From assembly GCA_964406775.1 (NCBI GenBank), contig CAYOSW010000005.1:1362-65361 (forward strand): DNA of 64,000 bases, in the 5' to 3' direction. Under the pieces are notes generated by a model, which searched no databases, had not been told where the DNA came from, and saw only the letters and a list, made by a program, of their open reading frames with translations. Origin of the DNA: an uncultured Gammaproteobacteria bacterium (lineage in GTDB: Bacteria > Patescibacteriota > Microgenomatia > Daviesbacterales > UBA10151). This document shows, one piece after another, positions 1 through 64,000 of the stretch (position 1 is the stretch's first letter; every line of letters begins with the position of its first letter). The position numbers were made by a program, and so were the translations under genes.

Positions 1-237
1 TGTTTGTCTGCCGCCGGCAGGTAGTATACCATCTGCTGCGTGTACCGACATAACTGCAAGTCTTGCTCCGATTTCCCTGCTCCCGGGAGTCTTTCCCGAC
101 ATTAATGCGACTGCTATTAATGCGGATTCTGCATCCGAGGAAGCTCTGCTTACTCTTGTTGCTCTCTCCAAAGCCGAACTTACCGGTTCACTACCAAACA
201 TAGTTATCGGATGAAGGTCTCCTTCAGGTGTTTTCAT
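1..237 (-). CDS. hypothetical protein, 5' end only (gene continues past window start)
   Basis: Hand translation of the reverse complement from an ATG at 235-237 gives MKTPEGDLHPITMFGSEPVSSALERATRVSRASSDAESALIAVALMSGKTPGS... with no stop. Begins 1 nt after the rpsK stop. Not recognisable as rpsD or rpoA, which normally follow rpsK. Confidence 0.3.
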   Translation of the reverse strand, partial: MKTPEGDLHPITMFGSEPVSSALERATRVSRASSDAESALIAVALMSGKTPGSREIGARLAVMSVHAADGILPAGGRQT

Positions 238-238
238 T

Positions 239-640
239 TTAAACTCTTCTCCTTTTTTCAGCTCTCGGTCCGTTATGAGGCATAGGTGTCACATCGGCAA
301 TCATCATAATATTTAATCCGGAATTTTTTAAAGCCCTTATCGAAGCGTCTCTGCCGGGTCCGGGACCTTTGATATAAACTTCTACCTGGCTCATACCTAA
401 AGATTTTCCTTTAGCTGCAACTTTTTCAACAGCCGAGATAGCTGCAAACGGAGTTGCGCGACGGGCCCCTTTAAAACCGGCGTTTCCCGAGGAACTCCAG
501 GTAAGTGCTTTTCCGGCTGAATCGGTTAAGGTAACCAAAGTATTATTAAAAGTGGCTGTAACGTAAAGTCTTCCCAAAGCGACGCTCTTGGGAGCGGTTT
601 CTTTTTTCTTATTAGATTTAAGTTGTACTTTTTTTGCCAT
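239..640 (-). CDS. rpsK: 30S ribosomal protein S11
   Basis: 133 aa ORF. Has the S11 family C-terminus (KDVTPMPHNGPRAEKRRRV) and the conserved position after rpsM. Confidence 0.95.
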   Translation of the reverse strand: MAKKVQLKSNKKKETAPKSVALGRLYVTATFNNTLVTLTDSAGKALTWSSSGNAGFKGARRATPFAAISAVEKVAAKGKSLGMSQVEVYIKGPGPGRDASIRALKNSGLNIMMIADVTPMPHNGPRAEKRRRV

Positions 641-651
641 ATATTTTTAAA

Positions 652-1047
652 TTATTTTGAGGGTGCAGTTTTTGCAACCACTTCTTTTCTGACTGTACCG
701 ACTGTCTTCCTCTTGCCTTTTCTGGTGCGGGCGTTGTGTCTGGTGTTCTGGCCTCTGGCCGGTAAACCCCTTCTGTGTCTTAAACCGCGGTAGGCGCCGA
801 TATCCTCAAGTCTTCTGATATTCTGGCTTATTTCACGGGTTAAATCTCCCTCAACTGTAATTCCCTCCAAAGCTTTGGAGAGTCTGTTAACTTCCTCTTC
901 GGTTAAATCTTTAATTCTTTTTGAGCCGTCAACTTTAGCTTTTTCAAGCATAAGTTTGACGTTACTCCGGCCGATACCGAATATTACGGTTAAACCGATG
1001 TCTGCTCTCTTTTCTGCTGGTAAATCAACTCCTACAATTCTTGCCAT
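652..1047 (-). CDS. rpsM: 30S ribosomal protein S13
   Basis: 131 aa ORF starting [10 protein letters not shown], which is a typical S13 N-terminus. Basic C-terminal tail. Conserved position. Confidence 0.95.
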
Positions 1048-1067
1048 AATTTATCCTTGTCTCTGCT

Positions 1068-1184
1068 TTAGCCCTGACGTTGCTTATGCTTTGGGTCACG
1101 GGCACAAATCACAAATAAAATCCCCTCGCGCTTAACGAATTTACAACCGGTACATCTTGTTTTAACACTTGCTTGAACTTTCAT
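1068..1184 (-). CDS. rpmJ: 50S ribosomal protein L36
   Basis: Absent from the ORF track because it is under 60 aa. Hand translation gives [38 protein letters not shown] (38 aa). This has the C-x2-C ... C ... H zinc-ribbon pattern and the conserved KHKQRQG end. It sits between infA and rpsM as expected. Confidence 0.85.
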
Positions 1185-1199
1185 TTTTTAAATCTCCGA

Positions 1200-1460
1200 T
1201 CATTTAACTCTAAACGTAATGCGCCCTTTGTCCAAATCATATTTGGCGCTCATCTCAGCCTTAACTCTGTCTCCGACCAACAGCCTGATATAATGTTTGC
1301 GCATTTTACCAGATATGTGACACAAAATCACGCGGCCTACAAGTTCCGGAATGTCCGGGCTCGATACTATCTCCACCCTGAACAAAGTATTGGGCAGAAC
1401 TTCAAGTACCTTACCTTGGATCTCAATAATATCCGGTGTATCCATTATTGCGTCAACCAA
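1200..1460 (-). CDS. infA: translation initiation factor IF-1
   Basis: 86 aa ORF with S1-like OB-fold motifs ([30 protein letters not shown]). The true start may be an internal Met. Confidence 0.9.
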
Positions 1461-1626
1461 AATTTACGCTCAAGTATTTTACCAAACTCAAGCGTAAAGC
1501 ACAACCCATAGCATAGGTTGGAATAAACCAATAGTCCAATGTCAAATAAACCAATTCTCAATAATAAAGTAAATTGAGCTTTTGTATATTGGGTTATTTG
1601 TTTATCGGGTTATTAGTTTATTAAGT

Positions 1627-2400
1627 TTATACCTTTCTCCAGTCGGTTAAGACCTCCGCTTTATCGCTCCCGATAACGACCGTCATCTCAAAAAGACCGC
1701 CCCAGGAACCGTCTTTTGAGGAGATCGTCCATCCGTCATTTTCCAGAATTACCTCGTGCCCGCCACGGTTATAAATAGCCTCAATGGCGATTGTCTGTCC
1801 TTTTTTTAAAGGTAATCCTCTCCCCGGTCTTCCGAATCCCGGAACTTCCGGGTCTTCGTGCAGTTTTTTACCGATTCCGTGACCGACGAGTGACCTTACA
1901 ACCGAATATCCGCCCCCCTCAACCTGTTTCTGCATCGCCGCTCCGATATCTCCGATCTTATTACCGCCCCGGGCTTGGGAGATACCGTTCCACATCGCCT
2001 GTTCTCCGACTTTTAAAAATTTATCTTTTTCATCGAAATCGGCAATTTTTGATTTTTGACCGACCATCACGCTCCAGGCTGCATCGGTATGCCAGCCGTT
2101 ATAAACCGCTCCGATATCGACACTGAAAATATCGCCCTCTTTAAGTTCAATCGGGCGGGGGATTCCGTGGACTACTTCGTTATTTAAGGTAAGACAGGTT
2201 GCCCAGTGATATCCGGGAACTGTTTTAAAACTGACCTGACCTCCCAATTTTAAAATTTCCGCCTCGGCGATATTATCAAGCTCGATCAGGCTTATTCCCG
2301 GTTTGACAGCCTCAAGGACCGCTTTTAACGCACCGGCGGTTATTTCGCCGCTTTTACGCATCAGTTCAATTTGGGAAGAAGTTCTCGGTGTTAGGCTCAT
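1627..2400 (-). CDS. map: methionine aminopeptidase type I
   Basis: 257 aa ORF with the metal-binding pattern of the M24A family (D...D...HGIG...E...E). Confidence 0.93.
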   Translation of the reverse strand: MSLTPRTSSQIELMRKSGEITAGALKAVLEAVKPGISLIELDNIAEAEILKLGGQVSFKTVPGYHWATCLTLNNEVVHGIPRPIELKEGDIFSVDIGAVYNGWHTDAAWSVMVGQKSKIADFDEKDKFLKVGEQAMWNGISQARGGNKIGDIGAAMQKQVEGGGYSVVRSLVGHGIGKKLHEDPEVPGFGRPGRGLPLKKGQTIAIEAIYNRGGHEVILENDGWTISSKDGSWGGLFEMTVVIGSDKAEVLTDWRKV

Positions 2401-2912
2401 TTCAAATTCTCCTCAATTTTTGCGAAAATCTCACCAATTCCGGCCGTACCGTCAACTCTCACTAATTTTTCTTTGTAAAAGTCCAGTATTTTTTCCAAAT
2501 CTTCCTGCTGGACCCTGATTCTGGTTTCAATCGCGCCTTCGGAATCATCAGCCCGGCCTCTTCCCTTCATCCTGTCTTTTAAAACCTCAATCGGCACCTC
2601 AAGATAAAAAACCTTATCGAATCCGGGGTCAAAAAGCTCAACCTGTTCGGTTGTCCTGGGGTATCCTTCCATAATAAAATCGTCCCCGACTTTCCCCGCT
2701 TCTGCTTTAATCAGCTCCGCGACCGTTGCATCGTCTACCAACTCGCCCGAAGCCATAATAGCTTTAATTTTTTGCGCCAATTCACCCTCGCCTGAGGCTA
2801 TCTCACGCAGTATATTGCCCATTCTGACGGGCTGTAAGCCGTATTTATCGGCTATTTTGTCGATTTGTGTAGTTTTACCTGAACCGGGGAGACCGACAAT
2901 GAGTATCTTCAT
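2397..2912 (-). CDS. adk: adenylate kinase (short form)
   Basis: 171 aa ORF with P-loop GLPGSGKTTQ at the N-terminus. Overlaps map by 4 nt. Conserved secY-adk-map order. Confidence 0.93.
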   Translation of the reverse strand: MKILIVGLPGSGKTTQIDKIADKYGLQPVRMGNILREIASGEGELAQKIKAIMASGELVDDATVAELIKAEAGKVGDDFIMEGYPRTTEQVELFDPGFDKVFYLEVPIEVLKDRMKGRGRADDSEGAIETRIRVQQEDLEKILDFYKEKLVRVDGTAGIGEIFAKIEENLK

Positions 2913-2914
2913 AT

Positions 2915-4243
2915 CTATGAAAGGAATTTATCGTAGTTTTTCTCAATCATTTTGCTTTCAAACTGCTTGGCAGTATCTAAAATTACCGAAACCACGATCA
3001 AAAGAGATGTTCCTCCGACAACTAAAGTTGAGATTCCGGTAAAGGAGGAGATTACCGAAGGCATAACCGCAATTGTTCCCAGGAATATCGCACCGGCCAA
3101 AGTTATCCTTACCAGGATGTAGTTTAAATACGAGGCCGTTGCACTGCCCGGTCTGATACCCGGAACAAACCCACCGTATTTTTTAATTTCGTCTGCAATC
3201 TTGGTCGGATTAAAAACTACCGCAGTATAAAAATAAGTAAATCCGATAACCAAAAGGAAATAGGTAAGGTTATATGCTATTGATTCCGGCTGGAAGTTCT
3301 GCACCAAAAATCTGCCGATATTTTGCAGAACCGGAACAGGGGACTGGGCTAAAAACTGACTCCCGAAAGAGGGGAGCAGTACTAAGGAAATTGCAAAAAT
3401 AATCGGAATAACACCGGTTTGGTTAACGCGCAGAGGCAGGTATGTTTGGACCTGGCTCATTCTCCGGCCGGCCGAAAAACGCCTGGCGTAATGAATCTGG
3501 ATTTGTCTGCGTCCTTCGTTAATAAATACAATTGCTGCGGTTACGAGCAATCCGACTGCTACAAAAATTAGAATATTTAAAAGTTGGGACTGCTCTACAA
3601 TTGATACAGTCTGGAATAAAACAACCGGCGCTCTTGCCAAAATACCGACTAAAATCAAAATGGAAATACCGTTGCCGATTCCGTACTCGGTTAAAAGCTC
3701 ACCCAGCCACATTGTAAACACCGTACCTGCAACCATAGCAACAATGATTGAAAGAATCGCCAAAGGAGTTCCGGCCTCAACCAGACCCTGATTTTTCAAA
3801 AGCGTATACATACCGACCGACTGAATAACTGCCAAAGGAATCGTCAGGAACCGGGTATATTGATTAATCTTCTGACGGCCCATCTCCCCTTCTTTGCTCA
3901 TTTCTTCAAGCTTCGGGAAAACCATAGTTAAAAGCTGCATAATAATCGAGGCGTTAATATACGGATTCAAACCGAGCGCCAAAACGGAAAAGTTAGTTAA
4001 GGTTCCTCCGGAAAAAATATCCAAAAGCCCGAGGAGCTGGTTACTGCCGAAAAGCTGACGGATGCCTTCAACATTAATACCCGCAATCGGGATCTGTGCT
4101 GACAGACGGAAAACAAAAATGATAATGGCGGTAATGATTAATTTGCGGCGGAGCTCCGGAATTTTTAAGGCATTTAATATCGGTTGAATTAAACTAGCCA
4201 ACTTTGCCTCCTGCAGTTTCGATCTTTTCTTTGACCTTCGCAC
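2915..4243 (-). CDS. secY: preprotein translocase subunit SecY
   Basis: 442 aa polytopic membrane ORF located between rplO and adk. Confidence 0.93.
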
Positions 4244-4631
4244 TTACAGGAATTTCTACGACTAATCCTTTTACATTAAGCTCTCCCTTATTTAATACTT
4301 TTACTCCTCTTTTCAGCTTGCCCCGTCCGGATACAAGTCCGGCTTCAACCAGGGTTTCGATGCTTACTGTTGAATTAGTCTTGAATTTGTTTAAATCTTC
4401 GAGTGAAATCACAACCGGTGTCGGATCGGCTTTTTTATTTCCCCAACCGCGGACAAACGGAAGTTTCTTATATAAAGGCAAGCTTCCTCCGATGAAGGCT
4501 GCAGGAATTTTTCCGCGGGCTTTTTGTCCCTTTGAACCGCGTCCCCCGGTCTTACCTTTTCCTGACCCGGTTCCCCGGCCTAAACGCTTTTTACTTCTTT
4601 CAATTGTTTTAGGTAATTCGCTTAATTTCAT
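4194..4631 (-). CDS. rplO: 50S ribosomal protein L15
   Basis: 145 aa ORF with a Gly/Arg/Lys-rich N-terminal region ([20 protein letters not shown]) typical of L15. Position upstream of secY. Confidence 0.9.
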
Positions 4632-5236
4632 TTTGTTTCCTCTTTCTTTTTAGGCTCTTCCTTTTTCTCAGCCTTTTCAGCTTTCTTTTGTTCTTTTGCT
4701 TCTTTCAATGCTTTATTTTCATCTTCCTGTTTTTTATCGGCAACCGCATATTTGGATGCGGTAATTTCTTTCAAAGCGTGCAATGTTGCATAAACATTTG
4801 AAGCTTTGTTGTTGGTTCCCAGGATTTTTGAAACGACATCGTGAATTCCTGCCGCTTCTACTACAACCCTGACCGGACCTCCCGCAATAACTCCGGTTCC
4901 CTTAGGTGCCGGTTTAAGTAAAATAATCGCTGCACCGAGTTTGACGTTAACGGAATGCAGAATTGTCCTGCCGTCTTTTAACGGAACCATAACCATATGT
5001 TTTTTCGCATAACTGGTCGCTTTCCTGACTGCCGATTGAACATCCGCTGCTTTACCCAGTCCGACTCCGACTTTGCCTTTTTTATCACCGACGACAACCA
5101 ATACCGAAAGTGATCTTTTATCTCCACCCTTGGTTTTTTTGGAAACACGGTTGACCTGGACTACCTTCTCGTAAAAATCTGAAGGTTCCTGAAGTCTTCT
5201 GTTATCTCTTCTGTTATCACGTTGTTTAAAATCCAT
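4628..5236 (-). CDS. rpsE: 30S ribosomal protein S5 with Lys/Glu-rich C-terminal extension
   Basis: 202 aa ORF. The S5 dsRBD core (VNRVSKKTKGG, GGPVRVV) is followed by a roughly 45 aa K/E-rich tail ([35 protein letters not shown]). Confidence 0.9.
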   Translation of the reverse strand: MDFKQRDNRRDNRRLQEPSDFYEKVVQVNRVSKKTKGGDKRSLSVLVVVGDKKGKVGVGLGKAADVQSAVRKATSYAKKHMVMVPLKDGRTILHSVNVKLGAAIILLKPAPKGTGVIAGGPVRVVVEAAGIHDVVSKILGTNNKASNVYATLHALKEITASKYAVADKKQEDENKALKEAKEQKKAEKAEKKEEPKKKEETK

Positions 5237-5571
5237 TAGAACTGCAAACCTCCCTTTCTTAATCCTTCAGCAACAGCCGCAACCCGGCCGTGATAGGCAA
5301 ATCCCCCTCGGTCAAAAATTATTTTGGTAATTTTTGCTTTAACTGCTTTTTGAGCCAGAGTTTCACCGACTTTTGTTGCCCTTTCGGTTTTTGTACCGCC
5401 TTTGGCGTTCAGGTCAGATTCAGAAGCCAATGTTTTACCGGCATTATCGTCAATAATTTGAGCATAAATATGCTGACCGGATTTAAATACGGCGACTCTC
5501 GGTTTTTCGGCAGTACCGAAAATATTTTTTCTGACTCTTTTATGCTTACTTACTCTTAATATTTTTTTCAT
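5236..5571 (-). CDS. rplR: 50S ribosomal protein L18
   Basis: 111 aa ORF with the L18 pattern (RVAVFKS..HIYAQIIDD, FDRGGF.YHGRV). Position between rpsE and rplF. Confidence 0.9.
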   Translation of the reverse strand: MKKILRVSKHKRVRKNIFGTAEKPRVAVFKSGQHIYAQIIDDNAGKTLASESDLNAKGGTKTERATKVGETLAQKAVKAKITKIIFDRGGFAYHGRVAAVAEGLRKGGLQF

Positions 5572-5573
5572 TT

Positions 5574-6128
5574 TTATTTAGCTCCGGTGGCCGCTTTACC
5601 TGCTTTTCCGGCCTTCTTTCTTACGTATTCTCCGGCATATCTGATACCTTTACCCTGATAAACTTCCGGCGGTTTAACTCCTCTGATATTGGCGGCGATC
5701 TGGCCTACCAAAATCTTGTTATATCCTGAAACTTTAATTTTAGTGTTGTCGGCAACCGCAAAAGTAATTCCTTCAGGTGCTTTAATAACAACCTGGTGAG
5801 AAAAACCGACGTTTAAAGTCAGACTTTCCCCTCCGCCTTGCGCTCTGTATCCGACACCGACCATTTCCAGATTTTTATCCCATCCTGCCGAAACACCGAT
5901 TACCATATTGCTGATCAGCGAGCGGGTCAGTCCGTGCATTGCAGCCGCTTTTTCATAACCTTTTTTGGCTTTAACCGTTATTACACTTCCTTCGATCTCG
6001 AGCTTGACTGCAGGATTTAACTCCATAGCCAAAGTTCCTTTTGAGCCTTTTACGGTTAAATTATCACCCTCAAGATTTACTTCTACTCCTGCAGGTATTG
6101 TTATTGGATTGTTTCCTATTCTACTCAT
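5574..6128 (-). CDS. rplF: 50S ribosomal protein L6
   Basis: 184 aa ORF with two L6 repeats (PI.IP.GV.V, GYNKILVGQIAANIR). Confidence 0.9.
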   Translation of the reverse strand: MSRIGNNPITIPAGVEVNLEGDNLTVKGSKGTLAMELNPAVKLEIEGSVITVKAKKGYEKAAAMHGLTRSLISNMVIGVSAGWDKNLEMVGVGYRAQGGGESLTLNVGFSHQVVIKAPEGITFAVADNTKIKVSGYNKILVGQIAANIRGVKPPEVYQGKGIRYAGEYVRKKAGKAGKAATGAK

Positions 6129-6179
6129 AATTAATTTCTTCTTTTGGTTAAAAGCCCTTGCAAACTAAGTTTGCTCCGG

Positions 6180-6572
6180 TTACCAAACGTGTGCGAGAAT
6201 TTCTCCGCCCACGCCCTCCTTTCTTGCTCTTTTATCGCTCATTACACCTTTAGGCGTTGAGATGATTGCCAGTCCAAAGCCGTTTAATACTCTCGGTAAA
6301 GCCTTGCTCGGTTTGTAAACCCGCAGTCCCGGCTTGGAAATCCTTTTAACATCGGTCAGTGCGGCTTTCCTGCCTAAGTATTTCAGCTCAACGGTAATTT
6401 TGCTGAAATTTTTGCCTTCTATCTTTTCTTCTTTAAAGCTCTCGATAAATCCTTCCTCTTTTAAGAGTGCACAAATTGCCAAAACAAGTTTTGAGTAAGG
6501 CAATACAATCGTATCTTTAAACGAAAGATAACCGTTTTTTATTCTTATTAATGAGTCAGCTACTATATCCAT
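6180..6572 (-). CDS. rpsH: 30S ribosomal protein S8
   Basis: 130 aa ORF starting MDIVADSLIRIKNGY, a typical S8 N-terminus. Position between the S14 gene and rplF. Confidence 0.9.
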   Translation of the reverse strand: MDIVADSLIRIKNGYLSFKDTIVLPYSKLVLAICALLKEEGFIESFKEEKIEGKNFSKITVELKYLGRKAALTDVKRISKPGLRVYKPSKALPRVLNGFGLAIISTPKGVMSDKRARKEGVGGEILAHVW

Positions 6573-6656
6573 ATTTTTACTACCAGCTCGCTTTCTTTAC
6601 GCCGGGCAAATACCCTTTTAGAGAACGAAGTTCTCGCAAAGGCTATCTATCTATAC

Positions 6657-6836
6657 CTACCATGACGCTTTCTTAACGCCTGGTAGATAGCCTTTATAAA
6701 CGAATTCTCTGAAACAAATACGGCATAAGCCGAATCTGCGGAGATATCCGTGAGGTCTTCCGCAACGGGAACAGATGTTGCGCTTTTGAACCTCAAATTT
6801 AAACTTCTTTTTTACTACATTACTTGTTTTAGCCAT
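6657..6836 (-). CDS. rpsZ: 30S ribosomal protein S14 type Z (zinc-binding)
   Basis: Absent from the ORF track because it is under 60 aa. Hand translation gives [59 protein letters not shown] (59 aa). It has the C-x2-C ... C-x2-C motif of S14 type Z and sits between rplE and rpsH. Confidence 0.85.
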
Positions 6837-6901
6837 ATTTTTATTTTAAAAAACCTTTTCTTTATCTTGAAACGAAGGATCTTCGATTCAAGCTTCATAT
6901 T

Positions 6902-7456
6902 CTAACCTGTTTGTTGTGCTTTAGCAAAGGGCATACCCAATAGCTCCAGCAATTTTTTACCTTCCTCTTTATTGCGGGCAGATGTATTTATTGTAATCTG
7001 CAAACCGCGCAAACGATCGATAGTCTTATAATCAACCTCGGGGAAAAGAATTTGCTCCCTCAGTCCCAGGTTAAAATTACCCTGTCCGTCAAACGATTTA
7101 TCCGAAACTCCCCGGAAGTCCCTGACTTTTGGCAATACGATGTTGATCAGCTTGTCCAAAAATGCAAACATTTTCTCGCCTCTTAAAGTCGCCATAACTC
7201 CGATCGGCGCACCTTCGGTCAGCTTAAAGGCCGAAATCGATTTTTTAGCTCTTGTTGTCATAGCTTTTTGTCCGGCGATTGCAGTTATGTTCGCTGCTGC
7301 TTTTTCGATTACCGATGAGTTTTCTTTACCCTCGGAAACCGCCATATTAACAACAACCTTAATCAATCTCGGGAGAGCGTGAATATTTTTAGTACCAAGC
7401 TCTTCGGTAAGTTTGACTTTAACTTCTTCGTTATATTTTTGTTTTAAACGGTTCAT
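6902..7456 (-). CDS. rplE: 50S ribosomal protein L5
   Basis: 184 aa ORF starting MNRLKQKYNEEV. Position between rplX and the S14 gene. Confidence 0.9.
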   Translation of the reverse strand: MNRLKQKYNEEVKVKLTEELGTKNIHALPRLIKVVVNMAVSEGKENSSVIEKAAANITAIAGQKAMTTRAKKSISAFKLTEGAPIGVMATLRGEKMFAFLDKLINIVLPKVRDFRGVSDKSFDGQGNFNLGLREQILFPEVDYKTIDRLRGLQITINTSARNKEEGKKLLELLGMPFAKAQQTG

Positions 7457-7779
7457 TATCCTTTAATCTCCTTTTTGCATTTTCTGCAGATTCTAACTTT
7501 GACGCCTTTTTCGATCAGGAATCCGACCCTGGTTGGCTTTTTACAATTAGGGCAAACCAAAGCCACGTTAGAAATATCAACCGGTTTTACCAGATCAACA
7601 ATTCCCCCCTGAGTGTCGTTAAACTTTTTGACACTTCTTTTGGAGATGTTAATTCCTCCGACAATTACCCGGCTCTCTTTTGTTAAGACTTTCTCAACAG
7701 AGCCCTCTCTGCCCGAGTCTTTTCCTAATAATATTTTTACTTTATCGCCTTTTTTTATCTTGTTCATAATCTTTACCAC
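7456..7779 (-). CDS. rplX: 50S ribosomal protein L24 (KOW domain plus C-terminal zinc ribbon)
   Basis: 107 aa ORF. KOW motif (KKGDKVKILLGKDSGREGSV) plus CPNCKK ... CRKCKK, a C-x2-C ... C-x2-C pattern. Confidence 0.85.
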   Translation of the reverse strand: MVKIMNKIKKGDKVKILLGKDSGREGSVEKVLTKESRVIVGGINISKRSVKKFNDTQGGIVDLVKPVDISNVALVCPNCKKPTRVGFLIEKGVKVRICRKCKKEIKG

Positions 7780-8141
7780 ACCTCTCTCGCAAGCGAGATT
7801 ATTTTCGAAAATCCTGCATCCCTGACTTCTCTTGCGATCGGTCCGAATATACGGGTTGCTCTTAAATTATTATCTTTATCAACAACAACCCCGGCATTTT
7901 CGTCAAATTTAACGTAAGAACCGTCAGCACGTCTCTGCTCTTTTCTGCATCTGACGATAACTATTCTTACTACCTCACCGTTTTTAACCTGACCGTTCGG
8001 ATCAGCGCCTTTTACGACACCGACAACCAACTCTCCGGCTTTGGCTTTTCTTTTTCCGGATCCGCCCAAAGGCTGGATTACCATCAAAGCTTTAGCGCCC
8101 GAGTTATCTGCAACTTTAAGATACGTACGATGCTGAACCAT
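7773..8141 (-). CDS. rplN: 50S ribosomal protein L14
   Basis: 122 aa ORF starting MVQHRTYLKVADNSGAK, a typical L14 N-terminus. Confidence 0.95.
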   Translation of the reverse strand: MVQHRTYLKVADNSGAKALMVIQPLGGSGKRKAKAGELVVGVVKGADPNGQVKNGEVVRIVIVRCRKEQRRADGSYVKFDENAGVVVDKDNNLRATRIFGPIAREVRDAGFSKIISLAREVW

Positions 8142-8554
8142 TATTTAACAACCTCTTTCTTTGTCTTTTTTGCAACTTTTTTCTCTTCTTTTTTAGCTTC
8201 TTTTTTTGCAACCGGTTCAACTTTAGCTTCTGCTTCCGCAACTTCTACTGCTTCTTCCTTTTCCTCAGGCATAACTTCCGCTATTGCCTCTTCTTCAACC
8301 TGCTTCATTGCAGCCTCACCGAGAGCAACTACGTCTTTTCCTAAGATTTTTATCACTTTAAAGTGCTTGTTCTTAGAAATAGGTCTGGTTTCGGTGATGC
8401 TTACAACGTCACCCTCTTTTGCACCCATCTCGTCGTGAACTAAATATTTTTTGCTCCAGACATAAGTCTTTTTATAAAGAGGATGTGTTTTTTTACCCTC
8501 TACTAAAACCGAAACTGTCTTTTGCATTTTTGCCGACACTACTCTTCCTATCAT
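8141..8554 (-). CDS. rpsQ: 30S ribosomal protein S17 with acidic/K-rich C-terminal extension
   Basis: 137 aa ORF. The S17 OB-fold core (GRVVSAKMQKTVSV ... HDE ... GDVV.I.E.RPISK.K.F) is followed by about 50 aa that are E/K/A-rich. Confidence 0.85.
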   Translation of the reverse strand: MIGRVVSAKMQKTVSVLVEGKKTHPLYKKTYVWSKKYLVHDEMGAKEGDVVSITETRPISKNKHFKVIKILGKDVVALGEAAMKQVEEEAIAEVMPEEKEEAVEVAEAEAKVEPVAKKEAKKEEKKVAKKTKKEVVK

Positions 8555-8826
8555 TTTTTCTTTGCCTCCTTTTCTTCGGATTTCTTCACTTCTGCCTTTT
8601 CTTCTTTAGGCTCAAGTTTTGCAATCATCGATTTTTGAGACAGAACAGTCTGAACTCTTGCCAGCTCTTTCTTCTTTTTAGAAATTGATTTTAAGTCTTT
8701 TAATTTGTTCATATTTTTATCCAAAACCAAATCATTAATTTCAATTTTGAGCGCTTTTGATTTTGCAACCAAAGCTGCAATATCCAAAACTTTTATTTCA
8801 TTTTTTAAATCTCTTAATTTTGTCAT
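8551..8826 (-). CDS. rpmC: 50S ribosomal protein L29 with K/E-rich C-terminal tail
   Basis: The L29 helical core starts at MTKLRDLKNEIKVL. The ORF-track start at 8850 would overlap the rplP end, so the internal Met at 8826 is preferred. This start choice is uncertain. Confidence 0.75.
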   Translation of the reverse strand: MTKLRDLKNEIKVLDIAALVAKSKALKIEINDLVLDKNMNKLKDLKSISKKKKELARVQTVLSQKSMIAKLEPKEEKAEVKKSEEKEAKKK

Positions 8827-8830
8827 TTTT

Positions 8831-9247
8831 TTAACTTTCTTTAGATACAAATCTGGTTTTCAATGCCAGTTTATGAGCGGCCAATCTGATTGCTTCTCTG
8901 GCAATATCTTCGGCAACCGCACCCATTTCAAAAATTACCGTACCGGGTTTAACCACCGCGACATATCCGATAACATCTCCTTTTCCCGAACCCATTCTGG
9001 CTTCAGCCGGATGCTTTGTGATCGGCTTGTCAGGAAAAATCCTGATCCAGATACGTCCGCCCCTTTGGGTGAACTTGGTCATAGCTCTTCTGGCCGCTTC
9101 AATTTGTCTTGAAGTAATCCAGCCTGCTTCTTCCGATTTCAAAGCGAAAGACCCGAAAGAAATAGTATTATTTCTGGTCGCAATTCCGCCTCTTTTTCCC
9201 CTGAAGGCTTTTCTGTATTTAACTCTTTTAGGAGCTAACAGTGACAT
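8831..9247 (-). CDS. rplP: 50S ribosomal protein L16
   Basis: 138 aa ORF with L16/L10e family motifs ([25 protein letters not shown]). Confidence 0.95.
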
Positions 9248-9888
9248 TAGATTTTAGCCTCCCCTTTATTGATCCAAACTTTAACTCCGACATATCCTGA
9301 TTTGGTTAAAGCAGGGTATACCGCAAAATCAATGTTTGAACGCAAAGTGTGCAAAGGAATCGATCCTAAAGCCTTCCATTCTCTTCTGGCAATTTCTGCT
9401 CCTCCGATACGTCCCGATAAAACAACTTTGACTCCTTTTGCTCCGGCCTGCATAACTCTCTCAACAGCCTGATTCATAACTCTGGCTGCCGGCATTCTTC
9501 TTACCAACTGCTCGGAGATATTCACCGCAACAAGATATGCCTGTAAATCGGGAGCTCTAACATCCATAGGTGCAATCTCCAGTTTATTTTCATCTTTGAT
9601 CTTGATCTGCTTCATTAAGAACTTTTTCAGATCCAAGAGTCCGCTTCCGCCTTTACCGATCAGAACTCCGGGGCGGGTAACGTGGATTATCACTTTAACT
9701 TTACCGACCGCGCGCTCTATTTCGATCTTAGAAATACCTGCGGGCCTTAATTTTTTCATTAAGATCTCGCGGATTTTTATGTCTTCGTGCAATAAAGCCG
9801 CATATTTTTTGCCCGGAGCAAACCACCTGGATTCCCAGGGTGCTAATATTCCAAGTCTAAAACCGATCGGATTTATCTTTTGTCCCAT
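9247..9888 (-). CDS. rpsC: 30S ribosomal protein S3
   Basis: 213 aa ORF starting [13 protein letters not shown], the S3 KH-domain N-terminus. Confidence 0.95.
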
Positions 9889-9889
9889 A

Positions 9890-10339
9890 TTATTTAGCTT
9901 CCTCTTTCTTTTCTTCTTTTCTATCTACAATTTCCGCAACTTTTATCGCCGCAGGCGGCAAGCTTTGCTTATCCTTAACTTCATTTCTCGATACCTTAAT
10001 TTTCTTCTCCAACTTAACTTCATCAGTCAAAACTATTTTGATATGACTTGTTCTCTTTTTATAAGGCCTGCCGCGTCCGCGTCCTGCAGTTCCGACTCTG
10101 TAACGGCGCATTTTCAAACCTTCGTTAATCTCAACCGACTTAAAACTTAAGCCTTCTTTTGATCCGGCGTTGGCAATAACGGTCTTAATCGCCTGAGCCA
10201 AAGGTCTGGCTGCCGCATTAGATGTAAACTGCAAAACATCCAAAGCCGCATACGGATCCATTTTTCTGACCATCGTCGCAACCAGCCGCAATTTGCGGGG
10301 CGAGTTCTGTATATTCTTTTGTATTGTTATAAATTCCAT
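9890..10339 (-). CDS. rplV: 50S ribosomal protein L22 with C-terminal extension
   Basis: 149 aa ORF. L22 core (SPRK.RLVA..VR) followed by a K/E-rich tail. Confidence 0.9.
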   Translation of the reverse strand: MEFITIQKNIQNSPRKLRLVATMVRKMDPYAALDVLQFTSNAAARPLAQAIKTVIANAGSKEGLSFKSVEINEGLKMRRYRVGTAGRGRGRPYKKRTSHIKIVLTDEVKLEKKIKVSRNEVKDKQSLPPAAIKVAEIVDRKEEKKEEAK

Positions 10340-10358
10340 ATTTTTTCCCCGCTATTCC

Positions 10359-10646
10359 TTAAGTTTTGGCTGAACTCTTCTCAGTCATTTTTCCGTGTGT
10401 TCTGAAGGTTCTGGTCGGTGCAAATTCTCCTAATTTGTGTCCTACCATAGCTTCGCTTACGTAAACCGTAATAAAGTTTTTACCCTGATGCACCAAAAAA
10501 GTGTGTCCGACGAATTCCGGCGGAATGTCGCATCTTCTTGCCCAGGTTTTGATCGGAGTCTTCGATCCGCCCGGAGCTTTTTGCGCCTGCACTTTTTTCA
10601 TCAATTTCTCGTCAATGTACGGTCCTTTATATGAACTTCTGCTCAT
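10359..10646 (-). CDS. rpsS: 30S ribosomal protein S19
   Basis: 95 aa [15 protein letters not shown]... and GHTF.VH.GK are typical S19 motifs. Confidence 0.95.
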
Positions 10647-11462
10647 TTAAGCCTTTCTCCTTTTTAATATGTATTTGTCTGTCCATTTATTTTTCTTTCT
10701 GGTATTACCTACTGCCGGCCTGCCGTATTTAGTCATAGGCTTCTTCCTTCCGACTCCTGATTTAGCTTCTCCTCCTCCGTGAGGATGGCTTCTCGGATCC
10801 TGGGCTACTCCTCTGACTGTCGGCCTGATACCCATATGTCTTGAGCGTCCGGCTTTACCTAATTCAATATTTTTCCAGTCTTCATTACCCAATGCTCCGA
10901 CAGTCGCCATACAATTTGCATCAACCATTCTTATTTCGGTAGACGGCATTTTTATGTGCACGAATCTGCCTTCTTTTGCCTGAATAATCAGGGATGTTCC
11001 GGCGCTTCTTCCCAATATTCCGCCCTTACCTGCAGTCAGTTCAACGTTGTGAACAACTGTTCCGACAGGCAAGCTTGAGAGTTTTAAAGCATTACCCAAT
11101 TTAATCTCTACTTTACCGCTGGCTACATCGTCTCCTGCTTTAAGTCCTTTCGGAGCCAAAATATATCTTCTTTCTCCGTCTTCGTATTTCAGTAATGCTA
11201 TTTCAACATTACGGTTCGGATCATACTCTAAAGCTTCCACTTTTGCGGTCATATTCACTTTGTCCCTTTTAAAATCAATCATTCTGTAATATCTCTTATG
11301 TCTTCCGCCCTGATGTCTGACTGTAACTTTTCCCCCCGAACGTCCGGCTTTTTTAGGCAATAAGCTTTTTAAACCCTTCGGTGCACCGGGATTTGTCTTA
11401 GGTTTAAGCAATCTTGACGCAAATCTGCGTGTTCTGGTTTTTTCTTTATATGCAATTAACAT
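10647..11462 (-). CDS. rplB: 50S ribosomal protein L2
   Basis: 271 aa ORF with the conserved L2 C-terminal region (GGGEG...G.R..VRG.A.NP.DHPHGGGEG). Confidence 0.95.
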   Translation of the reverse strand: MLIAYKEKTRTRRFASRLLKPKTNPGAPKGLKSLLPKKAGRSGGKVTVRHQGGRHKRYYRMIDFKRDKVNMTAKVEALEYDPNRNVEIALLKYEDGERRYILAPKGLKAGDDVASGKVEIKLGNALKLSSLPVGTVVHNVELTAGKGGILGRSAGTSLIIQAKEGRFVHIKMPSTEIRMVDANCMATVGALGNEDWKNIELGKAGRSRHMGIRPTVRGVAQDPRSHPHGGGEAKSGVGRKKPMTKYGRPAVGNTRKKNKWTDKYILKRRKA

Positions 11463-11947
11463 TAGGCTTTTCCTTTCTTCTCCGGCTTATCGCTTACTTT
11501 TGTTGAACTGGTATGATCTTCCATTCTGGCTAACTTCCTTTTATCGTCTCCGACAGAAGCTGTTTTTTCGATTTTTACCTTTGTACCTTTAAGTAAGCTC
11601 TTCTTTTCTTTGATCTGTGTTACGGGCTCTCCCTCTGCTGTCGTGACCGTGACATCTTCTTCAGGCACAGCCTGTTCAAAGATAGCGATTTTATCACCTT
11701 TTCCGACTTTAACAATGGCTTTCTTTAAATCAGCCTGTTTAAAGTAACCTTTTCTGCTTCTCTGTTGTTTAACTTTTCCGGCTCTATTTAAGGTTTTAAC
11801 CGATAAAACTGTTACTTTAAATTTCTCGGCAACCACCTTGGCGATGAGGTCTTTGTCCGCGTCTTTGTGTACCTCAAAAGTATATAAACCGGTGCGGGTA
11901 AGTCCCATTGATTTCTCGCTGATTAAAGGTCTGATAATTACAGTCAT
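11462..11947 (-). CDS. rplW: 50S ribosomal protein L23 with long C-terminal extension
   Basis: 161 aa ORF. The N-terminal roughly 95 aa form the L23 core (IIRPLISEKS). About 65 extra residues follow. Confidence 0.8.
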   Translation of the reverse strand: MTVIIRPLISEKSMGLTRTGLYTFEVHKDADKDLIAKVVAEKFKVTVLSVKTLNRAGKVKQQRSRKGYFKQADLKKAIVKVGKGDKIAIFEQAVPEEDVTVTTAEGEPVTQIKEKKSLLKGTKVKIEKTASVGDDKRKLARMEDHTSSTKVSDKPEKKGKA

Positions 11948-12720
11948 TACTTTGCCTCCTTAGCCGGTGCTTTTTCTTCTTTTTTTGCAACTTTTTTCTC
12001 AAGAGCTTCAACAGCTTCTTTAGTTAAAAATAAACTCTGAGCTTTAATCACTTCAAAAGCATTCAGGTCTGCAACCGGTATCAGATTTACGTTCTCCAGA
12101 TTGCTTGTAGCTCTTTTTGCCAAGTCGGAAACTTTATCGGTAACGATAAGAGCTGATTTTGTCTCAATATTTTTTATAAATTTGGCGAATTCGGAAGTTT
12201 TACCTGTAACTTTATCGAGACCGGAAATTGCGGAAATGCCTTTATCAAGAAGTTTTTGTGAAAGGGCGGAGACGAGAGACGCTTTTTTCATTTTCTTGGG
12301 AAGGTCAAGGGTGGCTGTTCTGGACTTCGGACCGAGCGCTATACCTCCTCCGACGAAAATAGGAGCTCTGACACCACCGTGACGTGCACGTCCCGTTCCT
12401 TTTTGGCGGTAGATTTTTCTGGTTGAACCTTCGACTTCACCGCGGGTTTTAGTGTTTGAGAAATGACCTTTTTGATTGTTTAAATAAACTCTCAAAGCCT
12501 GAGAAAGGAGAGCTTTGTTCACTTCCGCTCCAAAAACGGATTTAGGAAGATCAAGACTTCCGGATTCTTTTCCTAAAAGAGAGTAAACAGTTACAGAAAA
12601 TCCGGAAGTTTTCGCGGAAGCTTTTACCGCCGGCTTAACTGCAATTTCTGCCTCAACTTTTTCAATTTTAGCTTTGGGTGCAGCTTTTTTAACAGTGGTT
12701 TCTTTTTTTGCGATAGCCAT
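11947..12720 (-). CDS. rplD: 50S ribosomal protein L4 with K/A/E-rich N- and C-terminal extensions
   Basis: 257 aa ORF with the L4 core (SNTKTRGEV.GS.RK.YRQKGTGRAR.G). Conserved order rplC-rplD-rplW. Confidence 0.85.
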   Translation of the reverse strand: MAIAKKETTVKKAAPKAKIEKVEAEIAVKPAVKASAKTSGFSVTVYSLLGKESGSLDLPKSVFGAEVNKALLSQALRVYLNNQKGHFSNTKTRGEVEGSTRKIYRQKGTGRARHGGVRAPIFVGGGIALGPKSRTATLDLPKKMKKASLVSALSQKLLDKGISAISGLDKVTGKTSEFAKFIKNIETKSALIVTDKVSDLAKRATSNLENVNLIPVADLNAFEVIKAQSLFLTKEAVEALEKKVAKKEEKAPAKEAK

Positions 12721-13550
12721 TATTTTGTCTCCTCTTCAGCTTTTACCTCTTCGGCCGGAGCTTCATTTACTTCTTCTTTTGGTGCTTCAGCTGCGGGCTC
12801 GGATGCGGCGGCTTCTTCAGGAACCTCTGTTGTGTCTCCTGCTGCCATTTGTTCTTTATCTGAAGGTACTTCTTCCTCGTCCTCTTTCTCTTCAGGAGGA
12901 GGTGTATAACCTTTGATAACGCCGGTTTTTGTAATTAATACGAGTCCTCCGTAAGGACCGGGGATTGAGCCTTTAATACTGACTACGTTATTTGTTCTGT
13001 CAACTGCGATCACTTCAAGTCCGCGGGTTGTTGCTGTTTCCGCACCCATATGACCTGCCATTCTTTTTCCCTTTAAAACACGTCCCGGAGTTGTACCCGT
13101 ACCGATTGATCCCGGTGCGCGGTGCCTGTCCGATTGTCCGTGTGTTTTAGGTCCTCCGTGGAATCCGTGGCGTCTCACGCCTCCCTGGAAACCGCGTCCT
13201 TTTTCGGTTCCGGTTACTTTAACTTCATCGCCTTTTCTGACAACCTGATTGGCTTTAATTTCTTTACCGTTTTCCAGTCCGCTTAAATCGCTCTCCTGGA
13301 CTCTTACTTCTTTTACGAATCTTAAGTTCTCGGCAACTCCGGCTTTTTTGAAGTGTCCCTGCTGAGGCTTCTTTACGCTTTTTTTGGTGGATGCTGCGAT
13401 CTGTACGGAGTTATAGCCTTCTTTATCGGTAGTTTTAATTTGAGTCACGAAATTGGGCTCAACTAAAACTTTAGTTATAGCCACTCTGCGGCCGCGGGTA
13501 TCATAACCCGAACTCATCTCTTTTTTTATACCAAGTATTGTTTGAATCAC
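12720..13550 (-). CDS. rplC: 50S ribosomal protein L3 with acidic C-terminal extension
   Basis: 276 aa ORF with the L3 core (MIQTILGIKKEM...GKGFQGGV.RHGF). Roughly 60 aa E/P/A-rich tail. The start codon is GTG on the minus strand (plus-strand CAC at 13548..13550, reverse complement GTG). Confidence 0.9.
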   Translation of the reverse strand: MIQTILGIKKEMSSGYDTRGRRVAITKVLVEPNFVTQIKTTDKEGYNSVQIAASTKKSVKKPQQGHFKKAGVAENLRFVKEVRVQESDLSGLENGKEIKANQVVRKGDEVKVTGTEKGRGFQGGVRRHGFHGGPKTHGQSDRHRAPGSIGTGTTPGRVLKGKRMAGHMGAETATTRGLEVIAVDRTNNVVSIKGSIPGPYGGLVLITKTGVIKGYTPPPEEKEDEEEVPSDKEQMAAGDTTEVPEEAAASEPAAEAPKEEVNEAPAEEVKAEEETK

Positions 13551-13570
13551 GTTTTTTTATTTCCTTTTTT

Positions 13571-13610
13571 TAAACAAGAAAAAAGTGAGTCCGGTTGCCC
13601 GGTACTCACT
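13571..13610 (-). terminator. intrinsic-terminator-like GC hairpin followed by a U-run (on minus strand), just upstream of the rplC RBS
   Basis: The plus strand reads aaaaaagtgagtccggttgcccggtactcact. Read on the minus strand this is the stem agtgagt ... actcact with a GC-rich inner ccgg ... ccgg, then a UUUUUCUUGUUU tract. Confidence 0.5.
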
Positions 13611-13817
13611 TCAGTAAATCGCCATATTACCAATCGCCGTATCTAACCTGTCTGCTCGACGCGCGACTAACTGAAAAGTATTTCTTTTTAAATCAACAAG
13701 CTTTAAGCATGTAGTCTTGGAATTCTAGCAGACCCCGTGCGTAAATGCAAGCGACAGTGAAGCTGTCGTCCTGAACGGAGTGAAGGATCTCTAGCGTATG
13801 CGAGTTACAATAAGTTT

Positions 13818-14123
13818 ATGCCTCATTATGTATATATTCTGACCAACAAATCTTATACTTTATATGCCGGGTCATCGAAAAATCTGTTTCGCAGAGTTAA
13901 TGAACATACTCGAAAAAAATCTAAGTTTGGATTTACTGCAAAATATAATCTCAACAAATTAATTTACTTCAAAGAGGTTGAAACCTACCGTGAAGCTATA
14001 GAACTGGAGAGAAAAATTAAGGGATGGACAAGAAAAAAGAAAATAGAGCTGATAAAAAGTTTGAATCCGGAATTCAGGGATTTAGCGGATCAATCTGAAA
14101 CAAGTTCAGAGATCCTTCGCTAA
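13818..14123 (+). CDS. GIY-YIG nuclease superfamily protein, YhbQ/UPF0213-like
   Basis: 101 aa ORF starting MPHYVYILTNKSYTLYAGSSKNLFRRVNEH, the GIY-YIG N-terminal motif. Plus-strand gene lying between the minus-strand rpsJ and rplC genes. Confidence 0.75.
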   Translation: MPHYVYILTNKSYTLYAGSSKNLFRRVNEHTRKKSKFGFTAKYNLNKLIYFKEVETYREAIELERKIKGWTRKKKIELIKSLNPEFRDLADQSETSSEILR

Positions 14124-14145
14124 GAGCTCAGGATGACGCTTCTCG

Positions 14146-14454
14146 TCACATCTTAACTTCGATATCAACGCCTGCAGGTAATTCCAAGTGCATTAAGGAA
14201 TCGATTGTCTTATCTGTCGGTTCAATAATCTCAACAATTCTTTTGTGAACTTTAATTTCGAAAGCTTCCTGGGAATTTTTATCGGTAAATGTGGATTTCG
14301 GGACTGTAATAACGGATCTTTTTGTGGGTAAAGGGATCGGGCCGGCAATTTTTGCACCTGTTCGCAAAGCAGTATCAAGCAACTGCTCGCAAGTGCTGTC
14401 TAAAACTCTATAATCAAATGATTTAAGTCTGACTCTAATTCTGCCTTTTGCCAT
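14146..14454 (-). CDS. rpsJ: 30S ribosomal protein S10
   Basis: 102 aa ORF with a typical S10 N-terminus (MAKGRIRVRLKSFD...L...KRSVITVPKS). Confidence 0.95.
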   Translation of the reverse strand: MAKGRIRVRLKSFDYRVLDSTCEQLLDTALRTGAKIAGPIPLPTKRSVITVPKSTFTDKNSQEAFEIKVHKRIVEIIEPTDKTIDSLMHLELPAGVDIEVKM

Positions 14455-14493
14455 ATTTCCCTTTCAACGTGCCAATTATACACCCTATATACC

Positions 14494-14514
14494 AAAAAAG
14501 AGCCTTTTGGGCTC
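14494..14514 (-). terminator. rho-independent terminator downstream of tuf
   Basis: Plus strand aaaaaag agccttttgggctc. On the minus strand this is the hairpin gagcccaaaaggctc followed by a UUUUUU run. It lies 25 to 45 nt after the tuf stop. Confidence 0.6.
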
Positions 14515-14538
14515 ATTTTGTATGAGATTTCATCTCAT

Positions 14539-15717
14539 TTAGGAGATAATTTTAGTAATAACTCCTGCTCCAACGGTTTTACCACCTTCGCGGATAGCAA
14601 ACCTTAAGCCTTCTTCCATAGCAACCGGAGTAATAAGTTTTACGTTAATTTTAGTTGTATCTCCGGGCATAGCCATTTCAACACCTTCAGGAAGTATAAC
14701 TTCTCCGGTCACGTCAGTTGTTCTGACATAAAACTGAGGTCTGTATCCTTTAAAGAAAGGTGTGTGTCTTCCGCCTTCGTCTTTACCCAAGATATAGATT
14801 TCAGCTTCAAATTCTGCGTGAGGTTTAATGGATCCCGGTTTTGCGAGAACTTGTCCGCGCTCTACATCGTCTTTTTCAATTCCGCGGAGCAATACTCCGG
14901 CGTTGTCTCCGGCTTCTCCCTGATCAAGTAATTTGTGGAACATTTCGATACCTGTTACAACTGATTTAGTTGTAGGTCTGATTCCGACAATTTCGATTTC
15001 CTCGTTGATCTTAACAACTCCTCTTTCGATTCTTCCTGTTACAACGGTTCCGCGTCCTTTAATTGAGAAAACGTCTTCAACAGCCATAAGGAAAGGCTTG
15101 TCTTTTTCGCGTACAGGGGTCGGAATCCATTCGTCTACCGCATTCATTAAGTCTTCTATTTCTTTTACTGCTTCTGCATCGCCTTCAAGAGCTTTTTTAG
15201 CAGATCCGCGGATAATAGGTGAATTTGAATCAAATTCATATTTCTTAAGTAAGTCGCGAACTTCTTCTTCAACAAGCTCAAGAAGTTCAGGATCGTCAAC
15301 CATATCGCATTTGTTAAGGAAAACAACAATAGCCGGAACTCCAACTTGTTTTGCAAGCAGTAAGTGCTCTCTTGTCTGAGGCATAGGTCCGTCCGGAGCG
15401 GAAACAACGAGGATTGCACCGTCAGTCTGAGCTGCACCGGTAATCATATTCTTGATGTAGTCTGCGTGACCAGGCATATCGATGTGTGCGTAGTGTCTTT
15501 TTTCTGTTTGATATTCCTGGTGAGAAATGTTGATTGTGATTCCGCGGGCTCTTTCTTCAGGAGCTGAATCGATTTGGTCGTATGCTCTGAATTCTGCCAT
15601 TCCTTTGTCTGCGAGGACTTTGGTAATAGCTGCGGTTAAGGTTGTCTTCCCGTGGTCAACGTGACCCATTGTTCCGACGTTTACGTGTGGTTTTGATCTG
15701 TCAAATGTTCCTGCCAT
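14539..15717 (-). CDS. tuf: elongation factor Tu
   Basis: 392 aa ORF with [23 protein letters not shown] and NKCD GTPase motifs. Confidence 0.97.
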
Positions 15718-15878
15718 TTTAGTTTATTTATTTTACTTTAACTAATTTAATTTTTCAATGCCTAGCCCAATAAGTCGAATTCTTCGACTTGCGCCTATCG
15801 GCATAAAAAACCAGCCGTAAAGTCAAGCTGGATTTGAGAATCATACACAATGTGTTTAAAAAATGCAAGGGGTGTATT

Positions 15879-15898
15879 TTGAGGCTAATTAGCCTCAA
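15879..15898. promoter_or_regulatory. perfect 20-nt palindrome in the divergent tuf / ORF208 promoter region (possible operator)
   Basis: ttgaggctaattagcctcaa equals its own reverse complement. It lies 18 to 37 nt upstream of the ATG at 15916. No U-run follows it on either strand. Confidence 0.35.
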
Positions 15899-15915
15899 AA
15901 ACAACGGTCGGGTTA

Positions 15916-16542
15916 GTGTCAAAGTTTCGTCCAGCAAGCCGGTCAGGGTTCATCTATAGTTTCCGTATGTCAGCCCAACCGGAAGCAGCAGTCGGCTATA
16001 GCCGTTTATTTCAATACTCCGCTACGGCAGAAGAGAGAGGTATAGTTGCAGACCAACCTGCACCGGAAATAAATCCGTCAGCACTTTCGGAGCTTTTAAG
16101 AGATGCTCTCCCCATCGGCCGGCCCGGTGAACTGGAACTCAGACACCCTTTCAGAGTTATTATTACGGCCTTATCGGTGACGGGAGACGATTACGCTGCC
16201 TACTTACCCGATGTTGAATCCGCACTCGATAAAACAGATACCGGACAGGTTACCGAAATTGGCGTCAGCGTTACTTTAGCCGGATCCGATATTCAGCCTG
16301 ACCGCGAAGCAGGACCTTTTATTAATCCGCTTCGTCTTTATGACGGAAAAACCGGATCCCTGGGTTTAAGCACAGTTACAGCTAACTTCCTCCTGGCTGC
16401 CGGAATAAGAAGACAGGCCGGAAGGATAAGAACGGGGTTTTCCCAGCCTCACGATACCCGGGATATGTACGGCTTTGCAAAACAAAGGACCGACCGGATG
16501 ATTGCCGGGCAGATTGAACCGGTTATCAGACTTAATACTTGA
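15916..16542 (+). CDS. hypothetical protein (A/G/R/P-rich, no recognisable domain), GC-richer than its surroundings
   Basis: 208 aa uninterrupted ORF in a segment that is visibly GC-richer than the flanking genes. No motif recognised. Inserted between tuf and fusA, on the strand opposite to both. Confidence 0.45.
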   Translation: MSKFRPASRSGFIYSFRMSAQPEAAVGYSRLFQYSATAEERGIVADQPAPEINPSALSELLRDALPIGRPGELELRHPFRVIITALSVTGDDYAAYLPDVESALDKTDTGQVTEIGVSVTLAGSDIQPDREAGPFINPLRLYDGKTGSLGLSTVTANFLLAAGIRRQAGRIRTGFSQPHDTRDMYGFAKQRTDRMIAGQIEPVIRLNT

Positions 16543-16574
16543 TAATCTTCTTATATATTTATATGGTTAAGTAA

Positions 16575-16952
16575 GTGAAGCATCAGTCAGGAATTGCCCA
16601 GGTTTATTTTCTTTTGATTATTCTTGCCGGAATTGCGATTTCTGTTTTCCTTGTTCAATATACTCAGGTTTTTAAACCCAAAGCTTATTCAGACGATGAG
16701 CTTGCCGCTTATTGCCAGGAAATTACCCAAAACAATACACCTAAAGGAGCCGGTCTTATCAGAATACCTGCCACGGCTCTGGACGGAAGATTTCAGGTCA
16801 TTGATGACTCGGTGGTTGACACCCAAAGCGGAGCGGCATTCTTTTACCTTGATTCATCAGACGGAACTCTGCGGGTACGGCGGAATCTTGATAATACCAA
16901 CGATAACGAAGAGAATAACCAGTTTATTGAAGTTTATATAGATAACCCTTAG
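16575..16952 (+). CDS. small membrane-anchored or secreted protein
   Basis: 125 aa ORF with an N-terminal hydrophobic helix (VYFLLIILAGIAISVFLV) and a polar, Asn/Asp-rich C-terminus. Ends 6 nt before the fusA stop, so the two genes are convergent. Confidence 0.45.
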   Translation: MKHQSGIAQVYFLLIILAGIAISVFLVQYTQVFKPKAYSDDELAAYCQEITQNNTPKGAGLIRIPATALDGRFQVIDDSVVDTQSGAAFFYLDSSDGTLRVRRNLDNTNDNEENNQFIEVYIDNP

Positions 16953-16957
16953 AAGAT

Positions 16958-19099
16958 TTAACTTTCAACTCTTCCGGTAAATCCGGAATCAGCAATAACT
17001 TTTTGAGTGATATTTGAAGGAACGGGCTCGTAATGTGATGGTTCAATATATGCTGTTGCTCTTCCCTGGGACATTGAACGGATAGCGGTAATATAGCCAG
17101 AAAGTTCAGCCAAAGGAACGAAGGCGTTGATAACAGTTGCATTTCCCCTCTTTTCGGTTCCCTGGATCTGGGCTCTTTTTGAGGATAAGTCTCCGATTAA
17201 ATCTCCCATAAATTCATCAGGAGTTGAAACCTCAACCTTCATTATCGGCTCAAGGAGAATCAAACCTGCTTTTTTGGCAGCTTCGGAAAGTCCTAAGGAA
17301 CCGGCAATCTTAAAGGCCATTTCCGAAGAATCAACATCGTGGAATGATCCGTCGTAAACCGTAACTTTAATATCCACAACCGGGAATCCTGCAAGCAGTC
17401 CGGTATCTTCTTTTTCTTCAACACCCTTACCGATAGGCGCAATGAATTCTTTCGGAATAGCTCCTCCGACGATTTCGGAAACGAATTCACGTCCGGTTCC
17501 TCTCGGGAGAGGCTCAATTCTGAGTAAACAGTGACCGTACTGACCGCGTCCTCCGGTTTGGCGCACATACTTACCTTCTCCTGTTGCCGGAAGAGTTATT
17601 GTTTCTTTATAGGCAACCTGAGGATCTCCGACGTTGGCTTCAACTTTAAATTCCCTCTTCATACGGTCAACGATAATTTCCAAATGAAGCTCACCCATTC
17701 CGGAAATTATTGTCTGTCCGGTTTCAGGGTTGGCTTTAACTCTGAAAGTCGGATCTTCTTCTGCCAGTCTTTGCAGAGCGAGTCCTAATTTTTCCTGATC
17801 GGATTTGGTTTTAGGCTCTATTGCAAGTGAGATAACGGGTTCTGCAAAGTTGATCGATTCCAAAACTAACGGATTTCCTTCATCAACAATTGAATCTCCG
17901 GTAATTGTATCTTTAAGACCCACAACCGCAACGATTTCTCCAGCATATGCTTCATCAATTTCTTCACGGTCGTTGGCGTGCATTAAAAGCACCCGGCCAA
18001 TACGTTCTTTGATTTGTTTTGTAGAATTGTAAATAGTTGATCCGGCTTTTAATGTTCCGGAATAAACTCTGACATAAGTTAAACGGCCGACGTGAGGATC
18101 AATCTGAATTTTAAAAGCGAGAGCCCCGAGAGGTGCATCTTTTGTGTTTGACTGAGTTACTTCTTCTCCTGTTTGGGAATTTTTACCCTTAACGTTCGGG
18201 ATATCAAGAGGTGAAGGTAAAAATTCCATAACCGCATCGAGCATTGGTTGCACACCTTTATTGCGCAGTGATGAGCCTGCCATAACCGGAACGATCTTTT
18301 TAGCGATAACTGCAGCTCTTAACGCTTTTTTAAGCTCATCGATTGAGATCTCTTCACCGTTTAAGTATTTCTCGAGCAGAACCTCGTCAGTTGAGGCAAT
18401 CTCCTCAACTAATTTCTCGCGGTGTTTTTTAACTTCATCAACCATATCGGCCGGAATGGGCTGTTCCTCAAATTTAGCGCCGGTCTGATCACCGAGCCAA
18501 ATCCAAGCCTTTTCGGTTAAAAGATCAACTATCCCTTTGAAATCGTTTTCAACACCAATAGGTAAGTTATAAGGAAGAGCATTCGCACCCAGGCGGTCAC
18601 GGGCGGATTGGATAGTTCCCAAAAAGTCAGCGCCTAAAACATCCATTTTATTGGAGAAGGCAATCAAAGGTACACCGTATTTATCTGCCTGTCTCCAGAC
18701 AGTTTCGGTTTGGGACTGAACACCTGAAGCCGAATCAAGAACTATGACTCCCCCGTCAAGCACACGAAGCGAACGCTCAACCTCAACTGTAAAGTCAACG
18801 TGACCGGGAGTATCGATTAAGTTAATCCGGAATTCTTCATCTTTGAAAGGACCGGATTTGGGAGTCCAGAAAGTGGTAACAGCTGCGGATACGATAGTAA
18901 TACCGCGCTCGCGCTCCTGTTCCATCCAATCGGTGGTGGTTGTACCTTCATCAATATCACCGATCTTATAAGTACGTCCGGTATAAAAAAGAATACGTTC
19001 GGTGGTAGTAGTTTTTCCCGCATCAATGTGGGCAATGATCCCGATATTTCTGATACGGTCTAACGGAAAATCGCGTTTTGTTTTCGTTGTAACTGCCAT
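16958..19099 (-). CDS. fusA: elongation factor G
   Basis: 713 aa ORF with [20 protein letters not shown] and NKMD motifs and the EF-G domain IV/V region. Confidence 0.97.
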
Positions 19100-19138
19100 A
19101 GCGAGATATTCTACCTTGAAGCGGAGATAAAAACAAGG

Positions 19139-19399
19139 CTAAGATTGATGAGCTGTAGAATTCTCCGGATTACCCTCAAGATCTTTGAGTATTTTCTTGG
19201 TTTCGCCGATACGGGCGGATAGAACTTCCCCCTGTTCCGTCAGCATCTGATAGGCTGCATTCTCGCTATTATCGCCCATATCCGTAGCGTCGCCTCTTTG
19301 TTCCATAATTGAGGCATACTCCTTCTCAAGAGTTGCGAGCTTCTCGCTCCACATTTTTACTTTTTCTTGCTTTATCTTATTGTTTGCCATAAAACACAA
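19139..19399 (-). CDS. stand-alone GreA/GreB N-terminal coiled-coil domain protein (mini-Gre)
   Basis: 86 aa ORF carrying the Gre finger-tip motif GDNSENAAY (compare canonical GDLSENAEY) within a predicted coiled coil. There is no C-terminal FKBP-like domain. The true start is probably MANNKIKQ. Confidence 0.6.
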   Translation of the reverse strand: MCFMANNKIKQEKVKMWSEKLATLEKEYASIMEQRGDATDMGDNSENAAYQMLTEQGEVLSARIGETKKILKDLEGNPENSTAHQS

Positions 19400-19527
19400 A
19401 GCCCCCTTGAGATTAATTCTTGGGGGTATTTGATGGTTACATACTAAAAAAGATTTCCGGAAATGTCAAACCTTAAGAGAACGATTGAATCCCTCTATAT
19501 CTGCTGTGCGTGTGGTAAAATTGCCGA

Positions 19528-20826
19528 ATGGAATTTGAGGTAATTGAACAAACTTATCCTGAAAACTTCCGCTCGGACATAACGCGCGAGCTCGGCGACC
19601 ATATTAACAAACGCCACAGCATCGTCTTTATAGGTATGCGCAGGGTCGGCATATCTAATTTCTTAAGGTTTTTTCTGTATCACAAACAACTCCGCCAAAA
19701 AACTTCGGCAGACAAACACCTCCTTATCGCCATCGATTTAAACGATCTTATCGAACGGACTATTCCTTCTTTTTGGGTATTAACGTTAAAGAGAGTTCTT
19801 GATACCGTCGAAGGGTCCGATTTTGCCCCTAAAACTAAAAAATATATCGAGAATCTATTTCTTGACGGTATCCAGTCCAAAAATACTTTTCTTCTTATAG
19901 AAAATATTAAAAAAGCTCTAAGTAAAATTATTTCCGAAGGTGTTTTCCCGACAATTTTTTTCATCCGGTTTGACAGGATTTCCGAATCCGCAACAGCCGA
20001 TTTTCTGGCAAATCTCGAAGGACTTAAAAGCTCAACCCACGGCAAGTTAAGCTATGTGTTCACAACTTCGCGCGGATTAAACTCCATCTCGCCAAAAGTC
20101 TTCTCGCACACTTCTCTTTCTCTTGCCGAAACGGAGATATTTTTAAAACCGGCAAGCCCGGAAGATCTTCAGGTAATTTGCGATGCCTATATCAAGAGAT
20201 TCGGGCTCCGGATTTCCGCGGAAACGGAGAAAGAATTAATTAAGCTTACCGGAGGCTACGTCCAATACCTCCAGCTGGCTCTAATTACCTTAAACGAGCC
20301 TGAGGTGAATAATAAAAAAATCAGTAATCTGTCCGAACTCTTAGAAAACGACGAGCGGATCAAACTTCAATCGGAAGAACTTTGGGAAGGCCTTACCGGA
20401 GATGAACAGGAAATCCTGCTTAAAGTTGTTGAGGGTGAAAAACTTACGGAAAAAGATTTAAAAGACAATAAATATTTATCAGACAGCGGATTTATGGTTA
20501 AACTCAAAAACGGCTTCAATATTTTCAGTCCGCTTTTTGAAAAGTTCCTGAAGAAAAAAGCCGAAAAAGGGGAGGGGAGTAACGGGAAAATCGATCTCTC
20601 CAAAAAAGAGCATCTGCTATTTTCCTTCCTTAAAGACAATTTAGGTGAGATTTGTGAGCGGGAAGCCATAATTGAGGCCGTCTGGCCGGAAGAGGAGGCT
20701 TTAGGGGTCTCTGATTGGGCAATTGACCGCCTTGTCGCCCGCCTGCGCAAAAAGATTAAGGATGAAGGCGAATTTGAAATAGTAACAATAAAAACCCGGG
20801 GATTTAAATTAATAGGAAAAAATTAA
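19528..20826 (+). CDS. STAND/AAA-like NTPase with degenerate P-loop fused to a C-terminal OmpR/PhoB-type winged-helix DNA-binding domain
   Basis: 432 aa ORF. The N-terminal region has IVFIGMRRVGISNF, which fits GxxxxGxS with Ile in the Lys position, and a Walker B-like LLIAIDLND. The C-terminus (EREAIIEAVWPEE...DWAIDRLVARLRKKIKDEG.FEIVTIKTRGFKLIG) matches the trans_reg_C wHTH. Confidence 0.55.
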   Translation: MEFEVIEQTYPENFRSDITRELGDHINKRHSIVFIGMRRVGISNFLRFFLYHKQLRQKTSADKHLLIAIDLNDLIERTIPSFWVLTLKRVLDTVEGSDFAPKTKKYIENLFLDGIQSKNTFLLIENIKKALSKIISEGVFPTIFFIRFDRISESATADFLANLEGLKSSTHGKLSYVFTTSRGLNSISPKVFSHTSLSLAETEIFLKPASPEDLQVICDAYIKRFGLRISAETEKELIKLTGGYVQYLQLALITLNEPEVNNKKISNLSELLENDERIKLQSEELWEGLTGDEQEILLKVVEGEKLTEKDLKDNKYLSDSGFMVKLKNGFNIFSPLFEKFLKKKAEKGEGSNGKIDLSKKEHLLFSFLKDNLGEICEREAIIEAVWPEEEALGVSDWAIDRLVARLRKKIKDEGEFEIVTIKTRGFKLIGKN

Positions 20827-21161
20827 CTGTAATTTCTGGTTCTGTCCAGATATGGCGCTTCTTTCCAATCGTGACTTATTCTTCTTCCTGAAAAGCTGGA
20901 GTCTGTAGCTACAGATAAACTTCTGAAATGGTGGCCGTCAGCACCGTGCTCACGTTCTATACCATCTTCATCAGGATATTTGTCTCCATAGTCAGCCCAA
21001 ACAGTCACGGCAGTTTTAGCCAGTTCCGCCGGCTCATCCCAATTTATTTTCGCTCCGTAGGGTAAAACCTCAAAACCTAAACCTTTAGGCTTCAAATGGT
21101 GAAACCTTTCTCTTGTAGTTCTTCGTTCTGTCCCGGGTCTGCCTGCGATATGTTCTTTCAT
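20823..21161 (-). CDS. hypothetical protein (His/Asp/Gly-rich)
   Basis: 112 aa ORF in a relatively GC-rich segment. No recognisable motif. First gene after the rpsG 3' remnant. Confidence 0.35.
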   Translation of the reverse strand: MKEHIAGRPGTERRTTRERFHHLKPKGLGFEVLPYGAKINWDEPAELAKTAVTVWADYGDKYPDEDGIEREHGADGHHFRSLSVATDSSFSGRRISHDWKEAPYLDRTRNYS

Positions 21162-21197
21162 AAGAATTTTGGGTTTTTGTTGGCGGAAGTTTCTGCA

Positions 21198-21225
21198 CCT
21201 ACCATCTAAAGTGGGCGCAGGCCTT
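21198..21225 (-). repeat. diverged duplicate of the rpsG 3' terminus (last 8 codons plus stop)
   Basis: The minus strand reads AAG GCC TGC GCC CAC TTT AGA TGG TAG, encoding KACAHFRW*. The true rpsG end at 21291-21317 reads AAG GCT TTT GCG CAT TTT AGA TGG TAA, encoding KAFAHFRW*. That is 19 of 27 nt identical, and most of the differences fall at third-codon positions. Confidence 0.5.
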
Positions 21226-21290
21226 AAAAGATTGTAGTTCTACAAGACGACGATCATTGTAGAAGCGAAAATCTCGCAAGGCTTTGCGCT

Positions 21291-21764
21291 TTACCATCTA
21301 AAATGCGCAAAAGCCTTATTGGCTTCAGCCATTCTGAGAGTATCTTCTTTCTTCTTTGCTGCGTACCCCTTGCCTTCTGCAGCGTCCATCAATTCCTGGG
21401 CTAATTTTAAGTGGAATCCGTGGAATTCTTTATTTGATTTAGCGCGGGCACCGGCGATTATCCAGCGGATCGCCAAAGATTCTTTTCTTTCTCCTCTGAC
21501 TTCAACGGGAACCTGGTAAGAGGCTCCTCCAACCCTTCTCGGACGGACTTCCATCTTCGGAGCAACGGTTGCAAGAGCGGTATCCAAAACAACCAAAGGT
21601 TTTTTGCCTGTTTTTTCGATTTGTTCGAGTGCATCATAAACCAATCTTTGTGCGGTAGTTTTTTTACCGTCACGCATTATTCTATTGATAATTTTGGTTA
21701 TAATTTTGGATCCGTAAATCGGATCTGCCTGAATTATTCTTTTCGGTGCTTTACCTGATCTCAT
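21291..21764 (-). CDS. rpsG: 30S ribosomal protein S7
   Basis: 157 aa ORF with S7 family motifs (PVVEVRPRRVGGASYQVPVEV). Immediately downstream of rpsL. Confidence 0.95.
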   Translation of the reverse strand: MRSGKAPKRIIQADPIYGSKIITKIINRIMRDGKKTTAQRLVYDALEQIEKTGKKPLVVLDTALATVAPKMEVRPRRVGGASYQVPVEVRGERKESLAIRWIIAGARAKSNKEFHGFHLKLAQELMDAAEGKGYAAKKKEDTLRMAEANKAFAHFRW

Positions 21765-22207
21765 TAGCTTGCAGCTGCGGTCTTAGGACCTGCGACTGCT
21801 CCCCCTTTCTTCTGGCCGTATTTGCTTCTGGATGTCTTTCTCTTTGCAACTCCGGACAAATCGAACTTACCGCGGATTAAATGATATTTAACTCCGGGCA
21901 AATCCTTAACTCTTCCTCCACGGACCAAAACGATACCGTGCTCTGCTAAATCGTGACCTTCACCCATAATATAAGCTGTAACTTCGGTTCTGTTGGACAA
22001 TCTGACCCTCGCTACTTTACGTAAAGCCGAATTAGGTTTTTTCGGAGTCATTGTTCTAACCAAAGTAACAACTCCCCTTTTCTGAGGGTTAAAGTTAGTA
22101 ACATATTTACGGTCTTTTGCATTATAAGAGCGTCTCAGGGCTGTCGCCTTGATTTTTCTTGCTGACGTCTTACGTCCTTTTCGTACTAATTGATTAATTG
22201 TTGGCAT
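21764..22207 (-). CDS. rpsL: 30S ribosomal protein S12
   Basis: 147 aa [16 protein letters not shown]-terminus, the [10 protein letters not shown] loop and the [13 protein letters not shown] motif. Confidence 0.95.
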
Positions 22208-22318
22208 CTCTGTTTTTTTATATTCCGGGAGAAAGAATCAAAAGATTACACGAAGTAAAATTTAAATTCCTTCATCCCTAACCGGGATTACTCTAATCCG
22301 GAAATCCGGACCAGTAAT

Positions 22319-25300
22319 TTAGGATGGTTCCATTGCGGCCCGTTCAGGGCTTGTTGGAATCAACCGGCCAATAATAACATTTTCTTTCAGTCCAATCAAC
22401 TTGTCGATCTTACCTGAAGCTGCTGCTTCCGAAAGAACTGTTGTTGTTTCAACGAATGAAGCTGCTGACAGGAAGCTTTCGGTCTGGAGTGAAGCTCTGG
22501 TTATACCCAAAACGATTACTCCTGCAGTTGCCGGCTCTCCGCCCTCTGCCAAGACTCTGGTGTTCTCTTCTTCGAATCTGGTTTTATTTACAACTTCTCC
22601 GGGCAATAATACTGTATCGCCTTGAGATTCGATTCTGACTTTATCACTCATCTTGCGGACGATAATTTCAAAGTGCTTTTCATTAATATGCACACCCTGG
22701 GATTCGTAAACTTCTTTAGCTGCGTCAACAATGTATCTTTGAGCTTCTTTAAGTCCTTTTACTCTTAAGACTTCTTTAATATCCAAATGTCCTGCGGCAA
22801 GTTGAGTTCCTGCGGAAATCAACTGACCGTCTTCAACCAAGAGATCTGCTGTGATCGGAATTGCATATTCCCTTTCTTCGTGAGGCTTGGTTGTGGTTCT
22901 GACCCTGATAACTCTTCCTGTTTCGGTGTTAGAGATAGTAACTTTTCCGGCAATTTCCGAAATCGGGCTGGTTGATTTTGGAGTTCTGGCCTCAAAAAGT
23001 TCTTCAACACGGGGCAAACCTTGTGTAATATCGATACCGACAACTCCTCCTGAGTGGAAAGTACGCATTGTGAGCTGTGTACCGGGCTCTCCGATAGCCT
23101 GAGCTGCAACAACTCCGACAGGTGTTCCGAGACCTACCGGTTTTCTGGATGACAGATCAAGACCATAGCAGGCTGCACAAATTCCATATCTTGCTTCGCA
23201 GGTAAGAGGAGCGCGCACTAAAACTTCAGTAACTTCACTCTTGTAAATTGCTTCTACTTCCGGCTCTTCAAGATAAATTCCATCCGGAAGAAGCTGTTTT
23301 TTAGTTTTCGGATCTACAACTTTTCCGAGCAACTTGCGTCCCAGGAATCTGGTTGAATTTGATGCCGGATTATCGTGAATAACTTCAACAGGGAATCCGT
23401 TTTGGGTTCCGCAGTCCTCAATTCTGACGATCATATCGTGGGATACATCTACCAATCTTCTGGTCAGATATCCTGCATCGGCGGTTCTGATAGCACGGTC
23501 TGCAACTCCCTTTCTCGCTCCTCTACAGGAAGTGAAGTACTCGAACACTCCGAGTCCTTCACGGTAGTTGGATTTTGTAGGAAGTTCCACGATTTTACCT
23601 GTCGGATCAACTGAGAATCCTCTCATTCCGGCAGTTTGCGCGATCTGAGCTGTAGTTGCACGGGCTCCTCCGGACTGCATAATGATCTGGATAGGATTAT
23701 CAGGATCGATTGCCGCAAATGTTTTTCTGACAATTTCGTCTCCAATTCTGGTCCAGACTTCCTGGGAAAGAGCGCGTTTTTCTTCGCTGGTAATGATTTC
23801 CTTTTTAAAGTTATCTTCAATATCGGCAATTTCTTTATCACCCTTAGCAATTAAGGATTTCTTCTCAGGGATAATTTTGTTGTCAAAAATACCGACTGAA
23901 AGTCCGGAAATTGTTGCGCCCCAGAAACCGAATTCTTTAATATCGTCAATCAGTTGAGCAACTTCATCTTTGGTGAAGGCTTTAAATGCCTGCATTATGA
24001 TTCTTGAGATAACTCCGGCGTTAATTGTTTCGTTGATAAAGCGGAGTGATTCAGGCAGGAAGTTGTTAAAAATAATTCTTCCGACTGTTGTTTCGATAAT
24101 TGCATCGCCGATTTTAGCTTTAATCGGAGCTCTTAAATCAAGATTTGCTGTTTGGAATGCAAATTCGGCTTCTTCTCTTGAGTAAACCTTATCGGTAAGC
24201 ACTTTTGTCTTATCAATCGAAGTTACGAAGTAAGAACCCAATGCCATTTCACGGTTAGGAACGTTGATAGGTGATGAATTCGCAGGGCGCAGAATGTTTT
24301 CTTTTGCCATCATCAGATTTTTAGCTTCTTCTTTGGCTTTTTCGGACAAAGGTACGTGAACAGCCATTTGGTCTCCGTCAAAGTCGGCATTAAATCCGGC
24401 ACAGATACAAGGGTGAATCTGGATTGCGTTTCCGTCAATTAAGATCGGGAAGAATGCCTGAATACCTAATCTGTGCAGGGTAGGCGCACGGTTGATCAGA
24501 ACCGGGTGATCTTTGATAACTTCTTCCAAAATATCCCAAACCTCCGGAGGTCTGAATTCCAAAACATTTTTAGCTCCTTTTACGTTTGAAGCCAGGCCTC
24601 TTGAGATAACTTCGCGCAGTACGAAAGGCTTAAACATCTCAAGCGCCATTTCTTTAGGAAGTCCGACCTGAGCCAATTTAAGTTTAGGACCGACGATAAT
24701 AACCGAACGTCCTGAGTAATCTACCCTTTTTCCGAGCAAATTCTGTCTGAATCTTCCCTGTTTTCCTCTCAACATCTCGGAAAGTGATCTTAACTGGTGG
24801 GTTCCGGCTCTTCTGGTTGTTCTGGATGAAGAATCGATTAATGAATCGACTGCTTCCTGAAGCATTCTTTTCTCGTTTCTTAAAATAATTTCAGGAGCAC
24901 CGAGATCAATAAGTCTTTTCAAACGGTTATTTCTGTTGATAACTCTTCTGTAGAGATCGTTTAAGTCCGAAGTTGCAAATCTTCCTCCCGGTAATTGCAC
25001 CATAGGGCGCAAGTCAGGCGGGAGAACAGGCAATATTGTCAAAACCATTGAAGCCGGAGAAATTGTTGATTTTCTCATTCCTTCAACGAGTCTTAATCTT
25101 TTAGTGGCTTTGATATGGCGCTGACCTGAAGATTTTGAAACCTCGACTCTAAGCTCTGAAGCTAATTTATCCAGATCAATCTTATTTAATACCTCAAGCA
25201 ATGCTTCAGCTCCCATCTTAACTTCAAGGAAGTCTGCAACTCCGTACTCATCAAGTTTGAAGTATTCATCCTCCGAAAGAAGTTTCATCGGATTAATATT

Positions 25301-26005
25301 TTTAACCAATTCGGAAACTGTTTTGTAAATTTCCTCAAGCTGAGCGAGCTCTACCTGGTTTTGTTCTTTGAGCTGAGCAATTTTTCTTCTTGCTTCGATT
25401 TGGAATTCGGCAGCCTGGAGCTCGAATTTCTCGTCATTGCCGATTTTCTTCTTAAGTTCTTTTAATTCTCCGGTAGTTACGTCTTCCGCTTCCTTGATTG
25501 TTTTTTCCAAAGCTTCTTTTGAAGCGTCCTGTTTTTCGCCGAGCTGTTTTTCAAGTTTTTCGATAGCTTCAGCTTTTTTATCAGTATCAATTCCGGTAAC
25601 CAGGTATGAAGCAAAGTAAATTATTGCCTCAAGATTCTTCATAGTTAAATCAAGAATCAGGGATAATTTGCTCGGCGCACCTTTAACAAACCAGATATGG
25701 GCCACAGGCGAAGCTAAAGTAATATGACCCATTCTCTCGCGTCTTACTTTGGATTGTGTGACCTCAACTCCGCACTTGTCGCAGATAACACCACGGTAAC
25801 GGATTCTTTTATATTTTCCGCAGTAACATTCCCAATCCTTTGTCGGGCCGAAAATATTTTCAGCAAATAATCCGTCTTTTTCAGCTTTCAAAGTCCGGTA
25901 ATTAATTGTTTCCGGGCGTGTAACCTCACCGAATGACCAGCTTCTGATAATATCGGGTGAAGCGATAGCTACTTTAAGTTGATCAAAATCGAGTAAATTA
26001 TTCAT
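22319..26005 (-). CDS. rpoC: DNA-directed RNA polymerase subunit beta'
   Basis: 1228 aa ORF with the N-terminal zinc finger (CYCGKYKRIRYRGVICDKCGVEV), the NADFDGDQM catalytic loop and the trigger-loop region. Confidence 0.97.
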   Translation of the reverse strand: MNNLLDFDQLKVAIASPDIIRSWSFGEVTRPETINYRTLKAEKDGLFAENIFGPTKDWECYCGKYKRIRYRGVICDKCGVEVTQSKVRRERMGHITLASPVAHIWFVKGAPSKLSLILDLTMKNLEAIIYFASYLVTGIDTDKKAEAIEKLEKQLGEKQDASKEALEKTIKEAEDVTTGELKELKKKIGNDEKFELQAAEFQIEARRKIAQLKEQNQVELAQLEEIYKTVSELVKNINPMKLLSEDEYFKLDEYGVADFLEVKMGAEALLEVLNKIDLDKLASELRVEVSKSSGQRHIKATKRLRLVEGMRKSTISPASMVLTILPVLPPDLRPMVQLPGGRFATSDLNDLYRRVINRNNRLKRLIDLGAPEIILRNEKRMLQEAVDSLIDSSSRTTRRAGTHQLRSLSEMLRGKQGRFRQNLLGKRVDYSGRSVIIVGPKLKLAQVGLPKEMALEMFKPFVLREVISRGLASNVKGAKNVLEFRPPEVWDILEEVIKDHPVLINRAPTLHRLGIQAFFPILIDGNAIQIHPCICAGFNADFDGDQMAVHVPLSEKAKEEAKNLMMAKENILRPANSSPINVPNREMALGSYFVTSIDKTKVLTDKVYSREEAEFAFQTANLDLRAPIKAKIGDAIIETTVGRIIFNNFLPESLRFINETINAGVISRIIMQAFKAFTKDEVAQLIDDIKEFGFWGATISGLSVGIFDNKIIPEKKSLIAKGDKEIADIEDNFKKEIITSEEKRALSQEVWTRIGDEIVRKTFAAIDPDNPIQIIMQSGGARATTAQIAQTAGMRGFSVDPTGKIVELPTKSNYREGLGVFEYFTSCRGARKGVADRAIRTADAGYLTRRLVDVSHDMIVRIEDCGTQNGFPVEVIHDNPASNSTRFLGRKLLGKVVDPKTKKQLLPDGIYLEEPEVEAIYKSEVTEVLVRAPLTCEARYGICAACYGLDLSSRKPVGLGTPVGVVAAQAIGEPGTQLTMRTFHSGGVVGIDITQGLPRVEELFEARTPKSTSPISEIAGKVTISNTETGRVIRVRTTTKPHEEREYAIPITADLLVEDGQLISAGTQLAAGHLDIKEVLRVKGLKEAQRYIVDAAKEVYESQGVHINEKHFEIIVRKMSDKVRIESQGDTVLLPGEVVNKTRFEEENTRVLAEGGEPATAGVIVLGITRASLQTESFLSAASFVETTTVLSEAAASGKIDKLIGLKENVIIGRLIPTSPERAAMEPS

Positions 26006-29000
26006 CTTCTCCTCCTTCTTTTTCCATTGCCTGCGCAGCTAAATCTGCCGCTTGAGCTTCAGAATTATCGTCGTTTTCAGCGTCCGCGTCAACCAGTCCT
26101 GCATCTTCTTCCTGCGCCTCAACTGCTTCCTTCTTAGTTTCAGGTTCACCCTGCGCATCAAGTACTTCCATAGGGCCTGTTTCAGCGTTCAATTCCGAAT
26201 CAACTCCGACTTCTCCGACGCCCAAAGCTTCTTTTGCAGCCTCAATCGCAGCGGTTTCTGTAGATGACTCTTCTTTAACCTCTTCTTCATTAACTTCCTT
26301 GACACCCATCGGGATAACTTCAATACCCAAGCTCTGAAGTTCTTTTACAAGCACTTTAAACGATTCAGGAATTAAGGCTTGTGGAATTTCAGTTCCTTTA
26401 ATTATTGCCTCGAATGCTTTAGCACGTCCGACAACATCATCGGATTTTAAGGTCAACATTTCCTGAAGTACATTCGCAGCTCCGTATGCTTCCAGTGCCC
26501 AAACTTCCATTTCTCCGAGTCTTTGTCCTCCCATTTGGGCTTTTCCTCCCAAAGGCTGTTGTGTAACGAGTGAGTAAGGTCCAGTCGAACGGGCGTGAGT
26601 TTTATCCTCAACCATATGGATAAGCTTCAGGAAGTAAGCAATACCCACAACAACATCCTGTTTGAAGTATTCGCCGGTTCTTCCGTCAATCAACTTTGAT
26701 TTACCTGAAACAGGCAAGTTAGCTTTTTGGAGCTGTTCGATTAAAACTTCTTCGGGGATTTTCTCAAAAACCGGAGCTGCAACTTTAAATCCGAGTTTTT
26801 TAGCCGCAAGTCCTAAATGCGCCTCAAGAAGCTGTCCCAAGTTCATACGGGAAAGCACTGTAACCGAAGAAATAATGATATCCAAAGGTGTACCGTCTTC
26901 CAAATGAGGCATATCGGCAGCGGCAACGATTTTTGAGATAACACCTTTGTTTCCGTGTCTACCTGCGAGCTTGTCTCCGGCTGTAACTTTACGCAGTTGT
27001 GCTACTTTTACTTTGATTCTTTGTAAAACTCCGGCTCCAAGATCATCTCCTGCTTCGCGGGAAAGGATTTCGATACCGATAACTGTTCCTTTTTCTCCGT
27101 GAGGCATTCTTAAAGAGGTATCGCGGACTTCTTTAGCTTTTTCTCCGAAGATCGCACGGAGCAACCTCTCTTCTGCTGTAAGCTCGGTCTCTCCTTTGGG
27201 CTGAACTTTACCGACTAAAATATCACCGGGAGCTACTTCCGCACCGATTCTGACGATACCTGTCTCATCAAGATTTGCCAAAGCTTCTTCGGAAACGTTA
27301 GGAATATCAGGAGTTACTTCATCCGGACCGAGTTTTGTTTCAACAACGTCGGTGTTATATTCTTCGATGTGGATCGAAGACAAAACATCCTGTTTAACTA
27401 ATCTATCGGAAATAACGATAGCGTCTTCGTAACCGAGTCCGTCATAGCTCATATAACCGATCAGTAAATTAGTTCCGAGGGATAATTCTCCGTTGTCTGT
27501 TGAGGTTCCTTCAATCAAAAGATCGTCGGTTTTGATTTTCTGACCGGGAACAACTGCCGGCTTTTGTGAATAACAAGTCATAGAAGGGGAGTTGACGAAT
27601 TTTTTAACTTTAAATTCCTGCTTCTGTCCTTTTCCGGAAAGCATAATTTTTTCTCCGTCAGCGTAAGTGATCTCTCCGTCAAAAGGAGCTCTGACTGTTC
27701 TTGCCATAGTGTCCGCAATCATTGTTTCCATTCCCGTTCCGATAACCGGAGCCTGAGGCAAAAGAAGCGGTACGGCCTGACACTGCATATGAGTACCCAT
27801 CAAAGCACGGTTTGCATCATCGTGAGCCAAAAACGGAATTAAGGAAGCTGAAGTTCCGACGATTTGCTGAGGTGAGATATCGATTAAATTAACTTTTTCA
27901 ACTTCGGTTTCAAAAAAGCTTCCGAGGTAACGTACCGGAACTCTGGGCTGGTTAATAAAACCTTTATCGTCCATCTCAACAGTTGCTTCGGTAATATAAA
28001 GATCTTCCTCATCATCTGCAGTAAGATAGATTATTTCATCTGTTGCGCGGGGCTTACCTTTTTCGAGAACTACTTTTCTGTAAGGAGTTTCCAAAAATCC
28101 GTATTCGTTAATTCTTGCGTACAAAGCTAAATATGTAACCAAACCGATGTTCGGTCCTTCAGGAGATCTGATAGGATCGATTCTTCCGTACTGGGAATGG
28201 TTAATATCACGGATTGAGAAGCTGGCTCTGTCTCTTGAGATACCGCCGGTACCTGTAACTGACAATCTTCTCAAATGGTCAATTTCGGAGAGGGGATTGG
28301 TCTGATCTAAAATCTGGGAAAGCTGTGAACTTCTGAAGAATTCGTTGATAGCCGCAATTACCGGGCGGGCATTAACTAATCCTGCAGCTGTAATCTCCTG
28401 GTCAAGAGATAAAAGACTCATTCTCTCTTTGATTACTCTTTCGAGTCTTTGCAGACCAATCCAGAAAGCATTTTGAGCAACTAATTCTCCTACCATTCTG
28501 ACCCTGCGGTTGCCTAAATGATCGATATCGTCGGTTTTTCCGTTGCCGTTAGCTAAATTGATCAGGTATTTGAGAGTTGCAACAATATCTTCCTTGGTTA
28601 AAATCCAATTTTCAGGAGAATTAGGAATATCCAAACCCAATCTCTTGTTGATTTTGAATCTTCCGACACGGGTTAAATTATATCTTCTGGCGTTAAAGAA
28701 CATGTTTTGAAGTAAAGACTTTGCAGTTTCCAAAACAACAGGGTCTCCGGGACGCATTTTGCGGAAGATCTCAAGAAGGGCTTCGTTTTGATCCTTGGTC
28801 GGATCTTTTGCCATTGTTGATTCGATATAGCGGTGTTCGCCGTTATTATCAACGCTTTCAAAATTGGTTCTGATTTCATCTTCGGAAAGACCCAAAGCGC
28901 GGAGCAAGGTTGTTGCGGCAAATTTTCTTCTACGGTCGATCTTAACGGTTAGAACATCCGAGCGGGAAACTCCGAATTCAAGCCAGGAACCGTGCTGAGG

Positions 29001-29486
29001 TCTGATTTCAGCACCGTAAAGTCTGCGTCCGGTAATAGGATCATCTGAGGCAGAAAAAAACGCTCCGGGGGAGCGTACTATCTGATTGATTATTACCCTT
29101 TCGACTCCGTTAATAATAAATGTACCTTTTTCGGTCATTTGCGGAATGTCGCCGAGGAATGCTTCCTGTTTATATGTATCGTTGTTTTGAAGGTTTGTTA
29201 AAACTACGCGGACTTTTAAAGGCGCATCATATGACATTCCCTTAACTTTGCACTGATCAGGGGTAAATCTGGGCTTGCCGAAGAAGTATTCTCCGAATTC
29301 AAGCTTCCAGTTTTTTCCGGTAAAATCCGAAACGGGAGTTATTTCATTAAGTAGTGTTCCGATTCCTTCATCGAGGAATTTTTGGTAAGAATCGCGTTGC
29401 AGGCGTGTAAGGTCTAGTTTTTTGACTTGTGTGGGTCTTTTTCCCCAGTAAAGTCTGCCGTTAATAGTATTAGACGCTGTTTGCAT
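25998..29486 (-). CDS. rpoB: DNA-directed RNA polymerase subunit beta, with roughly 100 aa acidic C-terminal tail
   Basis: 1162 aa ORF with conserved beta motifs (RFGEMEVWALEAYGAA..LQE.LT.KSDD). The family normally ends near IPESFKVLVKELQSLGIEV. Here it is followed by an E/D/A-rich tail and overlaps rpoC by 8 nt. Confidence 0.97.
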   Translation of the reverse strand: MQTASNTINGRLYWGKRPTQVKKLDLTRLQRDSYQKFLDEGIGTLLNEITPVSDFTGKNWKLEFGEYFFGKPRFTPDQCKVKGMSYDAPLKVRVVLTNLQNNDTYKQEAFLGDIPQMTEKGTFIINGVERVIINQIVRSPGAFFSASDDPITGRRLYGAEIRPQHGSWLEFGVSRSDVLTVKIDRRRKFAATTLLRALGLSEDEIRTNFESVDNNGEHRYIESTMAKDPTKDQNEALLEIFRKMRPGDPVVLETAKSLLQNMFFNARRYNLTRVGRFKINKRLGLDIPNSPENWILTKEDIVATLKYLINLANGNGKTDDIDHLGNRRVRMVGELVAQNAFWIGLQRLERVIKERMSLLSLDQEITAAGLVNARPVIAAINEFFRSSQLSQILDQTNPLSEIDHLRRLSVTGTGGISRDRASFSIRDINHSQYGRIDPIRSPEGPNIGLVTYLALYARINEYGFLETPYRKVVLEKGKPRATDEIIYLTADDEEDLYITEATVEMDDKGFINQPRVPVRYLGSFFETEVEKVNLIDISPQQIVGTSASLIPFLAHDDANRALMGTHMQCQAVPLLLPQAPVIGTGMETMIADTMARTVRAPFDGEITYADGEKIMLSGKGQKQEFKVKKFVNSPSMTCYSQKPAVVPGQKIKTDDLLIEGTSTDNGELSLGTNLLIGYMSYDGLGYEDAIVISDRLVKQDVLSSIHIEEYNTDVVETKLGPDEVTPDIPNVSEEALANLDETGIVRIGAEVAPGDILVGKVQPKGETELTAEERLLRAIFGEKAKEVRDTSLRMPHGEKGTVIGIEILSREAGDDLGAGVLQRIKVKVAQLRKVTAGDKLAGRHGNKGVISKIVAAADMPHLEDGTPLDIIISSVTVLSRMNLGQLLEAHLGLAAKKLGFKVAAPVFEKIPEEVLIEQLQKANLPVSGKSKLIDGRTGEYFKQDVVVGIAYFLKLIHMVEDKTHARSTGPYSLVTQQPLGGKAQMGGQRLGEMEVWALEAYGAANVLQEMLTLKSDDVVGRAKAFEAIIKGTEIPQALIPESFKVLVKELQSLGIEVIPMGVKEVNEEEVKEESSTETAAIEAAKEALGVGEVGVDSELNAETGPMEVLDAQGEPETKKEAVEAQEEDAGLVDADAENDDNSEAQAADLAAQAMEKEGGEDE

Positions 29487-29658
29487 AAGTAGATGGTTAC
29501 TCTTGGCGAAGCTAAGCTCCGTTTAATACACCAAAAAGGTACGCATACCTCACTAGTAGTATGCCTACCATATTTTCCAATATTTAGGTTAAGGGGTAAT
29601 ATACTATAAATCTTATAGCAATTGCAAGCAGTAACTTTCCGGTAATCCGTAAGCTGAT

Positions 29659-29856
29659 TTACTTATCTACATAAGTGTTCGGAGCAGCCGGCCCGCCCGG
29701 AACATATTCGGTTTGGACCGCAGGCTGATAACTCTCCTGGGCGCTCGGGAAAAAGCCCGTTCCGTTAACCAGCAGATAGATACCTACTGCTATACCGGCA
29801 ACCACCAGAACTATCACTGCCATAGGAACCGATCCTTTTTGAGTTAATTCATTCAT
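29659..29856 (-). CDS. small single-pass membrane protein
   Basis: 65 aa ORF with one hydrophobic helix (MAVIVLVVAGIAVGIYLLV) and a Pro/Gly-rich tail. Confidence 0.35.
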   Translation of the reverse strand: MNELTQKGSVPMAVIVLVVAGIAVGIYLLVNGTGFFPSAQESYQPAVQTEYVPGGPAAPNTYVDK

Positions 29857-29901
29857 ATATACATAATTCCTGTTTTGTAAAATTTTGTCAATGCGCAGGA
29901 G

Positions 29902-30777
29902 TTATTTTGCGCTGATGATCTTGAAAGTTGCGGCAATATCCTCGTCCCCCCAACCCTCATCCATTGTTTTTTTATAGATACCTTCTGTCGTTTTTAAAAT
30001 CGGCAGGGGAGTGGTGGACGCTTTTTCAGTTAAACCTAATTTTAGATCTTTGCGCATATTGGCAACCGAAAACATCACCGGATATTTTCCCTCAACAATC
30101 ATCGGCATTTTATTTTTCATATTGGGGGAGATGGAAAAGGTATTTTTAAGAGCTTCGTAAATTTGTTTTTTCGTGAGTCCTAATGATTGCCCCAGCAGAA
30201 AAGCCTCACCCAAAACTGCGATAGTTTCCCCGCCTATTAGATTATTCACAAGCTTAATGGCCTGACCCGAACCGACCGGACCCATATATGGCAACTCGAT
30301 ACCCATTGCCATAAGTACGGGTTTCACTTTTTCAAATATCTTTTTGTCTCCCCCGACAAAAATAACCAGCTCGCCCGATTTTGCCCGGTCGGTGCTTCCG
30401 GTTACCGGCGCATCGATAAAATCAACTCCTTTTTTAGCGAGACCCTTTGCTACCTCTTTTGCCATCGAAGGGCCGATCGTACTCATATCGATATGGATTA
30501 AGCCGGAATGAGCACCCTCAATAATTCCATTTTTCCCTAAAGCCACTTCTTTAACATCTTTGGGTGCGGTAATCATCGTTATTACTACGTCCGAATTTGC
30601 CGCAAGTTCGGCAGGGGAGGAGTAAACGGAAATTCCCATTTTCTTAAATTCGGCAGCTTTGGCGGGGGTGCGGTTATAAACGGATAATTCAAACCCTTTT
30701 TTATGAATGTTTAAAGCCATAGGTTTCCCCATAAGCCCTAAACCAATAAAACCTACTTTGAGTTTTGACATAGGCAA
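29902..30777 (-). CDS. NAD(P)-dependent 3-hydroxyisobutyrate dehydrogenase family oxidoreductase (MmsB/GarR-like)
   Basis: 291 aa ORF. N-terminal Rossmann motif GFIGLGLMGKPMA and a 6-phosphogluconate-dehydrogenase-like C-terminal half. Confidence 0.85.
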   Translation of the reverse strand: MPMSKLKVGFIGLGLMGKPMALNIHKKGFELSVYNRTPAKAAEFKKMGISVYSSPAELAANSDVVITMITAPKDVKEVALGKNGIIEGAHSGLIHIDMSTIGPSMAKEVAKGLAKKGVDFIDAPVTGSTDRAKSGELVIFVGGDKKIFEKVKPVLMAMGIELPYMGPVGSGQAIKLVNNLIGGETIAVLGEAFLLGQSLGLTKKQIYEALKNTFSISPNMKNKMPMIVEGKYPVMFSVANMRKDLKLGLTEKASTTPLPILKTTEGIYKKTMDEGWGDEDIAATFKIISAK

Positions 30778-30955
30778 AATTTATCACAACATCTATTAAA
30801 ATGCGAGTCTAAATATTGAGCCTTGCATTGAACGCAGCAGCGTTAAAAACTTGAGTGAGGCTACCAGGGGAAAAGCGGACCTTGTGTGCGAAGGGGTGAA
30901 TCCCCGGTTAGCCGAGCGAAAGTTTAGCTGACCGTTCACTGCAAGCGGCTTTTGT

Positions 30956-31000
30956 GTCGCTTTTGCCGGCAAAAGCGACAGAGACTTTGCTTGCAAAGTC
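30956..31000. repeat. two adjacent perfect palindromic hairpins just downstream of tgt
   Basis: gtcgcttttgccggcaaaagcgac (30956-30979) is a 24-nt perfect palindrome. gactttg-cttg-caaagtc (30983-31000) is a 7-bp stem. Neither is followed by a U-run on either strand. Confidence 0.5.
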
Positions 31001-31008
31001 GTATAAAA

Positions 31009-32370
31009 TTAACCCAACCATTGTTTCTTCAACTTTTTAAACTGTTTATCAATTATCGACTGTCTTATTTTTTTTACCAGATTGACCATAAAATATAAAT
31101 TGTGAATCGAAGCCAGACGGAAATAGAGGAGTTCTCGGGCAATGAATAAGTGACGAAGATAACTTTTTGAGAAATTTTGACAGGTATAGCAGCCGCATCC
31201 GGGATCAATAGGTTTGCTGTCATATATAAATTCGGAATTGCCGATATTTAAGACAAATTTATTCTTGAACTTTCCTCCGTTTTCCGGGGAAATATATAGC
31301 GAACCGTTGCGGGCGCGGCGGGTGGGGGCGACACAGTCAAACATATCGACTCCTTTTTCGATACATAGAAAAAAATCAACAACTTCGCCGATCCCTAAAG
31401 CGTGTCTGGGCCAGGAGTCGGGGAGGAGGGGAGTAACCCAACTCATTGTCTGCTCAATTGAACGGGTCGAAGCCCATTCAACTTCCGCAAACTCGGGATT
31501 TTTTGTAAGAGATTCCGACCAGAGAGGAGAGGTGCCGAAAGACCCGCCGATCGAAACCCCGTCAAAATCCTGTTTAGCAATCCATTTGGCTTCCTGCTCA
31601 CGGATCCTTCTGTCATCAACTCCTTGTAAAATGCCAAACAGACTTCCCTTTTTTTCACGGTTTTTTTTCACAATAGTCTTATAATATTTCTGACTGCGGA
31701 GTTCCCAACGGTGCGTGCGCTCTAAAGATTGTGCGACATAGGATTCCGAATGGAGTGGAGAAATCAGTTCGTCCAATACTAAAATGATATCCGCTCCTAG
31801 ATTGAATTGAATCTCAATACTCCGCTCCGGAGTCAGAAGGTGCTTTCCCCCATCAAGATGAGATTTGAACTCGACCCCCTCCTCCGTAATCTTGGATAAA
31901 GCTTTTACCGCTTCGGGCTTCACCTCAACGGTTACCCTTCTGTGGATCGTCTTGTTTTTAGTGTCATAAACTTTTCCGCTTTTCCTGACTTTTGGTTCCT
32001 CCTGATTCAGGATTCCTGATTTATGATTTAGCGGCTGACTCACTTTTTTTATTCCGTGTTCTATCATCGCGCCAAGCGAAAAAGCCTGGAATCCTCCCGA
32101 ATCCGTCAGGATCGGGCCGTCCCAACCCATAAATTTATGTAAACCGCCCATTTTCTTAATAAGTTCGGATGTAGGCCTTAAGTTTAAATGATAGGTATTT
32201 CCCAAAATTATCTCCGCTCCTAAAGTTTTCAAATCATCCGGAGTCAGAGACTTAACAGTGCCTTGAGTTCCGACAGGCATATAAACAGGTGTTTGCACCT
32301 TACCGTGGGGAGTAGAAAGAATTCCCGCTCTGGCCTGTCCGTCTTTTGCAATAGTTTTAAAAACCGCCAT
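31009..32370 (-). CDS. tgt: queuine tRNA-ribosyltransferase (with insertions)
   Basis: 453 aa ORF with Tgt motifs (LTDSGGFQ catalytic Asp region, and C-terminal zinc site CGCYTCQNFSKSYLRHL). Confidence 0.88.
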   Translation of the reverse strand: MAVFKTIAKDGQARAGILSTPHGKVQTPVYMPVGTQGTVKSLTPDDLKTLGAEIILGNTYHLNLRPTSELIKKMGGLHKFMGWDGPILTDSGGFQAFSLGAMIEHGIKKVSQPLNHKSGILNQEEPKVRKSGKVYDTKNKTIHRRVTVEVKPEAVKALSKITEEGVEFKSHLDGGKHLLTPERSIEIQFNLGADIILVLDELISPLHSESYVAQSLERTHRWELRSQKYYKTIVKKNREKKGSLFGILQGVDDRRIREQEAKWIAKQDFDGVSIGGSFGTSPLWSESLTKNPEFAEVEWASTRSIEQTMSWVTPLLPDSWPRHALGIGEVVDFFLCIEKGVDMFDCVAPTRRARNGSLYISPENGGKFKNKFVLNIGNSEFIYDSKPIDPGCGCYTCQNFSKSYLRHLFIARELLYFRLASIHNLYFMVNLVKKIRQSIIDKQFKKLKKQWLG

Positions 32371-32412
32371 AACGGCTAATTCTAAAAATTATTAAACCAA
32401 ATAGCAAATCAG

Positions 32413-33204
32413 ATGAAATACTATAAGCTTGATTTACTCTTTCAGTACTGCTATACTTCCCCGATGCTTATTGAGGCCAAACAACACAGACAGGATGCTC
32501 TTGCGGTACACGATGCGCAGACACTGCGCGGATTTATGGAGAAATATTTTACCAGAGTATTTGTTGCCGACTATCCGGGAGAGGTCATTAAATCTATCAG
32601 GGAATCCAATCCGGACAGACTCAGTAACCCGGATTATTTCAGATTCTACGCACTTGTTATTTCAGGCACAGCTGAATTCGGTTTTAAATCTGCCGAGGGT
32701 CAAAGATTCCGTCACGATAAAAGAGGTTTTACCCGCGATTATACCGATCCGAGGCATCTTCTGGCTTTAGGCTGTTATTTGGCTGATTTAAATATCCAAG
32801 CCTATGATCAAAAAATGAAAATGCTCCGCCTTCAAAGGAGCGCCGGAGGAGGACTTACCCCGGAACAGGAAGAAGCGATATGGGCGGCGACCGATTTATT
32901 TGTCCAGTCAGGTAAAGTTTCCATAAATTTTACCGAAACAAGAAGAAAGAGGAAAAATTTTGACGCCCGTACTCTCGTTTGCCTGCCCGATATAGACCGT
33001 CACAGAAGAGTCAGCCTTATCGGTTTTACCGGAAGAGATGCTGACAGGATGGACCGCGAGACTTTTACTAGGACTAAATTACCTCTTGTCGAGGCGGCTT
33101 ACGGCGACTGTTTAGATATTAGAGGAATTTTTTTGAACGGATCGGAAAAATGGATATCGTCTCCCGACAGACCTTCTCAATCATCTTACGCATTCGGAGC
33201 TTAA
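32413..33204 (+). CDS. hypothetical protein
   Basis: 263 aa ORF on the strand opposite to both neighbours. No recognisable motif. Confidence 0.4.
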   Translation: MKYYKLDLLFQYCYTSPMLIEAKQHRQDALAVHDAQTLRGFMEKYFTRVFVADYPGEVIKSIRESNPDRLSNPDYFRFYALVISGTAEFGFKSAEGQRFRHDKRGFTRDYTDPRHLLALGCYLADLNIQAYDQKMKMLRLQRSAGGGLTPEQEEAIWAATDLFVQSGKVSINFTETRRKRKNFDARTLVCLPDIDRHRRVSLIGFTGRDADRMDRETFTRTKLPLVEAAYGDCLDIRGIFLNGSEKWISSPDRPSQSSYAFGA

Positions 33205-34625
33205 TGCCCCGGAGACTCATCAAAATCCGCGTGCTGTTTAATCAGCTCAATCAGTTTTTCGTGTCTTCCCTGGTAATTCTCAATCTCTTCCTCAACATTC
33301 AACCTGAGCAGAGGTTCGGTATTGCTCATCCTTAAAGAGAATCTCCATTCAGGATACTGGACTGCTACCCCGTCAATTTCGGAAATCTCACCGTCTGCGT
33401 GGAGCTCTTTTAATTTTTCGATTATTTCTTTGGCATTTTTAACCCGGAAATTCATCTCACCCGACTCGCGGGAACGCTTAACATCTGATGCAAGTTCGGA
33501 AAGTTTTTTGCCCGTTTTAGTCATAGCATTTAAAACGTGAAGCAAAACAAGGAGAGGCCCTTCGGCATTTCCTGTGGCTTTAAAGAAATAATGCGCCGAT
33601 GATTCCCCAGCAAAAATCCCACCGCCTTTATTCATCATTTCGGTAATAAAAGCGTGGCCGACTTTCGTAATTACGGCTTCCCCACCCTCCTCTTCCGTAA
33701 CTCTTTTGGGAGTCATAATATATCTGATATCAAATAATATCTTTTCCCCTTTGTGTTCCCGGAGGAGTTCTCGGGCAACGATAGCCGTAATCTTAGAAGG
33801 GGATACCACCTCTCCCCTCTCGTCAATAAAAAATATTCTGTCGCCGTCTCCGTCCAACGCCAATCCCAAGTCAGCTTTCTCCTCTACTACTTTCTTTTGA
33901 ACATCTTCGTTGTTTTTAGGATCCAGGGGGTCTGCCGCGTGGTTCGGGAAAGTTCCGTCAAGTTCAAAATAGAGTTTTACCAATTCCCCCGGAATATGCT
34001 TGTATAGATGATCAATATATAAAGCCCCCATCGCATTTGCCGCATCGGCTACTACTTTATAGGAATTAATTTTCGGATGATCCATTATCTTTAAGGCATT
34101 CTGAACTTCGTTCTCCGTGACATTTTCAATTTGAGTTATCTTACCGCTACCTCTCGGCTCAACTTCAACACCTTCCGCCGCCATCTTCTTAATATCCTCC
34201 ATACCGGTCGGCTTCCCTACTTTAATAAGTCCCCCGTTTTTAGGATTAACGACAATCTTTAATCCGTTGTAATTTTTAGGATTATGGGAAGCAGTGATCT
34301 GGATTCCGGTGTCATATCCGCCTGAAAAAACCGCGTAATAAAAAGTCGGAGTCGAAACAAGTCCGGGGTCAATGACGTGAGCCCCTAAATTTACAAGAGT
34401 TTCGGTTACTGATTTAAATATTGCCGGGCTTGAAGCGCGCATATCCCGGCCGACGACGACCGTTAATTGTTCTTTATCGGGAAATTGTTTCAGGAAAAAA
34501 GAGTAAATTGCTTTTGCGGCAATGACAACATTGTCTTCATTGAGCTGATCAGGATATGTCCCCCTAATGTCGTAACTTTTAAAAATGCTTTCAGGAATAT
34601 TCATCTTTTTCTTTGAACTGCGCAT
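33201..34625 (-). CDS. phosphoglucomutase/phosphomannomutase (alpha-D-phosphohexomutase)
   Basis: 474 aa ORF with the active-site phosphoserine motif TASHNP, the metal loop DGDGDR and sugar-binding loops. Confidence 0.9.
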   Translation of the reverse strand: MRSSKKKMNIPESIFKSYDIRGTYPDQLNEDNVVIAAKAIYSFFLKQFPDKEQLTVVVGRDMRASSPAIFKSVTETLVNLGAHVIDPGLVSTPTFYYAVFSGGYDTGIQITASHNPKNYNGLKIVVNPKNGGLIKVGKPTGMEDIKKMAAEGVEVEPRGSGKITQIENVTENEVQNALKIMDHPKINSYKVVADAANAMGALYIDHLYKHIPGELVKLYFELDGTFPNHAADPLDPKNNEDVQKKVVEEKADLGLALDGDGDRIFFIDERGEVVSPSKITAIVARELLREHKGEKILFDIRYIMTPKRVTEEEGGEAVITKVGHAFITEMMNKGGGIFAGESSAHYFFKATGNAEGPLLVLLHVLNAMTKTGKKLSELASDVKRSRESGEMNFRVKNAKEIIEKLKELHADGEISEIDGVAVQYPEWRFSLRMSNTEPLLRLNVEEEIENYQGRHEKLIELIKQHADFDESPGH

Positions 34626-34784
34626 TTACTCAGTGCTGATGAAACTGCGTGATGCAGCAAAAGCGCCATAGCTTTCGTGCCGGCAATGGCTATACTTCTC
34701 GTTTCTCTGCTTTCGGTCGGGCGTCCGCTAACCATAATAAATCCCTGATTTTCTCTTCTCTGTTCCGCTGCCATAAAAATGATT

Positions 34785-35318
34785 CTATTCCTTCTCCGCT
34801 AATTTTTCCAGTACCTTTTGCAGTACTTTTTCAGGCTTTAACTCTGTTGTATCAATAACCAGATCAAAGTATTTGGGATCCAAAAAATCCGAAACCCCGT
34901 ACAATTTATTGAATTTATCAACCAAGTCTTTGGCTCTTTGGACTGATAAATTTTTTGCTTCTTCTTCTGTTACCGAATCCCTCTTGGCCACTCTTTTATA
35001 TGCCTCACTATCTTCTACCGTGCAAAGAACTTTTAAAGTTTCCGCGTAATCTTTAGCCAGCCATCCTGCCAAACGGGATTCAAAAACAACACCGGATTTT
35101 TCCGCCATCTCCTTTTTAAAATCGGCTTCCATTTTCCTGTCTTCCTCTTCGGGGATTCCGTAAACTTTTGACACATCCATCCCCTGACCCGCATACCACT
35201 CGCGGAAATAATTTCCGGCACTGATATATTCCCAATCCAGTTTTTCGGACAAAAGTCTGGCTAAAGTCGATTTGCCTGTGCCGATATCTCCGGAGATTGC
35301 AACGTTTTTGAATTTCAT
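34785..35318 (-). CDS. cytidylate kinase-like P-loop NMP kinase
   Basis: 177 aa ORF with P-loop AISGDIGTGKST. Small NMP-kinase fold. Confidence 0.65.
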   Translation of the reverse strand: MKFKNVAISGDIGTGKSTLARLLSEKLDWEYISAGNYFREWYAGQGMDVSKVYGIPEEEDRKMEADFKKEMAEKSGVVFESRLAGWLAKDYAETLKVLCTVEDSEAYKRVAKRDSVTEEEAKNLSVQRAKDLVDKFNKLYGVSDFLDPKYFDLVIDTTELKPEKVLQKVLEKLAEKE

Positions 35319-35415
35319 TTTGTTTCTAATATGCCTTTCTTCAAAAAGGCAAGGTTCTGAGAGCGATGTGTTACTTAAACACAGCGCGAGCAGGTCCTTA
35401 TATTCTTGAATTTCA

Positions 35416-36282
35416 TTAGCCTAAACTATACCCCATATTCTCAAGCTCTGCCACAAAGTCATCACTCTTTTCGCTGTTACAGGCTTCACAAAACGGCATC
35501 ATACAGAAAGTAATTTCTTTATTCGTTAATATTTGACGGATCTTTTGACGGAAGACTTCTTCGACTTCCGATAAATTTTCCAGATCAAAATCTCGGGTAA
35601 AACTTTCATCTTTCGGATCCTGCCAAAAAACTACCCTGAATTTAGCTTTCTTATACCCTCGCTTCAGAAGATCTTCCGCGAGCAATAAGGTATAAAGTTT
35701 CGGCATCAAATCCATATCCATATTCATCTTTCCCTTGGCAATATCCTGGCGCGATTTATAATCAATGACTTCCGGAATTCCGTCTTGTCCTATCTCAAGC
35801 GTGTCCGGTCCTCCCCAAAGTTTATATTTTTCACCGTCTATCTCTATTACTTTTTGATAAAAACCGATATCCGTAATTTTCTTTTTAAATCTGCCTTCTA
35901 TTTGCCCGTAATAATTTTGGAGCACCTGTTCGGCAGCTAAAATCACTTCCTCTGTTAAAAATTCAACCGTTGCGGTGTTAAAATTCGGCCTCGGCTTACT
36001 CTTCTCTTCTTCTTTGATTTCTTCAGCGCTAAACCGCACTCCTTTCAGCAATCTTTTTAGTGGGTAATCATAAGCTGGGCGTTTGTGTATGTTTTTAATC
36101 GTCTTGTCCAGCAAAACCCCTAAGGCCATCTGAGGACTCCCCTTGCCGATTTCATATTTTTTGTCCAACTCGTGCTTGACCAGAAATTTGAATACACAAG
36201 TATCAAAATCGTGGAGATCTGAGAGTGAATAACCTCGGATTTTCGGTATGAAGTCAGAAGCCATAGGTTTGTATTGAAACAT
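35416..36282 (-). CDS. PD-(D/E)xK nuclease, Cas4/RecB-like, with 1+3 cysteine Fe-S pattern
   Basis: 288 aa ORF with EVIDYKS, which matches the (I/V)DYK(T/S) motif III of RecB-family nucleases. One N-terminal Cys (DTCVF) plus C-terminal C-x5-C-x2-C (FCMMPFCEAC). No CRISPR array nearby. Confidence 0.5.
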   Translation of the reverse strand: MFQYKPMASDFIPKIRGYSLSDLHDFDTCVFKFLVKHELDKKYEIGKGSPQMALGVLLDKTIKNIHKRPAYDYPLKRLLKGVRFSAEEIKEEEKSKPRPNFNTATVEFLTEEVILAAEQVLQNYYGQIEGRFKKKITDIGFYQKVIEIDGEKYKLWGGPDTLEIGQDGIPEVIDYKSRQDIAKGKMNMDMDLMPKLYTLLLAEDLLKRGYKKAKFRVVFWQDPKDESFTRDFDLENLSEVEEVFRQKIRQILTNKEITFCMMPFCEACNSEKSDDFVAELENMGYSLG

Positions 36283-36295
36283 ATTTTATGGTATT

Positions 36296-36832
36296 TTGCA
36301 TAAAATGCCAAAACTACCCGGTATACTTTTACTCCTTTTGTTATTAGTTATCTCCACACCAGCCGTTTATGCCCGGATTACTCCTGAGGATATTTATAAT
36401 GAAAAAAGGCAGGCTTACGAAAGTAAAAGACAAACCTATTCGCTTGAAAACCAGAAAAAACTCGATGCTTATGAAAAAGAGATAAAAAGCTTAAACAGCT
36501 TTATTACTTCCGAACTTGAAAACAATACCTTAAGACAGGGCGAAATTCTGGACGAATACATTATCAGGAATAATATTCCCACAGTTCCCGAGACTGACGG
36601 TATAAAAAGAAATCTCGATGATCCGGTCGAGAATGCCAGGTATTGGATCACTTATGCGCACGAGGCAATCGCGTTTCAGGCTGCAAAAAATTATTTATTC
36701 GGATTGACCGGCGAAACAAGTATTAACAAGGATATTATTATTCAGATTCAGGCTCTTCAGGCTGACACAGGAGTTCTTAAAGGCAAGGTCGAGAAATCCA
36801 AACAAGCACTGATTAAACTTTTAAATAAGTAA
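36296..36832 (+). CDS. secreted coiled-coil protein
   Basis: 178 aa ORF with a signal-peptide-like N-terminus (LLLLLLLVISTPAVYA) followed by a charged, helix-prone region. Confidence 0.45.
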   Translation: MHKMPKLPGILLLLLLLVISTPAVYARITPEDIYNEKRQAYESKRQTYSLENQKKLDAYEKEIKSLNSFITSELENNTLRQGEILDEYIIRNNIPTVPETDGIKRNLDDPVENARYWITYAHEAIAFQAAKNYLFGLTGETSINKDIIIQIQALQADTGVLKGKVEKSKQALIKLLNK

Positions 36833-37125
36833 TGAACACTAAAGCCGTCATTGCAGTAATAATAGTTGCGGTCCTCATAGGAGTTCTTTACGTAATGTTT
36901 GAAAAAAGCTTTACGGCCTCAGGCGACCTGAGTCAGGCACCAACCACTTCAGAACAGGTGGCAACAAAACTTCCCGATCAGCCCGATACAACAGTGTTGC
37001 CCACACCTGAACCTACACTCCCGCCCATCGATAAAAACTCTAACCTTGCTGAGGAAGCCGCAGCTCTGCAAATGCGGGATTATTCGGGGATGTTTGAAGA
37101 TTTAAAAAGCAAAGTCAGCAAATGA
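36832..37125 (+). CDS. small membrane protein with Pro/Thr-rich tail
   Basis: 97 aa ORF with one TM helix and a PT-rich linker. Start overlaps the stop of the upstream gene (ATGA). Confidence 0.4.
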   Translation: MNTKAVIAVIIVAVLIGVLYVMFEKSFTASGDLSQAPTTSEQVATKLPDQPDTTVLPTPEPTLPPIDKNSNLAEEAAALQMRDYSGMFEDLKSKVSK

Positions 37126-37850
37126 GAATCCTCCTTTTCGGAAAAAACTCCGATTCAATCCGCCACCTTTTACCTATACACGGTCTGGAAGCAGTTGAAG
37201 ACAAGCCTGATGTGATTATTTCCTACGGCGGAGACGGTACACTACTGTCGGCTGAGAGAAAATTTCCGGGAATTCCCAAACTACCCATCAGAGATAGCAA
37301 GGTTTGCAAAAAATGTTCCCTGCATACTACTGAAACCCTGCTTGAGACTCTATCTAAAAATATTCTGCGCTTTAAATTATATCCTAAGTTAGAAGCTAAA
37401 TCAGGCTCAAGCACCGATATTTTGGCCATTAACGATATTGTCATCCGCAACAGCACGCCAATGCACGCTTTAAGATTCAGCGTTTTTTTAAACGGGGTGC
37501 AAGTTGAACCTAAAATAATAATCGGCGACGGCATTGTCGTTACAACACCTTTCGGCTCAACCGGCTACTATAAAAGCATTACGAGAGATACAATAACTTC
37601 CGGATTCGCCTTTGCTTTTAACAACACCACAAAACCGATCAAGCCTGTCAAATTTACGGCGATTCAGGATGTTAAGGTCTTAATTATCCGTGGACCCGGA
37701 TCGCTATCATCTGATAACAACCCGAAGATTTATCCTCTGAAGGAGCAGGACTGGGTAAAAATTTTTGCTTCCCCGCATAAAGCCCATATTTTTATGGATA
37801 CTCTCCGTTGTGAAGATTGCGTAGTTTTGCGCGACAAGAGACTGCGCTAG
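37122..37850 (+). CDS. nadK: NAD+ kinase
   Basis: 242 aa ORF with the GGDGT motif (VIISYGGDGTLLSA), NE/D and the conserved C-terminal beta region. Confidence 0.85.
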   Translation: MRILLFGKNSDSIRHLLPIHGLEAVEDKPDVIISYGGDGTLLSAERKFPGIPKLPIRDSKVCKKCSLHTTETLLETLSKNILRFKLYPKLEAKSGSSTDILAINDIVIRNSTPMHALRFSVFLNGVQVEPKIIIGDGIVVTTPFGSTGYYKSITRDTITSGFAFAFNNTTKPIKPVKFTAIQDVKVLIIRGPGSLSSDNNPKIYPLKEQDWVKIFASPHKAHIFMDTLRCEDCVVLRDKRLR

Positions 37851-38845
37851 CGGTGAGCCGCCACATTGGCATTATGTTCTTCTAAAGTCTTAGCGTAATA
37901 CGAATTACCCTGAAGGTCGTGATAATAATAGAGATAAGGTGTCTCTGCATCCGCATCGGCAACTGCCTGAAGCGACATCAGTGAAGGATTGGCTATCGGA
38001 CCTGGAGGGAAGCCGTTGTTGGTATATGTATTGTAGGGCGAGACCACAGCCTGATAATCCGAAACAAGTACCGGCTGCCAAAACTTCTCAAGATTTCCGT
38101 TTTTTAACTTTTGAGTATCTTTAGCGTATTGAACTGTTGCATCAGCATCCAGCTTCATCCCCATCTTGAAACGCTTTAAAAGTATCCCGGCAATCTTTGT
38201 ACGGACTTCCTTACTCCTACCTTCTCTTTCAACAATGGACGCTAAAATTACGCCCTGCTCCGGAGTTAAACCGCGCGCTTTAATTTTCTGCTGAAGCTCG
38301 GCTGTATACTTCCGGTCAAAAGTAGCACGGAGAGTTTGAATGATGGTATCGATGCTTGCATCGGGATGAAAAAAATAGGTGTCGGGAAAAAGATATCCTT
38401 CCTCGTCTTTCGCTTTTTGTAAAAATTCCTCGCCGTCTATTTTCATCACCTCACTTAAAGCCCTTGAAACCTGCTCTACTCTCCACCCTTCAATTAAAGT
38501 AACCCTTATGTCCGCAGAACCGCCTTCGAATGTTTCAATAATCTGCGAATTATTCATAGCCGGCGAAACTATAAAATCTCCCGCATTTATACCCGTAAGT
38601 CCTGCATCTTTGGCATTCATTTTAAAATACCAGGCAGACCGGATAACCCCTGCTTTTTCCAGATTGGAAGCTACATCCGAAACCGTTTCCCCCGGATCTA
38701 CAACAAAAGCAATCTCCTTTCCTTTAGGATCAACCGGACCCTGTAAGTAGCCCAAAAACCCTTTGACAGCAAAAAAACCGATAATAATCAAAACAATCAG
38801 AGACAATACTGCCCGGCCTGCGCCGGATTTTCGTTTTCTTTCCAT
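37847..38845 (-). CDS. mltG: endolytic murein transglycosylase MltG (YceG family)
   Basis: 332 aa ORF with an N-terminal TM anchor and YceG motifs (EGYLFPDTYFF, LASIVEREG, SPYNTYTNNGFPPGPIANPS). Confidence 0.88.
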   Translation of the reverse strand: MERKRKSGAGRAVLSLIVLIIIGFFAVKGFLGYLQGPVDPKGKEIAFVVDPGETVSDVASNLEKAGVIRSAWYFKMNAKDAGLTGINAGDFIVSPAMNNSQIIETFEGGSADIRVTLIEGWRVEQVSRALSEVMKIDGEEFLQKAKDEEGYLFPDTYFFHPDASIDTIIQTLRATFDRKYTAELQQKIKARGLTPEQGVILASIVEREGRSKEVRTKIAGILLKRFKMGMKLDADATVQYAKDTQKLKNGNLEKFWQPVLVSDYQAVVSPYNTYTNNGFPPGPIANPSLMSLQAVADADAETPYLYYYHDLQGNSYYAKTLEEHNANVAAHR

Positions 38846-38863
38846 ATAAATTATTATTAACTC

Positions 38864-39259
38864 TTAAGCTACAGAGTCTAAAAAATTTTGCAGAATGATA
38901 ACTGCCGAATAAGCGTCTTCTTTTTTCCGGGACTTCTCACTCATTCCCAGATCAATCATCATATCCTTTGCCGAACTTGAACTTAAAGTTTCATCAACTT
39001 CAATTACCGAAACCTGCTTTTCTCCGAGATCTGTTTTGAGTTTTGCGATAAATTTTTTGACCGCGCTCCTTGACTCCCCGCTTTCGGCCACACCGATAAT
39101 AACCCGGCCGATTTCCTCCTTTTGAATAACGCTTAAGATTTTATTTACGGCATCGGCAAGTCCCGAAATTTCAATAACCTTAAGCGGCGAAGCAATCTGT
39201 CCTTCCGAAAGAGCAAGACCTATTTTCTTCAAACCGTAATCGATCCCGAGATAACGCAT
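38864..39259 (-). CDS. ruvX: Holliday junction resolvase-like protein RuvX/YqgF
   Basis: 131 aa ORF starting MRYLGIDYGLKKIGLALSEG, which is the RNase H-fold YqgF signature. Confidence 0.9.
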   Translation of the reverse strand: MRYLGIDYGLKKIGLALSEGQIASPLKVIEISGLADAVNKILSVIQKEEIGRVIIGVAESGESRSAVKKFIAKLKTDLGEKQVSVIEVDETLSSSSAKDMMIDLGMSEKSRKKEDAYSAVIILQNFLDSVA

Positions 39260-39269
39260 TTAGAAGAAA

Positions 39270-39521
39270 TTATACATTAATTTCCAGTTTTAATACCTGA
39301 ATTTTAGTCTCCCGTTTCCAACTTTTTATTTCCGCTTCCCTTTTTAAGGCCTCGGACTTACTTTCAAGTTCTTCCGAATATATTATTTTTACCGGAGGAT
39401 GGGAGCGGGTATAGCTTCCGCCTTTGCCCCTTTCGTGATCTTTAAATCTCTTTTCCAGGTTATTTGTTAATCCTGTATAAAGACTTTGATCCGAGCATAA
39501 GAGTATATAGACAAACCACAT
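39270..39521 (-). CDS. GIY-YIG nuclease superfamily protein, YhbQ/UPF0213-like
   Basis: 83 aa ORF starting MWFVYILLCSDQSLYTGLTNNLEKRFKDHERGKG. Second YhbQ-like paralog in the window. Confidence 0.8.
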   Translation of the reverse strand: MWFVYILLCSDQSLYTGLTNNLEKRFKDHERGKGGSYTRSHPPVKIIYSEELESKSEALKREAEIKSWKRETKIQVLKLEINV

Positions 39522-39522
39522 A

Positions 39523-40560
39523 TTAACGCAATAATTTTCCTGCGGCAGTATCGACCGACTTTAGGCAATATTCTTTATCTGAATCTGATAATTGACTGCA
39601 AACATTTAACGCCCCGTCTTTATCGTACACCGTTACCACCGCAATCACTCCGTTGATGCAATTTTTACGGTCATCTTCAGTCCCGGTACACAGCAGATCC
39701 GGCTTTATCTCTCCTCTTCGGACCGGCTGGGCAAAAGCAAACCCCAGGCCGTTAAAACATCCGCTCCTCTCTGTCCCATCGGCTATCAATGAGCAGGAGT
39801 GACTCACCTCTTTATACGGCACGCGGCTGTAGTTATATAGAAGCTTGTACCGGTAACACGCAGCGGGAGAGCCGAGACCGGCACAGGGCTCCTCAAACTG
39901 CGGATTTTTATCCGTATTTTCGGTAAAATACTGCATAAATACACCGTTGTCACAGTCAAAAACCTGCTCAGGATCTTTGAAATCATCACAATAAGAAAGC
40001 GCTTTCTTTAAATTATTTTCGGACAATGCGAAAAGCGCGTGACCTATACCGTGAGGACAAATCCCGCTACCGCCTTTTACCGATTTCCCGCTTTTAGAGC
40101 AGACATCCCTAATTATTCCTCCCAGCTGATCAATTGCGATATGCCCGTCCGCTGATGTTCCTTTTTTGCCTATCTCTGCAGTAAACGCCCCGGATATTAC
40201 TCCGTGCAGACAACCATAGGTGCATTTATCCGAGCAAATAAGCATTGCCTGCTCGATATCATTTGTTTTCTGATAAATTACCCGGCCGATGTTATGACCT
40301 TTAATATGGCATTGGGATTCACTGCCGACCGCCTCCAGCATTTTTTCCGGACCCAGCAAATCATAATATTCATCAATAATCTTAACCGGAATCTCCTGCC
40401 TGCCTGCCTTTGAGCTGATTTGCTTAAAAGCGATAAGAGCTTCCTCAGTATCTTTCCCTTTTCCGGGGATTAACTTATTTAAAATAAAAAACACCCCTGC
40501 CAGGCTCAAAAAAACTATCGCAAAAACTAAAACTGCCGGTTTATATCCGATCTTCTTCAC
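39523..40560 (-). CDS. membrane-anchored extracytoplasmic cysteine/histidine-rich protein
   Basis: 345 aa ORF with one N-terminal TM helix followed by about 20 cysteines and several CxxxC/HG patterns (CTYGCLHG, GICPHGIGHA). Confidence 0.45.
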   Translation of the reverse strand: MKKIGYKPAVLVFAIVFLSLAGVFFILNKLIPGKGKDTEEALIAFKQISSKAGRQEIPVKIIDEYYDLLGPEKMLEAVGSESQCHIKGHNIGRVIYQKTNDIEQAMLICSDKCTYGCLHGVISGAFTAEIGKKGTSADGHIAIDQLGGIIRDVCSKSGKSVKGGSGICPHGIGHALFALSENNLKKALSYCDDFKDPEQVFDCDNGVFMQYFTENTDKNPQFEEPCAGLGSPAACYRYKLLYNYSRVPYKEVSHSCSLIADGTERSGCFNGLGFAFAQPVRRGEIKPDLLCTGTEDDRKNCINGVIAVVTVYDKDGALNVCSQLSDSDKEYCLKSVDTAAGKLLR

Positions 40561-40607
40561 AAAGCTATCATAGGGGAAAACTTCGAAGCGATCAAAGAGG
40601 GCTGCAC

Positions 40608-41096
40608 TTACGGAGTATAAGAATTCAAAGGATCAATTTTAGGTACAAGCTCCGTTATCGCCCGGATTGTATCTCTTGGCCTATAAATACTGCCTTCCTC
40701 GGGGAGCTGTAGGCCTTTTCGGGATAAGTTTTGCGTAGTCCAAATCGTATACGCACCTATCTCATTTCCCGCCCTGATTTCCTCCTCCAGATTATCACCA
40801 ACCACTGCACTCCCCTGAGGCTCCACACCCATTCCCACCAAAAGAGCTCCGAAATCCTTCCTCGGTCTGCCTGATCTGAAATCTAAGATCTCCACTGTCG
40901 AGAAAAAACGGGTTAAACCAAAAGCGGCTAATTCATCTTCCCTGGAACTTGCATACCGGGCAATAGTAACTAAAGCCAGTCTGATTTCACGGTCTCTTAA
41001 CTGCTGGAGCACATCAACAACCCCTGGAAAGAGTTGTTTTGTGTCAGGATTGCCTAAAGTTCTGCCGAAATCAAACACCACCGCTTCAATTTTCAT
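40608..41096 (-). CDS. HAD-superfamily hydrolase
   Basis: 162 aa ORF with HAD motif I DFGRT (VVFDFGRTLG) at the N-terminus and a motif IV-like GDN. Confidence 0.7.
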   Translation of the reverse strand: MKIEAVVFDFGRTLGNPDTKQLFPGVVDVLQQLRDREIRLALVTIARYASSREDELAAFGLTRFFSTVEILDFRSGRPRKDFGALLVGMGVEPQGSAVVGDNLEEEIRAGNEIGAYTIWTTQNLSRKGLQLPEEGSIYRPRDTIRAITELVPKIDPLNSYTP

Positions 41097-41228
41097 CGGA
41101 GGATTATACTAAAGAGGATCAATAGAGTCGCAGTTTACGGTTGCGGGGAGTGGAACAGATTAGGAATTGTTTTCTTGCATAGTATAATTTGCCGTTAGTA
41201 ATCATTAATATATTCGGATAATAATTAG

Positions 41229-42215
41229 ATGAAAGAACCTGGATCTGGTAAGCAAATTAATTTTTTAGATGGCTATCAACTAGTATCAGTTAGAAGTGGA
41301 TACAATAACGAAATTGGTATTTGGGAACAACCAGAAAAACCACGAATTGTTACCCGGAAGCTCAGAGAAATGGGTTCTGAATATGCTGATTTATCTGTAC
41401 TATCCCCCTCTTTAAGTCCCGATAAGCTAGAGAAAGAATTCGTATTACTCAGATTCCTTGAAGGTCGACACCTGCCGATAGCAAGGTGTCTCTATCATGA
41501 GCCGTCCATATCAGTATATGAGTGGGCCGCTGGGAAAGAACTTGATTTTGAAGAGTTTAAACAACACCCTATCAAACAAAGGGTAACAATGGGAACTAAC
41601 TTGGGCGGATTTTTAGGAAAATTTCATAACTCACAGAAAAGTAGCGAAGGCCAGAAATTGATCAATCAGGTTCCGGGTCAATTTGGCCATACTACTCTTA
41701 GAGAAAAACATCTGTGGAGGCTTGATTCAAGTATTAGGTATTTAGAACAACAAGGGGCAATCGATGGAGATACGGCAAAAAGAGTTAGGACCCTAGGAAC
41801 AAGTCGGATCAATCAAGTTCCAGAAACTTCATTTAGAGTTATCCATGGAGATTTATATTCACGAAACATATTTATAGATCCTAATAATTTCGACATTACT
41901 GCTGTTATAGACTGGATTGATGCATCAGAGGTAGATGATCCTTACGCAGATTTACTCTTAACGGCAAGGTGGTATGGTTTTAATGATGATTTAACAGATC
42001 TTGATCTCCAATCGAATAGAGATTCTTTCTATAGTGTTATTCGAGGATATGAAGACCTAACCCACACTAAGGTAGAACAGGATCCACTAGAATTGTTTAA
42101 AACTTATGATTTATTGTGGCATATGAGGGTTTTGGTTGCGGAACAAGCTAAGAGAAATAATCAAATCGTAAAACAGTTTGGAGCAACACTACATAACCTT
42201 CTAAAACAAATGTAA
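41229..42215 (+). CDS. aminoglycoside/choline-kinase-family phosphotransferase (APH fold)
   Basis: 328 aa ORF with the Brenner motif HGDLYSRNIFID and IDWIDASEVDDPYADL (the D of DFG-equivalent). Markedly AT-richer than its neighbours. Confidence 0.7.
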   Translation: MKEPGSGKQINFLDGYQLVSVRSGYNNEIGIWEQPEKPRIVTRKLREMGSEYADLSVLSPSLSPDKLEKEFVLLRFLEGRHLPIARCLYHEPSISVYEWAAGKELDFEEFKQHPIKQRVTMGTNLGGFLGKFHNSQKSSEGQKLINQVPGQFGHTTLREKHLWRLDSSIRYLEQQGAIDGDTAKRVRTLGTSRINQVPETSFRVIHGDLYSRNIFIDPNNFDITAVIDWIDASEVDDPYADLLLTARWYGFNDDLTDLDLQSNRDSFYSVIRGYEDLTHTKVEQDPLELFKTYDLLWHMRVLVAEQAKRNNQIVKQFGATLHNLLKQM

Positions 42216-42287
42216 TAGTATTTCTCAAAGATCGTTCGTTGAATGCCTAACCTACTATTTTACTGTAATAATTGAAGCTAAAATACT

Positions 42288-42305
42288 TGGTTGCGGGGAA
42301 TGGAT
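42288..42305 (-). repeat. partial direct duplicate of the tRNA-Met 3' end (att-like)
   Basis: ttgcggggaatggat (15 nt exact, 42291-42305) repeats the 3' acceptor/T-arm end of tRNA-Met at 42416-42430, about 110 bp away and in the same orientation. Confidence 0.5.
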
Positions 42306-42370
42306 GAATACGAATTTGCTGCGCAAATTTCCGAACCAAATCAGAGATTTGCTTGAATCCACCGTCCCAG

Positions 42371-42412
42371 AAAAAAAGAAAAATCCCGCAAATGCGGGAT
42401 GGGTTTTCTTTT
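42371..42412. terminator. bidirectional intrinsic terminator
   Basis: aaaaaaagaaaa-atcccgcaaatgcgggat-gggttttctttttg. This is an 8-bp GC stem flanked by an A-tract upstream and a T-tract downstream, so it works on both strands. Serves the APH gene on the plus strand and tRNA-Met on the minus strand. Confidence 0.6.
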
Positions 42413-42414
42413 TG

Positions 42415-42486
42415 TTGCGGGGAATGGATTCGAACCATTGACCTTGAGATTATGAGCCTCACGAGCTACCACTGCTCTACCCCGCG
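42415..42486 (-). tRNA. tRNA-Met (anticodon CAU), initiator-like
   Basis: The reverse complement folds as a cloverleaf CGCGGGG-TA-GAGC-AGTGGTA-GCTC-G-TGAGG-CTCATAA-TCTCA-AGGTC-AATGG-TTCGAAT-CCATT-CCCCGCA-A. It has a C1:A72 mismatch as in initiator tRNA. CCA is not encoded. Confidence 0.85.
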
Positions 42487-42505
42487 AGTGAATTATACTC
42501 CTAAG

Positions 42506-42859
42506 CTAGTGAAGAAACAACCTTAGCCAGCCTTGCCAGTTCGGAATTTTAATTTCAGGGGGTTTAACATCGGGGGTCAGAACCTTATCCACCATTTCCT
42601 GGGGAATAATTACAACTGTTTCGTTCGGAAGCGACATATTTAAGTCGTTCCGGGCAATTTCCTCTACGGAATCATAGCTTTCAGCCTGGGCCAGCTCTTT
42701 TTTTAGCTGTTTATTGTCCCTTTCAAGGCTTCCGACATCCTCCAGTAACTGGTTCAAACGTTTGTCACTGCCCAAAGCAAACGAGATCTGCTTGACCAAT
42801 CCGATCAAGATGACAATAGCCACAATAATAATAACTATGACAGACAATTTTTTATACAT
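42506..42859 (-). CDS. FtsB/DivIC-like septum formation initiator
   Basis: 117 aa ORF with an N-terminal TM helix, a coiled coil (LLEDVGSLERDNKQLKKELAQAE) and an ARNDLNM motif as seen in FtsB/DivIC. Confidence 0.6.
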   Translation of the reverse strand: MYKKLSVIVIIIVAIVILIGLVKQISFALGSDKRLNQLLEDVGSLERDNKQLKKELAQAESYDSVEEIARNDLNMSLPNETVVIIPQEMVDKVLTPDVKPPEIKIPNWQGWLRLFLH

Positions 42860-43017
42860 TTGGATTACTATTGCGTTATGAACTCATCATTTAATGCGTA
42901 TTTCCCAAAACCTGCTTTCAGATCAAAAAAATCCCTTTTCACCGCTTCAATTTAATCCTATAATTATTATTCATTACTTGACATTCGGTTTGCTAAATTA
43001 TAATATTATGGGACATT

Positions 43018-43887
43018 ATGATTAGCCTTAAAGACGCACATCAGCAGTTCGTTGGCCATTTAAAGGGCAGAAACCGGGCTGCAGCTACAATTCTAGCTTA
43101 CGGTAAAGACATTGAGCAACTCATTAACTTTTTAGTTTCAAACGGAAGAGAGATGTCTGAGAGTGTTTTGACCGAAGATTTAAAGCTTTTTATGGATAAA
43201 TTGAGCAAGGAAAACTACACTCCTAAATCAATTTCCAGAAAAACCAATTCGACAAAAACTTTCTTTAAATTCTTAAAAACTTCAAATTTGATCCCGGATG
43301 ATCCGGCCAGATCCTTAGAACACCCTAAATTTGAGAATAAACCGCCGAGAATCTTATCCGAACTTGAATACCGGGCGTTAAGGGACGCTTCCCGCTCCGA
43401 TTTAAGAATGTTTGCGATCATCGAACTTTTCCTGCAAACCGGAATCAGAATCGGAGAACTTGCCAAACTTCAGGTTGGTGATGCGGATCTTGATTCCAGT
43501 TCACCTTCCCTGCACATCCGCCCGGAAGAAGGAACAGTCGAAAGAACCATTCCCTTGAATAAACCTGCAGTTGAATCCATCAGAAAATACTTACAGGTCA
43601 GACCTCAAACAGCAAACCTGGCACTGTTTGTCACCAAAACCGGAAAACCTTTACTTATAAGAAACATCAGAACCGCAATCGACAGATATTTCCGCCTTGC
43701 AGGTATTAAAGAGGCCAAAGTTAATGATTTAAGACACACCTGGATTGCTCATCACTTAAAGGCAGGAACTTCTCTGCTCTTAATTTCTAAATTGGCCGGA
43801 CATAAAAGAGTTTCTACTACCGAAAGATATTTACAATTCATTCAGGGAAAAACTACCGAAGGTAAAATCACCCTCGACGAACTCTAA
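43018..43887 (+). CDS. tyrosine recombinase, XerC/XerD-like
   Basis: 289 aa ORF with the catalytic signature R (GIRIGEL), LRHTWIAHHL (the H-x-x-R box) and TTERY (the Tyr nucleophile). Its size and N-terminal core-binding domain are typical of Xer recombinases. Confidence 0.85.
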   Translation: MISLKDAHQQFVGHLKGRNRAAATILAYGKDIEQLINFLVSNGREMSESVLTEDLKLFMDKLSKENYTPKSISRKTNSTKTFFKFLKTSNLIPDDPARSLEHPKFENKPPRILSELEYRALRDASRSDLRMFAIIELFLQTGIRIGELAKLQVGDADLDSSSPSLHIRPEEGTVERTIPLNKPAVESIRKYLQVRPQTANLALFVTKTGKPLLIRNIRTAIDRYFRLAGIKEAKVNDLRHTWIAHHLKAGTSLLLISKLAGHKRVSTTERYLQFIQGKTTEGKITLDEL

Positions 43888-43899
43888 ACCCACAAACTT

Positions 43900-44403
43900 A
43901 TGTCCAAAGATATAATCAGGCCTCCGATGCCGGAAAGAAGTGTTATTGTACCTGTAGAAAGCTTTGGTATGCTACGAAGAGAAGATTTGACACCAGCTTT
44001 CCACCTCTTTGAATACAGGTTTGCGCAACTTACTAGATATATCATTGGGCGTGACTACAAGGGACCTGCATTACCTGAAGGAGTTCAAGAAGTACACAGC
44101 AGAATCCTGGCAGCAGAGGATTCACTGACTCCTGATGGACAGCTCGTAGGATATGCAAAAGTAGGTTATCAAACTCATAATCCAAATGACAAATATTTAG
44201 GCATTGCTTTCGATGGCAAAAGGGGTGTTTTTGCTCAAGCTGAACCTCGATATACCCATCCTGATTTACCATCCGGAATAGATGCATATCATCCTGGATT
44301 TGAGTATTTAGAAATGAATTACTATCCAACCGGAAGTGAAGTTGATTTAGGTAAATTATTAGGAATCCAAGAGAGATTCCAGTGTTTTGTACCTAATCAA
44401 TGA
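43900..44403 (+). CDS. hypothetical protein
   Basis: 167 aa ORF directly downstream of the recombinase. No motif recognised. Confidence 0.4.
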   Translation: MSKDIIRPPMPERSVIVPVESFGMLRREDLTPAFHLFEYRFAQLTRYIIGRDYKGPALPEGVQEVHSRILAAEDSLTPDGQLVGYAKVGYQTHNPNDKYLGIAFDGKRGVFAQAEPRYTHPDLPSGIDAYHPGFEYLEMNYYPTGSEVDLGKLLGIQERFQCFVPNQ

Positions 44404-44894
44404 TTCAAGGTCATTAAAAGTTTATTGTATTCCTTGCTTATTTCCAGATCTTCAAATCCTAATTTTCTATAAAGGGCAACGGCCGGCTCGTTCTCAGGCG
44501 AAACCGAAAGCCAGAATTTCGGATGAGGGTGTTTTTTATATTCTTCCGAATCTTTAAAATCAGCCATAACCTCTTCCGTAAACGGAAGCGCCAATCCTTT
44601 TCCGCGCGCCTTACCGTACAAACGGATAGCAAATGAGATTCCGTATTCTGAAGGGCTCTCCCGGTTTAAATAAAGATCCAAGTCGTGGAACCAGATTATT
44701 CCCAGCAGATTATCTTCATCATCAACCAGAGTATAGTAACTAAGAATTTCTTTTGAGAATTCGTCGAAGCTTTCCCTATTTTTAAATCTCTTCGGATCGG
44801 ATGTATATTTTAATCCTTCGTCAGTTGCCGCGTAATTTATGAGTTGGGAAATCTGCTTATCGGTAATGCCTTTTTTAATTTTGTAATCTTCCAT
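44397..44894 (-). CDS. GNAT-family N-acetyltransferase
   Basis: 165 aa ORF with an acetyl-CoA-binding motif-A-like segment (RLYGKARGKGLA) and the C-terminal YRKLGF motif typical of GNATs. Confidence 0.6.
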   Translation of the reverse strand: MEDYKIKKGITDKQISQLINYAATDEGLKYTSDPKRFKNRESFDEFSKEILSYYTLVDDEDNLLGIIWFHDLDLYLNRESPSEYGISFAIRLYGKARGKGLALPFTEEVMADFKDSEEYKKHPHPKFWLSVSPENEPAVALYRKLGFEDLEISKEYNKLLMTLNH

Positions 44895-44953
44895 AAGATC
44901 TCCCCTCCATAACTTGTTTTGATATCACGCTTGCCGTAAAATATCAACATTCT

Positions 44954-45028
44954 GCGCGGATAGCTCAGCGGTAGAGCGGTTGTCTTATACACAATTGGTC
45001 CCAGGTTCAAATCCTGGTCCGCGCACCA
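44954..45028 (+). tRNA. tRNA-Ile with anticodon UAU
   Basis: Cloverleaf GCGCGGA-TA-GCTC-AGCGGTA-GAGC-G-GTTGT-CTTATAC-ACAAT-TGGTC-CCAGG-TTCAAAT-CCTGG-TCCGCGC-A-CCA. It has a 7-bp acceptor stem, U33 and A37 flanking anticodon TAT, and an encoded CCA. Confidence 0.8.
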
Positions 45029-45031
45029 AAT

Positions 45032-47398
45032 TTAAAGTCGTGCCCGTTCTGAAATATTTGCCTCAACCGCGGCCCGGTCTCTCCCGTATGTCAGCCTGGA
45101 TAGTTCGCGTATCGCCCGCCCGACTTCAGGACGGCGCATTTTTTGCCATTCCTCATAGGACGGGAATGTCGTGTCTACGGAGAAAGGATGAACGGGCTCT
45201 CCCTGCACCTGGGTTTTTACATAGATGTGGCGCGCTTCAATATTAACCAGATCCTGCTCATTAAAAGTAGGCGCAAACTCGTGCTGGAGGAAGTTGGCAT
45301 CGGTGACACCGACACGGAAAGCGATCACCGTACCGACGTTACCGAAAACGGCATTTTTTAACTCCTCGCCTATCTGACCTATAAATTGGTTAGCGACGGT
45401 TAAATTCAGCTTATATTTACGCGCCTCGGCCAAAATTTCAGCAAAAGTGTCGGTTGCGAAGTTTTGGAACTCATCAACGTACAGGAAAAAGTCGCGTCTT
45501 TGTTCCTGAGGAATATCGGTTCGGCTCATTGCAGCGGCTAAAATCTTCGGAACCAGAACCAGCCCTAAAAAGTTTGAATATTCATCCCCGATCCTCCCTT
45601 TTGATAAATTCACAATCAGAATCTTTCCCTGGTCCATAACCTGACGCAGATTGAACGAAGAGACAGATTGGCCGATGATATTTCTCATCATCATATTGGT
45701 AACAAACCGCCCGAACTTTGATACGTTATAATCCAAAATTTCCGATTTATGGAATTCTGCAGTTTGGGCAATCTGGTCGGTCCAATACCTGCGGACAACC
45801 GGATCCTGAACGTAGGGCAAAAGCTCCTTTACGAATTCCGGATCAGTCAAAACACGTACCACCTCAAGAAAAGTATTGCCGGGTTTACTCATACAGGTCA
45901 GCATCGCATTACGGACGTTATGCTCAAACCTCGGCCCGATAATACCGGTTTTATGAGGATCATAAAGCTTGTACATCAGTCCGATGATTGAAGCAACCAC
46001 AAAGTGTTTTTGCTCCTCGGTTGTGGCTTCAAGCATATTCAAACCGAAGGGGCGGGCAGAATCAGAGGGGTCAAAATAAATTACATCCTGGGCGCGGTTG
46101 GGCGGAATCCTCTCCAACATATCTTCCGCCGCATCTCCGTGGGGATCAATAAAACAAATACCCCGACCGGCATAAATATCCTGAATCATCATAGACTTTA
46201 AAAGCTCGGTTTTTCCGGTACCGGTTCTTCCGATGATATACATATGCCTTTGACGGTCAAAATCGGAAATAAACACCGGCCGTTCCTGACCCCGGAATTT
46301 CGATTTACCGATATAAAGACCTTTTGTCGGAATTTTTTCAGGAGGAGGGGCCGATTTGGCGGGAAGCCACTGAATATGCGGAGTTTCAACTTGTTTATTC
46401 GGTAAGTGGAAAAGCGAGGAAATCTCGTCCGCAGTTAAAACGGAAAGTTTATCAAATCTGGGTAGATATCTGTAAACAAAATCTCTGATAAAGCCTTTTT
46501 GTGAAGGAATTTTGGCTCCAGTAAAGCCGTTATACGGCCCGTTAAACTGCTCAAAAGCCGCTTTAATGTTGCCTAAATGAGCCTTAGCGGCTTCCTCCGA
46601 AGTCGAGGATGTAACAATCCGAACTATGGTTGAAAATCCGGCTTTAGTTATCTTTCCCTCGACTGCCTCAAGCTGTTTCTGATCCGGAGGAGCTTTCGGC
46701 TTCTCACCGTCTCCCGGATCGCGCTCCTTTTTCAGGAATTTCTTTCCCGAATTCTTAAAGTCATCGCCTGCAGGAGCTATAAGTAATTGAATTACCGCCC
46801 CTTCTCCCTGCTGCATTTTTCCGAGTGCTGAGGTAATACCTGATAACGGATCTGTCGGAAGCTCCTTATAAGTTTTTATCGGAAAATAATCGGAAGATTT
46901 AAGTTTGTAAGCGGTATAGGCAACCTTGCCGGTTTCCGAAAAAATATTATATTCAGGAACTTCTTTTACCGATGCGTCCGGATATGCTCCGTTGATTTGT
47001 TTTTCAATTAAATCCTGGTATTTTTTATGGCAGGCGACGTAAAATCTGATCGATTCCGGCAGCGCCACAATCTCAAAGGCAATATGAGGTTGGGGCTTTA
47101 AGTCCTTAAACATCCCCAAAAATCCTCCCGCTCCGATTTTTATGGAATACAGAGCTGAGATAAACTGCTCGGCCGCGTCAATTTTTACTTCATTGGCCTT
47201 AGGAACGGTAATTTGCAGCAGTACAAACCCCAATGAATATTTCTCCCGCTCCCGGTATTTATACAGATTCTTAAAATATGGATAAAAATATATCAAAAAA
47301 CCAATCAGAATGAGTGTTCCGAACAGGGCGACTAAAACCAAAACTGCAAAAAACAATAAGTCCGGTCCCTGAGCAACAGTAGTTTGAGTAACTTCCAT
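45032..47398 (-). CDS. membrane-anchored FtsK/HerA/TraD-superfamily P-loop ATPase (type IV coupling-protein-like)
   Basis: 788 aa ORF. Two N-terminal TM helices, Walker A HMYIIGRTGTGKTE and Walker B FFLYVDEFQNF. The architecture resembles VirD4/TraG/TraD coupling proteins. Family assignment is tentative. Confidence 0.5.
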   Translation of the reverse strand: MEVTQTTVAQGPDLLFFAVLVLVALFGTLILIGFLIYFYPYFKNLYKYREREKYSLGFVLLQITVPKANEVKIDAAEQFISALYSIKIGAGGFLGMFKDLKPQPHIAFEIVALPESIRFYVACHKKYQDLIEKQINGAYPDASVKEVPEYNIFSETGKVAYTAYKLKSSDYFPIKTYKELPTDPLSGITSALGKMQQGEGAVIQLLIAPAGDDFKNSGKKFLKKERDPGDGEKPKAPPDQKQLEAVEGKITKAGFSTIVRIVTSSTSEEAAKAHLGNIKAAFEQFNGPYNGFTGAKIPSQKGFIRDFVYRYLPRFDKLSVLTADEISSLFHLPNKQVETPHIQWLPAKSAPPPEKIPTKGLYIGKSKFRGQERPVFISDFDRQRHMYIIGRTGTGKTELLKSMMIQDIYAGRGICFIDPHGDAAEDMLERIPPNRAQDVIYFDPSDSARPFGLNMLEATTEEQKHFVVASIIGLMYKLYDPHKTGIIGPRFEHNVRNAMLTCMSKPGNTFLEVVRVLTDPEFVKELLPYVQDPVVRRYWTDQIAQTAEFHKSEILDYNVSKFGRFVTNMMMRNIIGQSVSSFNLRQVMDQGKILIVNLSKGRIGDEYSNFLGLVLVPKILAAAMSRTDIPQEQRRDFFLYVDEFQNFATDTFAEILAEARKYKLNLTVANQFIGQIGEELKNAVFGNVGTVIAFRVGVTDANFLQHEFAPTFNEQDLVNIEARHIYVKTQVQGEPVHPFSVDTTFPSYEEWQKMRRPEVGRAIRELSRLTYGRDRAAVEANISERARL

Positions 47399-47427
47399 AG
47401 TGAATTTAGTATTTTATCATCAAGCCG

Positions 47428-47859
47428 TCAGTTGTGTAGCCAATCGACAAATTTTTTAACGGGTCCACGGTTATCTTTTTTCGGCTCAGTTGCAAACTGC
47501 ATCCTCCTGTCCTCTTTCTCAGCTCTTTGGGTCGTAAAGTGATGCGCCTCGCCCACAACGTGGGTCCGGCCGGTGACCAGTTGGTCGGCATAATCTAAAT
47601 GCTCAGAGAGAGTTTTCAGAGGAGACAGCGCTGTTTCCGGCGATCTAAAACTCCCCGGAATTTTGTTTTCCATATCGATTTTACCCTGATCTATAATATT
47701 TTCGGCAGGCTGATCAGGGACGTGCACAGGCTTGACCGCTTCGTATGTCACCGGAACTCCCGCATTTTGCAAATTCCCGGCTACGGATTTCTGGAGATCA
47801 TTAAGACGGGTTTCCGTATATGTAATTTGGGCACTAGGCTGGGCAGGTACTTCGGCCAT
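47428..47859 (-). CDS. hypothetical protein
   Basis: 143 aa ORF immediately downstream of the ATPase gene. No motif recognised. Confidence 0.35.
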   Translation of the reverse strand: MAEVPAQPSAQITYTETRLNDLQKSVAGNLQNAGVPVTYEAVKPVHVPDQPAENIIDQGKIDMENKIPGSFRSPETALSPLKTLSEHLDYADQLVTGRTHVVGEAHHFTTQRAEKEDRRMQFATEPKKDNRGPVKKFVDWLHN

Positions 47860-47892
47860 AAGATCATTATAAACAAAGCTGAGTGTTAAAGT

Positions 47893-48183
47893 CTAAGCAA
47901 GGTTAGGTAAAACACACACAACTCTTCCTAATATTCTTTTTCTTTCAATCCAGGGGTAAGACTTGGAGTCATTACTGTTATCCCCCTTTACTAAAATAAG
48001 CTTATTCTTAGCCTCCGCAACTCTTTTAACAATCACTTTATCCCCGTCTCTGAAGGCAATCAGGTGTCCTTTTTTTGGATTCAAAAATAAATAAGGCAAC
48101 CCCGTTACCAATATTTCCTGACCCGGATTTAGCACGGGCTGCATACTGTGACCGGAAACTTTAAAACGGGACAGAACGATCAT
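47893..48183 (-). CDS. sodX: S26-family signal-peptidase-like maturation protease for Ni-SOD (SodX-like)
   Basis: 96 aa ORF with SGHSMQP (the Ser nucleophile box) and VKRV (the Lys box) of the Ser/Lys dyad. Lies directly downstream of sodN, overlapping it by 4 nt. Confidence 0.65.
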   Translation of the reverse strand: MIVLSRFKVSGHSMQPVLNPGQEILVTGLPYLFLNPKKGHLIAFRDGDKVIVKRVAEAKNKLILVKGDNSNDSKSYPWIERKRILGRVVCVLPNLA

Positions 48184-48689
48184 TCACTTTCGTAAGTAAC
48201 AATCTCGCCCTCTGTGGGGTAGAGTGATTTAATTCTCTTTGGCGTTACTCCCTTGGATTTGTAAAATATTTCAGCAAATTCCTGCACTTTAGAAAGGAGC
48301 TGTCCTGCCGATTCTCTATCTATGTCCTGTTTGGCTTTTGACGCCAGTTTCATTATTTCAAAAACCAGTTGATGAAGTTCCGGGAACTTCTCCAGGTGTT
48401 CAGGCTTAAAGTAGTCGCCCCAGATTACCCTTACCTCGTATTTAATTTTTTCAGCGTGATCTTCTTTAGTCCGGGTAAGTCTGGCTATCTTATGCACATC
48501 TTCGCCGGCCTCGGACAATAAATCCGTCATTCTTATAACCGTATGTGCCGAAAGTTGAGCTTCGTGGGGGTCATATATTCCGCAGGGAATATCACAATGA
48601 GCGTAAATAGTACCTAACGGAAGAAATTTTATAATAAGACTTACAATCCGCATAGTTAAAAATATAACACTTCGCATCACATTAACCAA
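48180..48689 (-). CDS. sodN: nickel superoxide dismutase precursor
   Basis: 169 aa ORF. Leader peptide followed by HCDIPCGIYDP, the Ni-hook (His-Cys-x-x-Pro-Cys-Gly-x-Tyr). Also has conserved GDYFKPEHLEKFPELHQLV. Confidence 0.85.
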   Translation of the reverse strand: MVNVMRSVIFLTMRIVSLIIKFLPLGTIYAHCDIPCGIYDPHEAQLSAHTVIRMTDLLSEAGEDVHKIARLTRTKEDHAEKIKYEVRVIWGDYFKPEHLEKFPELHQLVFEIMKLASKAKQDIDRESAGQLLSKVQEFAEIFYKSKGVTPKRIKSLYPTEGEIVTYESE

Positions 48690-48694
48690 GGATG

Positions 48695-49639
48695 TTATTG
48701 AGTCTTATCCGTAACAGACTGGTTCTCGAGATAATGCTCGACCTCAAAAGTCGCTTTTGTTCCCGCACCGGCAGCTGTCACCGCCTGACGGTATTTAAAG
48801 TCGGATACATCACCCGCTATAAATATCCCGGGGACCGAACTGAGTACTTCATCGCGGACCTTTACGTAGCCTTTTTCATCCAAATCCAAATGTCCTTTCA
48901 GAAAATCCGTTGAAGGTTTGTGCCCGATGGCGATAAATACCGCATCAATCGGCATCTCGGAGACCTGCCCCGAAACCGTATCTTTAAGCTTTACACCCTT
49001 CACCATATCCTCCCCCAATACCTCCTCTATAACTTTATTGAAAAGGATTTCCACATTGGGCTTTGATTTAACCAGATCCACAAGGGCTTTTTGAGCACGG
49101 AACTGATCTCTACGGTGAACTACATAAAGTTTTCCGGCAATCTTCGAAAGATGCTGAGCCTCCCTCATCGCGGTATCACCCCCACCGACGACGATAATAT
49201 TTTTTCCTTTGAAGAAAAATCCGTCACAAACCGCGCAAGCTGAAACACCCCTACCGATTAATTTTTGTTCTGACGGAATCCCCAACCACATAGCACTTGC
49301 ACCTGTGGCAATAATCACGGTTTGGGTTTTTATCTGCTGGGTTTCAGTCTGAATTAGATATGGCTGTTTGGAGAAATCCACAGAAACAACATCCTCATTA
49401 ATAAATCTTGTGGCAAATCTTTCAGCCTGGGCGCGCATTTTTGTCATCAGCTCCGGACCCTGAATTCCATCGGGAAATCCGGGGAAATCATCAACATCCG
49501 TTGTTAACATAAGCTGTCCTCCGGCCGCTCTTCCGGCAACAACCAGCGGATTTAAACCGCCCCGCGCTGCATAAATTGAGGCTGTTAAACCTGCAGGGCC
49601 CGATCCGACAATAACAAGTTTTTCCACTCCCTCACTCAT
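48695..49639 (-). CDS. trxB: thioredoxin reductase
   Basis: 314 aa ORF with FAD motif VIVGSGPAGLTA, the redox-active CAVC, and NADPH motif VVGGGDTA. Confidence 0.93.
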   Translation of the reverse strand: MSEGVEKLVIVGSGPAGLTASIYAARGGLNPLVVAGRAAGGQLMLTTDVDDFPGFPDGIQGPELMTKMRAQAERFATRFINEDVVSVDFSKQPYLIQTETQQIKTQTVIIATGASAMWLGIPSEQKLIGRGVSACAVCDGFFFKGKNIIVVGGGDTAMREAQHLSKIAGKLYVVHRRDQFRAQKALVDLVKSKPNVEILFNKVIEEVLGEDMVKGVKLKDTVSGQVSEMPIDAVFIAIGHKPSTDFLKGHLDLDEKGYVKVRDEVLSSVPGIFIAGDVSDFKYRQAVTAAGAGTKATFEVEHYLENQSVTDKTQ

Positions 49640-49690
49640 AGGATATTAAAAATACAGGATTATACTTACTTTCTCAAGTACTTACCGGTT

Positions 49691-49951
49691 TTACCGTTTA
49701 GTCTTTGCGGAAGGCGAGGCCTGTTTAGAACTTCCGGATTTGGTCGCTTCTTTTGGATTGGCAGACGCAGACGCTACAACTGAAGGACTTGGCTGTAAAG
49801 AGGGCGAAGGAGCGATAGACGGCGCCATTACTACCTCAGGCGATGGTGTCGGTGCCGGTGTTGAAGCCACTTTGTCCCGAAGCCAAACTAAATAGGTGCC
49901 CAAAAGAATGATGATTAATATTATTACTACTATTGTGATGTTCCTACTCAT
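49691..49951 (-). CDS. small membrane-anchored Pro/Ser-rich protein
   Basis: 86 aa ORF with an N-terminal TM helix and a PS-rich low-complexity tail. Confidence 0.3.
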   Translation of the reverse strand: MSRNITIVVIILIIILLGTYLVWLRDKVASTPAPTPSPEVVMAPSIAPSPSLQPSPSVVASASANPKEATKSGSSKQASPSAKTKR

Positions 49952-50045
49952 ACAGTTCCCCTCCTCCCGGCAGCTTTGGGGCTAGTATAGACTTACACCT
50001 CCCTCTTTGACAAGGATCAAAAATCACGTATATTGAGTATCTAAA

Positions 50046-50603
50046 ATGGACAAAAAAGATGTTTATTTCGAACCCGGTTTTAAACAGTATTTAATTTTTT
50101 TTGAGCAGGCAGTCATAGATCCCGCATTGTTTGCATCAAACCTAAAGAATTTAAATCTGAGAAAAAGTTTTGCCTTTTTTCTTGTCAATGCACTTTGCTG
50201 GCTTATCCTTTCTTCCTTAATAAAAACTTTTTTCCTCAATAAATATTCACTATTTTTTGCAGTTTTATCTGAAACACTTGTATTACTTTTCCCGCTTCTT
50301 ATCACAGCCGTCTCTTTCGGTATTTTACTGCACATAATAGCCAGATTTTTCGGAAGCAGAGCTAAAATAACCAGTAATCTTAAATCGGTTTTTTTCTCTT
50401 CTATTCTATTACCTTTTTTTGCCGTACCCGTTTTTAAAACGCTGGCAGTGATAATCAGTATATTTATATTGATTTATTGTTTTAAGAATGTGAACCGGTT
50501 TGACCGCTTAAGGGCATCTCTTTCGGTACTGATACCCGCAGTACTGATACTGCTGGTTCTATATTCGACAGGAATATTAAATTCCAACCTGATTACCCGA
50601 TGA
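50046..50603 (+). CDS. polytopic membrane protein (Yip1-like?)
   Basis: 185 aa ORF with 4 to 5 predicted hydrophobic helices. Its stop overlaps the start of the downstream oxidoreductase (ATGA). Confidence 0.45.
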   Translation: MDKKDVYFEPGFKQYLIFFEQAVIDPALFASNLKNLNLRKSFAFFLVNALCWLILSSLIKTFFLNKYSLFFAVLSETLVLLFPLLITAVSFGILLHIIARFFGSRAKITSNLKSVFFSSILLPFFAVPVFKTLAVIISIFILIYCFKNVNRFDRLRASLSVLIPAVLILLVLYSTGILNSNLITR

Positions 50604-51328
50604 AACTGAGACTTATTGAAAAAAAACAGGAAAATAGCGATACGATTAGTTTCTTATTTAAACCTGAGGAAAGTTTAATATACAAAGCCGGGCAATATCT
50701 CCGCTATCATATTGCAAATCCTCATCCTGATGAACGGGGCGAAAACCGTTTTTTTTCTATTTCTTCTGCGCCTTTTGAAAATATCATCCGCCTCTCTACA
50801 AAATTTGCCCTGAACGGATCGACATTCAAAAAGGATCTTCAGGCTCTTTCCAGGGGCGATACGGTTGAGGTTTCCGGTCCCTACGGTAAATTCTCAGCAG
50901 AAAATACGGATAAGGAATACGTATTTATTGCCGGAGGAATCGGAATAACTCCATTCCGGTCAATACTGTTTGATTGGGATCACAATAATCTGCCGATTAA
51001 GGCGACGTTAATTTATGCAACAAGGAATCAGGAGACTCTCTTTAAAGAGGAATTATTAAATCTTGTGAAGAGACATCACGGTTTTAAAATCTATCAAATT
51101 ATTTCCGGGAATATTGAAAAACAGGCAAAGAAAACAAATCTTACACTATTAAAAGGAAGGGTCGATGGGAATCTTATTAAGAAACTCATCCCGGAAATGC
51201 AAGATAAACTTTATTACATCTCGGGACCTGAAGAAATGGTTATGGAACTTGAACAGGTTATTTGGAATTTAGGAGTCCCCGAGGAAAATACCAAACGCGA
51301 TTATTTCCCGGGTTACGGCAACTACTGA
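50600..51328 (+). CDS. ferredoxin-NADP reductase-like FAD/NAD(P)-binding oxidoreductase
   Basis: 242 aa ORF with FAD-binding RFFSISS (R-x-Y/F-S), GPYG, and the NAD-binding GGIGITP motif. Confidence 0.75.
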   Translation: MKLRLIEKKQENSDTISFLFKPEESLIYKAGQYLRYHIANPHPDERGENRFFSISSAPFENIIRLSTKFALNGSTFKKDLQALSRGDTVEVSGPYGKFSAENTDKEYVFIAGGIGITPFRSILFDWDHNNLPIKATLIYATRNQETLFKEELLNLVKRHHGFKIYQIISGNIEKQAKKTNLTLLKGRVDGNLIKKLIPEMQDKLYYISGPEEMVMELEQVIWNLGVPEENTKRDYFPGYGNY

Positions 51329-52218
51329 TTCAACAATTTCAGGATTATTTCCCGGGCTAACTTTACAGTTTTTTCGCCCCCGGGTTTTTTAGGATTGATC
51401 TCAACCATATCCATAGAAACTTCCGGTCTTTTAAAAATCAGATCGAGAATTGCAAACACTTCATCTTTAAACCACCTTCCGTCCTCCGGTAACCCTGTTG
51501 CTTCAGAAACCGATCTGTCGAAGACATCGACGTCAAAATTAACGTGGATATGTCCGAAACGACCCAAGAAAGCATCTATCTCTTCAAGCCGTCCTTGCTT
51601 ATCTTCATTGAACTCCTCCCTGTTTATATTCCTGATATTATTTTCCCTATAGAAACGCTCTTCTTCCGTATTTTCCCCGTCAAAAATTATATCCCCAATC
51701 GCAAGTATCTGACCGGTCTGCATTTTACCCGGAACAAGCGAGTCAATATCAGGCTGATCAAATTTATCAAAAAAAGGACGCATATACATTCCGTGAAAGT
51801 TTTTTGATATGGATGTTTCCGATTGATGCATCTCACCGTGGGAATCAAATTGCACATATCCGACTTTACCGGGATCACCCATCCTTTCTATTACTGCCTC
51901 GAGGGAAGATAAAGTTACGGTGTTGTCTCCTCCTAAAACTATCTGTATCCCGCCTGCCCCCATATTTGCGTTGATCAAATCTTTAAGATCCTTTAATTCA
52001 CCGGCAATTATTTCCCAATATTTTTCGTGAGGTATTTTTTCAGGTTCGGTAAAAATAAAGTTATTTACCTGAGGATTTTGTACTTCTTTTAAAAATTCTT
52101 CAGTCAGTACTGCGTCAGATGCTTCTTCGACACCGAAATTAAATTCACTGTGCCTTATCGGAGGATGCGTTAAACCGATTCTGGATTTAACCTTAAAAAA
52201 ATACGGAGTTTTACCCAC
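51322..52218 (-). CDS. arginase/agmatinase/formiminoglutamase-family ureohydrolase
   Basis: 298 aa ORF with Mn-binding motifs (GGDNTVT, DSHGEM, VNFDVDVFD, SMDMVEINP). Confidence 0.8.
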   Translation of the reverse strand: MGKTPYFFKVKSRIGLTHPPIRHSEFNFGVEEASDAVLTEEFLKEVQNPQVNNFIFTEPEKIPHEKYWEIIAGELKDLKDLINANMGAGGIQIVLGGDNTVTLSSLEAVIERMGDPGKVGYVQFDSHGEMHQSETSISKNFHGMYMRPFFDKFDQPDIDSLVPGKMQTGQILAIGDIIFDGENTEEERFYRENNIRNINREEFNEDKQGRLEEIDAFLGRFGHIHVNFDVDVFDRSVSEATGLPEDGRWFKDEVFAILDLIFKRPEVSMDMVEINPKKPGGEKTVKLAREIILKLLNQ

Positions 52219-52237
52219 TTAGTGATAATATTGGAAT

Positions 52238-52411
52238 ATGTTAAGTCCCGCAACTCCCCAAAGCACTTCAAATTACTCACATCAAAATAAACAAAACCCG
52301 CGTCCGGATCAGCAACTTTGTCCCGGCTGCGGTTATATAATGGGAAGTCTTGCCGGAAGCCAAGATGCCGTCTGTAGAAATTGCGGTTTTAAGGATCCCT
52401 GTTGCGAATAA
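52238..52411 (+). CDS. small zinc-ribbon peptide (C-x2-C ... C-x2-C)
   Basis: Not in the ORF track because it is under 60 aa. Hand translation gives MLSPATPQSTSNYSHQNKQNPRPDQQLCPGCGYIMGSLAGSQDAVCRNCGFKDPCCE. Confidence 0.3.
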   Translation: MLSPATPQSTSNYSHQNKQNPRPDQQLCPGCGYIMGSLAGSQDAVCRNCGFKDPCCE

Positions 52412-52473
52412 CTGCCGATTGTCATTATTCTGTCAAGAAATACATCCATCTTTACAGATAATTAACCAAATTA

Positions 52474-53493
52474 ATGGATAAAAATATTTTTGAGAACTTT
52501 GTAAAAACTTTTAATACTTCAACCCGGAAAGCGGCCATCGCAGCTTATAAGGAGATTCAAAAACTCCATAAGGAACAACCTGATCCGCAATCTAGAGATA
52601 ATAAAGCGCTCGGAAGATTAATTGATAAAGCCGCAGTTGAAGCAATGCAGGAAGTTTTTGAGACTCAGCCTCATTTTTATATAGAAATAAGAGGCAGTGA
52701 GGGCAGAAAAGATACCCGCAGAGACGGAATAGAGAGTCCGGATTTATACGGGTCTTACGGTCCTGAAAAAGGAGCCGTTGTAGAAATTGTTAATGATGCT
52801 GTTGAAGGAACAGCTTTTGCTTCAAGAAATGTTCCCGGAGCCGGTTCGGTTTTAACCGCTGCACTGAATCAACAAAACGGTTTAATTCAAACCGGTAATT
52901 TTGATTATATGAATAAACTTTTCGGACCTGCGCCTCTCAAAGGAAAAATCTCGCTCGAATTAAGTCCTTCGGAAAATATTAAGATCGCCTTAAAGGAATT
53001 AAAGATCCGTAACCCTGCAGATTTAGCCGTCGTTATTCTTGACCGCCCAAGAAATCAATTTGAAATTCAATCGGCAGAAAGTTTAGGAACGACTGTTATT
53101 CTCATTCCGGGAGGAGATCTGACTCCAGGACTTTTGGCTGTATCGGATCCGGGAATAATTTCCAAACTTAAAAACAGCAAGATTCCTCGGTTAGCTAAAG
53201 GAGTCCTTGTTATGGGCAGCGGCGGTTGGGAAGAAGGAATTATCGTTGCTGCGGCAGCTAAAGCTTCGGGAGGATTTGCCCAGGGGAAAATTTATTCCGA
53301 AGACAAAGAAGCGGTTGAACAGGCTAAAATTCTGGAGGTCAGTGATTTAGTTCCGGCAGAACCCGAATCTCTACTGGTAAGTCTTACCCCGATTACTGGC
53401 GATCCCTGGTTCGGCATTTCAGGCATATCAACTGAACTTAAATCTCATACAATTAACATAACTCATAAGGGCCTTGATATCTCGGAGAATTAG
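52474..53493 (+). CDS. glpX: fructose-1,6-bisphosphatase class II (GlpX-like)
   Basis: 339 aa ORF with GlpX-family motifs (ILDRPR, GTAF, GSGGWEEGIIVAAAAKASGG). Confidence 0.75.
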   Translation: MDKNIFENFVKTFNTSTRKAAIAAYKEIQKLHKEQPDPQSRDNKALGRLIDKAAVEAMQEVFETQPHFYIEIRGSEGRKDTRRDGIESPDLYGSYGPEKGAVVEIVNDAVEGTAFASRNVPGAGSVLTAALNQQNGLIQTGNFDYMNKLFGPAPLKGKISLELSPSENIKIALKELKIRNPADLAVVILDRPRNQFEIQSAESLGTTVILIPGGDLTPGLLAVSDPGIISKLKNSKIPRLAKGVLVMGSGGWEEGIIVAAAAKASGGFAQGKIYSEDKEAVEQAKILEVSDLVPAEPESLLVSLTPITGDPWFGISGISTELKSHTINITHKGLDISEN

Positions 53494-53542
53494 TCAGAAT
53501 GGTGTCTAGCAAATTAGTTATTTCTTTAGCATAATACTTTTT

Positions 53543-54517
53543 ATGGATGTTTCAGAAATTGCAAAAAAATTATCATCTCCCCCGGGAGTAATCGTCGCAG
53601 CAGATGAGTCACCTTCAACAATGAAGGCCCGCTTGGATGCAGTCGGTATACCCGATTCATTTGAAATGAGGGCTAAGTGGCGGGAATTAATTACCGGGGC
53701 CGATATCGCAGAGGCCGGCGCCACTGGAATAATCTTACACCCCGAGATGCTCGATGTGCCGGAGGTGATAAGCAACTTAAAAAAACATAATATTGTCATC
53801 ATCGTTAAAATAGACGGTGGGCTTTCCGATTTTAACGACCGGGGCGAACAGGTTACGAAATATGCTGAAAATTTGACGGAACTTTTGCAAAAATGGAAAG
53901 ATTTAGGAGCTTCCGCCACAAAGTTCAGAAGTGTTTTTAAAATAACCGATTCAACCCCTTCAGATGAATTAATTGCCGCAAATGCTAAGGTCCAGGCAAC
54001 GCTGGCAAAGATGACTCAGGATGCGGGTATGGTACCTATGATCGAGCCTGAGGTTTTAAGAGCCGGAGGCCACTCTCTGCAAAAAGATGCCGAAGTAACA
54101 AGTAAGGTTTTAGATACCGTATTCGAAGAAGTAAAAAAAGCCGGGGTTGATCTAACAACCTCAATACTTAAACCGAATATGATTACCCCCGGAGAAGATT
54201 CTCAAGATCAAGCGGATGCAGAGGATGTGGCAAAAGCCACGCTGAATGTATTAAATAATCACGCACCCAAGGAGCTTGCAGGTATTAACTTCCTGTCCGG
54301 AGGAATCAGCGATGAATTATCAGAACAATACTTGAATAAGATTTGCCAGCTGGCAAAAGAACAAGGCCAGGAAAATATAAGCGCTTCTTTCGGAAGAGCG
54401 ATAGTCGGGGCTCCACTTAAAATTTGGCTCGGAAAAGAAGAAAATATTGAAAAAGCCAGGGAATCTTTGGTGCAAAGAATTCAAAAAAGCAGCCTCGCCC
54501 GCCAGGGAAAACTCTAA
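53543..54517 (+). CDS. fructose-bisphosphate aldolase class I
   Basis: 324 aa ORF with GVIVAADESPSTMKARL, which matches the class I aldolase ILAADES motif. Also has the Schiff-base Lys region and a TIM-barrel length. Confidence 0.8.
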   Translation: MDVSEIAKKLSSPPGVIVAADESPSTMKARLDAVGIPDSFEMRAKWRELITGADIAEAGATGIILHPEMLDVPEVISNLKKHNIVIIVKIDGGLSDFNDRGEQVTKYAENLTELLQKWKDLGASATKFRSVFKITDSTPSDELIAANAKVQATLAKMTQDAGMVPMIEPEVLRAGGHSLQKDAEVTSKVLDTVFEEVKKAGVDLTTSILKPNMITPGEDSQDQADAEDVAKATLNVLNNHAPKELAGINFLSGGISDELSEQYLNKICQLAKEQGQENISASFGRAIVGAPLKIWLGKEENIEKARESLVQRIQKSSLARQGKL

Positions 54518-54987
54518 AAATAACCCAAAAGTTTAGTCGTCGAGTGTTCGGGAATCTTCTTTAAAACTACCTTAACTATACCGCCTGCCTCTCGGGCCTG
54601 AATTTTCTTTACTGACACATTAGGATCTCCTGCAGTTACCGCTATAATATCGGGAGAGATTTTTCTTACGATATCGTTATAATCTTCGCTCTTAAAAGGC
54701 CCCGGTAATGGCACCACAAAATCCACAAATTCAATCGCCGACAAAACTTTTGCCCTATCCCTGAGACTATTAACGGGCCTTTCTTTGCCCTTTAAAAGTT
54801 TAATCGCCTGATCTGATTCCAAAAGCAAAACCAGAACACCTCCTGAGCTTTTGGCTTTTTCCAAAAAGGAAATATGTCCGATATGTAAAATATCAAAACA
54901 TCCGCCTGCCAGAACTATTTTCTCGCCTTGAGCTCGATACTTTTCCAAAATAGAGACAATCCGCGAAACGCTGACAATTTTTTTCAT
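54514..54987 (-). CDS. cytidylyltransferase-like nucleotidyltransferase (RfaE domain II / HldE-C-like)
   Basis: 157 aa ORF with the HxGH motif GGCFDILHIGH and SD....LKGKERPV, as in heptose-1-phosphate adenylyltransferase. Confidence 0.7.
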   Translation of the reverse strand: MKKIVSVSRIVSILEKYRAQGEKIVLAGGCFDILHIGHISFLEKAKSSGGVLVLLLESDQAIKLLKGKERPVNSLRDRAKVLSAIEFVDFVVPLPGPFKSEDYNDIVRKISPDIIAVTAGDPNVSVKKIQAREAGGIVKVVLKKIPEHSTTKLLGYF

Positions 54988-55023
54988 GCCTCAAATTCTA
55001 GATTTATTTGAGCCATTTTGCAA

Positions 55024-55359
55024 TCACGCCTGCTTCTTCTTCGGTTTTGCTTTCGTCTTAGTTTTTTTTGAACTCTCAGATTTACCGGCCTCTAATCTAT
55101 TCTTTACCGTCGCAGCCTCTTTTTGAACTATATCCAAAACATCAAATCCCTGTTTTTTCAAGCCCTCAAGCGCCTGTTCCAATTTTTTACGGTTTTTCTT
55201 ATTGGATAAGATTATCGCTCCCGCACCTACCGCTGCACCTAAAGCAGCTCCTGCAAGCGATGCAATCACGGGATTCACCTGACCTTTATCATTATTATTA
55301 TCTTCCGCCATTTTCTTCACCTCCGATCTTTTTACTATCTTACCAGATAGCGTCAACAA
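55024..55359 (-). CDS. small membrane protein with Lys-rich tail
   Basis: 111 aa ORF with one Gly/Ala-rich TM helix and a K-rich C-terminus. Confidence 0.3.
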   Translation of the reverse strand: MLTLSGKIVKRSEVKKMAEDNNNDKGQVNPVIASLAGAALGAAVGAGAIILSNKKNRKKLEQALEGLKKQGFDVLDIVQKEAATVKNRLEAGKSESSKKTKTKAKPKKKQA

Positions 55360-55425
55360 TAATTGACAGTATCAGCCGCTAGATTATAATCAACTAATGT
55401 TACAAATCATAAGGGGTTCAGAGTA

Positions 55426-55962
55426 ATGGAAATTGCTGTTTTTGCAGGAGGATGCTTTTGGTGCACCGAAGCGGTATTTAAAAGACTTAAAGGCGTTGAG
55501 GAAGTTGAATCCGGTTATTCAGGTGGACGGACGGAAAATCCTACTTACGAAGAAGTCTCATCAGGGGAAACAGGTCACGCTGAAGCGATACGGGTTAAGT
55601 TTGATCCCGAAATTATAACGTACGGACAACTTGTCGAAATTTTTCTTAAACTTCACGACCCTACAACACTAAATCAGCAAGGAGCCGATACCGGAGAACA
55701 GTACCGCTCAGCAATTTTCTATCTGAATGAAGCCCAAAAAGAAATTGCCGAAGAAACTGTGGATAAATTCAGCAAAGAAAAAATATATCCCGATCCGATC
55801 GTAACGGAAATCGTGCCTTTTGAAAAATTTTATAAAGCCGAAGGCTATCATCAGGATTACTACGAACAAAACCGGAATTCAAACGCTTACTGCAGAATAG
55901 TTATCGATCCGAAGATACAAAAACTTTACCGGGATTTTAAAGATCAAGTCCGCGAATTTTAA
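55426..55962 (+). CDS. msrA: peptide methionine-S-sulfoxide reductase
   Basis: 178 aa ORF with the catalytic GCFWC motif (FAGGCFWCTEAVF) and GYSGG...NPTYEEV..G.TGHAE. Confidence 0.9.
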   Translation: MEIAVFAGGCFWCTEAVFKRLKGVEEVESGYSGGRTENPTYEEVSSGETGHAEAIRVKFDPEIITYGQLVEIFLKLHDPTTLNQQGADTGEQYRSAIFYLNEAQKEIAEETVDKFSKEKIYPDPIVTEIVPFEKFYKAEGYHQDYYEQNRNSNAYCRIVIDPKIQKLYRDFKDQVREF

Positions 55963-57986
55963 AGATCGAGCACAACACCGGACTTTGCGGGATCCGCTTT
56001 TAAAATATAGACTTTCTCTCCGTTATTCTCAAAGTAGACATCCGTATTCACATAGAACAGCTCCGGTCTGCTTTTATAAACGTTATAAATAAGCTCTCCG
56101 ATATCTTTTTTTGACACTCCCGGCTCCGGCAGGAGATATCTAAATCTGCGGATCTTTACGCCTTTAATATCCTCCGCCTTTTTCTCTATTCCCTCTTCAA
56201 AATCTTTCAGTACTCCAACATATCTGGGATAATCATCCGGCACTGACTGCCTTACGGAATCTCCCACCTGCAATGAAGAATTCTTAATAGTTACATTTTC
56301 CAATTCATTCAGAGTTTTCGGCCACTCAATATGTCTGGTTATCATATAAACCGCTTTACCGTCTCCCGGTTTTGCAACAGCCACACCCCCCCGTCTAATC
56401 ATCGATAAAGGGATCTCTCCCTTTTCTATGATTATTTTTTTATCCGGGCTGTAGCCAGGCCATAAATAATCCCATTTCCAAACCAACATTGTTTGGTTAT
56501 TTACCTCCTTAAATTCAAAAACAGGGGCAAACCCCAATTCACCATACTGGGAATCGTATTTAATTCCATATCCGACATCGGTCAAGTCCCCTTTCCGTTT
56601 AATATCATTTATTTTGACTTCAATTTTTTTCACTCCCAAAGTTTCATAGAAACTTTCAAGGTCTGAAATAAATTTTTGTTCGGGAATTGTTTTTCTCTGA
56701 TCCGGATCTATGCTTCTGTAAAGTTCGCGGTAAGCTCTTTTTGCAATAAAGCTCCCCACTGCCTCAGAGTTTGAGTAATAATTTTTGGATGCCATACTGT
56801 TTGTTAAAAAAGGAAGGTTCAATAGTGCGATTATTACCAAGATAAACCAGTATTTTTCCCACCGTGAATTTTTTCCAAAAAAATAGGAGGCTGATAAAAC
56901 AAAACCCGGAATTGCCGGCATTAAATACCTGGGCCAAAATGAAAGGAAAGTGTTGACGATTAAAAATATTAAAGTCACACCCGAAATATAAATCCACATT
57001 TTCTCCTTCTTTTTTAAAGCCAAAATTAAAACTATTACTGTCGCTAGAACTCCTATAGGTAAAAGAGGAGACCAGTCTCCTAATGTAATTTTTCCTATAT
57101 CCCACCAGCCCTGATAACTGTTCATAAATATGCCTCTCCATTGATTCAGATGATCGATATTACTGTCGGGGCTTAAGTAAAAATCCAGCTGTTTTTGATG
57201 TAGTTTAACCCAAGGTATCGGATTCGGGTGTCTCGAGAAGTAAGCGATATACGAAAGACAGTAGCCGGCAAAAACAGAGCCTGCATAAAAGACAGGATTA
57301 AAAAGCTTATTTACTATTTTTTTACCGTCCCAGACAAGCAGCAATAATCCGAGTAAAAGTATCGGTGGAGTGTAAACTCCGATTTTTGTACCAGTCGCCA
57401 AACCCAAAAAAATTCCCCCTATAGCTAGCGAGAAAAGTTTTTTGTTCTTCAAGTGTTTTACAAAAAAATAAGCATTTGCCAAGAAGAAGCAGGTAACAGG
57501 CAAATCCAGCATCGTATCCCTGATCTGGGTCGCGATGAATGGCGTGGTTACAAATATGAGCTGTGCGGCCAGAACTGTCTTCTCACTCTTAATAAGCAGT
57601 TTTAAGAAGATATAGAAGATCCCAATCGTTGATAGATAAATTACCAAACTTATCAGATACGGATTCGAAAAATAATATTCTGCCAATCCGTACAGATATT
57701 TACCGAAAGGAGGAACTTCGTAGTTCAGATAAAAAGTATTCTCACCCTGAACCAATCGGTATCCGACAAACTTGTAAAGCATCCCGTCCGATATACCTCT
57801 TGTACTTCCGGGTATATTCCACTGGGAATGATAGTAAAGATTTTCATAATATTCCGGTTCATAAACAAAAAAGAAAATCTGTCTTGAGAAAAAAATCACA
57901 TAGGCAACAGTTATTAAAACCGCTGTTACAAGCAATATATGAATTGTTTTTGCGGAGTGGTTAAAAAATTTTTGAAGCGGAAACAT
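55959..57986 (-). CDS. GT-C fold glycosyltransferase (PMT/ArnT, GT39/GT83-like) with C-terminal extracytoplasmic domain
   Basis: 675 aa ORF with about 11 N-terminal TM helices and a roughly 250 aa soluble C-terminal domain. Family assignment rests on architecture only. Confidence 0.5.
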   Translation of the reverse strand: MFPLQKFFNHSAKTIHILLVTAVLITVAYVIFFSRQIFFFVYEPEYYENLYYHSQWNIPGSTRGISDGMLYKFVGYRLVQGENTFYLNYEVPPFGKYLYGLAEYYFSNPYLISLVIYLSTIGIFYIFLKLLIKSEKTVLAAQLIFVTTPFIATQIRDTMLDLPVTCFFLANAYFFVKHLKNKKLFSLAIGGIFLGLATGTKIGVYTPPILLLGLLLLVWDGKKIVNKLFNPVFYAGSVFAGYCLSYIAYFSRHPNPIPWVKLHQKQLDFYLSPDSNIDHLNQWRGIFMNSYQGWWDIGKITLGDWSPLLPIGVLATVIVLILALKKKEKMWIYISGVTLIFLIVNTFLSFWPRYLMPAIPGFVLSASYFFGKNSRWEKYWFILVIIALLNLPFLTNSMASKNYYSNSEAVGSFIAKRAYRELYRSIDPDQRKTIPEQKFISDLESFYETLGVKKIEVKINDIKRKGDLTDVGYGIKYDSQYGELGFAPVFEFKEVNNQTMLVWKWDYLWPGYSPDKKIIIEKGEIPLSMIRRGGVAVAKPGDGKAVYMITRHIEWPKTLNELENVTIKNSSLQVGDSVRQSVPDDYPRYVGVLKDFEEGIEKKAEDIKGVKIRRFRYLLPEPGVSKKDIGELIYNVYKSRPELFYVNTDVYFENNGEKVYILKADPAKSGVVLDL

Positions 57987-57995
57987 CCTTAAGAT

Positions 57996-60155
57996 TTAAT
58001 TCGAGTTTATCTCAAGAGTTATATTTTGGGGTAGTATTGGAAGTCTTAAAAACGGACTCGGCAAATGAGGTGTCACTTTTATATCCGCTCCTATTACGCT
58101 TTCATTTGACTTCAGAATTTCTTCGACTTTATCTGGTGTCTTAAATGTGATTTGAGATTTTAATTTATTAAGGTCAAGCTTAGGCATTAGCTTGGCCTTA
58201 AATTTAGCGGTAAATATTATTTTTCCGTCTTTTTCTACTTTAGAGACCGTCGCCTGAGTCTCGGTTCTTTGCAGATCTAAATCATAACCATCGGGAATAG
58301 TGGTCACAACAAGTTTTCCGACAATACTCTTCAGATCGGTGTCTGAATACGCTGTTCCTTTAAGATTCAAATTCAGAGTTAAAGAAAACTCGGATGCCTG
58401 GTCACCTGGATTTTTCGAGAATGATTGTTTTAAAACTTTTTCTATAAAAGTTTCTTCCAAAATCTTCATATCATCAGTAAGCTTTCCCTGCACTTCTTCC
58501 TGAGCTCTTTTTTTAAGATCTGAGGTTAAAGTTGCCAAAAGCTTCTTCTGATCTTCTGCAGTCACGACAGTTACATCTTTAGATATTCCTCCGGAAAAAG
58601 CCGTATCAACTTTCGCCGAATACTGGTCGGTTCCGAAACCTTTTATGGTCATCTCCTTTCCAGCAGCCAAATTCCCGTCAGGTCCTATGGTTGACGCAGT
58701 GGCACTCGCGGTTCCTTTACCGAAGGAGATCCCACCATCAACTGCGGATTGAGATGCGATATTAACACTAGTATCCAGAACAAAATTAAGATTACCGGGA
58801 CCGATAAGTACAGTCCCCTGAGAGAATGTCTTCGGTGATGCGGTTTTATTATAAATCACAACAGTTCCTTTGGCCGGATCACCGATTTGTTTTTTACCCG
58901 TAGCGGCGGCCTTACTGGTACCGTCTACTGTCGTTTCAACAACTCTGCCCGGGATTTGCTTATTAGCCTCATCCATTGCGGTAATTTTAGGATCAGCAAC
59001 TATCTGGGTCTCTTTTTCAAGGATTTTCGGATCAACAAACATTACTACTGTTGCTTTCGGCAGAAAAACATAGGCCCCGACCAGTACGATGAGAATTATA
59101 AGAGGCACTAAAAGAGTGAAACCGAACCCGCCTGCCAGCCTTAACGGATTAGGGAACCGGGAGAAAAAACCGCCGGTTGAAAACCCGTTTTTTATAGCTC
59201 CACCCATCTTTCTCGGCATATTCGTCTGATAGGCCTCAAGTTCAGTCCGGGCCGTCTGATCTTTTTGCATCTGCTCAATATCACCTTCAGCAAAAGCAGT
59301 CTCATATTTTTCCTCAACAGGAATATGCTTAACCGGCTGAGGCGTGTGTGGAACAGTCGGTGCAATTGGTACAGTCTGGTGATCAAGATGAATATGCGGA
59401 TTAATTTCGGATGCTCCGGCAAAACTCAAGCTTTTTATTTCAATATCTTTCTCGAGCTCCTCAACCTTAGGTAAATGAAGAAAAGGCAACTGTCCCATCC
59501 AATTAAAGGACACCATTTCCTCTCTATAGTGAGACAGCTCACCGCTACCAAAAATTAATATCTTCGCCGGCAATACTTCTATATCTCCGAAGGACAGGAG
59601 GGCTTTCTCTATATCTCTCGGAAGGTTATTCCCCCGGGGCTGGTCTTTTGTGCCTAAAATTTTCCCGGCCTTAACTACTGATATCGAAATCGGATCTCCG
59701 ACTTCGACGATTATCGCGGTCACCGGAACACCGTCCTGACGCTGAAGGTAGTGGCATACTGCGTGCATTGTCGCCACATAAGCCATCGGGACAACATCCA
59801 ACTCTTTGACAAGCTGTTTCAGGACTTTTGAATATTTAGGCTTTAGATCCTCATCCGCCAGCCAGGAATCCGGTACCCCGAAGAGTATCTTTTCAGGTTC
59901 AGGCTGAAAGTCTGCCAGGGCTTCATCAAGGGCTATATTGGCGGCTTCAATTAGGCTGTGGGGGCTTTCCGAAATATCTTCAGGCTCGTGAAATTTTCTT
60001 CTGGCTACGGAAACAATCTTCACTTTACCGCCTTGTATTCCCCAGACGCAACCTTCGGCAATTCCTGGTTTAATATTTAAGCCAAAGTAATATTCTTCCG
60101 GTACGCTTGATTTAGAAGCAGGCAAAAATTTAGACAGACTATCGAGTATAGACAT
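57996..60155 (-). CDS. FtsA/PilM-like actin-fold domain fused via a TM helix to a large extracytoplasmic domain
   Basis: 719 aa ORF. The N-terminus (YFGLNIKPGIAEGCVWGIQGGKVKIVSVARRK) resembles the first beta-hairpin of the FtsA/PilM ASKHA fold. A TM helix (GFGFTLLVPLIILIVLVGAYVFL) follows, then about 340 aa that are Thr/Lys/Gly-rich and beta-rich. Confidence 0.45.
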   Translation of the reverse strand: MSILDSLSKFLPASKSSVPEEYYFGLNIKPGIAEGCVWGIQGGKVKIVSVARRKFHEPEDISESPHSLIEAANIALDEALADFQPEPEKILFGVPDSWLADEDLKPKYSKVLKQLVKELDVVPMAYVATMHAVCHYLQRQDGVPVTAIIVEVGDPISISVVKAGKILGTKDQPRGNNLPRDIEKALLSFGDIEVLPAKILIFGSGELSHYREEMVSFNWMGQLPFLHLPKVEELEKDIEIKSLSFAGASEINPHIHLDHQTVPIAPTVPHTPQPVKHIPVEEKYETAFAEGDIEQMQKDQTARTELEAYQTNMPRKMGGAIKNGFSTGGFFSRFPNPLRLAGGFGFTLLVPLIILIVLVGAYVFLPKATVVMFVDPKILEKETQIVADPKITAMDEANKQIPGRVVETTVDGTSKAAATGKKQIGDPAKGTVVIYNKTASPKTFSQGTVLIGPGNLNFVLDTSVNIASQSAVDGGISFGKGTASATASTIGPDGNLAAGKEMTIKGFGTDQYSAKVDTAFSGGISKDVTVVTAEDQKKLLATLTSDLKKRAQEEVQGKLTDDMKILEETFIEKVLKQSFSKNPGDQASEFSLTLNLNLKGTAYSDTDLKSIVGKLVVTTIPDGYDLDLQRTETQATVSKVEKDGKIIFTAKFKAKLMPKLDLNKLKSQITFKTPDKVEEILKSNESVIGADIKVTPHLPSPFLRLPILPQNITLEINSN

Positions 60156-60209
60156 GGGACAACTACAATCTTAACACACCATGCAAAGCTGAAAAAGCCT
60201 TTTTAAGAT

Positions 60210-62066
60210 TTAAGCCAGCTCTGCCCTGATTCTGCGGATACCCGCCGAAATAGCCTCCTCTTTCGTGATTTTCAGACCTTTAATGATTCCTGTCTTCTCA
60301 ACGTGTGGACCGCCGCAAAATTCCAGAGAATAATAACTCCCCCTTTCGCGCTTATCTTTACTTGTCGGTTCCACAGCATAGTCAGGACCGATACAGTAAA
60401 TAGAGACATTAGACTTATCGTATTTTTCATCAAATAGTCCTATGGCATTCATAGATTTCGCTTCCTCAAAGGTCATATATTTGCGCTCAACCTTTAAATC
60501 TTCCGCAATTTTTTCGTTTACCAGCTCCTCCACCTCCCTTAACTCCTCATCAGTCATTTTTCTGTCGAATGAGAAATCAAACCTCAATCTTTCCGTTGTA
60601 ATATTCGAGCCTTTCTGAAAGACCTCAGGTCCCAGAACGTCACGCAGGGCCTGATGTAGGAGGTGAGTCGCCGTGTGGTATTTTGTTTCTATTTCGGAAT
60701 GCCCGGCTAATCCTCCGGCAAATTTTCCCACGGAAGCAGTCCGTGAAAGATCCCTGTGTTTTTTAAATTCATCCTCAAAATCAGCCTTATTGAGGGTCTG
60801 TCCTTTTTGACGTACCAACTCAATCGTCAGCTCGAGAGGAAATCCAAAGGTTTGATATAAATCAAATGCGGCTTTCCCGTCAATATTTTTAAGTTTGCCT
60901 ACCTCTTTTAGTCCTTTATCAAGCGATTTTCCGAATTTTTCCATCTCTTCAACAATCACTCTGACAACCAGTTCCCTTTGGGACTTTTCATTAATGCCGA
61001 ATAAGCCGTCATAAATTAATAAAACAGCATCTGCGCAGGCCGCTTCAAAAGCATCAGTAGGAATTTCTCCTTTATTAACCTTCCCGCGCAATTCGTGCAT
61101 CTTCACCGCTACGCGTCTTATAAGGCGGCGCAATACATAACCCTGCATCTTATTGGAAGGGAGGACCCCGGAAACAATTAAAAATGTTGCCGCTTTCAAG
61201 TGATCCGCAATAATCCGGATATTCGGCTTTGATTCATTCTGTGAATAATTTTTGCCTGAGTATTTTTCAATAAGCTTAATTACTGGCAGATATAAATCGG
61301 TATTAAAAATATCGGGATCGTCATTTGCTGCAGCCGCAAGGCGTTCGAGCCCTCCACCGAAGTCCACATTTTTTTGAGACAATTCCTCAAATTCCCCATC
61401 TCCGGTTTTTTTATACTGAATAAAAACTGAATTAGCAATTTCAGAGAATCTTCCGCACTCACAGTTGGGATGACATTTTTCTCCAAAAGCTGGGTCGTGT
61501 TTGACGGATTCGAACTCATAAAAAACCTCAGAATCCGGACCCCCAATTTCACCCACAGGCATTTTATCGGGCGTTCCCGACTTTGACCACCAGTTTTTTG
61601 AAACCCCGTATTCAAAAATCCGCTCTTCCGGAATCCCCAAACTTTTCCAAATCTCCCGACTCTCCTCGTCCTTCGGAACGAACTCATTTCCTTCAAAAAC
61701 AGTCACATACATTCTCTCTTTAATTAGCCCGAGCTCTTCCGTTAAAAATTCCCATATCCAGGATAATTGTTCTTTTTTAAAGTAGTCGCCCAGTGACCAG
61801 TTTCCGAGCATTTCAAAAGCAGTGGTATGACGGTTATCACCGACTTCTTCAATATCCTCGGCGCGGAAAGATGGTTGCGAGTTTACCAGGCGCACACCCC
61901 CTGGATGCTTCTCCCCCAACAAAAACGGCACTAGAGGCTGCATTCCTGATGAAGTAAAAAGCGTCGTCGGGTCATTCTCCAAAACCAGTTTTGCCGGTTC
62001 AATTTCTTGATGTCCCCGTTTAACGAAAAATGAAATGTATTTTTGGCGGATATCCCTGCTTGTCAT
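60210..62066 (-). CDS. alaS: alanine--tRNA ligase, compact form lacking the C-Ala domain
   Basis: 618 aa ORF with class II motifs (RHTTAFEMLGNWSLGDYFK), the editing-domain HTATHLLH and CGGPHV. No C-terminal C-Ala domain. Confidence 0.85.
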   Translation of the reverse strand: MTSRDIRQKYISFFVKRGHQEIEPAKLVLENDPTTLFTSSGMQPLVPFLLGEKHPGGVRLVNSQPSFRAEDIEEVGDNRHTTAFEMLGNWSLGDYFKKEQLSWIWEFLTEELGLIKERMYVTVFEGNEFVPKDEESREIWKSLGIPEERIFEYGVSKNWWSKSGTPDKMPVGEIGGPDSEVFYEFESVKHDPAFGEKCHPNCECGRFSEIANSVFIQYKKTGDGEFEELSQKNVDFGGGLERLAAAANDDPDIFNTDLYLPVIKLIEKYSGKNYSQNESKPNIRIIADHLKAATFLIVSGVLPSNKMQGYVLRRLIRRVAVKMHELRGKVNKGEIPTDAFEAACADAVLLIYDGLFGINEKSQRELVVRVIVEEMEKFGKSLDKGLKEVGKLKNIDGKAAFDLYQTFGFPLELTIELVRQKGQTLNKADFEDEFKKHRDLSRTASVGKFAGGLAGHSEIETKYHTATHLLHQALRDVLGPEVFQKGSNITTERLRFDFSFDRKMTDEELREVEELVNEKIAEDLKVERKYMTFEEAKSMNAIGLFDEKYDKSNVSIYCIGPDYAVEPTSKDKRERGSYYSLEFCGGPHVEKTGIIKGLKITKEEAISAGIRRIRAELA

Positions 62067-62142
62067 GGCTAGAATGATATCAAAGCGTGGCTCTTTTTAG
62101 AAGTTTGAGTTTACCAAGAAGTTCTTGCGATTCAAAAAAACC

Positions 62143-62412
62143 TTATTTTTTAGAAGACATAATCCCACTGATAATGTTCTTTATTGATCCTATTGAATTT
62201 TTCGCCATAAAGGCCACGATTGAAGCCATTACAACTTTTGAGGGAAGGTCGACCTTATCGGCTACGGCTTCAGTTTTATCCAGGATATCATTAGCTTTGG
62301 TAATTGCCCTTTTGATTGCCAAAAAGATCATTACCAGCGCAATTCCGATGATAAGGAAGATTACCGACCAAATTACAACTAATATAATTAAGGCTGCTTC
62401 AAGCGCGGTCAT
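62143..62412 (-). CDS. small two-helix membrane protein
   Basis: 89 aa ORF. Preferred over the overlapping plus-strand 110 aa ORF because both flanking genes are minus-strand and its hydrophobic helices are cleaner. Confidence 0.35.
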   Translation of the reverse strand: MTALEAALIILVVIWSVIFLIIGIALVMIFLAIKRAITKANDILDKTEAVADKVDLPSKVVMASIVAFMAKNSIGSIKNIISGIMSSKK

Positions 62413-62436
62413 AAGATGATTATAACATTGTACCGA

Positions 62437-63075
62437 TTATTTTTTGATATAAACAGTTCTGTCTATTTTGGTTGACTGTCCGAATTTTGAGGTCGCAACA
62501 ACGGAGATATTGTTTACGGAGGAAGAAAGCTTAACTTCTTCCTTAAAATTCCCCGCCGTATCTGTACCTATTTCCTGATCATTTACAAAAACTTTGGTTT
62601 CAGGATCAGTTGAACCCTCAATAAGGACAGACGTTGCTTCCACAGTTTGGCCTTGCGACGGGCTGGAAAGATCTAGTTTAGGAGAGCCAACGAACTGTCT
62701 ATATTCAAACCAAAGATAGGCAAAAAAAACCAATACTACCACAGCAATAACAACCCCCACTAACCGCGAAGGAGTTATCAGAATCCTTTTCCTGCTCATC
62801 GGTTTTGATAAGCTTTCCAAAATTACAGGAGGATGCTTTTTAGACTCAAAATCCCGTCTTAGAATCGCCATCAGTTTACCGGCTTCCAGCCCTAAAAACT
62901 TACCGTAATTTTTGACAAACCCCTGAATAAAAGTTAAGGGCGGCAGCTTAGCGTAATCATCTTCCTCAAGAGCTTTAAGCAACTCCTTCCTGATCTTGGT
63001 GTGTTTTTCCACCTCTTCCAGAGTATATAGCTTCGCTTCTCTTGTTTCTTTAAGTAGTTGACCGATTGTCCTCAT
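62437..63075 (-). CDS. RodZ-like cytoskeleton protein (XRE HTH, TM, C-terminal domain)
   Basis: 212 aa ORF with an N-terminal HTH (TIGQLLKETREAKLYTLEEVEKHTKIRKELLKALE), one TM helix and a periplasmic C-terminal domain. Confidence 0.6.
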   Translation of the reverse strand: MRTIGQLLKETREAKLYTLEEVEKHTKIRKELLKALEEDDYAKLPPLTFIQGFVKNYGKFLGLEAGKLMAILRRDFESKKHPPVILESLSKPMSRKRILITPSRLVGVVIAVVVLVFFAYLWFEYRQFVGSPKLDLSSPSQGQTVEATSVLIEGSTDPETKVFVNDQEIGTDTAGNFKEEVKLSSSVNNISVVATSKFGQSTKIDRTVYIKK

Positions 63076-63102
63076 GATGCATTATTATACCCTTAAGCTT
63101 AG

Positions 63103-63660
63103 TTGCTTGCCAAAGGCTATCTGAATATAATATGGCCAATGTCCGATACGAATCAAACTAACCCTCCCAAAGGGGATTTCGATAAAGCCGATAAGTATAT
63201 TAACCAGCTTGCAGAGCTGATAAATCAAAAAAGAATTGAGGTTTTTCATACCGACTTAAAAAAATTTGATCCTACAACACTCCAGGACCACTATACGATA
63301 AAACTCCAAGATTACCAGATAGAAATCAGTCATAGTAAACAGCCGAATACCGGTAAAGACTCATTTGTAATGATTTTTAACAACTTTAAAAACTTAAGCG
63401 ATGGTAATGGTGCGAAGGCAATTTTAGCTTATATATATCTTGCCGACTCCCATTTCTCCAAGTTTAAAATCGTTGCAGACAGGCAGATTGAAGACAGAAG
63501 AAGGGCAGAAGAAGAAAAAAGATTTAAAGAAGCTTTGGCCCCTATCGATAATTTACTAAGTCAGGCCCAGACACTGCCAGATTCCTCAGCGACTCAAAAA
63601 ACTGCCCCTGCCTCCCCCCAGCTTCTTTCCTTTGACAACCAATCCACACTGCTCGACTAA
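63103..63660 (+). CDS. hypothetical protein
   Basis: 185 aa ORF with no recognisable motif. Charged, helix-prone C-terminal half. Confidence 0.35.
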   Translation: MLAKGYLNIIWPMSDTNQTNPPKGDFDKADKYINQLAELINQKRIEVFHTDLKKFDPTTLQDHYTIKLQDYQIEISHSKQPNTGKDSFVMIFNNFKNLSDGNGAKAILAYIYLADSHFSKFKIVADRQIEDRRRAEEEKRFKEALAPIDNLLSQAQTLPDSSATQKTAPASPQLLSFDNQSTLLD

Positions 63661-63890
63661 GCAACCAGCTTGTGTTGAGCAAAACAGCTCTGGGGTGATA
63701 TACAAGTAAGCTCATTTGAAGGGATGCTCGGTTTTGTGACAATTTCCAGTAGGTTGATTTTATTCCAGGTACTCATTTCAATAGCAGCCTTTAGGAGTTC
63801 ATCGCGGGTTGAGAATAAATGCTTACGTTCGGTACCCGGGCTCTGAGCAGTTGACCCTCTTGTTTCTGCGGATTTTTCAACTAAAGACAT
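63657..63890 (-). CDS. hypothetical small protein
   Basis: 77 aa ORF, convergent with the previous gene and overlapping it by 4 nt. Weak call. Confidence 0.2.
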   Translation of the reverse strand: MSLVEKSAETRGSTAQSPGTERKHLFSTRDELLKAAIEMSTWNKINLLEIVTKPSIPSNELTCISPQSCFAQHKLVA

Positions 63891-64000
63891 TGATCCTCCT
63901 TATTTGTACAATAAGTCTAACATTATTACTTCAAAAAATAAAGTACCTTTATATATTGAATTATATCGTATTTTTAACGGCAACGAATTTAGGGTGGACA

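Follow-up and report, generated by a model that had tools for sequence, protein, structure and literature searches.

We identified a small gene, mini-Gre, whose product appears to be a Gre factor reduced to its coiled coil. Comparison with full-length GreA indicates that the C-terminal globular domain was lost in evolution, while the complete GreA N-terminal coiled coil with an intact acidic tip was kept. In canonical Gre factors, the N-terminal domain (NTD) enters the RNA polymerase (RNAP) secondary channel and brings two acidic residues to the active site (PMC4598747, PMC3132773, PMC7104715, PMC7527559). Cleavage and anti-arrest activity have their determinants in the NTD, and RNAP binding is served by the C-terminal domain (CTD) (PMC7104715, PMC3132773, PMC4598747). 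The CTD binds the beta' rim helices, and full activity needs both domains (PMC4598747, PMC3132773, PMC7104715, PMC7527559). According to reviews, all bacterial secondary-channel factors combine a coiled coil with a globular RNAP-binding domain (PMC4598747). Our literature search found no study of a natural Gre factor without a C-domain, or of Gre factors in CPR, Patescibacteria or Daviesbacteria. The family itself is known, under automatic database names ('Transcription elongation factor GreA/GreB N-terminal domain-containing protein' in UniRef, 'GreA/GreB family factor' at JGI, 'hypothetical protein' at NCBI); what we describe here, from sequence analysis, is a lineage-wide, anchor-less Gre with a fixed position in the str operon. 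We give roughly an even chance to the reading that mini-Gre is a minimal secondary-channel Gre factor that stimulates transcript cleavage. A natural coiled-coil-only Gre raises several questions: (i) how much of Gre function really requires the anchor; (ii) how a free hairpin would find the channel and stay there; and (iii) whether the contacts between RNAP and its factors have been re-engineered in the streamlined CPR bacteria.

The gene lies in a 64-kb stretch of DNA that was analysed over its whole length (the window), and its coding sequence is contained in a minus-strand open reading frame (ORF) listed at 19139..19399. A preliminary description of this DNA had read the whole ORF as an 86-aa protein. 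The ORF is indeed present, but the real protein has 83 aa: its translation begins with the ATG at 19390 rather than with the TTG at 19399. We chose the ATG because it agrees with the N-termini of the homologues (M-x-N-N-K-L-K-Q-E-K...) and because an identical 83-aa entry exists in the databases (P0001). The product (MANNKIKQEKVKMWSEKLATLEKEYASIMEQRGDATDMGDNSENAAYQMLTEQGEVLSARIGETKKILKDLEGNPENSTAHQS) contains no cysteine. The features of the region are collected in Table 1.

Table 1. Positions of mini-Gre, its control elements and its immediate neighbours in the window.
Feature	Positions	Strand	Description and basis
mini-Gre CDS	19139..19390	-	83 aa + stop; whole Gre N-terminal coiled-coil domain and short tail predicted to be disordered
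Codons of the tip motif G39-D40-N-S-E43-N44-A-A-Y47	19250..19276	-	Sequence
Leader hairpin	19391..19426	-	CCCCCAAG...CTCAAGGGGG, then a T-rich run; intrinsic-terminator form, from sequence and fold
Sigma-70-like promoter of the mini-Gre/fusA unit	19441..19469	-	TTGACA, 17 nt spacer, TAGTAT; 10/12 matches in a consensus scan
fusA (EF-G)	16958..19099	-	ORF and similarity; constant downstream partner of mini-Gre
432-aa gene	19528..20826	+	C-terminal OmpR/PhoB-type winged helix; Pfam Trans_reg_C, 50.7 bits

Several profile comparisons identify mini-Gre as a Gre N-terminal domain. It matches Pfam PF03449 (GreA_GreB_N) with 27.3 bits (E 4.3e-6), above the gathering cut-off of 24.5 bits, over positions 4-68 of the 71 in the profile. 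Its top NCBIfam matches are GreA models, over their N-terminal ~70 positions only. The best of these, TIGR01462, gives 28.9 bits against a cut-off of 139; none of the whole-protein GreA/GreB cut-offs is reached, as expected because mini-Gre is half a protein. GreB models score 12-13 bits, well under the GreA models, and by these scores mini-Gre is more GreA-like than GreB-like. Neither Pfam nor NCBIfam gave a DksA/TraR match at E <= 1, and PADLOC and PHROGs returned no match for mini-Gre. We then aligned a profile of 34 mini-Gre family members with a profile of 11 full-length GreA proteins (from E. coli, Shapirobacteria and other Patescibacteria) using hhalign, which gave a probability of 98.95% and an E-value of 1e-17 over 68 columns and placed mini-Gre residues 4-71 on residues 4-72 of E. 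coli GreA. The NTD of E. coli GreA is defined as residues 1-75 (PMC7104715), and mini-Gre therefore corresponds to the whole domain.

We used AlphaFold2 with the 34-sequence alignment to model the fold. The model, a confident one (pLDDT 86.5), is a two-helix hairpin in which helices 2-36 and 45-72 are joined by a tip loop (37-44) and followed by a disordered tail (77-83). When the model was compared with the PDB by Foldseek, the top match was 1grj, the structure of E. coli GreA, at 27% identity and with an rmsd of 1.1 A over 59 columns; GreB (2p4v) was also high among the matches. The Foldseek E-values were not significant, because simple helical hairpins match many coiled coils, and we therefore treat the fold as corroboration and not as proof. 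A PDB sequence search with the single mini-Gre protein returned a chance match only. The preliminary description had proposed a stand-alone Gre coiled coil, to be checked by structure prediction; the PF03449 score, the profile alignment and the predicted hairpin with its tip loop and its 1grj match all bear this proposal out.

The acidic finger-tip motif named there, GDNSENAAY, is also present. In both the sequence alignment and the hhalign comparison, its D40 and E43 fall on the columns of the catalytic D41 and E44 of E. coli GreA. G39, D40, E43, N44 and Y47 are invariant in 34/34 mini-Gre homologues. The full set of residues invariant in the close family is W14, K17, L21, Y25, M29, R32, G39, D40, E43, N44, Y47, L50, T51, E52, E55, S58 and R60, and W14, K17, Y25, R32, T51, E52, E55, S58 and R60 are specific to the family. 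The family consensus at the tip is GDLxENAAY, with L at residue 41, where the mini-Gre of the window is unusual in having N41. The longer stretch GEAAxMGDLxENAAYQM is retained even in relatives that are 48-57% identical overall; the tip is degenerate in a few members of the family (P0110, P0111). Judged by this pattern of conservation, the strongest constraint in mini-Gre falls on the catalytic tip.

We searched for a C-domain with a hidden Markov model (HMM) of full-length GreA, built from four Patescibacteria GreA proteins and E. coli GreA and applied without filtering to stop-to-stop fragments of at least 25 aa. In the six frames of the window, no Gre C-domain was found: the HMM matched the mini-Gre ORF only (positions 17-84), and the ORF was unmatched beyond HMM position ~87 and showed no membership of PF01272. 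The same six-frame search found no C-domain in the flanks of 12 related loci, and over the 21 loci that we fetched, C-domain matches were confined to genuine full-length greA loci. With at most 39 nt between mini-Gre and fusA, there is no space for a frameshifted C-domain remnant. The lack of the C-terminal globular domain reported in the preliminary description thus stands, and its own check for a pseudogene, a Gre C-domain in another frame, found nothing, so that the fragment reading fails.

Searches of larger databases also returned a family of short proteins. Among 5.8 billion proteins, we found at least 96 mini-Gre clusters at 90% identity, all of 69-98 aa and 57-93% identical; where precomputed Pfam assignments are given, the homologues carry PF03449 alone. 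A profile search of 1.84 billion 50%-identity representatives gave 52 matches. The best ~21 of these clusters contain short proteins throughout (48-126 aa); GreA of full length (149-151 aa) enters the list only from E ~2e-7 downward. Across eight species-level copies of mini-Gre, pS is 0.6-1.0 (saturated) and pN is 0.13-0.38. By these measures, mini-Gre is a maintained gene under purifying selection and not a pseudogene fragment. A decaying greA remnant or an annotation artefact might be suspected from the short length and missing domain of the protein, from NCBIfam scores far under the GreA cut-offs and from the name 'hypothetical protein' that NCBI gives to homologues. Several findings argue against this: length and frame are conserved in at least 96 clusters, synonymous sites are saturated at low pN, promoter and leader are conserved, the gene has a fixed position and is coupled to fusA, and no trace of a C-domain follows downstream of mini-Gre. 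We consider a remnant or artefact extremely improbable. A pseudogene or fragment of greA was ruled out by the HMM search of the six frames of the window and of the 21 loci, which placed no C-domain near mini-Gre.

A genome scan found mini-Gre, at 73-84 aa, in seven species-level genomes. Three of these bear the label Candidatus Daviesbacteria and three the label 'uncultured Gammaproteobacteria'; the seventh is labelled 'Patescibacteria group'. The Gammaproteobacteria label is wrong, to judge from the RpoC and EF-G of the genomes that bear it, which are 68-86% identical to those of the window. The EF-G of the window is 94% identical to that of locus L001 and 89% identical to that of L002, and the mini-Gre of L007 is identical to the Daviesbacteria entries KKQ67442.1 and OGE22922.1. 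On these protein identities, the carriers are Candidatus Daviesbacteria (Microgenomates, Patescibacteria/CPR), which are tiny-genome groundwater bacteria, and the window comes from a genome of this lineage. Among the carrier assemblies are those with MFDD01000014.1, JACOXD010000004.1 and US86_C0001 (the source of KKQ67442.1), as well as GCA_034680565.1 and GCA_964496835.1.

The position of mini-Gre is fixed. Every locus with enough flanking sequence has the order rpoB-rpoC-rpsL-rpsG-(0 to ~5 kb of variable genes)-miniGre-fusA-...-tuf-rpsJ, and Pfam EF-G domains were found in L017-L020. The setting near RNAP and elongation-factor genes named in the preliminary description was confirmed: in the window, rpoB (25998..29486), rpoC (22319..26005), rpsL and rpsG lie upstream of mini-Gre, downstream of it are fusA and tuf, and the 432-aa gene is divergent. 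In L003, L004, L005 and L007, the stop of mini-Gre overlaps the start of fusA or is 1-2 nt away from it. The spacing is 39-73 nt in the window, L002 and L006 (39 nt in the window, to the fusA start at 19099), and an extra gene stands between the two in L001 and L018. The two genes fusA and mini-Gre are probably co-transcribed. L020 carries two tandem mini-Gre paralogues, both with D..E at the tip, which suggests that the family diversifies on its own, loosely like GreA/GreB.

Related lineages have ordinary GreA proteins at other places in the genome. Other Patescibacteria encode a GreA of 164-173 aa whose tip (AEMGDFSENAAYQMAKG) closely resembles that of mini-Gre, and other Microgenomates (Shapirobacteria and others) encode a GreA of 149-152 aa with both Pfam domains, whose gene lies at unrelated loci outside the str operon. 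In contrast to the greA of these related CPR lineages, the mini-Gre gene is in the str operon, upstream of fusA. We rejected a simple in-place truncation, in that the full-length greA of related Microgenomates occupies another slot. The presence of ordinary GreA elsewhere in related lineages instead indicates, at the level of gene content and order, that mini-Gre is a derived domain-loss form in a new, fixed genomic slot. With the closest full-length GreA (P0117) as query, the named matches, ~10 of 120, were from Shapirobacteria, Microgenomates and Patescibacteria only, with no Daviesbacteria among them.

The preliminary description had also linked mini-Gre to its divergent neighbour, labelled an 'NTPase-wHTH' gene, through a shared promoter region. 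The start codons of the two genes are divergent and 137 nt apart. The winged-helix part of the label holds (Table 1), but the NTPase part lacks family support: Pfam matched no family on the N-terminal ~340 aa, and a P-loop-like GMRRVGIS is missing the lysine. PDB sequence matches of the protein were to response-regulator DNA-binding domains only, and PADLOC gave a weak match to a candidate family only. The gene stands beside mini-Gre in the window, L002, L017 and L019 and further off in L018. It is absent from L003, L006 and L007, and in these loci mini-Gre still has a promoter of its own. The 432-aa gene is therefore a neighbour in the closest relatives only, and the constant partner of mini-Gre is fusA; a meaningful link through the promoter region is not borne out. 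The gene is best seen as variable cargo of the rpsG-miniGre gap, and not as a functional partner.

Conservation extends to the region upstream of mini-Gre. The motif TTGAC(T/A)-N17-TAxxAT is found upstream of the gene in L001-L007, L018 and L019, and in all of these the order is promoter, 8-30 nt, hairpin with T5-T8, and start codon. In the window, the GC-stem hairpin proper spans 19426..19404, between the promoter and the ATG of mini-Gre. The stems differ by locus (ACCCCC/GGGGGT, CCTCGCCTC/GAGGCGGGG, GCCTCC/GGAGGT and AGACTCCC/GGGGTCT), and on this comparison the structure of the leader is conserved and its sequence is not. We read the stems locus by locus, since RNAalifold on a MAFFT alignment was uninformative where the loops do not align; Rfam had no match in the mini-Gre region. 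In the window, L001 and L002, the hairpin is present although the gene upstream is divergent, and it is therefore more than the terminator of a preceding gene. As predicted from these elements, a promoter, an intrinsic terminator and the gene follow one another as they do in an attenuator.

E. coli greA has a leader terminator as well, at which two thirds of transcripts end as GraL RNAs, and the autoregulation of GreA in E. coli relies on this terminator (PMC2836576, PMC6829880). In a ranking of gene families with 5' attenuators, greA/rnk comes seventh (PMC2965389). The promoter-hairpin-T-run layout is missing from six full-length CPR greA loci (L008-L011, L013, L015). The likeness to the E. 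coli greA leader is therefore only an analogy, and inheritance of the leader terminator from greA is not shown by it. That mini-Gre might act on its own leader is speculation.

We compared mini-Gre with known secondary-channel factors. With GreA/GreB (PF03449 + PF01272), it shares a homologous antiparallel coiled coil of the same length and the two catalytic acidic tip residues; it is entirely without the C-terminal globular domain that sits on the beta' rim helices. Its boundaries are nearly identical to those of an E. coli GreA-NTD construct with a stop after codon 75, the helices of mini-Gre ending at 72 and being followed by a short tail. As later papers cite it, the work of Koulich et al. 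1997/1998 found that the isolated GreA NTD carries the cleavage and anti-arrest determinants (cited in PMC7527559, PMC7104715). That construct was truncated artificially and is impaired in RNAP binding, whereas mini-Gre is a naturally selected, conserved gene product. Gfh1 of Thermus and Rv3788 of M. tuberculosis have, like mini-Gre, a Gre-fold coiled coil and an acidic tip (PMC4598747), and they are possible functional analogues if mini-Gre inhibits rather than cleaves. Their tight binding to RNAP is mediated by the C-terminal domain, which both have kept, whereas mini-Gre has no such domain and does not share their two-domain architecture.

Other factors offer partial parallels. TraR, a 73-aa truncated DksA homologue, provides an earlier example of a secondary-channel factor cut to half size and yet active on RNAP (PMC2613031); it belongs to an unrelated sequence family and has a zinc-finger globular part, whereas mini-Gre has neither cysteines nor a globular part. 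Rnk belongs to the Gre superfamily and is likewise reduced in architecture (PMC4598747). Its reduction is the opposite one, since in Rnk the C-domain is kept and the coiled coil does not extend as far as the active site, whereas mini-Gre has a full-length coiled coil and no C-domain. HelD has a Gre-like arm that places a Gre-type coiled coil in the secondary channel without a Gre C-domain (PMC7749165), but this arm is anchored by a large helicase-like body and mini-Gre is free-standing.

We propose the following mechanism for a mini-Gre that stimulates cleavage. Transcription from its own promoter would pass the leader terminator and give a transcript of mini-Gre and fusA. Given its place inside the rpoBC-str-S10 supercluster, mini-Gre would be made in step with RNAP and the translation machinery, and the str-operon context may give high expression. 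The hairpin would enter the RNAP secondary channel, where the tip residues D40 and E43 would assist in placing the attacking water and the second Mg2+. As with GreA, transcripts that are backtracked or misincorporated would then be cleaved, and elongation would resume. The missing rim-helix anchor would be offset by abundance, by the strongly conserved hairpin surface, or by both.

The missing anchor bears directly on this proposal. The C-domain is the main RNAP-binding element of canonical Gre factors, and S127E, a single C-domain substitution in mycobacterial GreA, abolishes function (PMC3132773, PMC7104715); specific RNAP binding by E. coli GreA requires both domains (PMC7527559). No replacement anchor motif is visible in the homologue alignment or the AlphaFold2 model of mini-Gre, whose C-terminal tail varies among homologues and, by prediction, is disordered. 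Daviesbacteria RpoC contains the beta' rim helices, which, in a comparison with E. coli RpoC only, are 26-30% identical, versus 48-49% for the protein overall. We hold only tentatively, and with some doubt, the further claim that mini-Gre is the sole Gre of Daviesbacteria and a fully functional cleavage factor without a globular anchor. The acidic tip residues are also kept, and needed, in the non-cleaving inhibitors Gfh1 and Rv3788 (PMC4598747), and conservation of the tip is therefore no proof of cleavage by mini-Gre.

The same inhibitors suggest another role, in which mini-Gre would occupy the secondary channel transiently as a non-cleaving competitor or modulator that tunes or inhibits RNAP, in the manner of Gfh1, Rv3788 or DksA/TraR, beside a full-length GreA encoded elsewhere. 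Gfh1 and Rv3788 inhibit and do not cleave despite their acidic tips (PMC4598747, PMC3132773), and the degenerate tips of P0110 and P0111 would fit such a role. The normal 149-152-aa GreA at unrelated loci in other Microgenomates means that an ancestral copy could persist in Daviesbacteria, with mini-Gre as an extra str-operon paralogue. Against this, the known competitors are potent through tight binding by the C-domain (PMC4598747), which mini-Gre lacks, and D40, E43, N44 and Y47 are invariant in the main family. The named matches to full-length GreA, ~10 of 120, include no Daviesbacteria. CPR genomes are small and rarely keep redundant factors. On balance, we regard a competitor role as unlikely, although it is the strongest of the alternatives.

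Two further readings place the function of mini-Gre in a partner. In one, the coiled coil would be half of a split factor, docked on RNAP by a separate free Gre C-domain or by an unrelated adaptor. Canonical Gre binding does require the C-domain (PMC7104715, PMC7527559), and the usual docking site, the beta' rim helices, is still there in Daviesbacteria RpoC. Since neither the frames of the 64-kb window nor the flanks of the 12 related loci contain a Gre C-domain, and the conserved neighbours are fusA and rpsG only, with gap genes that vary by locus, we find a split factor improbable. In the other, the hairpin would have been recruited as a generic coiled-coil module to a translation-related role with EF-G or the ribosome. 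This would suit the fact that fusA is the only invariant neighbour, with overlapping or 1-2 nt junctions in four loci, and the generic nature of the helical hairpin fold, for which the Foldseek matches include seryl-tRNA synthetase arms at similar scores. The strongest constraint, however, is on the Gre catalytic tip motif GDLxENAAY, for which we know of no role outside the RNAP active site. Operons that combine transcription and translation genes are common, and the cluster of mini-Gre itself begins with rpoB-rpoC; a translation role thus seems to us very improbable.

At 83 aa, mini-Gre is small and easily made, and it suits standard cleavage and pause assays. If normal GreA also occurs in the carrier genomes, mini-Gre would shrink to a paralogous modulator of modest interest. 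If mini-Gre is the sole Gre and is active, the C-domain, which is regarded as the chief RNAP-binding element in all bacterial secondary-channel factors, would be dispensable in a natural lineage, and a minimal Gre would be defined. Such a factor would point to another docking mode, either along the channel wall or through lineage-specific changes in the beta' rim helices. The leader terminator could then exert feedback on the EF-G gene, with which mini-Gre would be co-transcribed, and in this way tie the capacity for RNAP rescue to that for translation. The fixed place of mini-Gre at the head of the fusA-tuf unit, behind a conserved promoter and leader terminator, suggests a regulatory link between transcription rescue and the supply of translation factors in these bacteria.

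We compared the neighborhood of the mini-Gre gene with that of related loci. Between rpsG and mini-Gre, the otherwise conserved rpoBC-str cluster has a variable insertion site of 0 to ~5 kb, whose genes differ among loci. These include the ~430-aa Trans_reg_C protein, a 112-aa ORF (found in the window and in the related locus L017), and, in relatives, genes for, among others, a peptidase M19 and a His_Phos_1 protein. The 432-aa protein encoded divergently from mini-Gre had been called an NTPase in the preliminary description, a label that no family match backs. Its residues 354-428 form an OmpR/PhoB-type winged helix, its ~340-aa N-terminal region was assigned to no family, and its P-loop-like GMRRVGIS lacks the lysine. 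Residues 15-121 gave a weak PADLOC match to PDC-S01. In the window, the usual fusA-tuf adjacency is also broken, by 208-aa and 125-aa ORFs; relatives carry other small genes in this spacer (e.g., 134 aa in L017 and 143 aa in L018).

Coordinates of features in the window and in the related loci L017 and L020
Feature	Locus	Position	Strand	Remarks
ORFs of 208 aa and 125 aa	window	15916..16952	+	opposite strand to fusA/tuf
Leader (promoter, hairpin, T-run)	window	19391..19469	-	order kept across related loci
rpsG/mini-Gre gap	window	19400..21290		equivalents in L017, L018, L019
432-aa protein gene	window	19528..20826	+	
112-aa ORF	window	20823..21161		
RpoC	window	22319..26005	-	rim helices compared over E. 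coli beta' 625-725
tRNA-Met(CAT)	window	42414..42486	-	
tRNA-Ile, anticodon TAT (UAU)	window	44954..45028	+	
Short reading frame MNNNKLKQEKYS*	L017	about 9900..9945	+	5' of live mini-Gre at 10001
First tandem mini-Gre, 106 aa	L020	3943..4263	+	window's type
Second tandem mini-Gre, 80 aa	L020	4253..4495	+	second type, tip GGDWHENAEFEDAE

The window RpoC retains the secondary-channel rim helices. Compared with E. coli alone, these are 26-30% identical, versus 48-49% for RpoC overall, and a ~14-residue stretch directly after them is missing. Elsewhere in the window lies a tRNA-Ile(UAU), an uncommon means of AUA decoding in bacteria.

The contigs of L004 (CAYRCR010000009.1), L005 (CAZZHC010000003.1), and L007 (CAZLKE010000012.1) are titled "uncultured Gammaproteobacteria bacterium". 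These labels look wrong judging from the encoded proteins: all three MAGs encode Daviesbacteria-like RpoC, EF-G, and mini-Gre, and two Daviesbacteria entries, KKQ67442.1 and OGE22922.1, have exactly the sequence of the L007 mini-Gre.

Some loci carry additional or altered mini-Gre copies. The tandem genes of L020, located between rpsG and fusA, overlap by 11 nt, and the second belongs to a small separate family of 6 clusters (P0113, P0270-P0274). The short frame in L017 appears to be the N-terminal piece of an additional mini-Gre copy that is truncated. A hairpin and T-run are also present farther 5' of this frame. Two short family members, P0110 and P0111, have degenerate tips (NLGDDSALQ and ENGEDEDSALFQ) with 3 residues deleted and the D-x-x-E-N-x-x-Y motif missing; they may be non-catalytic derivatives.

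The window, L001-L007, L018, and L019 share a leader layout 5' of mini-Gre: a promoter, TTGAC(T/A)-N17-TAxxAT, followed by a GC hairpin with a T-run and then the start codon. In other CPR loci, full-length greA is not preceded by this layout; the leader of E. coli greA (GraL) offers an analogy. The stem sequences vary from locus to locus, a pattern suggesting that the leader acts as a terminator or attenuator that governs mini-Gre and probably fusA.

Follow-up and report, generated by a model that had tools for sequence, protein, structure and literature searches.

A STAND-OmpR protein of Microgenomatia with a remodelled nucleotide pocket and predicted operators at FBPase and aldolase genes

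Background

MalT and the other LAL regulators, as well as the SARP/AfsR regulators, use a signal-controlled NOD to oligomerise a DNA-binding domain on repeated boxes. In the MalT/LAL proteins this domain is a LuxR-type HTH, combined with a sensor domain, and ATP is needed; in the SARPs it is an N-terminal OmpR-type wHTH, which acts on 11-bp-phased repeats and is joined to a BTAD domain. Sites of the OmpR/PhoB family, among them the Pho box and the WalR box, are head-to-tail direct repeats of the form hexamer-N5-hexamer with a spacing of 11 bp, and those of the Pho boxes adjoin or overlap a weak -35. The archaeal ATPase_2 proteins PAB2304 and SSO1545 and Orc1/Cdc6 have an NBD-lid-WH module in which the Walker motifs are intact, and lack an OmpR domain. 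CggR, the central glycolytic gene repressor of Bacillus, is encoded beside glycolytic genes, recognises tandem direct repeats and has the sugar phosphate FBP as its effector.

The 64,000-nucleotide stretch of DNA analysed here, referred to as the window, encodes a protein that resembles each of these systems in part. It shares with MalT/LAL and the SARPs the general plan of a NOD joined to a DNA-binding domain, but is predicted from its sequence to combine a C-terminal wHTH with a non-hydrolysing pocket and to have no sensor repeats. It has the DNA-binding domain family of PhoB and WalR, with a Pfam match above the cut-off, and its predicted operator has the same hexamer-N5-hexamer direct repeats beside or over a weak -35. 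Unlike PhoB and WalR it has no receiver domain, phospho-acceptor Asp or cognate kinase, which leaves the STAND module as the necessary source of dimerisation and activation. PAB2304/SSO1545 and Orc1/Cdc6 are its best structural matches, although at 8-18% identity this likeness is at the level of the fold. The parallel with CggR is one of function only, CggR being an unrelated SorC-family protein for which effector binding is established, whereas for the window protein it is hypothesised. No paper on the family to which the window protein belongs, the Ile-type STAND-OmpR proteins, was found in literature searches. To our knowledge, CPR bacteria have very few transcription factors, almost none of which has a predicted function. 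The analysis yields a class-wide regulator family, a predicted operator, (C/T)TGACA-N5-(C/T)TGACA, and the candidate targets FBPase, FBP aldolase, PGK and hexokinase.

Results and discussion

Protein and fold

The open reading frame is present in the ORF list as the original prediction gave it and encodes 432 aa (Table 1). More than 1500 homologues were found, each of about 430 aa. The AF2 model (pLDDT 80.9, pTM 0.76) has an N-terminal module with the topology beta1-P-loop-alpha1-beta2...beta3-beta4-beta5, and the first 345 aa form an AAA+/STAND module of NBD, lid and winged helix. The best Foldseek matches in the PDB are PAB2304 (2qen), Orc1/Cdc6, MalT (8bob), SSO1545, CED-4 and Apaf-1, with 2qen (E 1.3e-6), 2qby, 1w5t and 2fna the closest structures to the NBD-lid-WH module. 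The STAND/AAA-like N-terminus that had been proposed is thus borne out by the fold, and the P-loop NOD architecture of STAND NTPases is recovered by AF2, Foldseek and hhalign alike. At the sequence level, the likeness to these proteins is limited to a weak match at the P-loop. The window protein has no Pfam match to nSTAND1 or AAA_35 at E values up to 1, 4 of 38 homologues match AAA_35, the best of them with E 2.5e-6, and hhalign gives a probability of 100% to Lys-type relatives that score above the Pfam cut-offs for these two families.

The lid consists of helices 211-225, 231-241 and 245-256 in the AF2 model and aligns by hhalign to the TGGHPGLL region of the Lys-type relatives. The winged helix of the NOD, a fold match to the Orc/PAB2304 type in Foldseek, has helices 276-287, 291-301, 308-313 and 315-320 and a hairpin of strands 323-326 and 329-332. 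C-terminal of the NOD, Pfam and AF2 identified no sensor repeats (TPR, WD40 or LRR), just an 11-aa linker and the wHTH.

Table 1. Features of the regulator gene and of its predicted targets in the window
Feature	Position	Strand	Evidence
Probable extended -10, TGgTAAAAT, 6 nt before ATG	19513..19521	+	Sequence; inferred
ORF, degenerate STAND/AAA+ module and OmpR-type wHTH	19528..20826	+	ORF list, homologues, AF2
Degenerate Walker A, GMRRVGIS, aa 36-43	19633..19656	+	Alignments, hhalign, co-variation
Strand beta2, LLIAIDLND, aa 65-73	19720..19746	+	AF2 strand 64-70, hhalign
Walker B-equivalent strand beta3, TIFFIRFDR, aa 142-150	19951..19977	+	AF2 strand 140-146, hhalign
Strand beta4/sensor-1 region, SYVFTTSR, aa 175-182	20050..20073	+	Alignment, AF2
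Helical lid domain, aa 211-256, including GGYVQYLQLALI	20158..20295	+	AF2, hhalign
Internal winged-helix domain of NOD, aa 276-332	20353..20523	+	AF2, Foldseek
OmpR/PhoB-type wHTH (Trans_reg_C), aa 354-428	20587..20811	+	Pfam, NCBIfam, PDB
Recognition helix region, VSDWAIDRLVARLRKK, aa 394-409	20707..20754	+	Alignment, conservation
Predicted operator, TGACA-N5-ATGACA, 39-54 nt upstream of FBPase ATG	52420..52435	-	Motif scan, conservation
glpX-type fructose-1,6-bisphosphatase, predicted target	52474..53493	+	Pfam PF03320, E 4e-33
Predicted operator, AGACA-N5-CTGACT, 36-51 nt upstream of aldolase ATG	53492..53507	-	Motif scan, conservation
Class I fructose-bisphosphate aldolase, predicted target	53543..54517	+	Pfam PF00274, E 9e-73

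The C-terminal domain matches Pfam Trans_reg_C (PF00486) with E 2e-13 and 50.7 bits against a cut-off of 26.2; the family is also matched by all 38 aligned homologues, and the PDB sequence matches of the domain are OmpR-family DNA-binding domains; the significance of the wHTH that was originally proposed is therefore upheld. AF2 places the three-helix core at 359-370, 378-385 and 397-411 and the hairpin wing at 416-421 and 425-430, and the recognition helix region is almost invariant in the family. Pfam detected no Response_reg domain, as would be present in a two-component response regulator; no BTAD domain, which together with the C-terminal position of the wHTH separates the protein from SARP/AfsR; and no GerE/LuxR HTH of the MalT/LAL type, with its sensor domain.

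A sister group of metagenomic, uncharacterised nSTAND1/AAA_35-like NTPases (among them P0229, P0237, P0241 and P0221), termed Lys-type, has the same three-part N-terminal module with GxxxxGK[ST] and hhhhDE intact. A C-terminal Trans_reg_C domain follows this module in 26 of the 35 Lys-type representative clusters. The arrangement of an NTPase with a C-terminal wHTH, taken at the outset to be uncommon, is therefore not rare. Some Lys-type members carry an additional N-terminal Ser/Thr kinase.

Nucleotide pocket

The motif GMRRVGIS had been described as a P-loop with Ile in place of Lys. Profile-profile alignment agrees, since I42 aligns to the invariant Lys of 19 Lys-bearing relatives (hhalign probability 100%, E 4.4e-40, 335 columns), and this is a genuine Walker A position rather than a chance GxxxxGxS. 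The strand hhhhDLND, originally read as Walker B-like, is instead beta2 and aligns to the conserved beta2 'hhhhD' of the relatives rather than to their Walker B, whose true counterpart is beta3, TIFFIRFDR, which aligns to hhhhDEFD of the Lys-type relatives. Neither the GxxxxGK[ST] nor the hhhhD[DE] of STAND NTPases is retained, with Ile invariant at the Lys position and I146-R147 in place of the DE pair. The pocket is therefore predicted to be unable to hydrolyse ATP, as the suggestion of a non-hydrolysing pseudo-ATPase had it: sequence comparison finds the residues needed for hydrolysis absent.

Basic residues have been gained at four positions of the pocket that the Lys-type relatives do not share: K/R38, R39, R147 and R150. 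Position 38 is basic in 74 of 79 Ile-type clusters against 1 of 36 Lys-type, and position 39 in 77 of 79 against none of 36. R147 is found in 61 of 68 against 5 of 35 and R150 in 65 of 68 against 1 of 35. At Walker B, none of 68 Ile-type clusters has an acidic residue, against 32 of 35 Lys-type clusters. Across 38 homologues no variation is seen at G36, R39, V40, G41 and I42, nor at T179 in the sensor-1 region, where R182 is at least 90% conserved. The most conserved 12-mer across 56 divergent representatives is the P-loop window, residues 36-47 (0.88, against 0.86 for the recognition helix). Because the losses are coupled to the four gained basic residues, and because the P-loop is the most conserved segment, the pocket looks remodelled rather than decayed.

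The Walker A Lys and the Walker B acids hold the beta and gamma phosphates and Mg2+. The loss of the Lys and of both acids in every Ile-type cluster, with four added basic residues that suggest a differently charged, Mg-free ligand site, argues against the pocket still binding ATP or ADP without hydrolysis and serving as an energy-charge or nucleotide sensor in the manner of a classical STAND protein. Such a sensor, which would leave the DNA-binding side unchanged, is possible, if on balance unlikely. It would account for the retention of G36/G41, S43, D149 and the T179/R182 sensor-1 region, for the P-loop being under the strongest constraint in the protein, and for the resemblance of the sister proteins to regular NTPases. 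The GxP-like motif, GGHPGL in the relatives and GGYVQY in the window protein, was considered as a third lost nucleotide contact but was not counted, because MalT has a similar motif without Pro and yet binds ATP. By this analogy some nucleotide binding by the window protein may persist.

The family would constitute a natural STAND/AAA+ switch in which catalysis has been lost while selection on the pocket has been kept and even tightened, and it bears on how pseudo-NTPases persist as signalling modules. It also raises the structural question of which ligand occupies the rebuilt, Lys-less and highly conserved P-loop.

Promoter and repeat arrays

The probable extended -10 element lies so close to the ATG that a leaderless mRNA is suggested for the regulator gene. 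Most related loci have a -10 element 5-8 nt before the ATG and no SD. In 44 of 79 loci, the 300 nt that precede the gene contain the motif GACA-N5-CTGACA, matched in at least nine of its ten positions. Of the 35 perfect matches found in 1.76 M searched positions, 26 fall within such upstream windows; the related loci do not count as phylogenetically independent. The (C/T)TGACA hexamers are arranged in arrays of 3-4 units with a phasing of 11 bp. The motif accompanies the regulator gene in four genomic contexts that are unrelated to one another, and also in a distant outgroup, P0221, the closest such Lys-type relative examined, whose gene adjoins iPGM-enolase-PPDK and is preceded by TGACR-N5 repeats. 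The array was not found at the window's own promoter or in its closest relatives (L007, L009 and L053), and PWM and pattern scans of the window found no operator match around 19-21 kb.

The first repeat, GCTTGAC, resembles a -35 element. It was rejected as the -35 of the gene's own promoter because there is no -10 at 16-19 nt from it and because a separate TTGCTA-N17-TAnAAT promoter lies downstream of the array. The resemblance nevertheless lends something to the view that the array is a promoter element or the site of a different factor, that the family protein binds DNA of another sequence, and that the proximity of sugar genes is synteny without regulation. The lack of the array from about 44% of own promoters, that of the window included, points the same way, and another OmpR-type factor could be the binder of the motif. 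The head-to-tail geometry with its 11-bp spacing is, on the other hand, that of OmpR/PhoB-family sites, and the motif tracks the gene through unrelated contexts as far as the outgroup, which together with the core promoter behind GCTTGAC makes this view improbable.

A few extra copies of the motif lie at the 3' ends of PGK and hexokinase genes or before unannotated GC-rich DNA, and are not explained by the model presented below. Rfam identified no RNA family at six loci with such copies, nor at positions 3100-3500 of locus L029.

Predicted targets and model

The window contains only two matches to the family motif (0.32 expected), one just upstream of the FBPase start and the other just upstream of the aldolase start. 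Two or more matches were present in 6 of 100 shuffles and the count by itself is marginal, so the argument for a regulon rests on the location and conservation of the two sites. Conservation of the FBPase site extends to L090, L091 and L093 and that of the aldolase site to L090-L093, the core of the latter being invariant in five genomes; at least one of these phylogenetic footprints is conserved in four other genomes. Both two-hexamer sites are at about -41 to -44 of promoters with weak -35 elements, and the predicted aldolase operator abuts its -35. Compared across genomes, these data suggest that the regulator controls the FBPase and aldolase genes rather than the adjoining ribosomal genes. 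A tblastn search of the window with sugar-enzyme queries from other loci gave no match; this was a false negative, Pfam having found both enzymes, and is explained by the divergence of the window FBPase and by the aldolase being of class I.

A phosphorylated ligand would be bound in the pocket with neither Mg2+ nor turnover, and this binding would control the self-association of the protein. The ligand could be a sugar bisphosphate or a nucleotide. The wHTH domains would then bind head-to-tail on (C/T)TGACA hexamers at 11-bp spacing. In most lineages, 3-4 hexamers are present immediately before the regulator's own leaderless promoter, and this stretch frequently also serves FBPase, aldolase, PGK or hexokinase genes that run divergently. 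The window has lost the own-promoter array and has two-hexamer sites at the FBPase and FBP-aldolase promoters. The most likely outcome is PhoB-like activation of the FBP node of glycolysis/gluconeogenesis, as drawn from the position of the sites relative to weak -35 elements. The fold, the motif losses and gains, the conservation, the enrichment of the motif and the footprints are observed, whereas binding of the motif by this protein, the sign of regulation and the ligand are proposed.

The explanation as a whole, a one-protein transcription regulator conserved across Microgenomatia, with a remodelled STAND-OmpR structure, a TGACA operator and targets at the FBP node, is probably correct. A bolder form, in which the pocket is a strongly basic, Mg2+-free receptor of a sugar bisphosphate, FBP for example, that oligomerises the wHTH on the repeats and makes the family a master switch in Microgenomatia that decides between glycolysis and gluconeogenesis, is offered tentatively and is rather doubtful. 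We know of no earlier case of a STAND NOD reused as a sensor of a metabolite rather than a nucleotide, and such a receptor, if real, would be the first known to us.

Gene neighbourhoods

The Ile-type family spans the Microgenomatia, one of the groups of ultra-small CPR bacteria, with members in Davies-, Levy- and Curtissbacteria. The window gene is located between rpsG and greN-fusA on the opposite strand. About 12 loci, with protein identities from 49% to 99%, share this position, and the str-operon placement is confined to one Daviesbacteria-like clade. In L044 and L092, an FBPase or FBPase-aldolase occupies the same gap, next to greN-fusA. The divergent upstream neighbours across the family include four non-homologous FBPase classes, aldolase II, PGK, hexokinase, PfkB and transaldolase. 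In 26 of 73 loci a gene of this kind is one of the two ORFs closest on the upstream side; on the downstream side, none of the 73 has one within the closest three.

The original prediction offered the protein as a switch for an inserted cassette or for the neighbouring rps/fus genes, and the conserved placement beside rpsG and fusA would be in keeping with a local switch of the cassette or of the rpsL-rpsG or fusA genes. Most family members are elsewhere, however, adjoining ValRS, ABC transporter or FtsK/FBPase genes in other clades, and the matches to the family motif in the window are confined to the regions that precede the FBPase and FBP-aldolase genes, at a distance of 32 kb. The promoter region, where direct repeats were to be sought, contains none between 19380 and 19540, nor inverted repeats nor the family motif; a single 9-nt pair there is attributable to chance. 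The 112-aa ORF adjoining the regulator gene is an orphan with two clusters of homologues, and relatives differ in the filler genes that separate the regulator from rpsG, neither of which favours a cassette-specific role. A local switch is thus very improbable.

Conflict systems and replication

Lys-type relatives match nSTAND1, a clade described in conflict systems (PMC8195603), and one of them adjoins TCAD9/AAA_35-GAF-kinase genes. These are the grounds for seeing in the window protein an anti-phage STAND NTPase, Avs-like or of the nSTAND1 type. The best PADLOC match is weak (PDC-S01, E 3.5e-4, 17.6 bits) and limited to the P-loop region, and neither an effector nor a sensor-repeat domain is part of the protein. 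Its gene is a solitary one in housekeeping surroundings and shows strong conservation class-wide, the opposite of the defence-island pattern, so that an anti-phage function is scarcely plausible.

Least credible of all is an Orc1/Cdc6- or DnaA-like initiator acting on phased boxes at an origin: Orc1/Cdc6 is among the best fold matches and phased repeats do precede the gene, but the similarity is one of fold only, without the combination of intact ATP site, C-terminal WH and origin location of Orc1/Cdc6, the nearest sequence relatives are nSTAND1/AAA_35 proteins, cumulative GC skew stays monotonic over the whole window without a reversal near 19-21 kb, and the repeats lie at fixed promoter positions of metabolic genes.

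Domain architecture and Walker motifs

The 432 aa regulator of the ORF list carries one Pfam domain, Trans_reg_C at aa 354–428 (E 2e-13; 50.7 bits, cut-off 26.2), and OmpR-family DNA-binding domains were the sole returns for this region from NCBIfam and PDB sequence searches. This confirms the C-terminal winged helix-turn-helix (wHTH) of the original prediction. The AlphaFold2 model, made from 38 homologues (pLDDT 80.9, pTM 0.76), has at its N-terminus strand 32–36, the P-loop and helix 42–51, strand 64–70 and three long helices. Later strands at 140–146, 175–180 and 202–206 are followed by a helical lid (211–256), a winged helix (276–332), a disordered linker and the OmpR wHTH. The best Foldseek matches in the PDB were PAB2304, a Walker-type ATPase from archaea (2qen, E 1.3e-6), Orc1/Cdc6, MalT, SSO1545, CED-4 and Apaf-1. 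The description of this region as a STAND/AAA-like module is therefore right at the level of the fold.

A profile search with the N-terminal 345 aa against 1.84 billion representative proteins found 1038 at E ≤1e-3. The close family uniformly reads GM[KR]RVGIS ... hhhh[ILNV]RFDR; in more distant members (E 1e-20 to 1e-30) the sequence is G[IV]GSVGKSNLLR ... hhhhDEFD[DE]. Profile-profile alignment of the two groups (probability 100%, E 4.4e-40, 335 columns) pairs I42 with the Walker A Lys, as had been claimed, and 'PTIFFI-RFD' with 'rlVFLLDEFD', so that the Walker B Asp is lost and the Glu replaced by R147. The segment originally read as Walker B, hhhhDLND at aa 65–73, is instead strand β2 and is conserved equally in the Lys-type proteins, the relatives of the same architecture that keep GK[ST] and hhhhDE. 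Among 110 representative clusters covering both motifs, Ile is present at the Lys position in 68 (Ile-type; 61 with the wHTH) and Lys in 35 (26 with the wHTH). The architecture, thought at first to be uncommon, is thus recurrent, with the window protein on a derived branch that is, judged from its motifs, unable to hydrolyse. Lys-type proteins exceed the Pfam cut-offs for nSTAND1 and AAA_35, and two have an extra N-terminal Ser/Thr kinase. The regulator is best described as a putatively hydrolysis-deficient branch of an uncharacterised nSTAND1/AAA_35-like NTPase-plus-Trans_reg_C family.

The losses of Walker residues co-vary with gained basic residues. By cluster counts, P-loop positions 38 and 39 are basic in 74/79 and 77/79 of the Ile-type and in 1/36 and 0/36 of the Lys-type. 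Arg is found at 147 in 61/68 versus 5/35 and at 150 in 65/68 versus 1/35, and an acidic residue in the Walker B pair in 0/68 versus 32/35. Across 56 full-length representatives with mutual identity ≤50%, the most conserved 12-residue segment of the entire protein is the P-loop at 36–47 (0.88), with the DNA recognition helix at 394–405 just below it (0.86). The P-loop is fixed, whereas a relic would drift, which argues for remodelling rather than decay. From standard P-loop NTPase geometry, residues 38, 39, 147 and 150 presumably line the phosphate and Mg2+ site. We infer a pocket that is Mg-free, strongly basic and suited to an anionic or phosphorylated ligand; the binding of a phosphorylated ligand and the identity of that ligand are both putative. 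A classical nucleotide-sensing pocket is possible, and would alter the ligand only.

The predicted operator

CTGACA is present in 39 of 60 non-redundant upstream regions compared with 26 of 322 other intergenic regions (Fisher p 5e-21), the comparison loci being phylogenetically related in this and all other locus counts. In 44 of 79 loci the 300 nt ahead of the start codon contain GACA-N5-CTGACA (≥9/10 matches), and 26 of its 35 perfect matches in 1.76 million searched positions fall in these upstream regions. Alignment anchored on the motif gives a phased array of cTTGAC, a weak unit, nTGACA and CTGACA; GAC-to-GAC spacing from the upstream cTTGAC to the first downstream GACA is 22 bp in 22/40 loci and 11 bp in 5/40. 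Hexamer-N5-hexamer in an 11-bp head-to-tail layout is typical of OmpR/PhoB-family sites. The closest Lys-type relative examined, P0221, has TTGACG-N5-TTGACA-N5-CTGACG ahead of its own gene, which adjoins iPGM, enolase and PPDK. It is predicted that the regulator binds the TGACA motif, although this could belong to another factor.

The last unit of the array ends approximately 8 nt ahead of a TTGCTA-N17-TAnAAT core promoter. In the window and in most related loci the -10 ends 5–8 nt before the regulator ATG and there is no Shine-Dalgarno sequence, suggesting that the mRNA is probably leaderless.

Extra full copies of GCTTGAC...GACA-N5-CTGACA occur in six comparison loci (L029 3173–3480, L032 2790, L040 2709 and 3117, L054 2337, L064 3737 and L017 1899). 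They lie between PGK, hexokinase and FBPase genes or at the 3' ends of such genes, and are oriented against them. The L029 element is followed by approximately 300 nt of GC-rich sequence that contains no ORF and matches no Rfam family. These copies might reflect antisense transcription or an undescribed RNA.

Distribution and genomic neighbours

Nearly all homologues are approximately 430 aa long, and clustering at 90% identity gives more than 1500 clusters. The scan of GTDB species representatives gave 201 encoding loci, titled Davies-, Levy- or Curtissbacteria or "Patescibacteria", and the closest relatives of the window regulator are from Daviesbacteria (72–74%). Many MAG records with the Microgenomatia-type regulator gene and its synteny (L008, L010, L011, L014 and others) are titled 'uncultured Gammaproteobacteria bacterium' and one carrying the gene is titled Saccharimonadales; these look like placeholder or wrong taxonomy labels.

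The regulator is on the opposite strand within an otherwise minus-strand ribosomal and translation gene block, in the order rpoB, rpoC, rpsL, rpsG, 112-aa orphan, regulator, 86-aa Gre protein, fusA, tuf (see table). This location between rpsG and greN-fusA, greN encoding the Gre protein, is found again in approximately 12 loci at 49–99% identity. In other clades the gene is upstream of a ValRS-like synthetase (approximately 40 loci), adjoins an ABC transporter, or lies between an FtsK/glpX-type FBPase block and a HhH-GPD gene. As no neighbour is universal, a dedicated role in local control of rps/fus, raised originally as a possibility, is not supported.

The recurring theme is instead of sugar-phosphate enzymes encoded divergently upstream: class II aldolase, class I FBPase and PGK in one operon, glpX-type FBPase, FBPase_3, IMPase/FBPase-type phosphatase, hexokinase, PfkB kinase, transaldolase and GH1. 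By simple ORF calls made for this analysis, 26 of 73 loci have one of these genes as the first or second ORF upstream, and no locus has one within the first three ORFs downstream. Four unrelated FBPase families at one position are a classic signature of a functional link.

Features of the window
Feature	Position	Strand	Remarks
tuf	14539..15717	-
ORF, 208 aa	15916..16542	+	no Pfam match
ORF, 125 aa	16575..16952	+	no Pfam match
fusA	16958..19099	-
greN, 86 aa	19139..19399	-	GreA_GreB_N, E 4.8e-6, above cut-off
Predicted -35, greN-fusA	19469..19464	-	TTGACA
41-bp insertion	within 19470..19512
Extended -10, regulator	19513-19521		TGgTAAAAT
Regulator	19528..20826	+
Orphan ORF, 112 aa	20823..21161	-	convergent with regulator, overlaps its stop codon by 4 nt
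rpsG	21291..21764	-
rpsL	21764..22207	-
rpoC	22319..26005	-
T4SS coupling-like, 788 aa	45032..47398	-	weak T4SS-DNA_transf, TrwB_AAD_bind, TraG-D_C
Cys-rich ORF, 57 aa	52238..52411	+
Predicted operator	52420-52435	-	39–54 nt upstream of FBPase
glpX-type FBPase	52474..53493		PF03320, E 4e-33
Predicted operator	53492-53507	-	36–51 nt upstream of aldolase
-10, aldolase	53530-53535		CATAAT
Class I FBP aldolase	53543..54517		PF00274, E 9e-73

Promoters and predicted sites in the window

The TGACA array is missing from the regulator promoter of the window and likewise from those of L007, L009 and L053. Compared with these three loci, the window alone has an insertion between the old -35 and -10; the ancestral -35 is TTTGCT in the three and TTTCCG in the window. 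An extended -10, located 6 nt ahead of the ATG, is what is left.

The link to sugar genes was predicted from other genomes before the FBPase and aldolase genes of the window were found. Across the 64 kb there are exactly two matches to the consensus-derived DGACA-N5-HTGACW, where 0.32 would be expected, their significance resting on position and conservation rather than count: one is upstream of each gene, inverted relative to it and abutting a weak -35. The aldolase -10 is 7 nt before the ATG, the same layout as in the regulator. Among four other genomes with FBPase 65–73% identical, the aldolase site is retained in all four, with GTCA..A....GTC.AG.AA invariant amid otherwise unalignable DNA, and the FBPase site in three. 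In L092 the FBPase-aldolase pair is immediately upstream of greN-fusA, and in L044 a glpX-type FBPase is divergent to the regulator within the str gap. The regulator and these genes therefore probably entered the gap jointly and separated later in the lineage of the window.

The Cys-rich ORF (CPGCG...CRNCGFKDPCCE, zinc-ribbon-like) ends just ahead of the FBPase operator; the part encoding its C-terminus is conserved in L090, L091 and L093.

Proposed mechanism

A ligand-controlled STAND module that does not hydrolyse would bring OmpR-type wHTH domains together as oligomers on phased TGACA hexamers. The FBPase and aldolase promoters each have a two-hexamer site, centred near -41 to -44 beside a poor -35, which suggests positive regulation by PhoB-like activation. 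In most lineages the regulator's own promoter is preceded by a longer array, which would give autoregulation. A defence role is unlikely, as PADLOC gives only a 17.6-bit P-loop match, an effector domain is lacking and the surrounding genes are housekeeping genes. An initiator role is likewise unlikely, since the window has no skew turning point and the repeats occupy promoter positions.

In its mode of working the regulator resembles two STAND regulators, MalT and AfsR, and its action on DNA is PhoB-like. It has, however, no REC domain, unlike PhoB-type response regulators, no BTAD or N-terminal wHTH, unlike AfsR/SARP, and no LuxR HTH, unlike MalT; unlike STAND NTPases, it lacks sensor repeats, the Walker A Lys and the Walker B acids. 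No literature on the family was found. For CPR bacteria it offers an operator, a regulon and a ligand question that lend themselves to testing.

Other genes of the window

The 112-aa orphan has no match in Pfam, NCBIfam or PADLOC and only two homologue clusters among 5.8 billion proteins (100% and 71% identity). The genes filling its gap vary among relatives, with His_Phos_1 in L006. The greN product is the GreA/GreB N-terminal coiled coil alone, a 'mini-Gre' factor that lacks the globular domain for RNAP binding but retains the acidic tip motif GDNSENAAY. Its gene lies immediately upstream of fusA, a position shared by at least 8 related loci as well as L092. Unlike that of the neighbouring regulator, the greN gene has a Shine-Dalgarno sequence (AAGGGGG), and its predicted promoter is TTGACA-17-TAGTAT, divergent from that of the regulator. 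With the plus-strand ORF pair between tuf and fusA, the str operon is interrupted a second time by genes on the opposite strand. The 788-aa protein, which weakly matches type IV secretion coupling proteins, is an unusual product to find encoded in a small CPR genome.

Follow-up and report, generated by a model that had tools for sequence, protein, structure and literature searches.

A strain-variable recombination scar with a duplicated gene end downstream of rpsG in Candidatus Daviesbacteria

The stretch of DNA that was analysed (the window, 64,000 nt) carries an intact rpsG gene, and the features found between this gene and its native downstream neighbour, ORF112, are collected in Table 1. 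The rpsG terminus (c1) encodes KAFAHFRW*, and a second copy of it (c2), which reads KACAHFRW*, lies outside the gene at a distance of 92 nt from start to start, with the 65-nt spacer between the two. The copies are identical at 21 of 27 positions. Four of the differences concern synonymous third positions or the stop codon, and the other two lie in a single codon (TTT to TGC). At the six mismatched positions one copy has C, G, C, C, C, G and the other T, T, T, G, T, A; a diversity-generating retroelement was dropped from consideration because the mismatches are not adenine-specific, and no reverse-transcriptase-like ORF was found between rpsG and fusA. The sequence at the spacer end is …CAATCTTTT / …ACTACAATCTTTT and that at the c1 start is AAGGCT… / AAGGCTTTTGCG; in the window, TGGTAAAGCGCAAAGCCTTGCGAGATTTTCGCTTCTACAATGATCG runs into the AAGGCC… of c2.

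Table 1. Features at the 3′ end of rpsG and downstream of it (positions of the window).
Feature	Coordinates	Strand	Remarks
rpsG (ribosomal protein uS7)	21291..21764	-	157 aa, intact; PF00177, E = 4e-56
Proximal rpsG 3′ end, c1, read as imported	21291..21318	-	(T)AAGGCTTTTGCGCATTTTAGATGGTAA
Hairpin A (predicted), encloses the functional stop codon	21277..21318	-	arms AAGGCTTTTGCGC / GCGCAAAGCCTT; -17.7 kcal/mol, z = -3.25
65-nt post-stop flank (spacer), read as imported	21226..21290	-	absent in empty sites; homologues in L006, L157, L169
Hairpin B (predicted), long imperfect spacer hairpin	21221..21282	-	3′ arm = AAGGC of the displaced copy; -21.0 kcal/mol, z = -3.6
32-aa ORF (MVKRKALRDFRFYNDRRLVELQSFKACAHFRW)	21199..21297	-	ATG overlaps the rpsG stop codon
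Distal rpsG 3′ end, c2 (relic), read as the displaced native end	21199..21225	-	AAGGCCTGCGCCCACTTTAGATGGTAG; 25/27 vs the functional L001 end
Hairpin C (predicted), around the old stop codon	21193..21220	-	3′ arm from the first bases of the native spacer
Native rpsG-ORF112 intergenic spacer, 37 nt	21162..21198	-	colinear with L001 6475..6511
ORF112, native downstream neighbour	20823..21161	-	no Pfam family; adjoins rpsG in sister species

Of 3000 random 27-mers of the window, only 1 had a match of at least 21/27 within 300 nt downstream, and the degenerate pattern for AHFRW* occurred exactly at the c1 and c2 sites only. The last 30 nt recurred within 400 nt for rpsG alone (22/30) among the 71 window ORFs of at least 100 aa, the runner-up reaching 19/30. 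The complete 92-nt structure was found, identical, in four contigs from other samples (L004, L005, L162 and L163), and a part of it in two further contigs (L164 and L165), six contigs from six samples altogether. To regard the likeness of c1 and c2 as a chance resemblance or an assembly chimera one could point to the shortness of the repeat (27 nt) and to the metagenomic source; however, chance is excluded by the statistics, identical junctions occur in contigs of six other samples from Logan and JGI assemblies, and the spacer-relic junction has no overlap of k-mer length able to mislead a de Bruijn graph, so that we give this explanation practically no credence. The duplicate reported in a preliminary description of this DNA is thus real, well beyond chance and not an artefact of assembly, and the search for its junction in other genomes, which that description had proposed, was successful in the four contigs with the complete structure. 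The lower coordinate of the copy is 21199 and not, as described there, 21198, and the identity given as 19/27 becomes 21/27 on recounting. The short spacer repeats described there, TTGTAG/CTACAA and two copies of ATTGTAG, were confirmed and form the arms of the long imperfect hairpin.

To recognise the native end, the window was compared with strains that have an empty site. The conspecific contig L001, which encodes an identical S7, has one rpsG end, and this end matches the out-of-gene copy of the window at 25 of 27 positions. In all three empty-site contigs (L001, L153 and L156; S7 identical) rpsG ends in ...GCCTTTGCCCACTTTAGATGGTAG, after which come the 37-nt spacer and ORF112; the 65-nt spacer is missing, and both window repeats align to the single copy. 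The native end is thus the distal copy: the only end of L001 matches it and runs on into the same 37-nt spacer and ORF112. Compared with the conspecific contigs L001 and L002, the window haplotype has five specific differences in the final 28 nt of rpsG, against a level of about 1% elsewhere, and the foreign bases begin no later than the left edge of the repeat. These comparisons establish the polarity of the insertion and the foreign origin of the patch: the in-gene end together with the 65-nt spacer is a 92-nt imported patch, and the displaced 27-nt original end lies downstream of it. This reverses the view of the preliminary description that the out-of-gene copy is the foreign one. Its proposal that the copies stem from different rpsG alleles is upheld, as is the entry of foreign DNA by recombination at the conserved rpsG 3′ end. 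Two other routes were rejected. A tandem duplication followed by divergence disagrees with the unrelated flanks of the two copies and with their divergence of 22%, which is incompatible with the 1-3% seen between strains. Had the L001 type arisen from the window type through a deletion between the two repeats, the result would have been a c1-left/c2-right hybrid with AAT and GCT, but L001 has AAC and GCC.

Further downstream, the order ORF112, ORF432 (Trans_reg_C domain), a GreA_N-like ORF and fusA is kept in the sister species L145 and L146, and synteny of the 2.2-kb rpsG-fusA block was seen in L145, L146, L151 and L166. Neither a copy of the rpsG end nor one of the fusA start was found near 19100..19140, where a fusA-proximal scar had been suggested, and no third copy of the rpsG end was found. 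The block is therefore not a recent foreign island, as had been implied earlier, and we rejected it as an insert given its synteny in these four contigs and the lack of a fusA 5′ copy.

Three haplotypes, H0, H1 and H2, differ among closely related strains, although the S7 protein is identical across them; the H0 and H2 samples have adjacent run accessions. The source samples are the runs SRR13076554/555/504/505/588, DRR685535, SRR23702475/486, SRR8893623 and SRR22388106. Strains that are ~3% different in rpsL and rpoC share an identical H1 segment (21139..21790), which appears to be a recent transfer by homologous recombination. The feature is genuinely a scar of recombination, variable among strains, and does not represent a genetic system of a new kind.

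Partial homologues of the imported sequence were found in related Candidatus Daviesbacteria. The spacer shares a 13-nt exact match with the native post-stop sequence of L006, at the identical offset and with a compensated hairpin, and is homologous to segment seg2 of the sister-species contig L157 (alignment A1) and to the spacer start of L169; c1 agrees with copy c2 of L157 at 24 of 27 positions. The start of the spacer is, as far as these matches indicate, homologous to the native post-stop sequence of this group (L006, L157 and L169). Contig look-ups, a metagenome scan and a genome scan for the exact donor of c1 with the full 65-nt spacer gave these partial homologues only. The spacer had no match in Rfam, in the rest of the window or in viral contigs, and a known RNA family, a promoter or an intrinsic (canonical) terminator was not found in it. 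A repeated or MITE-like element was rejected: the spacer and the mini-insert of L030 and L034 occur nowhere else in the window or the compared loci and have no match in viral contigs. The 32-aa ORF, whose ATG overlaps the rpsG stop codon, has no Shine-Dalgarno sequence, is not conserved in L157 or L169, and is probably spurious. Readthrough or frameshifting into the relic falls because there is no consistent relic frame: the frame is 0 in L030 and L157, +1 in L034 and +2 in the window, and stops intervene in L030 and L034.

According to the predicted folding, hairpins A and B compete for the segment GCCTT, and the whole 141-nt region folds with -50.9 kcal/mol (z = -4.25). Hairpin C is predicted at -14.9 kcal/mol, compared with -9.9 in L001, and two changes sit at paired positions of this hairpin, TTT to TGC in the relic and A to C in the 3′ arm. 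A hairpin around the stop codon is predicted for every imported end, with z between -1.8 and -5.0. These observations raise the question of a selected functional RNA element: a 3′ stabiliser, a processing site, an insulator between rpsG and ORF112, or a switch based on alternate pairing of GCCUU, either with AAGGC at the gene end or with AAGGC in the relic. The strength of the predicted structure, the stop-enclosing hairpins with compensatory changes between L030 and L034, the changes that strengthen hairpin C, and the identity of the H1 segment over otherwise diverged strains would all suit such an element. However, conspecific H0 and H2 strains do without it, relics are decayed or deleted in L028, L087, L151 and L157 (c3), neither an Rfam family nor a canonical terminator was recognised, and stop-spanning pairing across rpsG ends generally was not enriched relative to a control with post-stop sequences swapped between loci. 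Selection would moreover account for the retention of the structure and not for its origin, and we give this explanation a very small chance; any function of the hairpins is something that we infer.

A new end, a hairpin spacer and a displaced old end are arranged in the same way at rpsG in other Patescibacteria, where the arrangement sometimes flanks single-gene cassettes, and scars of this type, with unrelated sequences, are present at the ends of rpoC and the RNase J gene. When 1454 ORF ends were scanned there were 11 hits, compared with none in the control; the hits that we judged to be real are those at rpsG, rpoC and the RNase J gene. At rpoC of L004, a foreign tract (16 differences, nearly all synonymous) begins exactly at the start of the duplicate, and the join shares the bases AATGTT. 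Three rpsG ends are stacked in L157 and likewise in L034, compared with the single relic of the window. The newest patch of L157, from about -40 to +48, is of the L151 type at every informative site and includes the native L151 post-stop sequence, with the join at an AAG microhomology; copy c3 of L157 is of the L006 type. L030 and L034 have a mini-insert and its junction in common, and their distal copies differ and are coding-intact (alignments A1 and A2). Cassettes of a single gene lie between direct repeats of the gene end in L034 (GNAT acetyltransferase), L037 (137-aa ORF) and L098 (~120-aa ORF), and in related loci the repeats are 33-57 nt long. The 92-nt insert of the window has no ORF with a Pfam match; the cassettes elsewhere encode a GNAT acetyltransferase or Pfam-less proteins. 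Four Daviesbacteria relics begin at -27 and those of the other lineage between -33 and -44, and the left crossover lies very near the repeat boundary in L004, L157 and L037. Pfam scans of the ORFs within and beside the inserts found neither an integrase nor a transposase; they covered the window, L002, L034, L037, L100 and L147.

This last result bears on the possibility that a recombinase encoded elsewhere inserts small cassettes, each with a replacement gene end, at an att site made up of the final ~30-40 nt of rpsG, leaving attL/attR-like scars. SCC arrays at rlmH are a precedent for site-specific integration at a gene 3′ end. The cassettes of L034, L037 and L098 between gene-end direct repeats, the identical junctions in independent lineages (alignments A1 and A2) and the clustering of relic boundaries at -27 to -44 agree with such integration, and elements are known to reside in the 3′ ends of ribosomal protein genes (PMC4701971, PMC5357655). 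Nevertheless, we consider it distinctly unlikely: no integrase or transposase accompanies the examined inserts, units of 58-92 nt are too small as double-stranded circular substrates, the scars with unrelated sequences at rpoC and the RNase J gene argue against one specific att site, and the foreign bases of the window start at or before the left repeat edge. The dedicated rpsG-targeting element offered as an alternative in the preliminary description is similarly unsupported, with no recombinase gene in the insert, none found in or beside the cassettes of other lineages, and the same scars at rpoC and the RNase J gene.

A homing-like endonuclease could also have cut the 3′ end of rpsG, in which case one-ended invasion of a diverged, resistant allele and end joining would have duplicated the sequence 3′ of the cut. 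Directly 3′ of rpsG in L147 (S7 91% identical) lies a 288-aa ORF with a DUF559/Vsr-like nuclease fold; the relic start positions cluster, and the synonymous changes are grouped exactly beside the insertion, as they are in the co-conversion tracts of intron-less homing. However, the patches of the window, L157, L169, L030, L034 and L004 contain no nuclease gene, the relic boundaries vary by event (27, 33, 42, 44 and 55 nt), and three unrelated genes are hit, which makes homing-like repair very improbable.

The explanation that we think is probably correct is a displacement of the 3′ end by short-homology or illegitimate recombination, spread afterwards by homologous recombination. A related Candidatus Daviesbacteria lineage would have supplied a short DNA fragment that joined into the resident rpsG ~27-28 nt before the stop codon. 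This fragment would have consisted of the last ~28 nt or more of the donor rpsG, the stop codon and ~65 nt of the donor post-stop hairpin region, and would now provide the functional rpsG end with the S7 protein unchanged. The last 27 nt of the resident gene with their stop codon, together with the native downstream sequence, would have been pushed 92 nt downstream and persist as a non-coding relic. At the left junction, pairing may have taken place inside conserved rpsG codons; at the right one, an illegitimate microhomology join would have matched AAGGC at the end of the donor hairpin B with AAGGC of codons K149-A150. This right-hand microhomology is inferred and not observed, because the donor lineage was not found. 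The resulting unit of new end and spacer is flanked on both sides by rpsG sequence, and ordinary homologous recombination may therefore transfer it to naive genomes; the rpsG body would then serve as the left arm and the relic, paired with the recipient's own rpsG end, as the right arm. Such copying would be the reason why the cassette and the junction are common to lineages and the distal copy is always of the recipient type. The route is probably natural transformation, and there is a precedent for natural competence in Patescibacteria (PMC10633639).

Besides the failure to find the donor, three observations fit displacement by short-homology recombination less well. The clustering of relic starts would not obviously be expected from random illegitimate joins; we attribute it to inheritance of junctions, detection limits and instability of long repeats, and a preferred cleavage or recombination site would fit it as well. 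The predicted stop-enclosing hairpin in every imported end could be a hint of mechanism or of selection. Finally, the short left arm is unusual for RecA-mediated exchange over long arms.

If the preferred explanation is correct, even essential, highly conserved genes swap short patches between lineages in the streamlined Candidatus Daviesbacteria and their relatives, and the 3′ edge of a conserved gene is a place where such exchanges resolve. The relic would be a datable and directional marker of gene flow between strains, and the same architecture around single-gene cassettes suggests a testable route of gene acquisition for small genomes without classical mobile elements. In annotation, the relic and the 32-aa ORF are not to be called genes, and the duplicate is not to be treated as a misassembly. 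A bolder proposal, which we regard as rather unlikely, is that the last 27-60 nt of operon-terminal genes (rpsG, rpoC and the RNase J gene) are portable attachment sites in Patescibacteria, that DNA between two copies is a cassette insertable across species without an element-encoded recombinase, and that the stop-enclosing hairpin is the functional or mechanistic core. Were this true, portable gene ends would amount to a general recombinase-free gene capture for minimal genomes, integron-like in outcome.

Several known systems share parts of this picture. In streptococci, ICEs and IMEs integrate site-specifically in the 3′ ends of rpsI, rplL and rpmG (PMC4701971, PMC5357655). As in the scar, the gene 3′ end is restored and a direct repeat of it is left at the far border; however, these elements have their own integrase and are kilobases long, compared with a 92-nt window insert in which no recombinase was found. 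Unlike ICEs, IMEs and SCC-like elements, the scar type is not tied to a single target site, since it also occurs at rpoC and the RNase J gene.

To our knowledge, duplication of recipient sequence, which sets the scar apart, is not the usual outcome of homology-facilitated illegitimate recombination or of short-patch double illegitimate recombination during natural transformation. Otherwise the scar would resemble these processes (references in PMC5361080; bioRxiv 10.1101/2023.11.22.568220): one junction would be homologous and the other a microhomology of 3-6 nt, the patches measure 60-140 nt, and clustered substitutions are accompanied by an indel. Insertion with long target duplication (Furuta et al. 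2010, PMC2853133; the authors' earlier Helicobacter pylori report is its reference 37) places DNA without mobility genes between direct repeats of tens of bp, mostly in naturally competent bacteria. There, too, the repeats align to one copy in the empty-site strain, no mobility gene is involved, and the repeat can overlap a gene 3′ end, as at rpsG. Those cases concern restriction-modification genes and near-identical repeats (e.g. 44/46), whereas the scar copies agree at 21/27 and differ at synonymous sites because the proximal copy would have been imported with the insert; the window repeat of 27-28 nt is also shorter than the 30 bp required in PMC2853133, and falls short of the near-identity required there.

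Also close to the scar are the C-terminal displacement in Rhs loci (Jackson et al. 2009, PMC2935791), with CdiA loci, and the effector-immunity arrays of type VI secretion, for which homology-facilitated illegitimate recombination was proposed (Kirchberger et al. 2017, PMC5361080). The scar differs from them in its place, an essential ribosomal protein gene (elsewhere rpoC and the RNase J gene), and in its size, the displaced piece being only 27-57 nt and the window cassette having no gene at all. Unlike the exchange of an Rhs-type toxin tip with its immunity gene, it leaves S7 unchanged, with copies encoding KAFAHFRW and KACAHFRW; nothing is diversified at rpsG because the encoded amino acids do not change from the old end to the new one. 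Displacement at the Rhs, CdiA and type VI loci, like the scar, involves no integrase, and has been proposed to proceed by homologous recombination within the conserved body of the gene combined with circular intermediates or homology-facilitated illegitimate recombination. In both, an acquired 3′ end replaces the resident end, which persists shifted downstream, and repeated events stack the ends, as in L157 and L034.

The end of rpsG, which encodes ribosomal protein S7, is present twice in the window: the gene ends in AAGGCTTTTGCGCATTTTAGATGGTAA, followed by a 65-nt spacer and a second copy, AAGGCCTGCGCCCACTTTAGATGGTAG, on the same strand. The duplication noted in the preliminary description was confirmed, although a recount raised the identity from 19/27 to 21/27. 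Of the six mismatches, four affect synonymous third positions or the stop codon and the other two turn TTT into TGC. The repeat is not due to chance: only 1 of 3000 random 27-mers reached 21/27 within 300 nt downstream, the degenerate AHFRW* pattern has exact matches at the two copy sites only in the whole 64 kb, and rpsG alone among 71 ORFs had its 3' end recurring downstream (22/30, next best 19/30).

To establish which copy is native, we collected haplotypes by exact S7 protein look-up in public assemblies (contigs are given L numbers here). Three were found, all encoding identical S7. H0 (L001, L153, L156) has one rpsG end only, …AACAAGGCCTTTGCCCACTTTAGATGGTAG, then 37 nt and ORF112. H1 (the window, L004, L005, L162, L163 and, in part, L164 and L165) bears an extra 92-nt segment, and in H2 (L002, L003) a 215-aa ORF replaces the 37-nt spacer. 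The distal copy of the window matches the H0 end at 25/27 and has the same sequence downstream, which identifies it as the original gene end; what was inserted is the present functional end together with the 65-nt spacer. The reverse reading, H0 as a deletion product of H1, was ruled out, because H0 has AAC and GCC where a hybrid of the two copies would have AAT and GCT. The earlier suggestion of recombination within rpsG thus named the right kind of event, with the polarity the wrong way round. Over 10.6 kb, differences found in the window haplotype only amount to ~1%, yet five fall within the last 28 nt of rpsG. Positions 21139..21790 are identical in all H1 contigs and the window despite about 3% differences between L004 and the window in rpsL and rpoC, indicating that homologous recombination recently carried the segment from strain to strain. 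The H1 structure occurs in six other samples, which excludes an assembly artefact. The feature is a 3'-end displacement scar, variable between strains, and belongs to an already known kind of recombination product. H2 fits the same picture as a junction without duplication: the last 12 nt of its rpsG (TTCCGCTGGTAG) match the end in L151 (…TTCCGCTGGTAG), which has an ORF215 homologue 3' of rpsG.

Features of the window and of compared contigs
Feature	Sequence	Position	Remark
rpoC	window	22319..26005	minus
rpoC-rpsL structured module	window	22262..22318	minus
rpsL	window	21764..22207	minus
rpsG	window	21291..21764	minus
distal rpsG-end copy	window	21199..21225	minus; 3' of spacer
ORF112	window	20823..21161	minus
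ORF432	window	19528..20826	opposite strand to rpsG; Trans_reg_C domain
ORF86, GreA_N-like	window	19139..19399	minus
fusA	window	16958..19099	minus
rpoC 3'-end scar	L004	2000-2180	window counterpart 22208..22375 is an empty site
RpoC-tail mini-ORF	L004; L148; L007	2118-2180; ~1434-1496; ~3330-3391	
124-128-aa ORF	L157; L160; L148	209-595; 151-537; 1607-1981	no Pfam family; between rpoC and rpsL
125-nt AT-rich insert	L157	1039-1162	between rpsL and rpsG; overlapping stop/start codons in window
215-250-aa ORF	L002 (H2); homologues L151, L166	5262-5909; 2955-3707, 2381-3103	no Pfam family; between rpsG and ORF112 in some strains/species; missing from window
288-aa ORF	L147	573-1439	directly 3' of rpsG
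mini-insert, 58-60 nt	L030, L100, L034		bounded by rpsG-end repeats
GNAT acetyltransferase gene	L034		bounded by rpsG-end repeats
137-aa ORF	L037		bounded by rpsG-end repeats
~120-aa ORF	L098		bounded by rpsG-end repeats
stop-enclosing hairpin	window		-17.7 kcal/mol, z = -3.25
stop-enclosing hairpin	L157		-19 kcal/mol, z = -4.4
stop-enclosing hairpin	L030		-14.2 kcal/mol, z = -5.0
stop-enclosing hairpin	L034		-12.7 kcal/mol, z = -3.0
stop-enclosing hairpin	L004 rpoC		-9.4 kcal/mol

The exact donor of the patch was not found in contig, metagenome and genome searches. Over its first ~32 nt, the spacer shows homology to what lies immediately 3' of the rpsG stop in L006, including 13 nt that match exactly at an identical offset; a small hairpin (CACAAG/CTTGTG versus CGCAA/TTGCG) shows a compensatory change. 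L157, from a sister species with an identical S12 protein and 88.8% nucleotide identity in rpsG, has three stacked rpsG ends. The first and the next 48 nt correspond to the gene end and post-stop sequence native to the L151 lineage; the second matches the in-gene end of the window at 24/27, with a homologue of the window spacer after it; the third is a decayed copy. The last ~40 nt of L157 rpsG are L151-like at every informative site, the remainder resembling the window lineage. The window and L157 arrays (the latter from its second end) are colinear, spacer-relic junction included, and their distal copies are species-specific. In L169, the spacer start is related to that of the window and the relic again starts at the lysine codon, 27 nt upstream of where the stop codon ends.

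Similar scars were found elsewhere. Several inserts in another lineage, whose S7 shares about 53% identity with that of the window, are flanked by 33-44-nt repeats of the rpsG end. The mini-insert and both its junctions are common to L030 and L034, and their distal copies differ, are coding-intact and each resemble the functional end of another lineage. L037 and the conspecific L040 are 98.8% identical over the first 420 nt of rpsG, but only 81% in the final 36 nt. When 1454 distinct ORF ends from all collected sequence were scanned blind (26/36 or better), 11 matches were obtained, versus none in the control; bar two low-complexity ones (L124, L140), they were confined to rpsG, rpoC and the RNase J gene. 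Scars of rpoC occur in L004, L086, L148 and L007, the spacers of the latter three being homologous to that of L004; the relics in L087 and L151 are decaying and partly deleted. In the sister strain L004, 16 of the last 52 nt of rpoC deviate from the window, nearly always synonymously; a hairpin spacer of about 60-65 nt and the native rpoC end (54/57) follow, and the foreign tract starts exactly where the duplicate does. The RNase J gene (minus strand, downstream of rpsG) ends in …TRPLVLPVVIEV*, and a second copy of its last 36 nt lies downstream at a distance of 717 nt in L026 (33/36) and of 869 nt in L035 (26/36). These second copies lie outside any long ORF and are thus relics of a third conserved gene, flanking inserts of ~0.7-0.9 kb.

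In three lineages (L004, L148, L007), the rpoC relic is preceded by GAGG/GAGA-AATG with an in-frame ATG (ACG in L086), giving a 19-20-aa mini-ORF, M(I/F)IGRLIPTS…*, which repeats the C-terminus of RpoC and may be a coincidence or an upstream ORF before rpsL. Separately, a conserved structured module lies directly 3' of the rpoC stop, upstream of rpsL, in the order ACUGG, hairpin 1, UUAGAGUAAUC, hairpin 2, GAUGAAGGA. It is kept in 11 Daviesbacteria-like lineages, with compensatory changes in 7 of 15 predicted pairs, has no Rfam match, and could serve as a leader of the rpsL operon or as a terminator module of rpoBC.

Folding placed the stop codon of every imported end within a hairpin, with compensatory changes between the arms of the L030 and L034 hairpins. 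For the entire 141-nt region in the window, folding gave z = -4.25; spacer GCCUU is predicted to pair with AAGGC of either copy, and the TTT-to-TGC change of the relic, together with a nearby A-to-C, strengthens the predicted hairpin around the old stop codon. In four Daviesbacteria relics, the boundaries cluster at -27, as counted from the stop-codon end. No Rfam family or canonical terminator was found in the spacer region of the window, and stop-spanning pairing is not enriched at rpsG ends generally. Selection on RNA structure, or a site preferred for breakage or recombination, might account for the hairpins and boundary clustering.

The rpsG-fusA block was ruled out as a recent island, ORF112, ORF432, the GreA_N-like ORF and fusA being syntenic in sister species (S7 86-92% identical); the closest named genomes are Candidatus Daviesbacteria (Patescibacteria, candidate phyla radiation). 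Neither a further rpsG-end copy nor a fusA-start copy was found near fusA, so that the fusA-side scar envisaged earlier is not supported. In the region of ORF112 (20868..21181) and 19500..20868, ORF112 differs by ~7-10% between H1 and H0/H2, compared with ~2% in rpsG and less in rpoC, so that a homogenised core block stops at the rpsG 3' end and gives way to a far more diverged block downstream. The 288-aa ORF in L147, a species with 91% identical S7, has a zinc finger and a DUF559/Vsr-like nuclease domain and may be a free-standing homing-type endonuclease.

An element targeting the rpsG end, the other scenario of the preliminary description, found no support: no integrase, transposase or reverse transcriptase was found in or beside the inserts examined, three unrelated genes are hit, and the 58-92-nt units are too small for autonomous elements. 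Together with the short bases shared at junctions (AAG in L157, AATGTT in L004 and, as we infer, AAGGC in the window), this favours an illegitimate or short-homology origin. Foreign DNA would have been anchored in the conserved gene end and joined by such recombination. The product could then spread by ordinary homologous recombination in which the relic pairs with the resident gene end of the recipient; this step reproduces what is observed, namely a distal copy of the recipient's type next to a cassette and junction that are conserved. This scar type recurs in Patescibacteria at several core-gene ends and around single-gene cassettes, and natural competence has been demonstrated in this group (PMC10633639). 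The proposed origin resembles homology-facilitated or short-patch illegitimate recombination (PMC5361080; bioRxiv 10.1101/2023.11.22.568220), and the proposed spread has close parallels in the circular-intermediate model put forward for displaced Rhs C-termini (PMC2935791) and in the insertion with long target duplication described for competent bacteria (PMC2853133).
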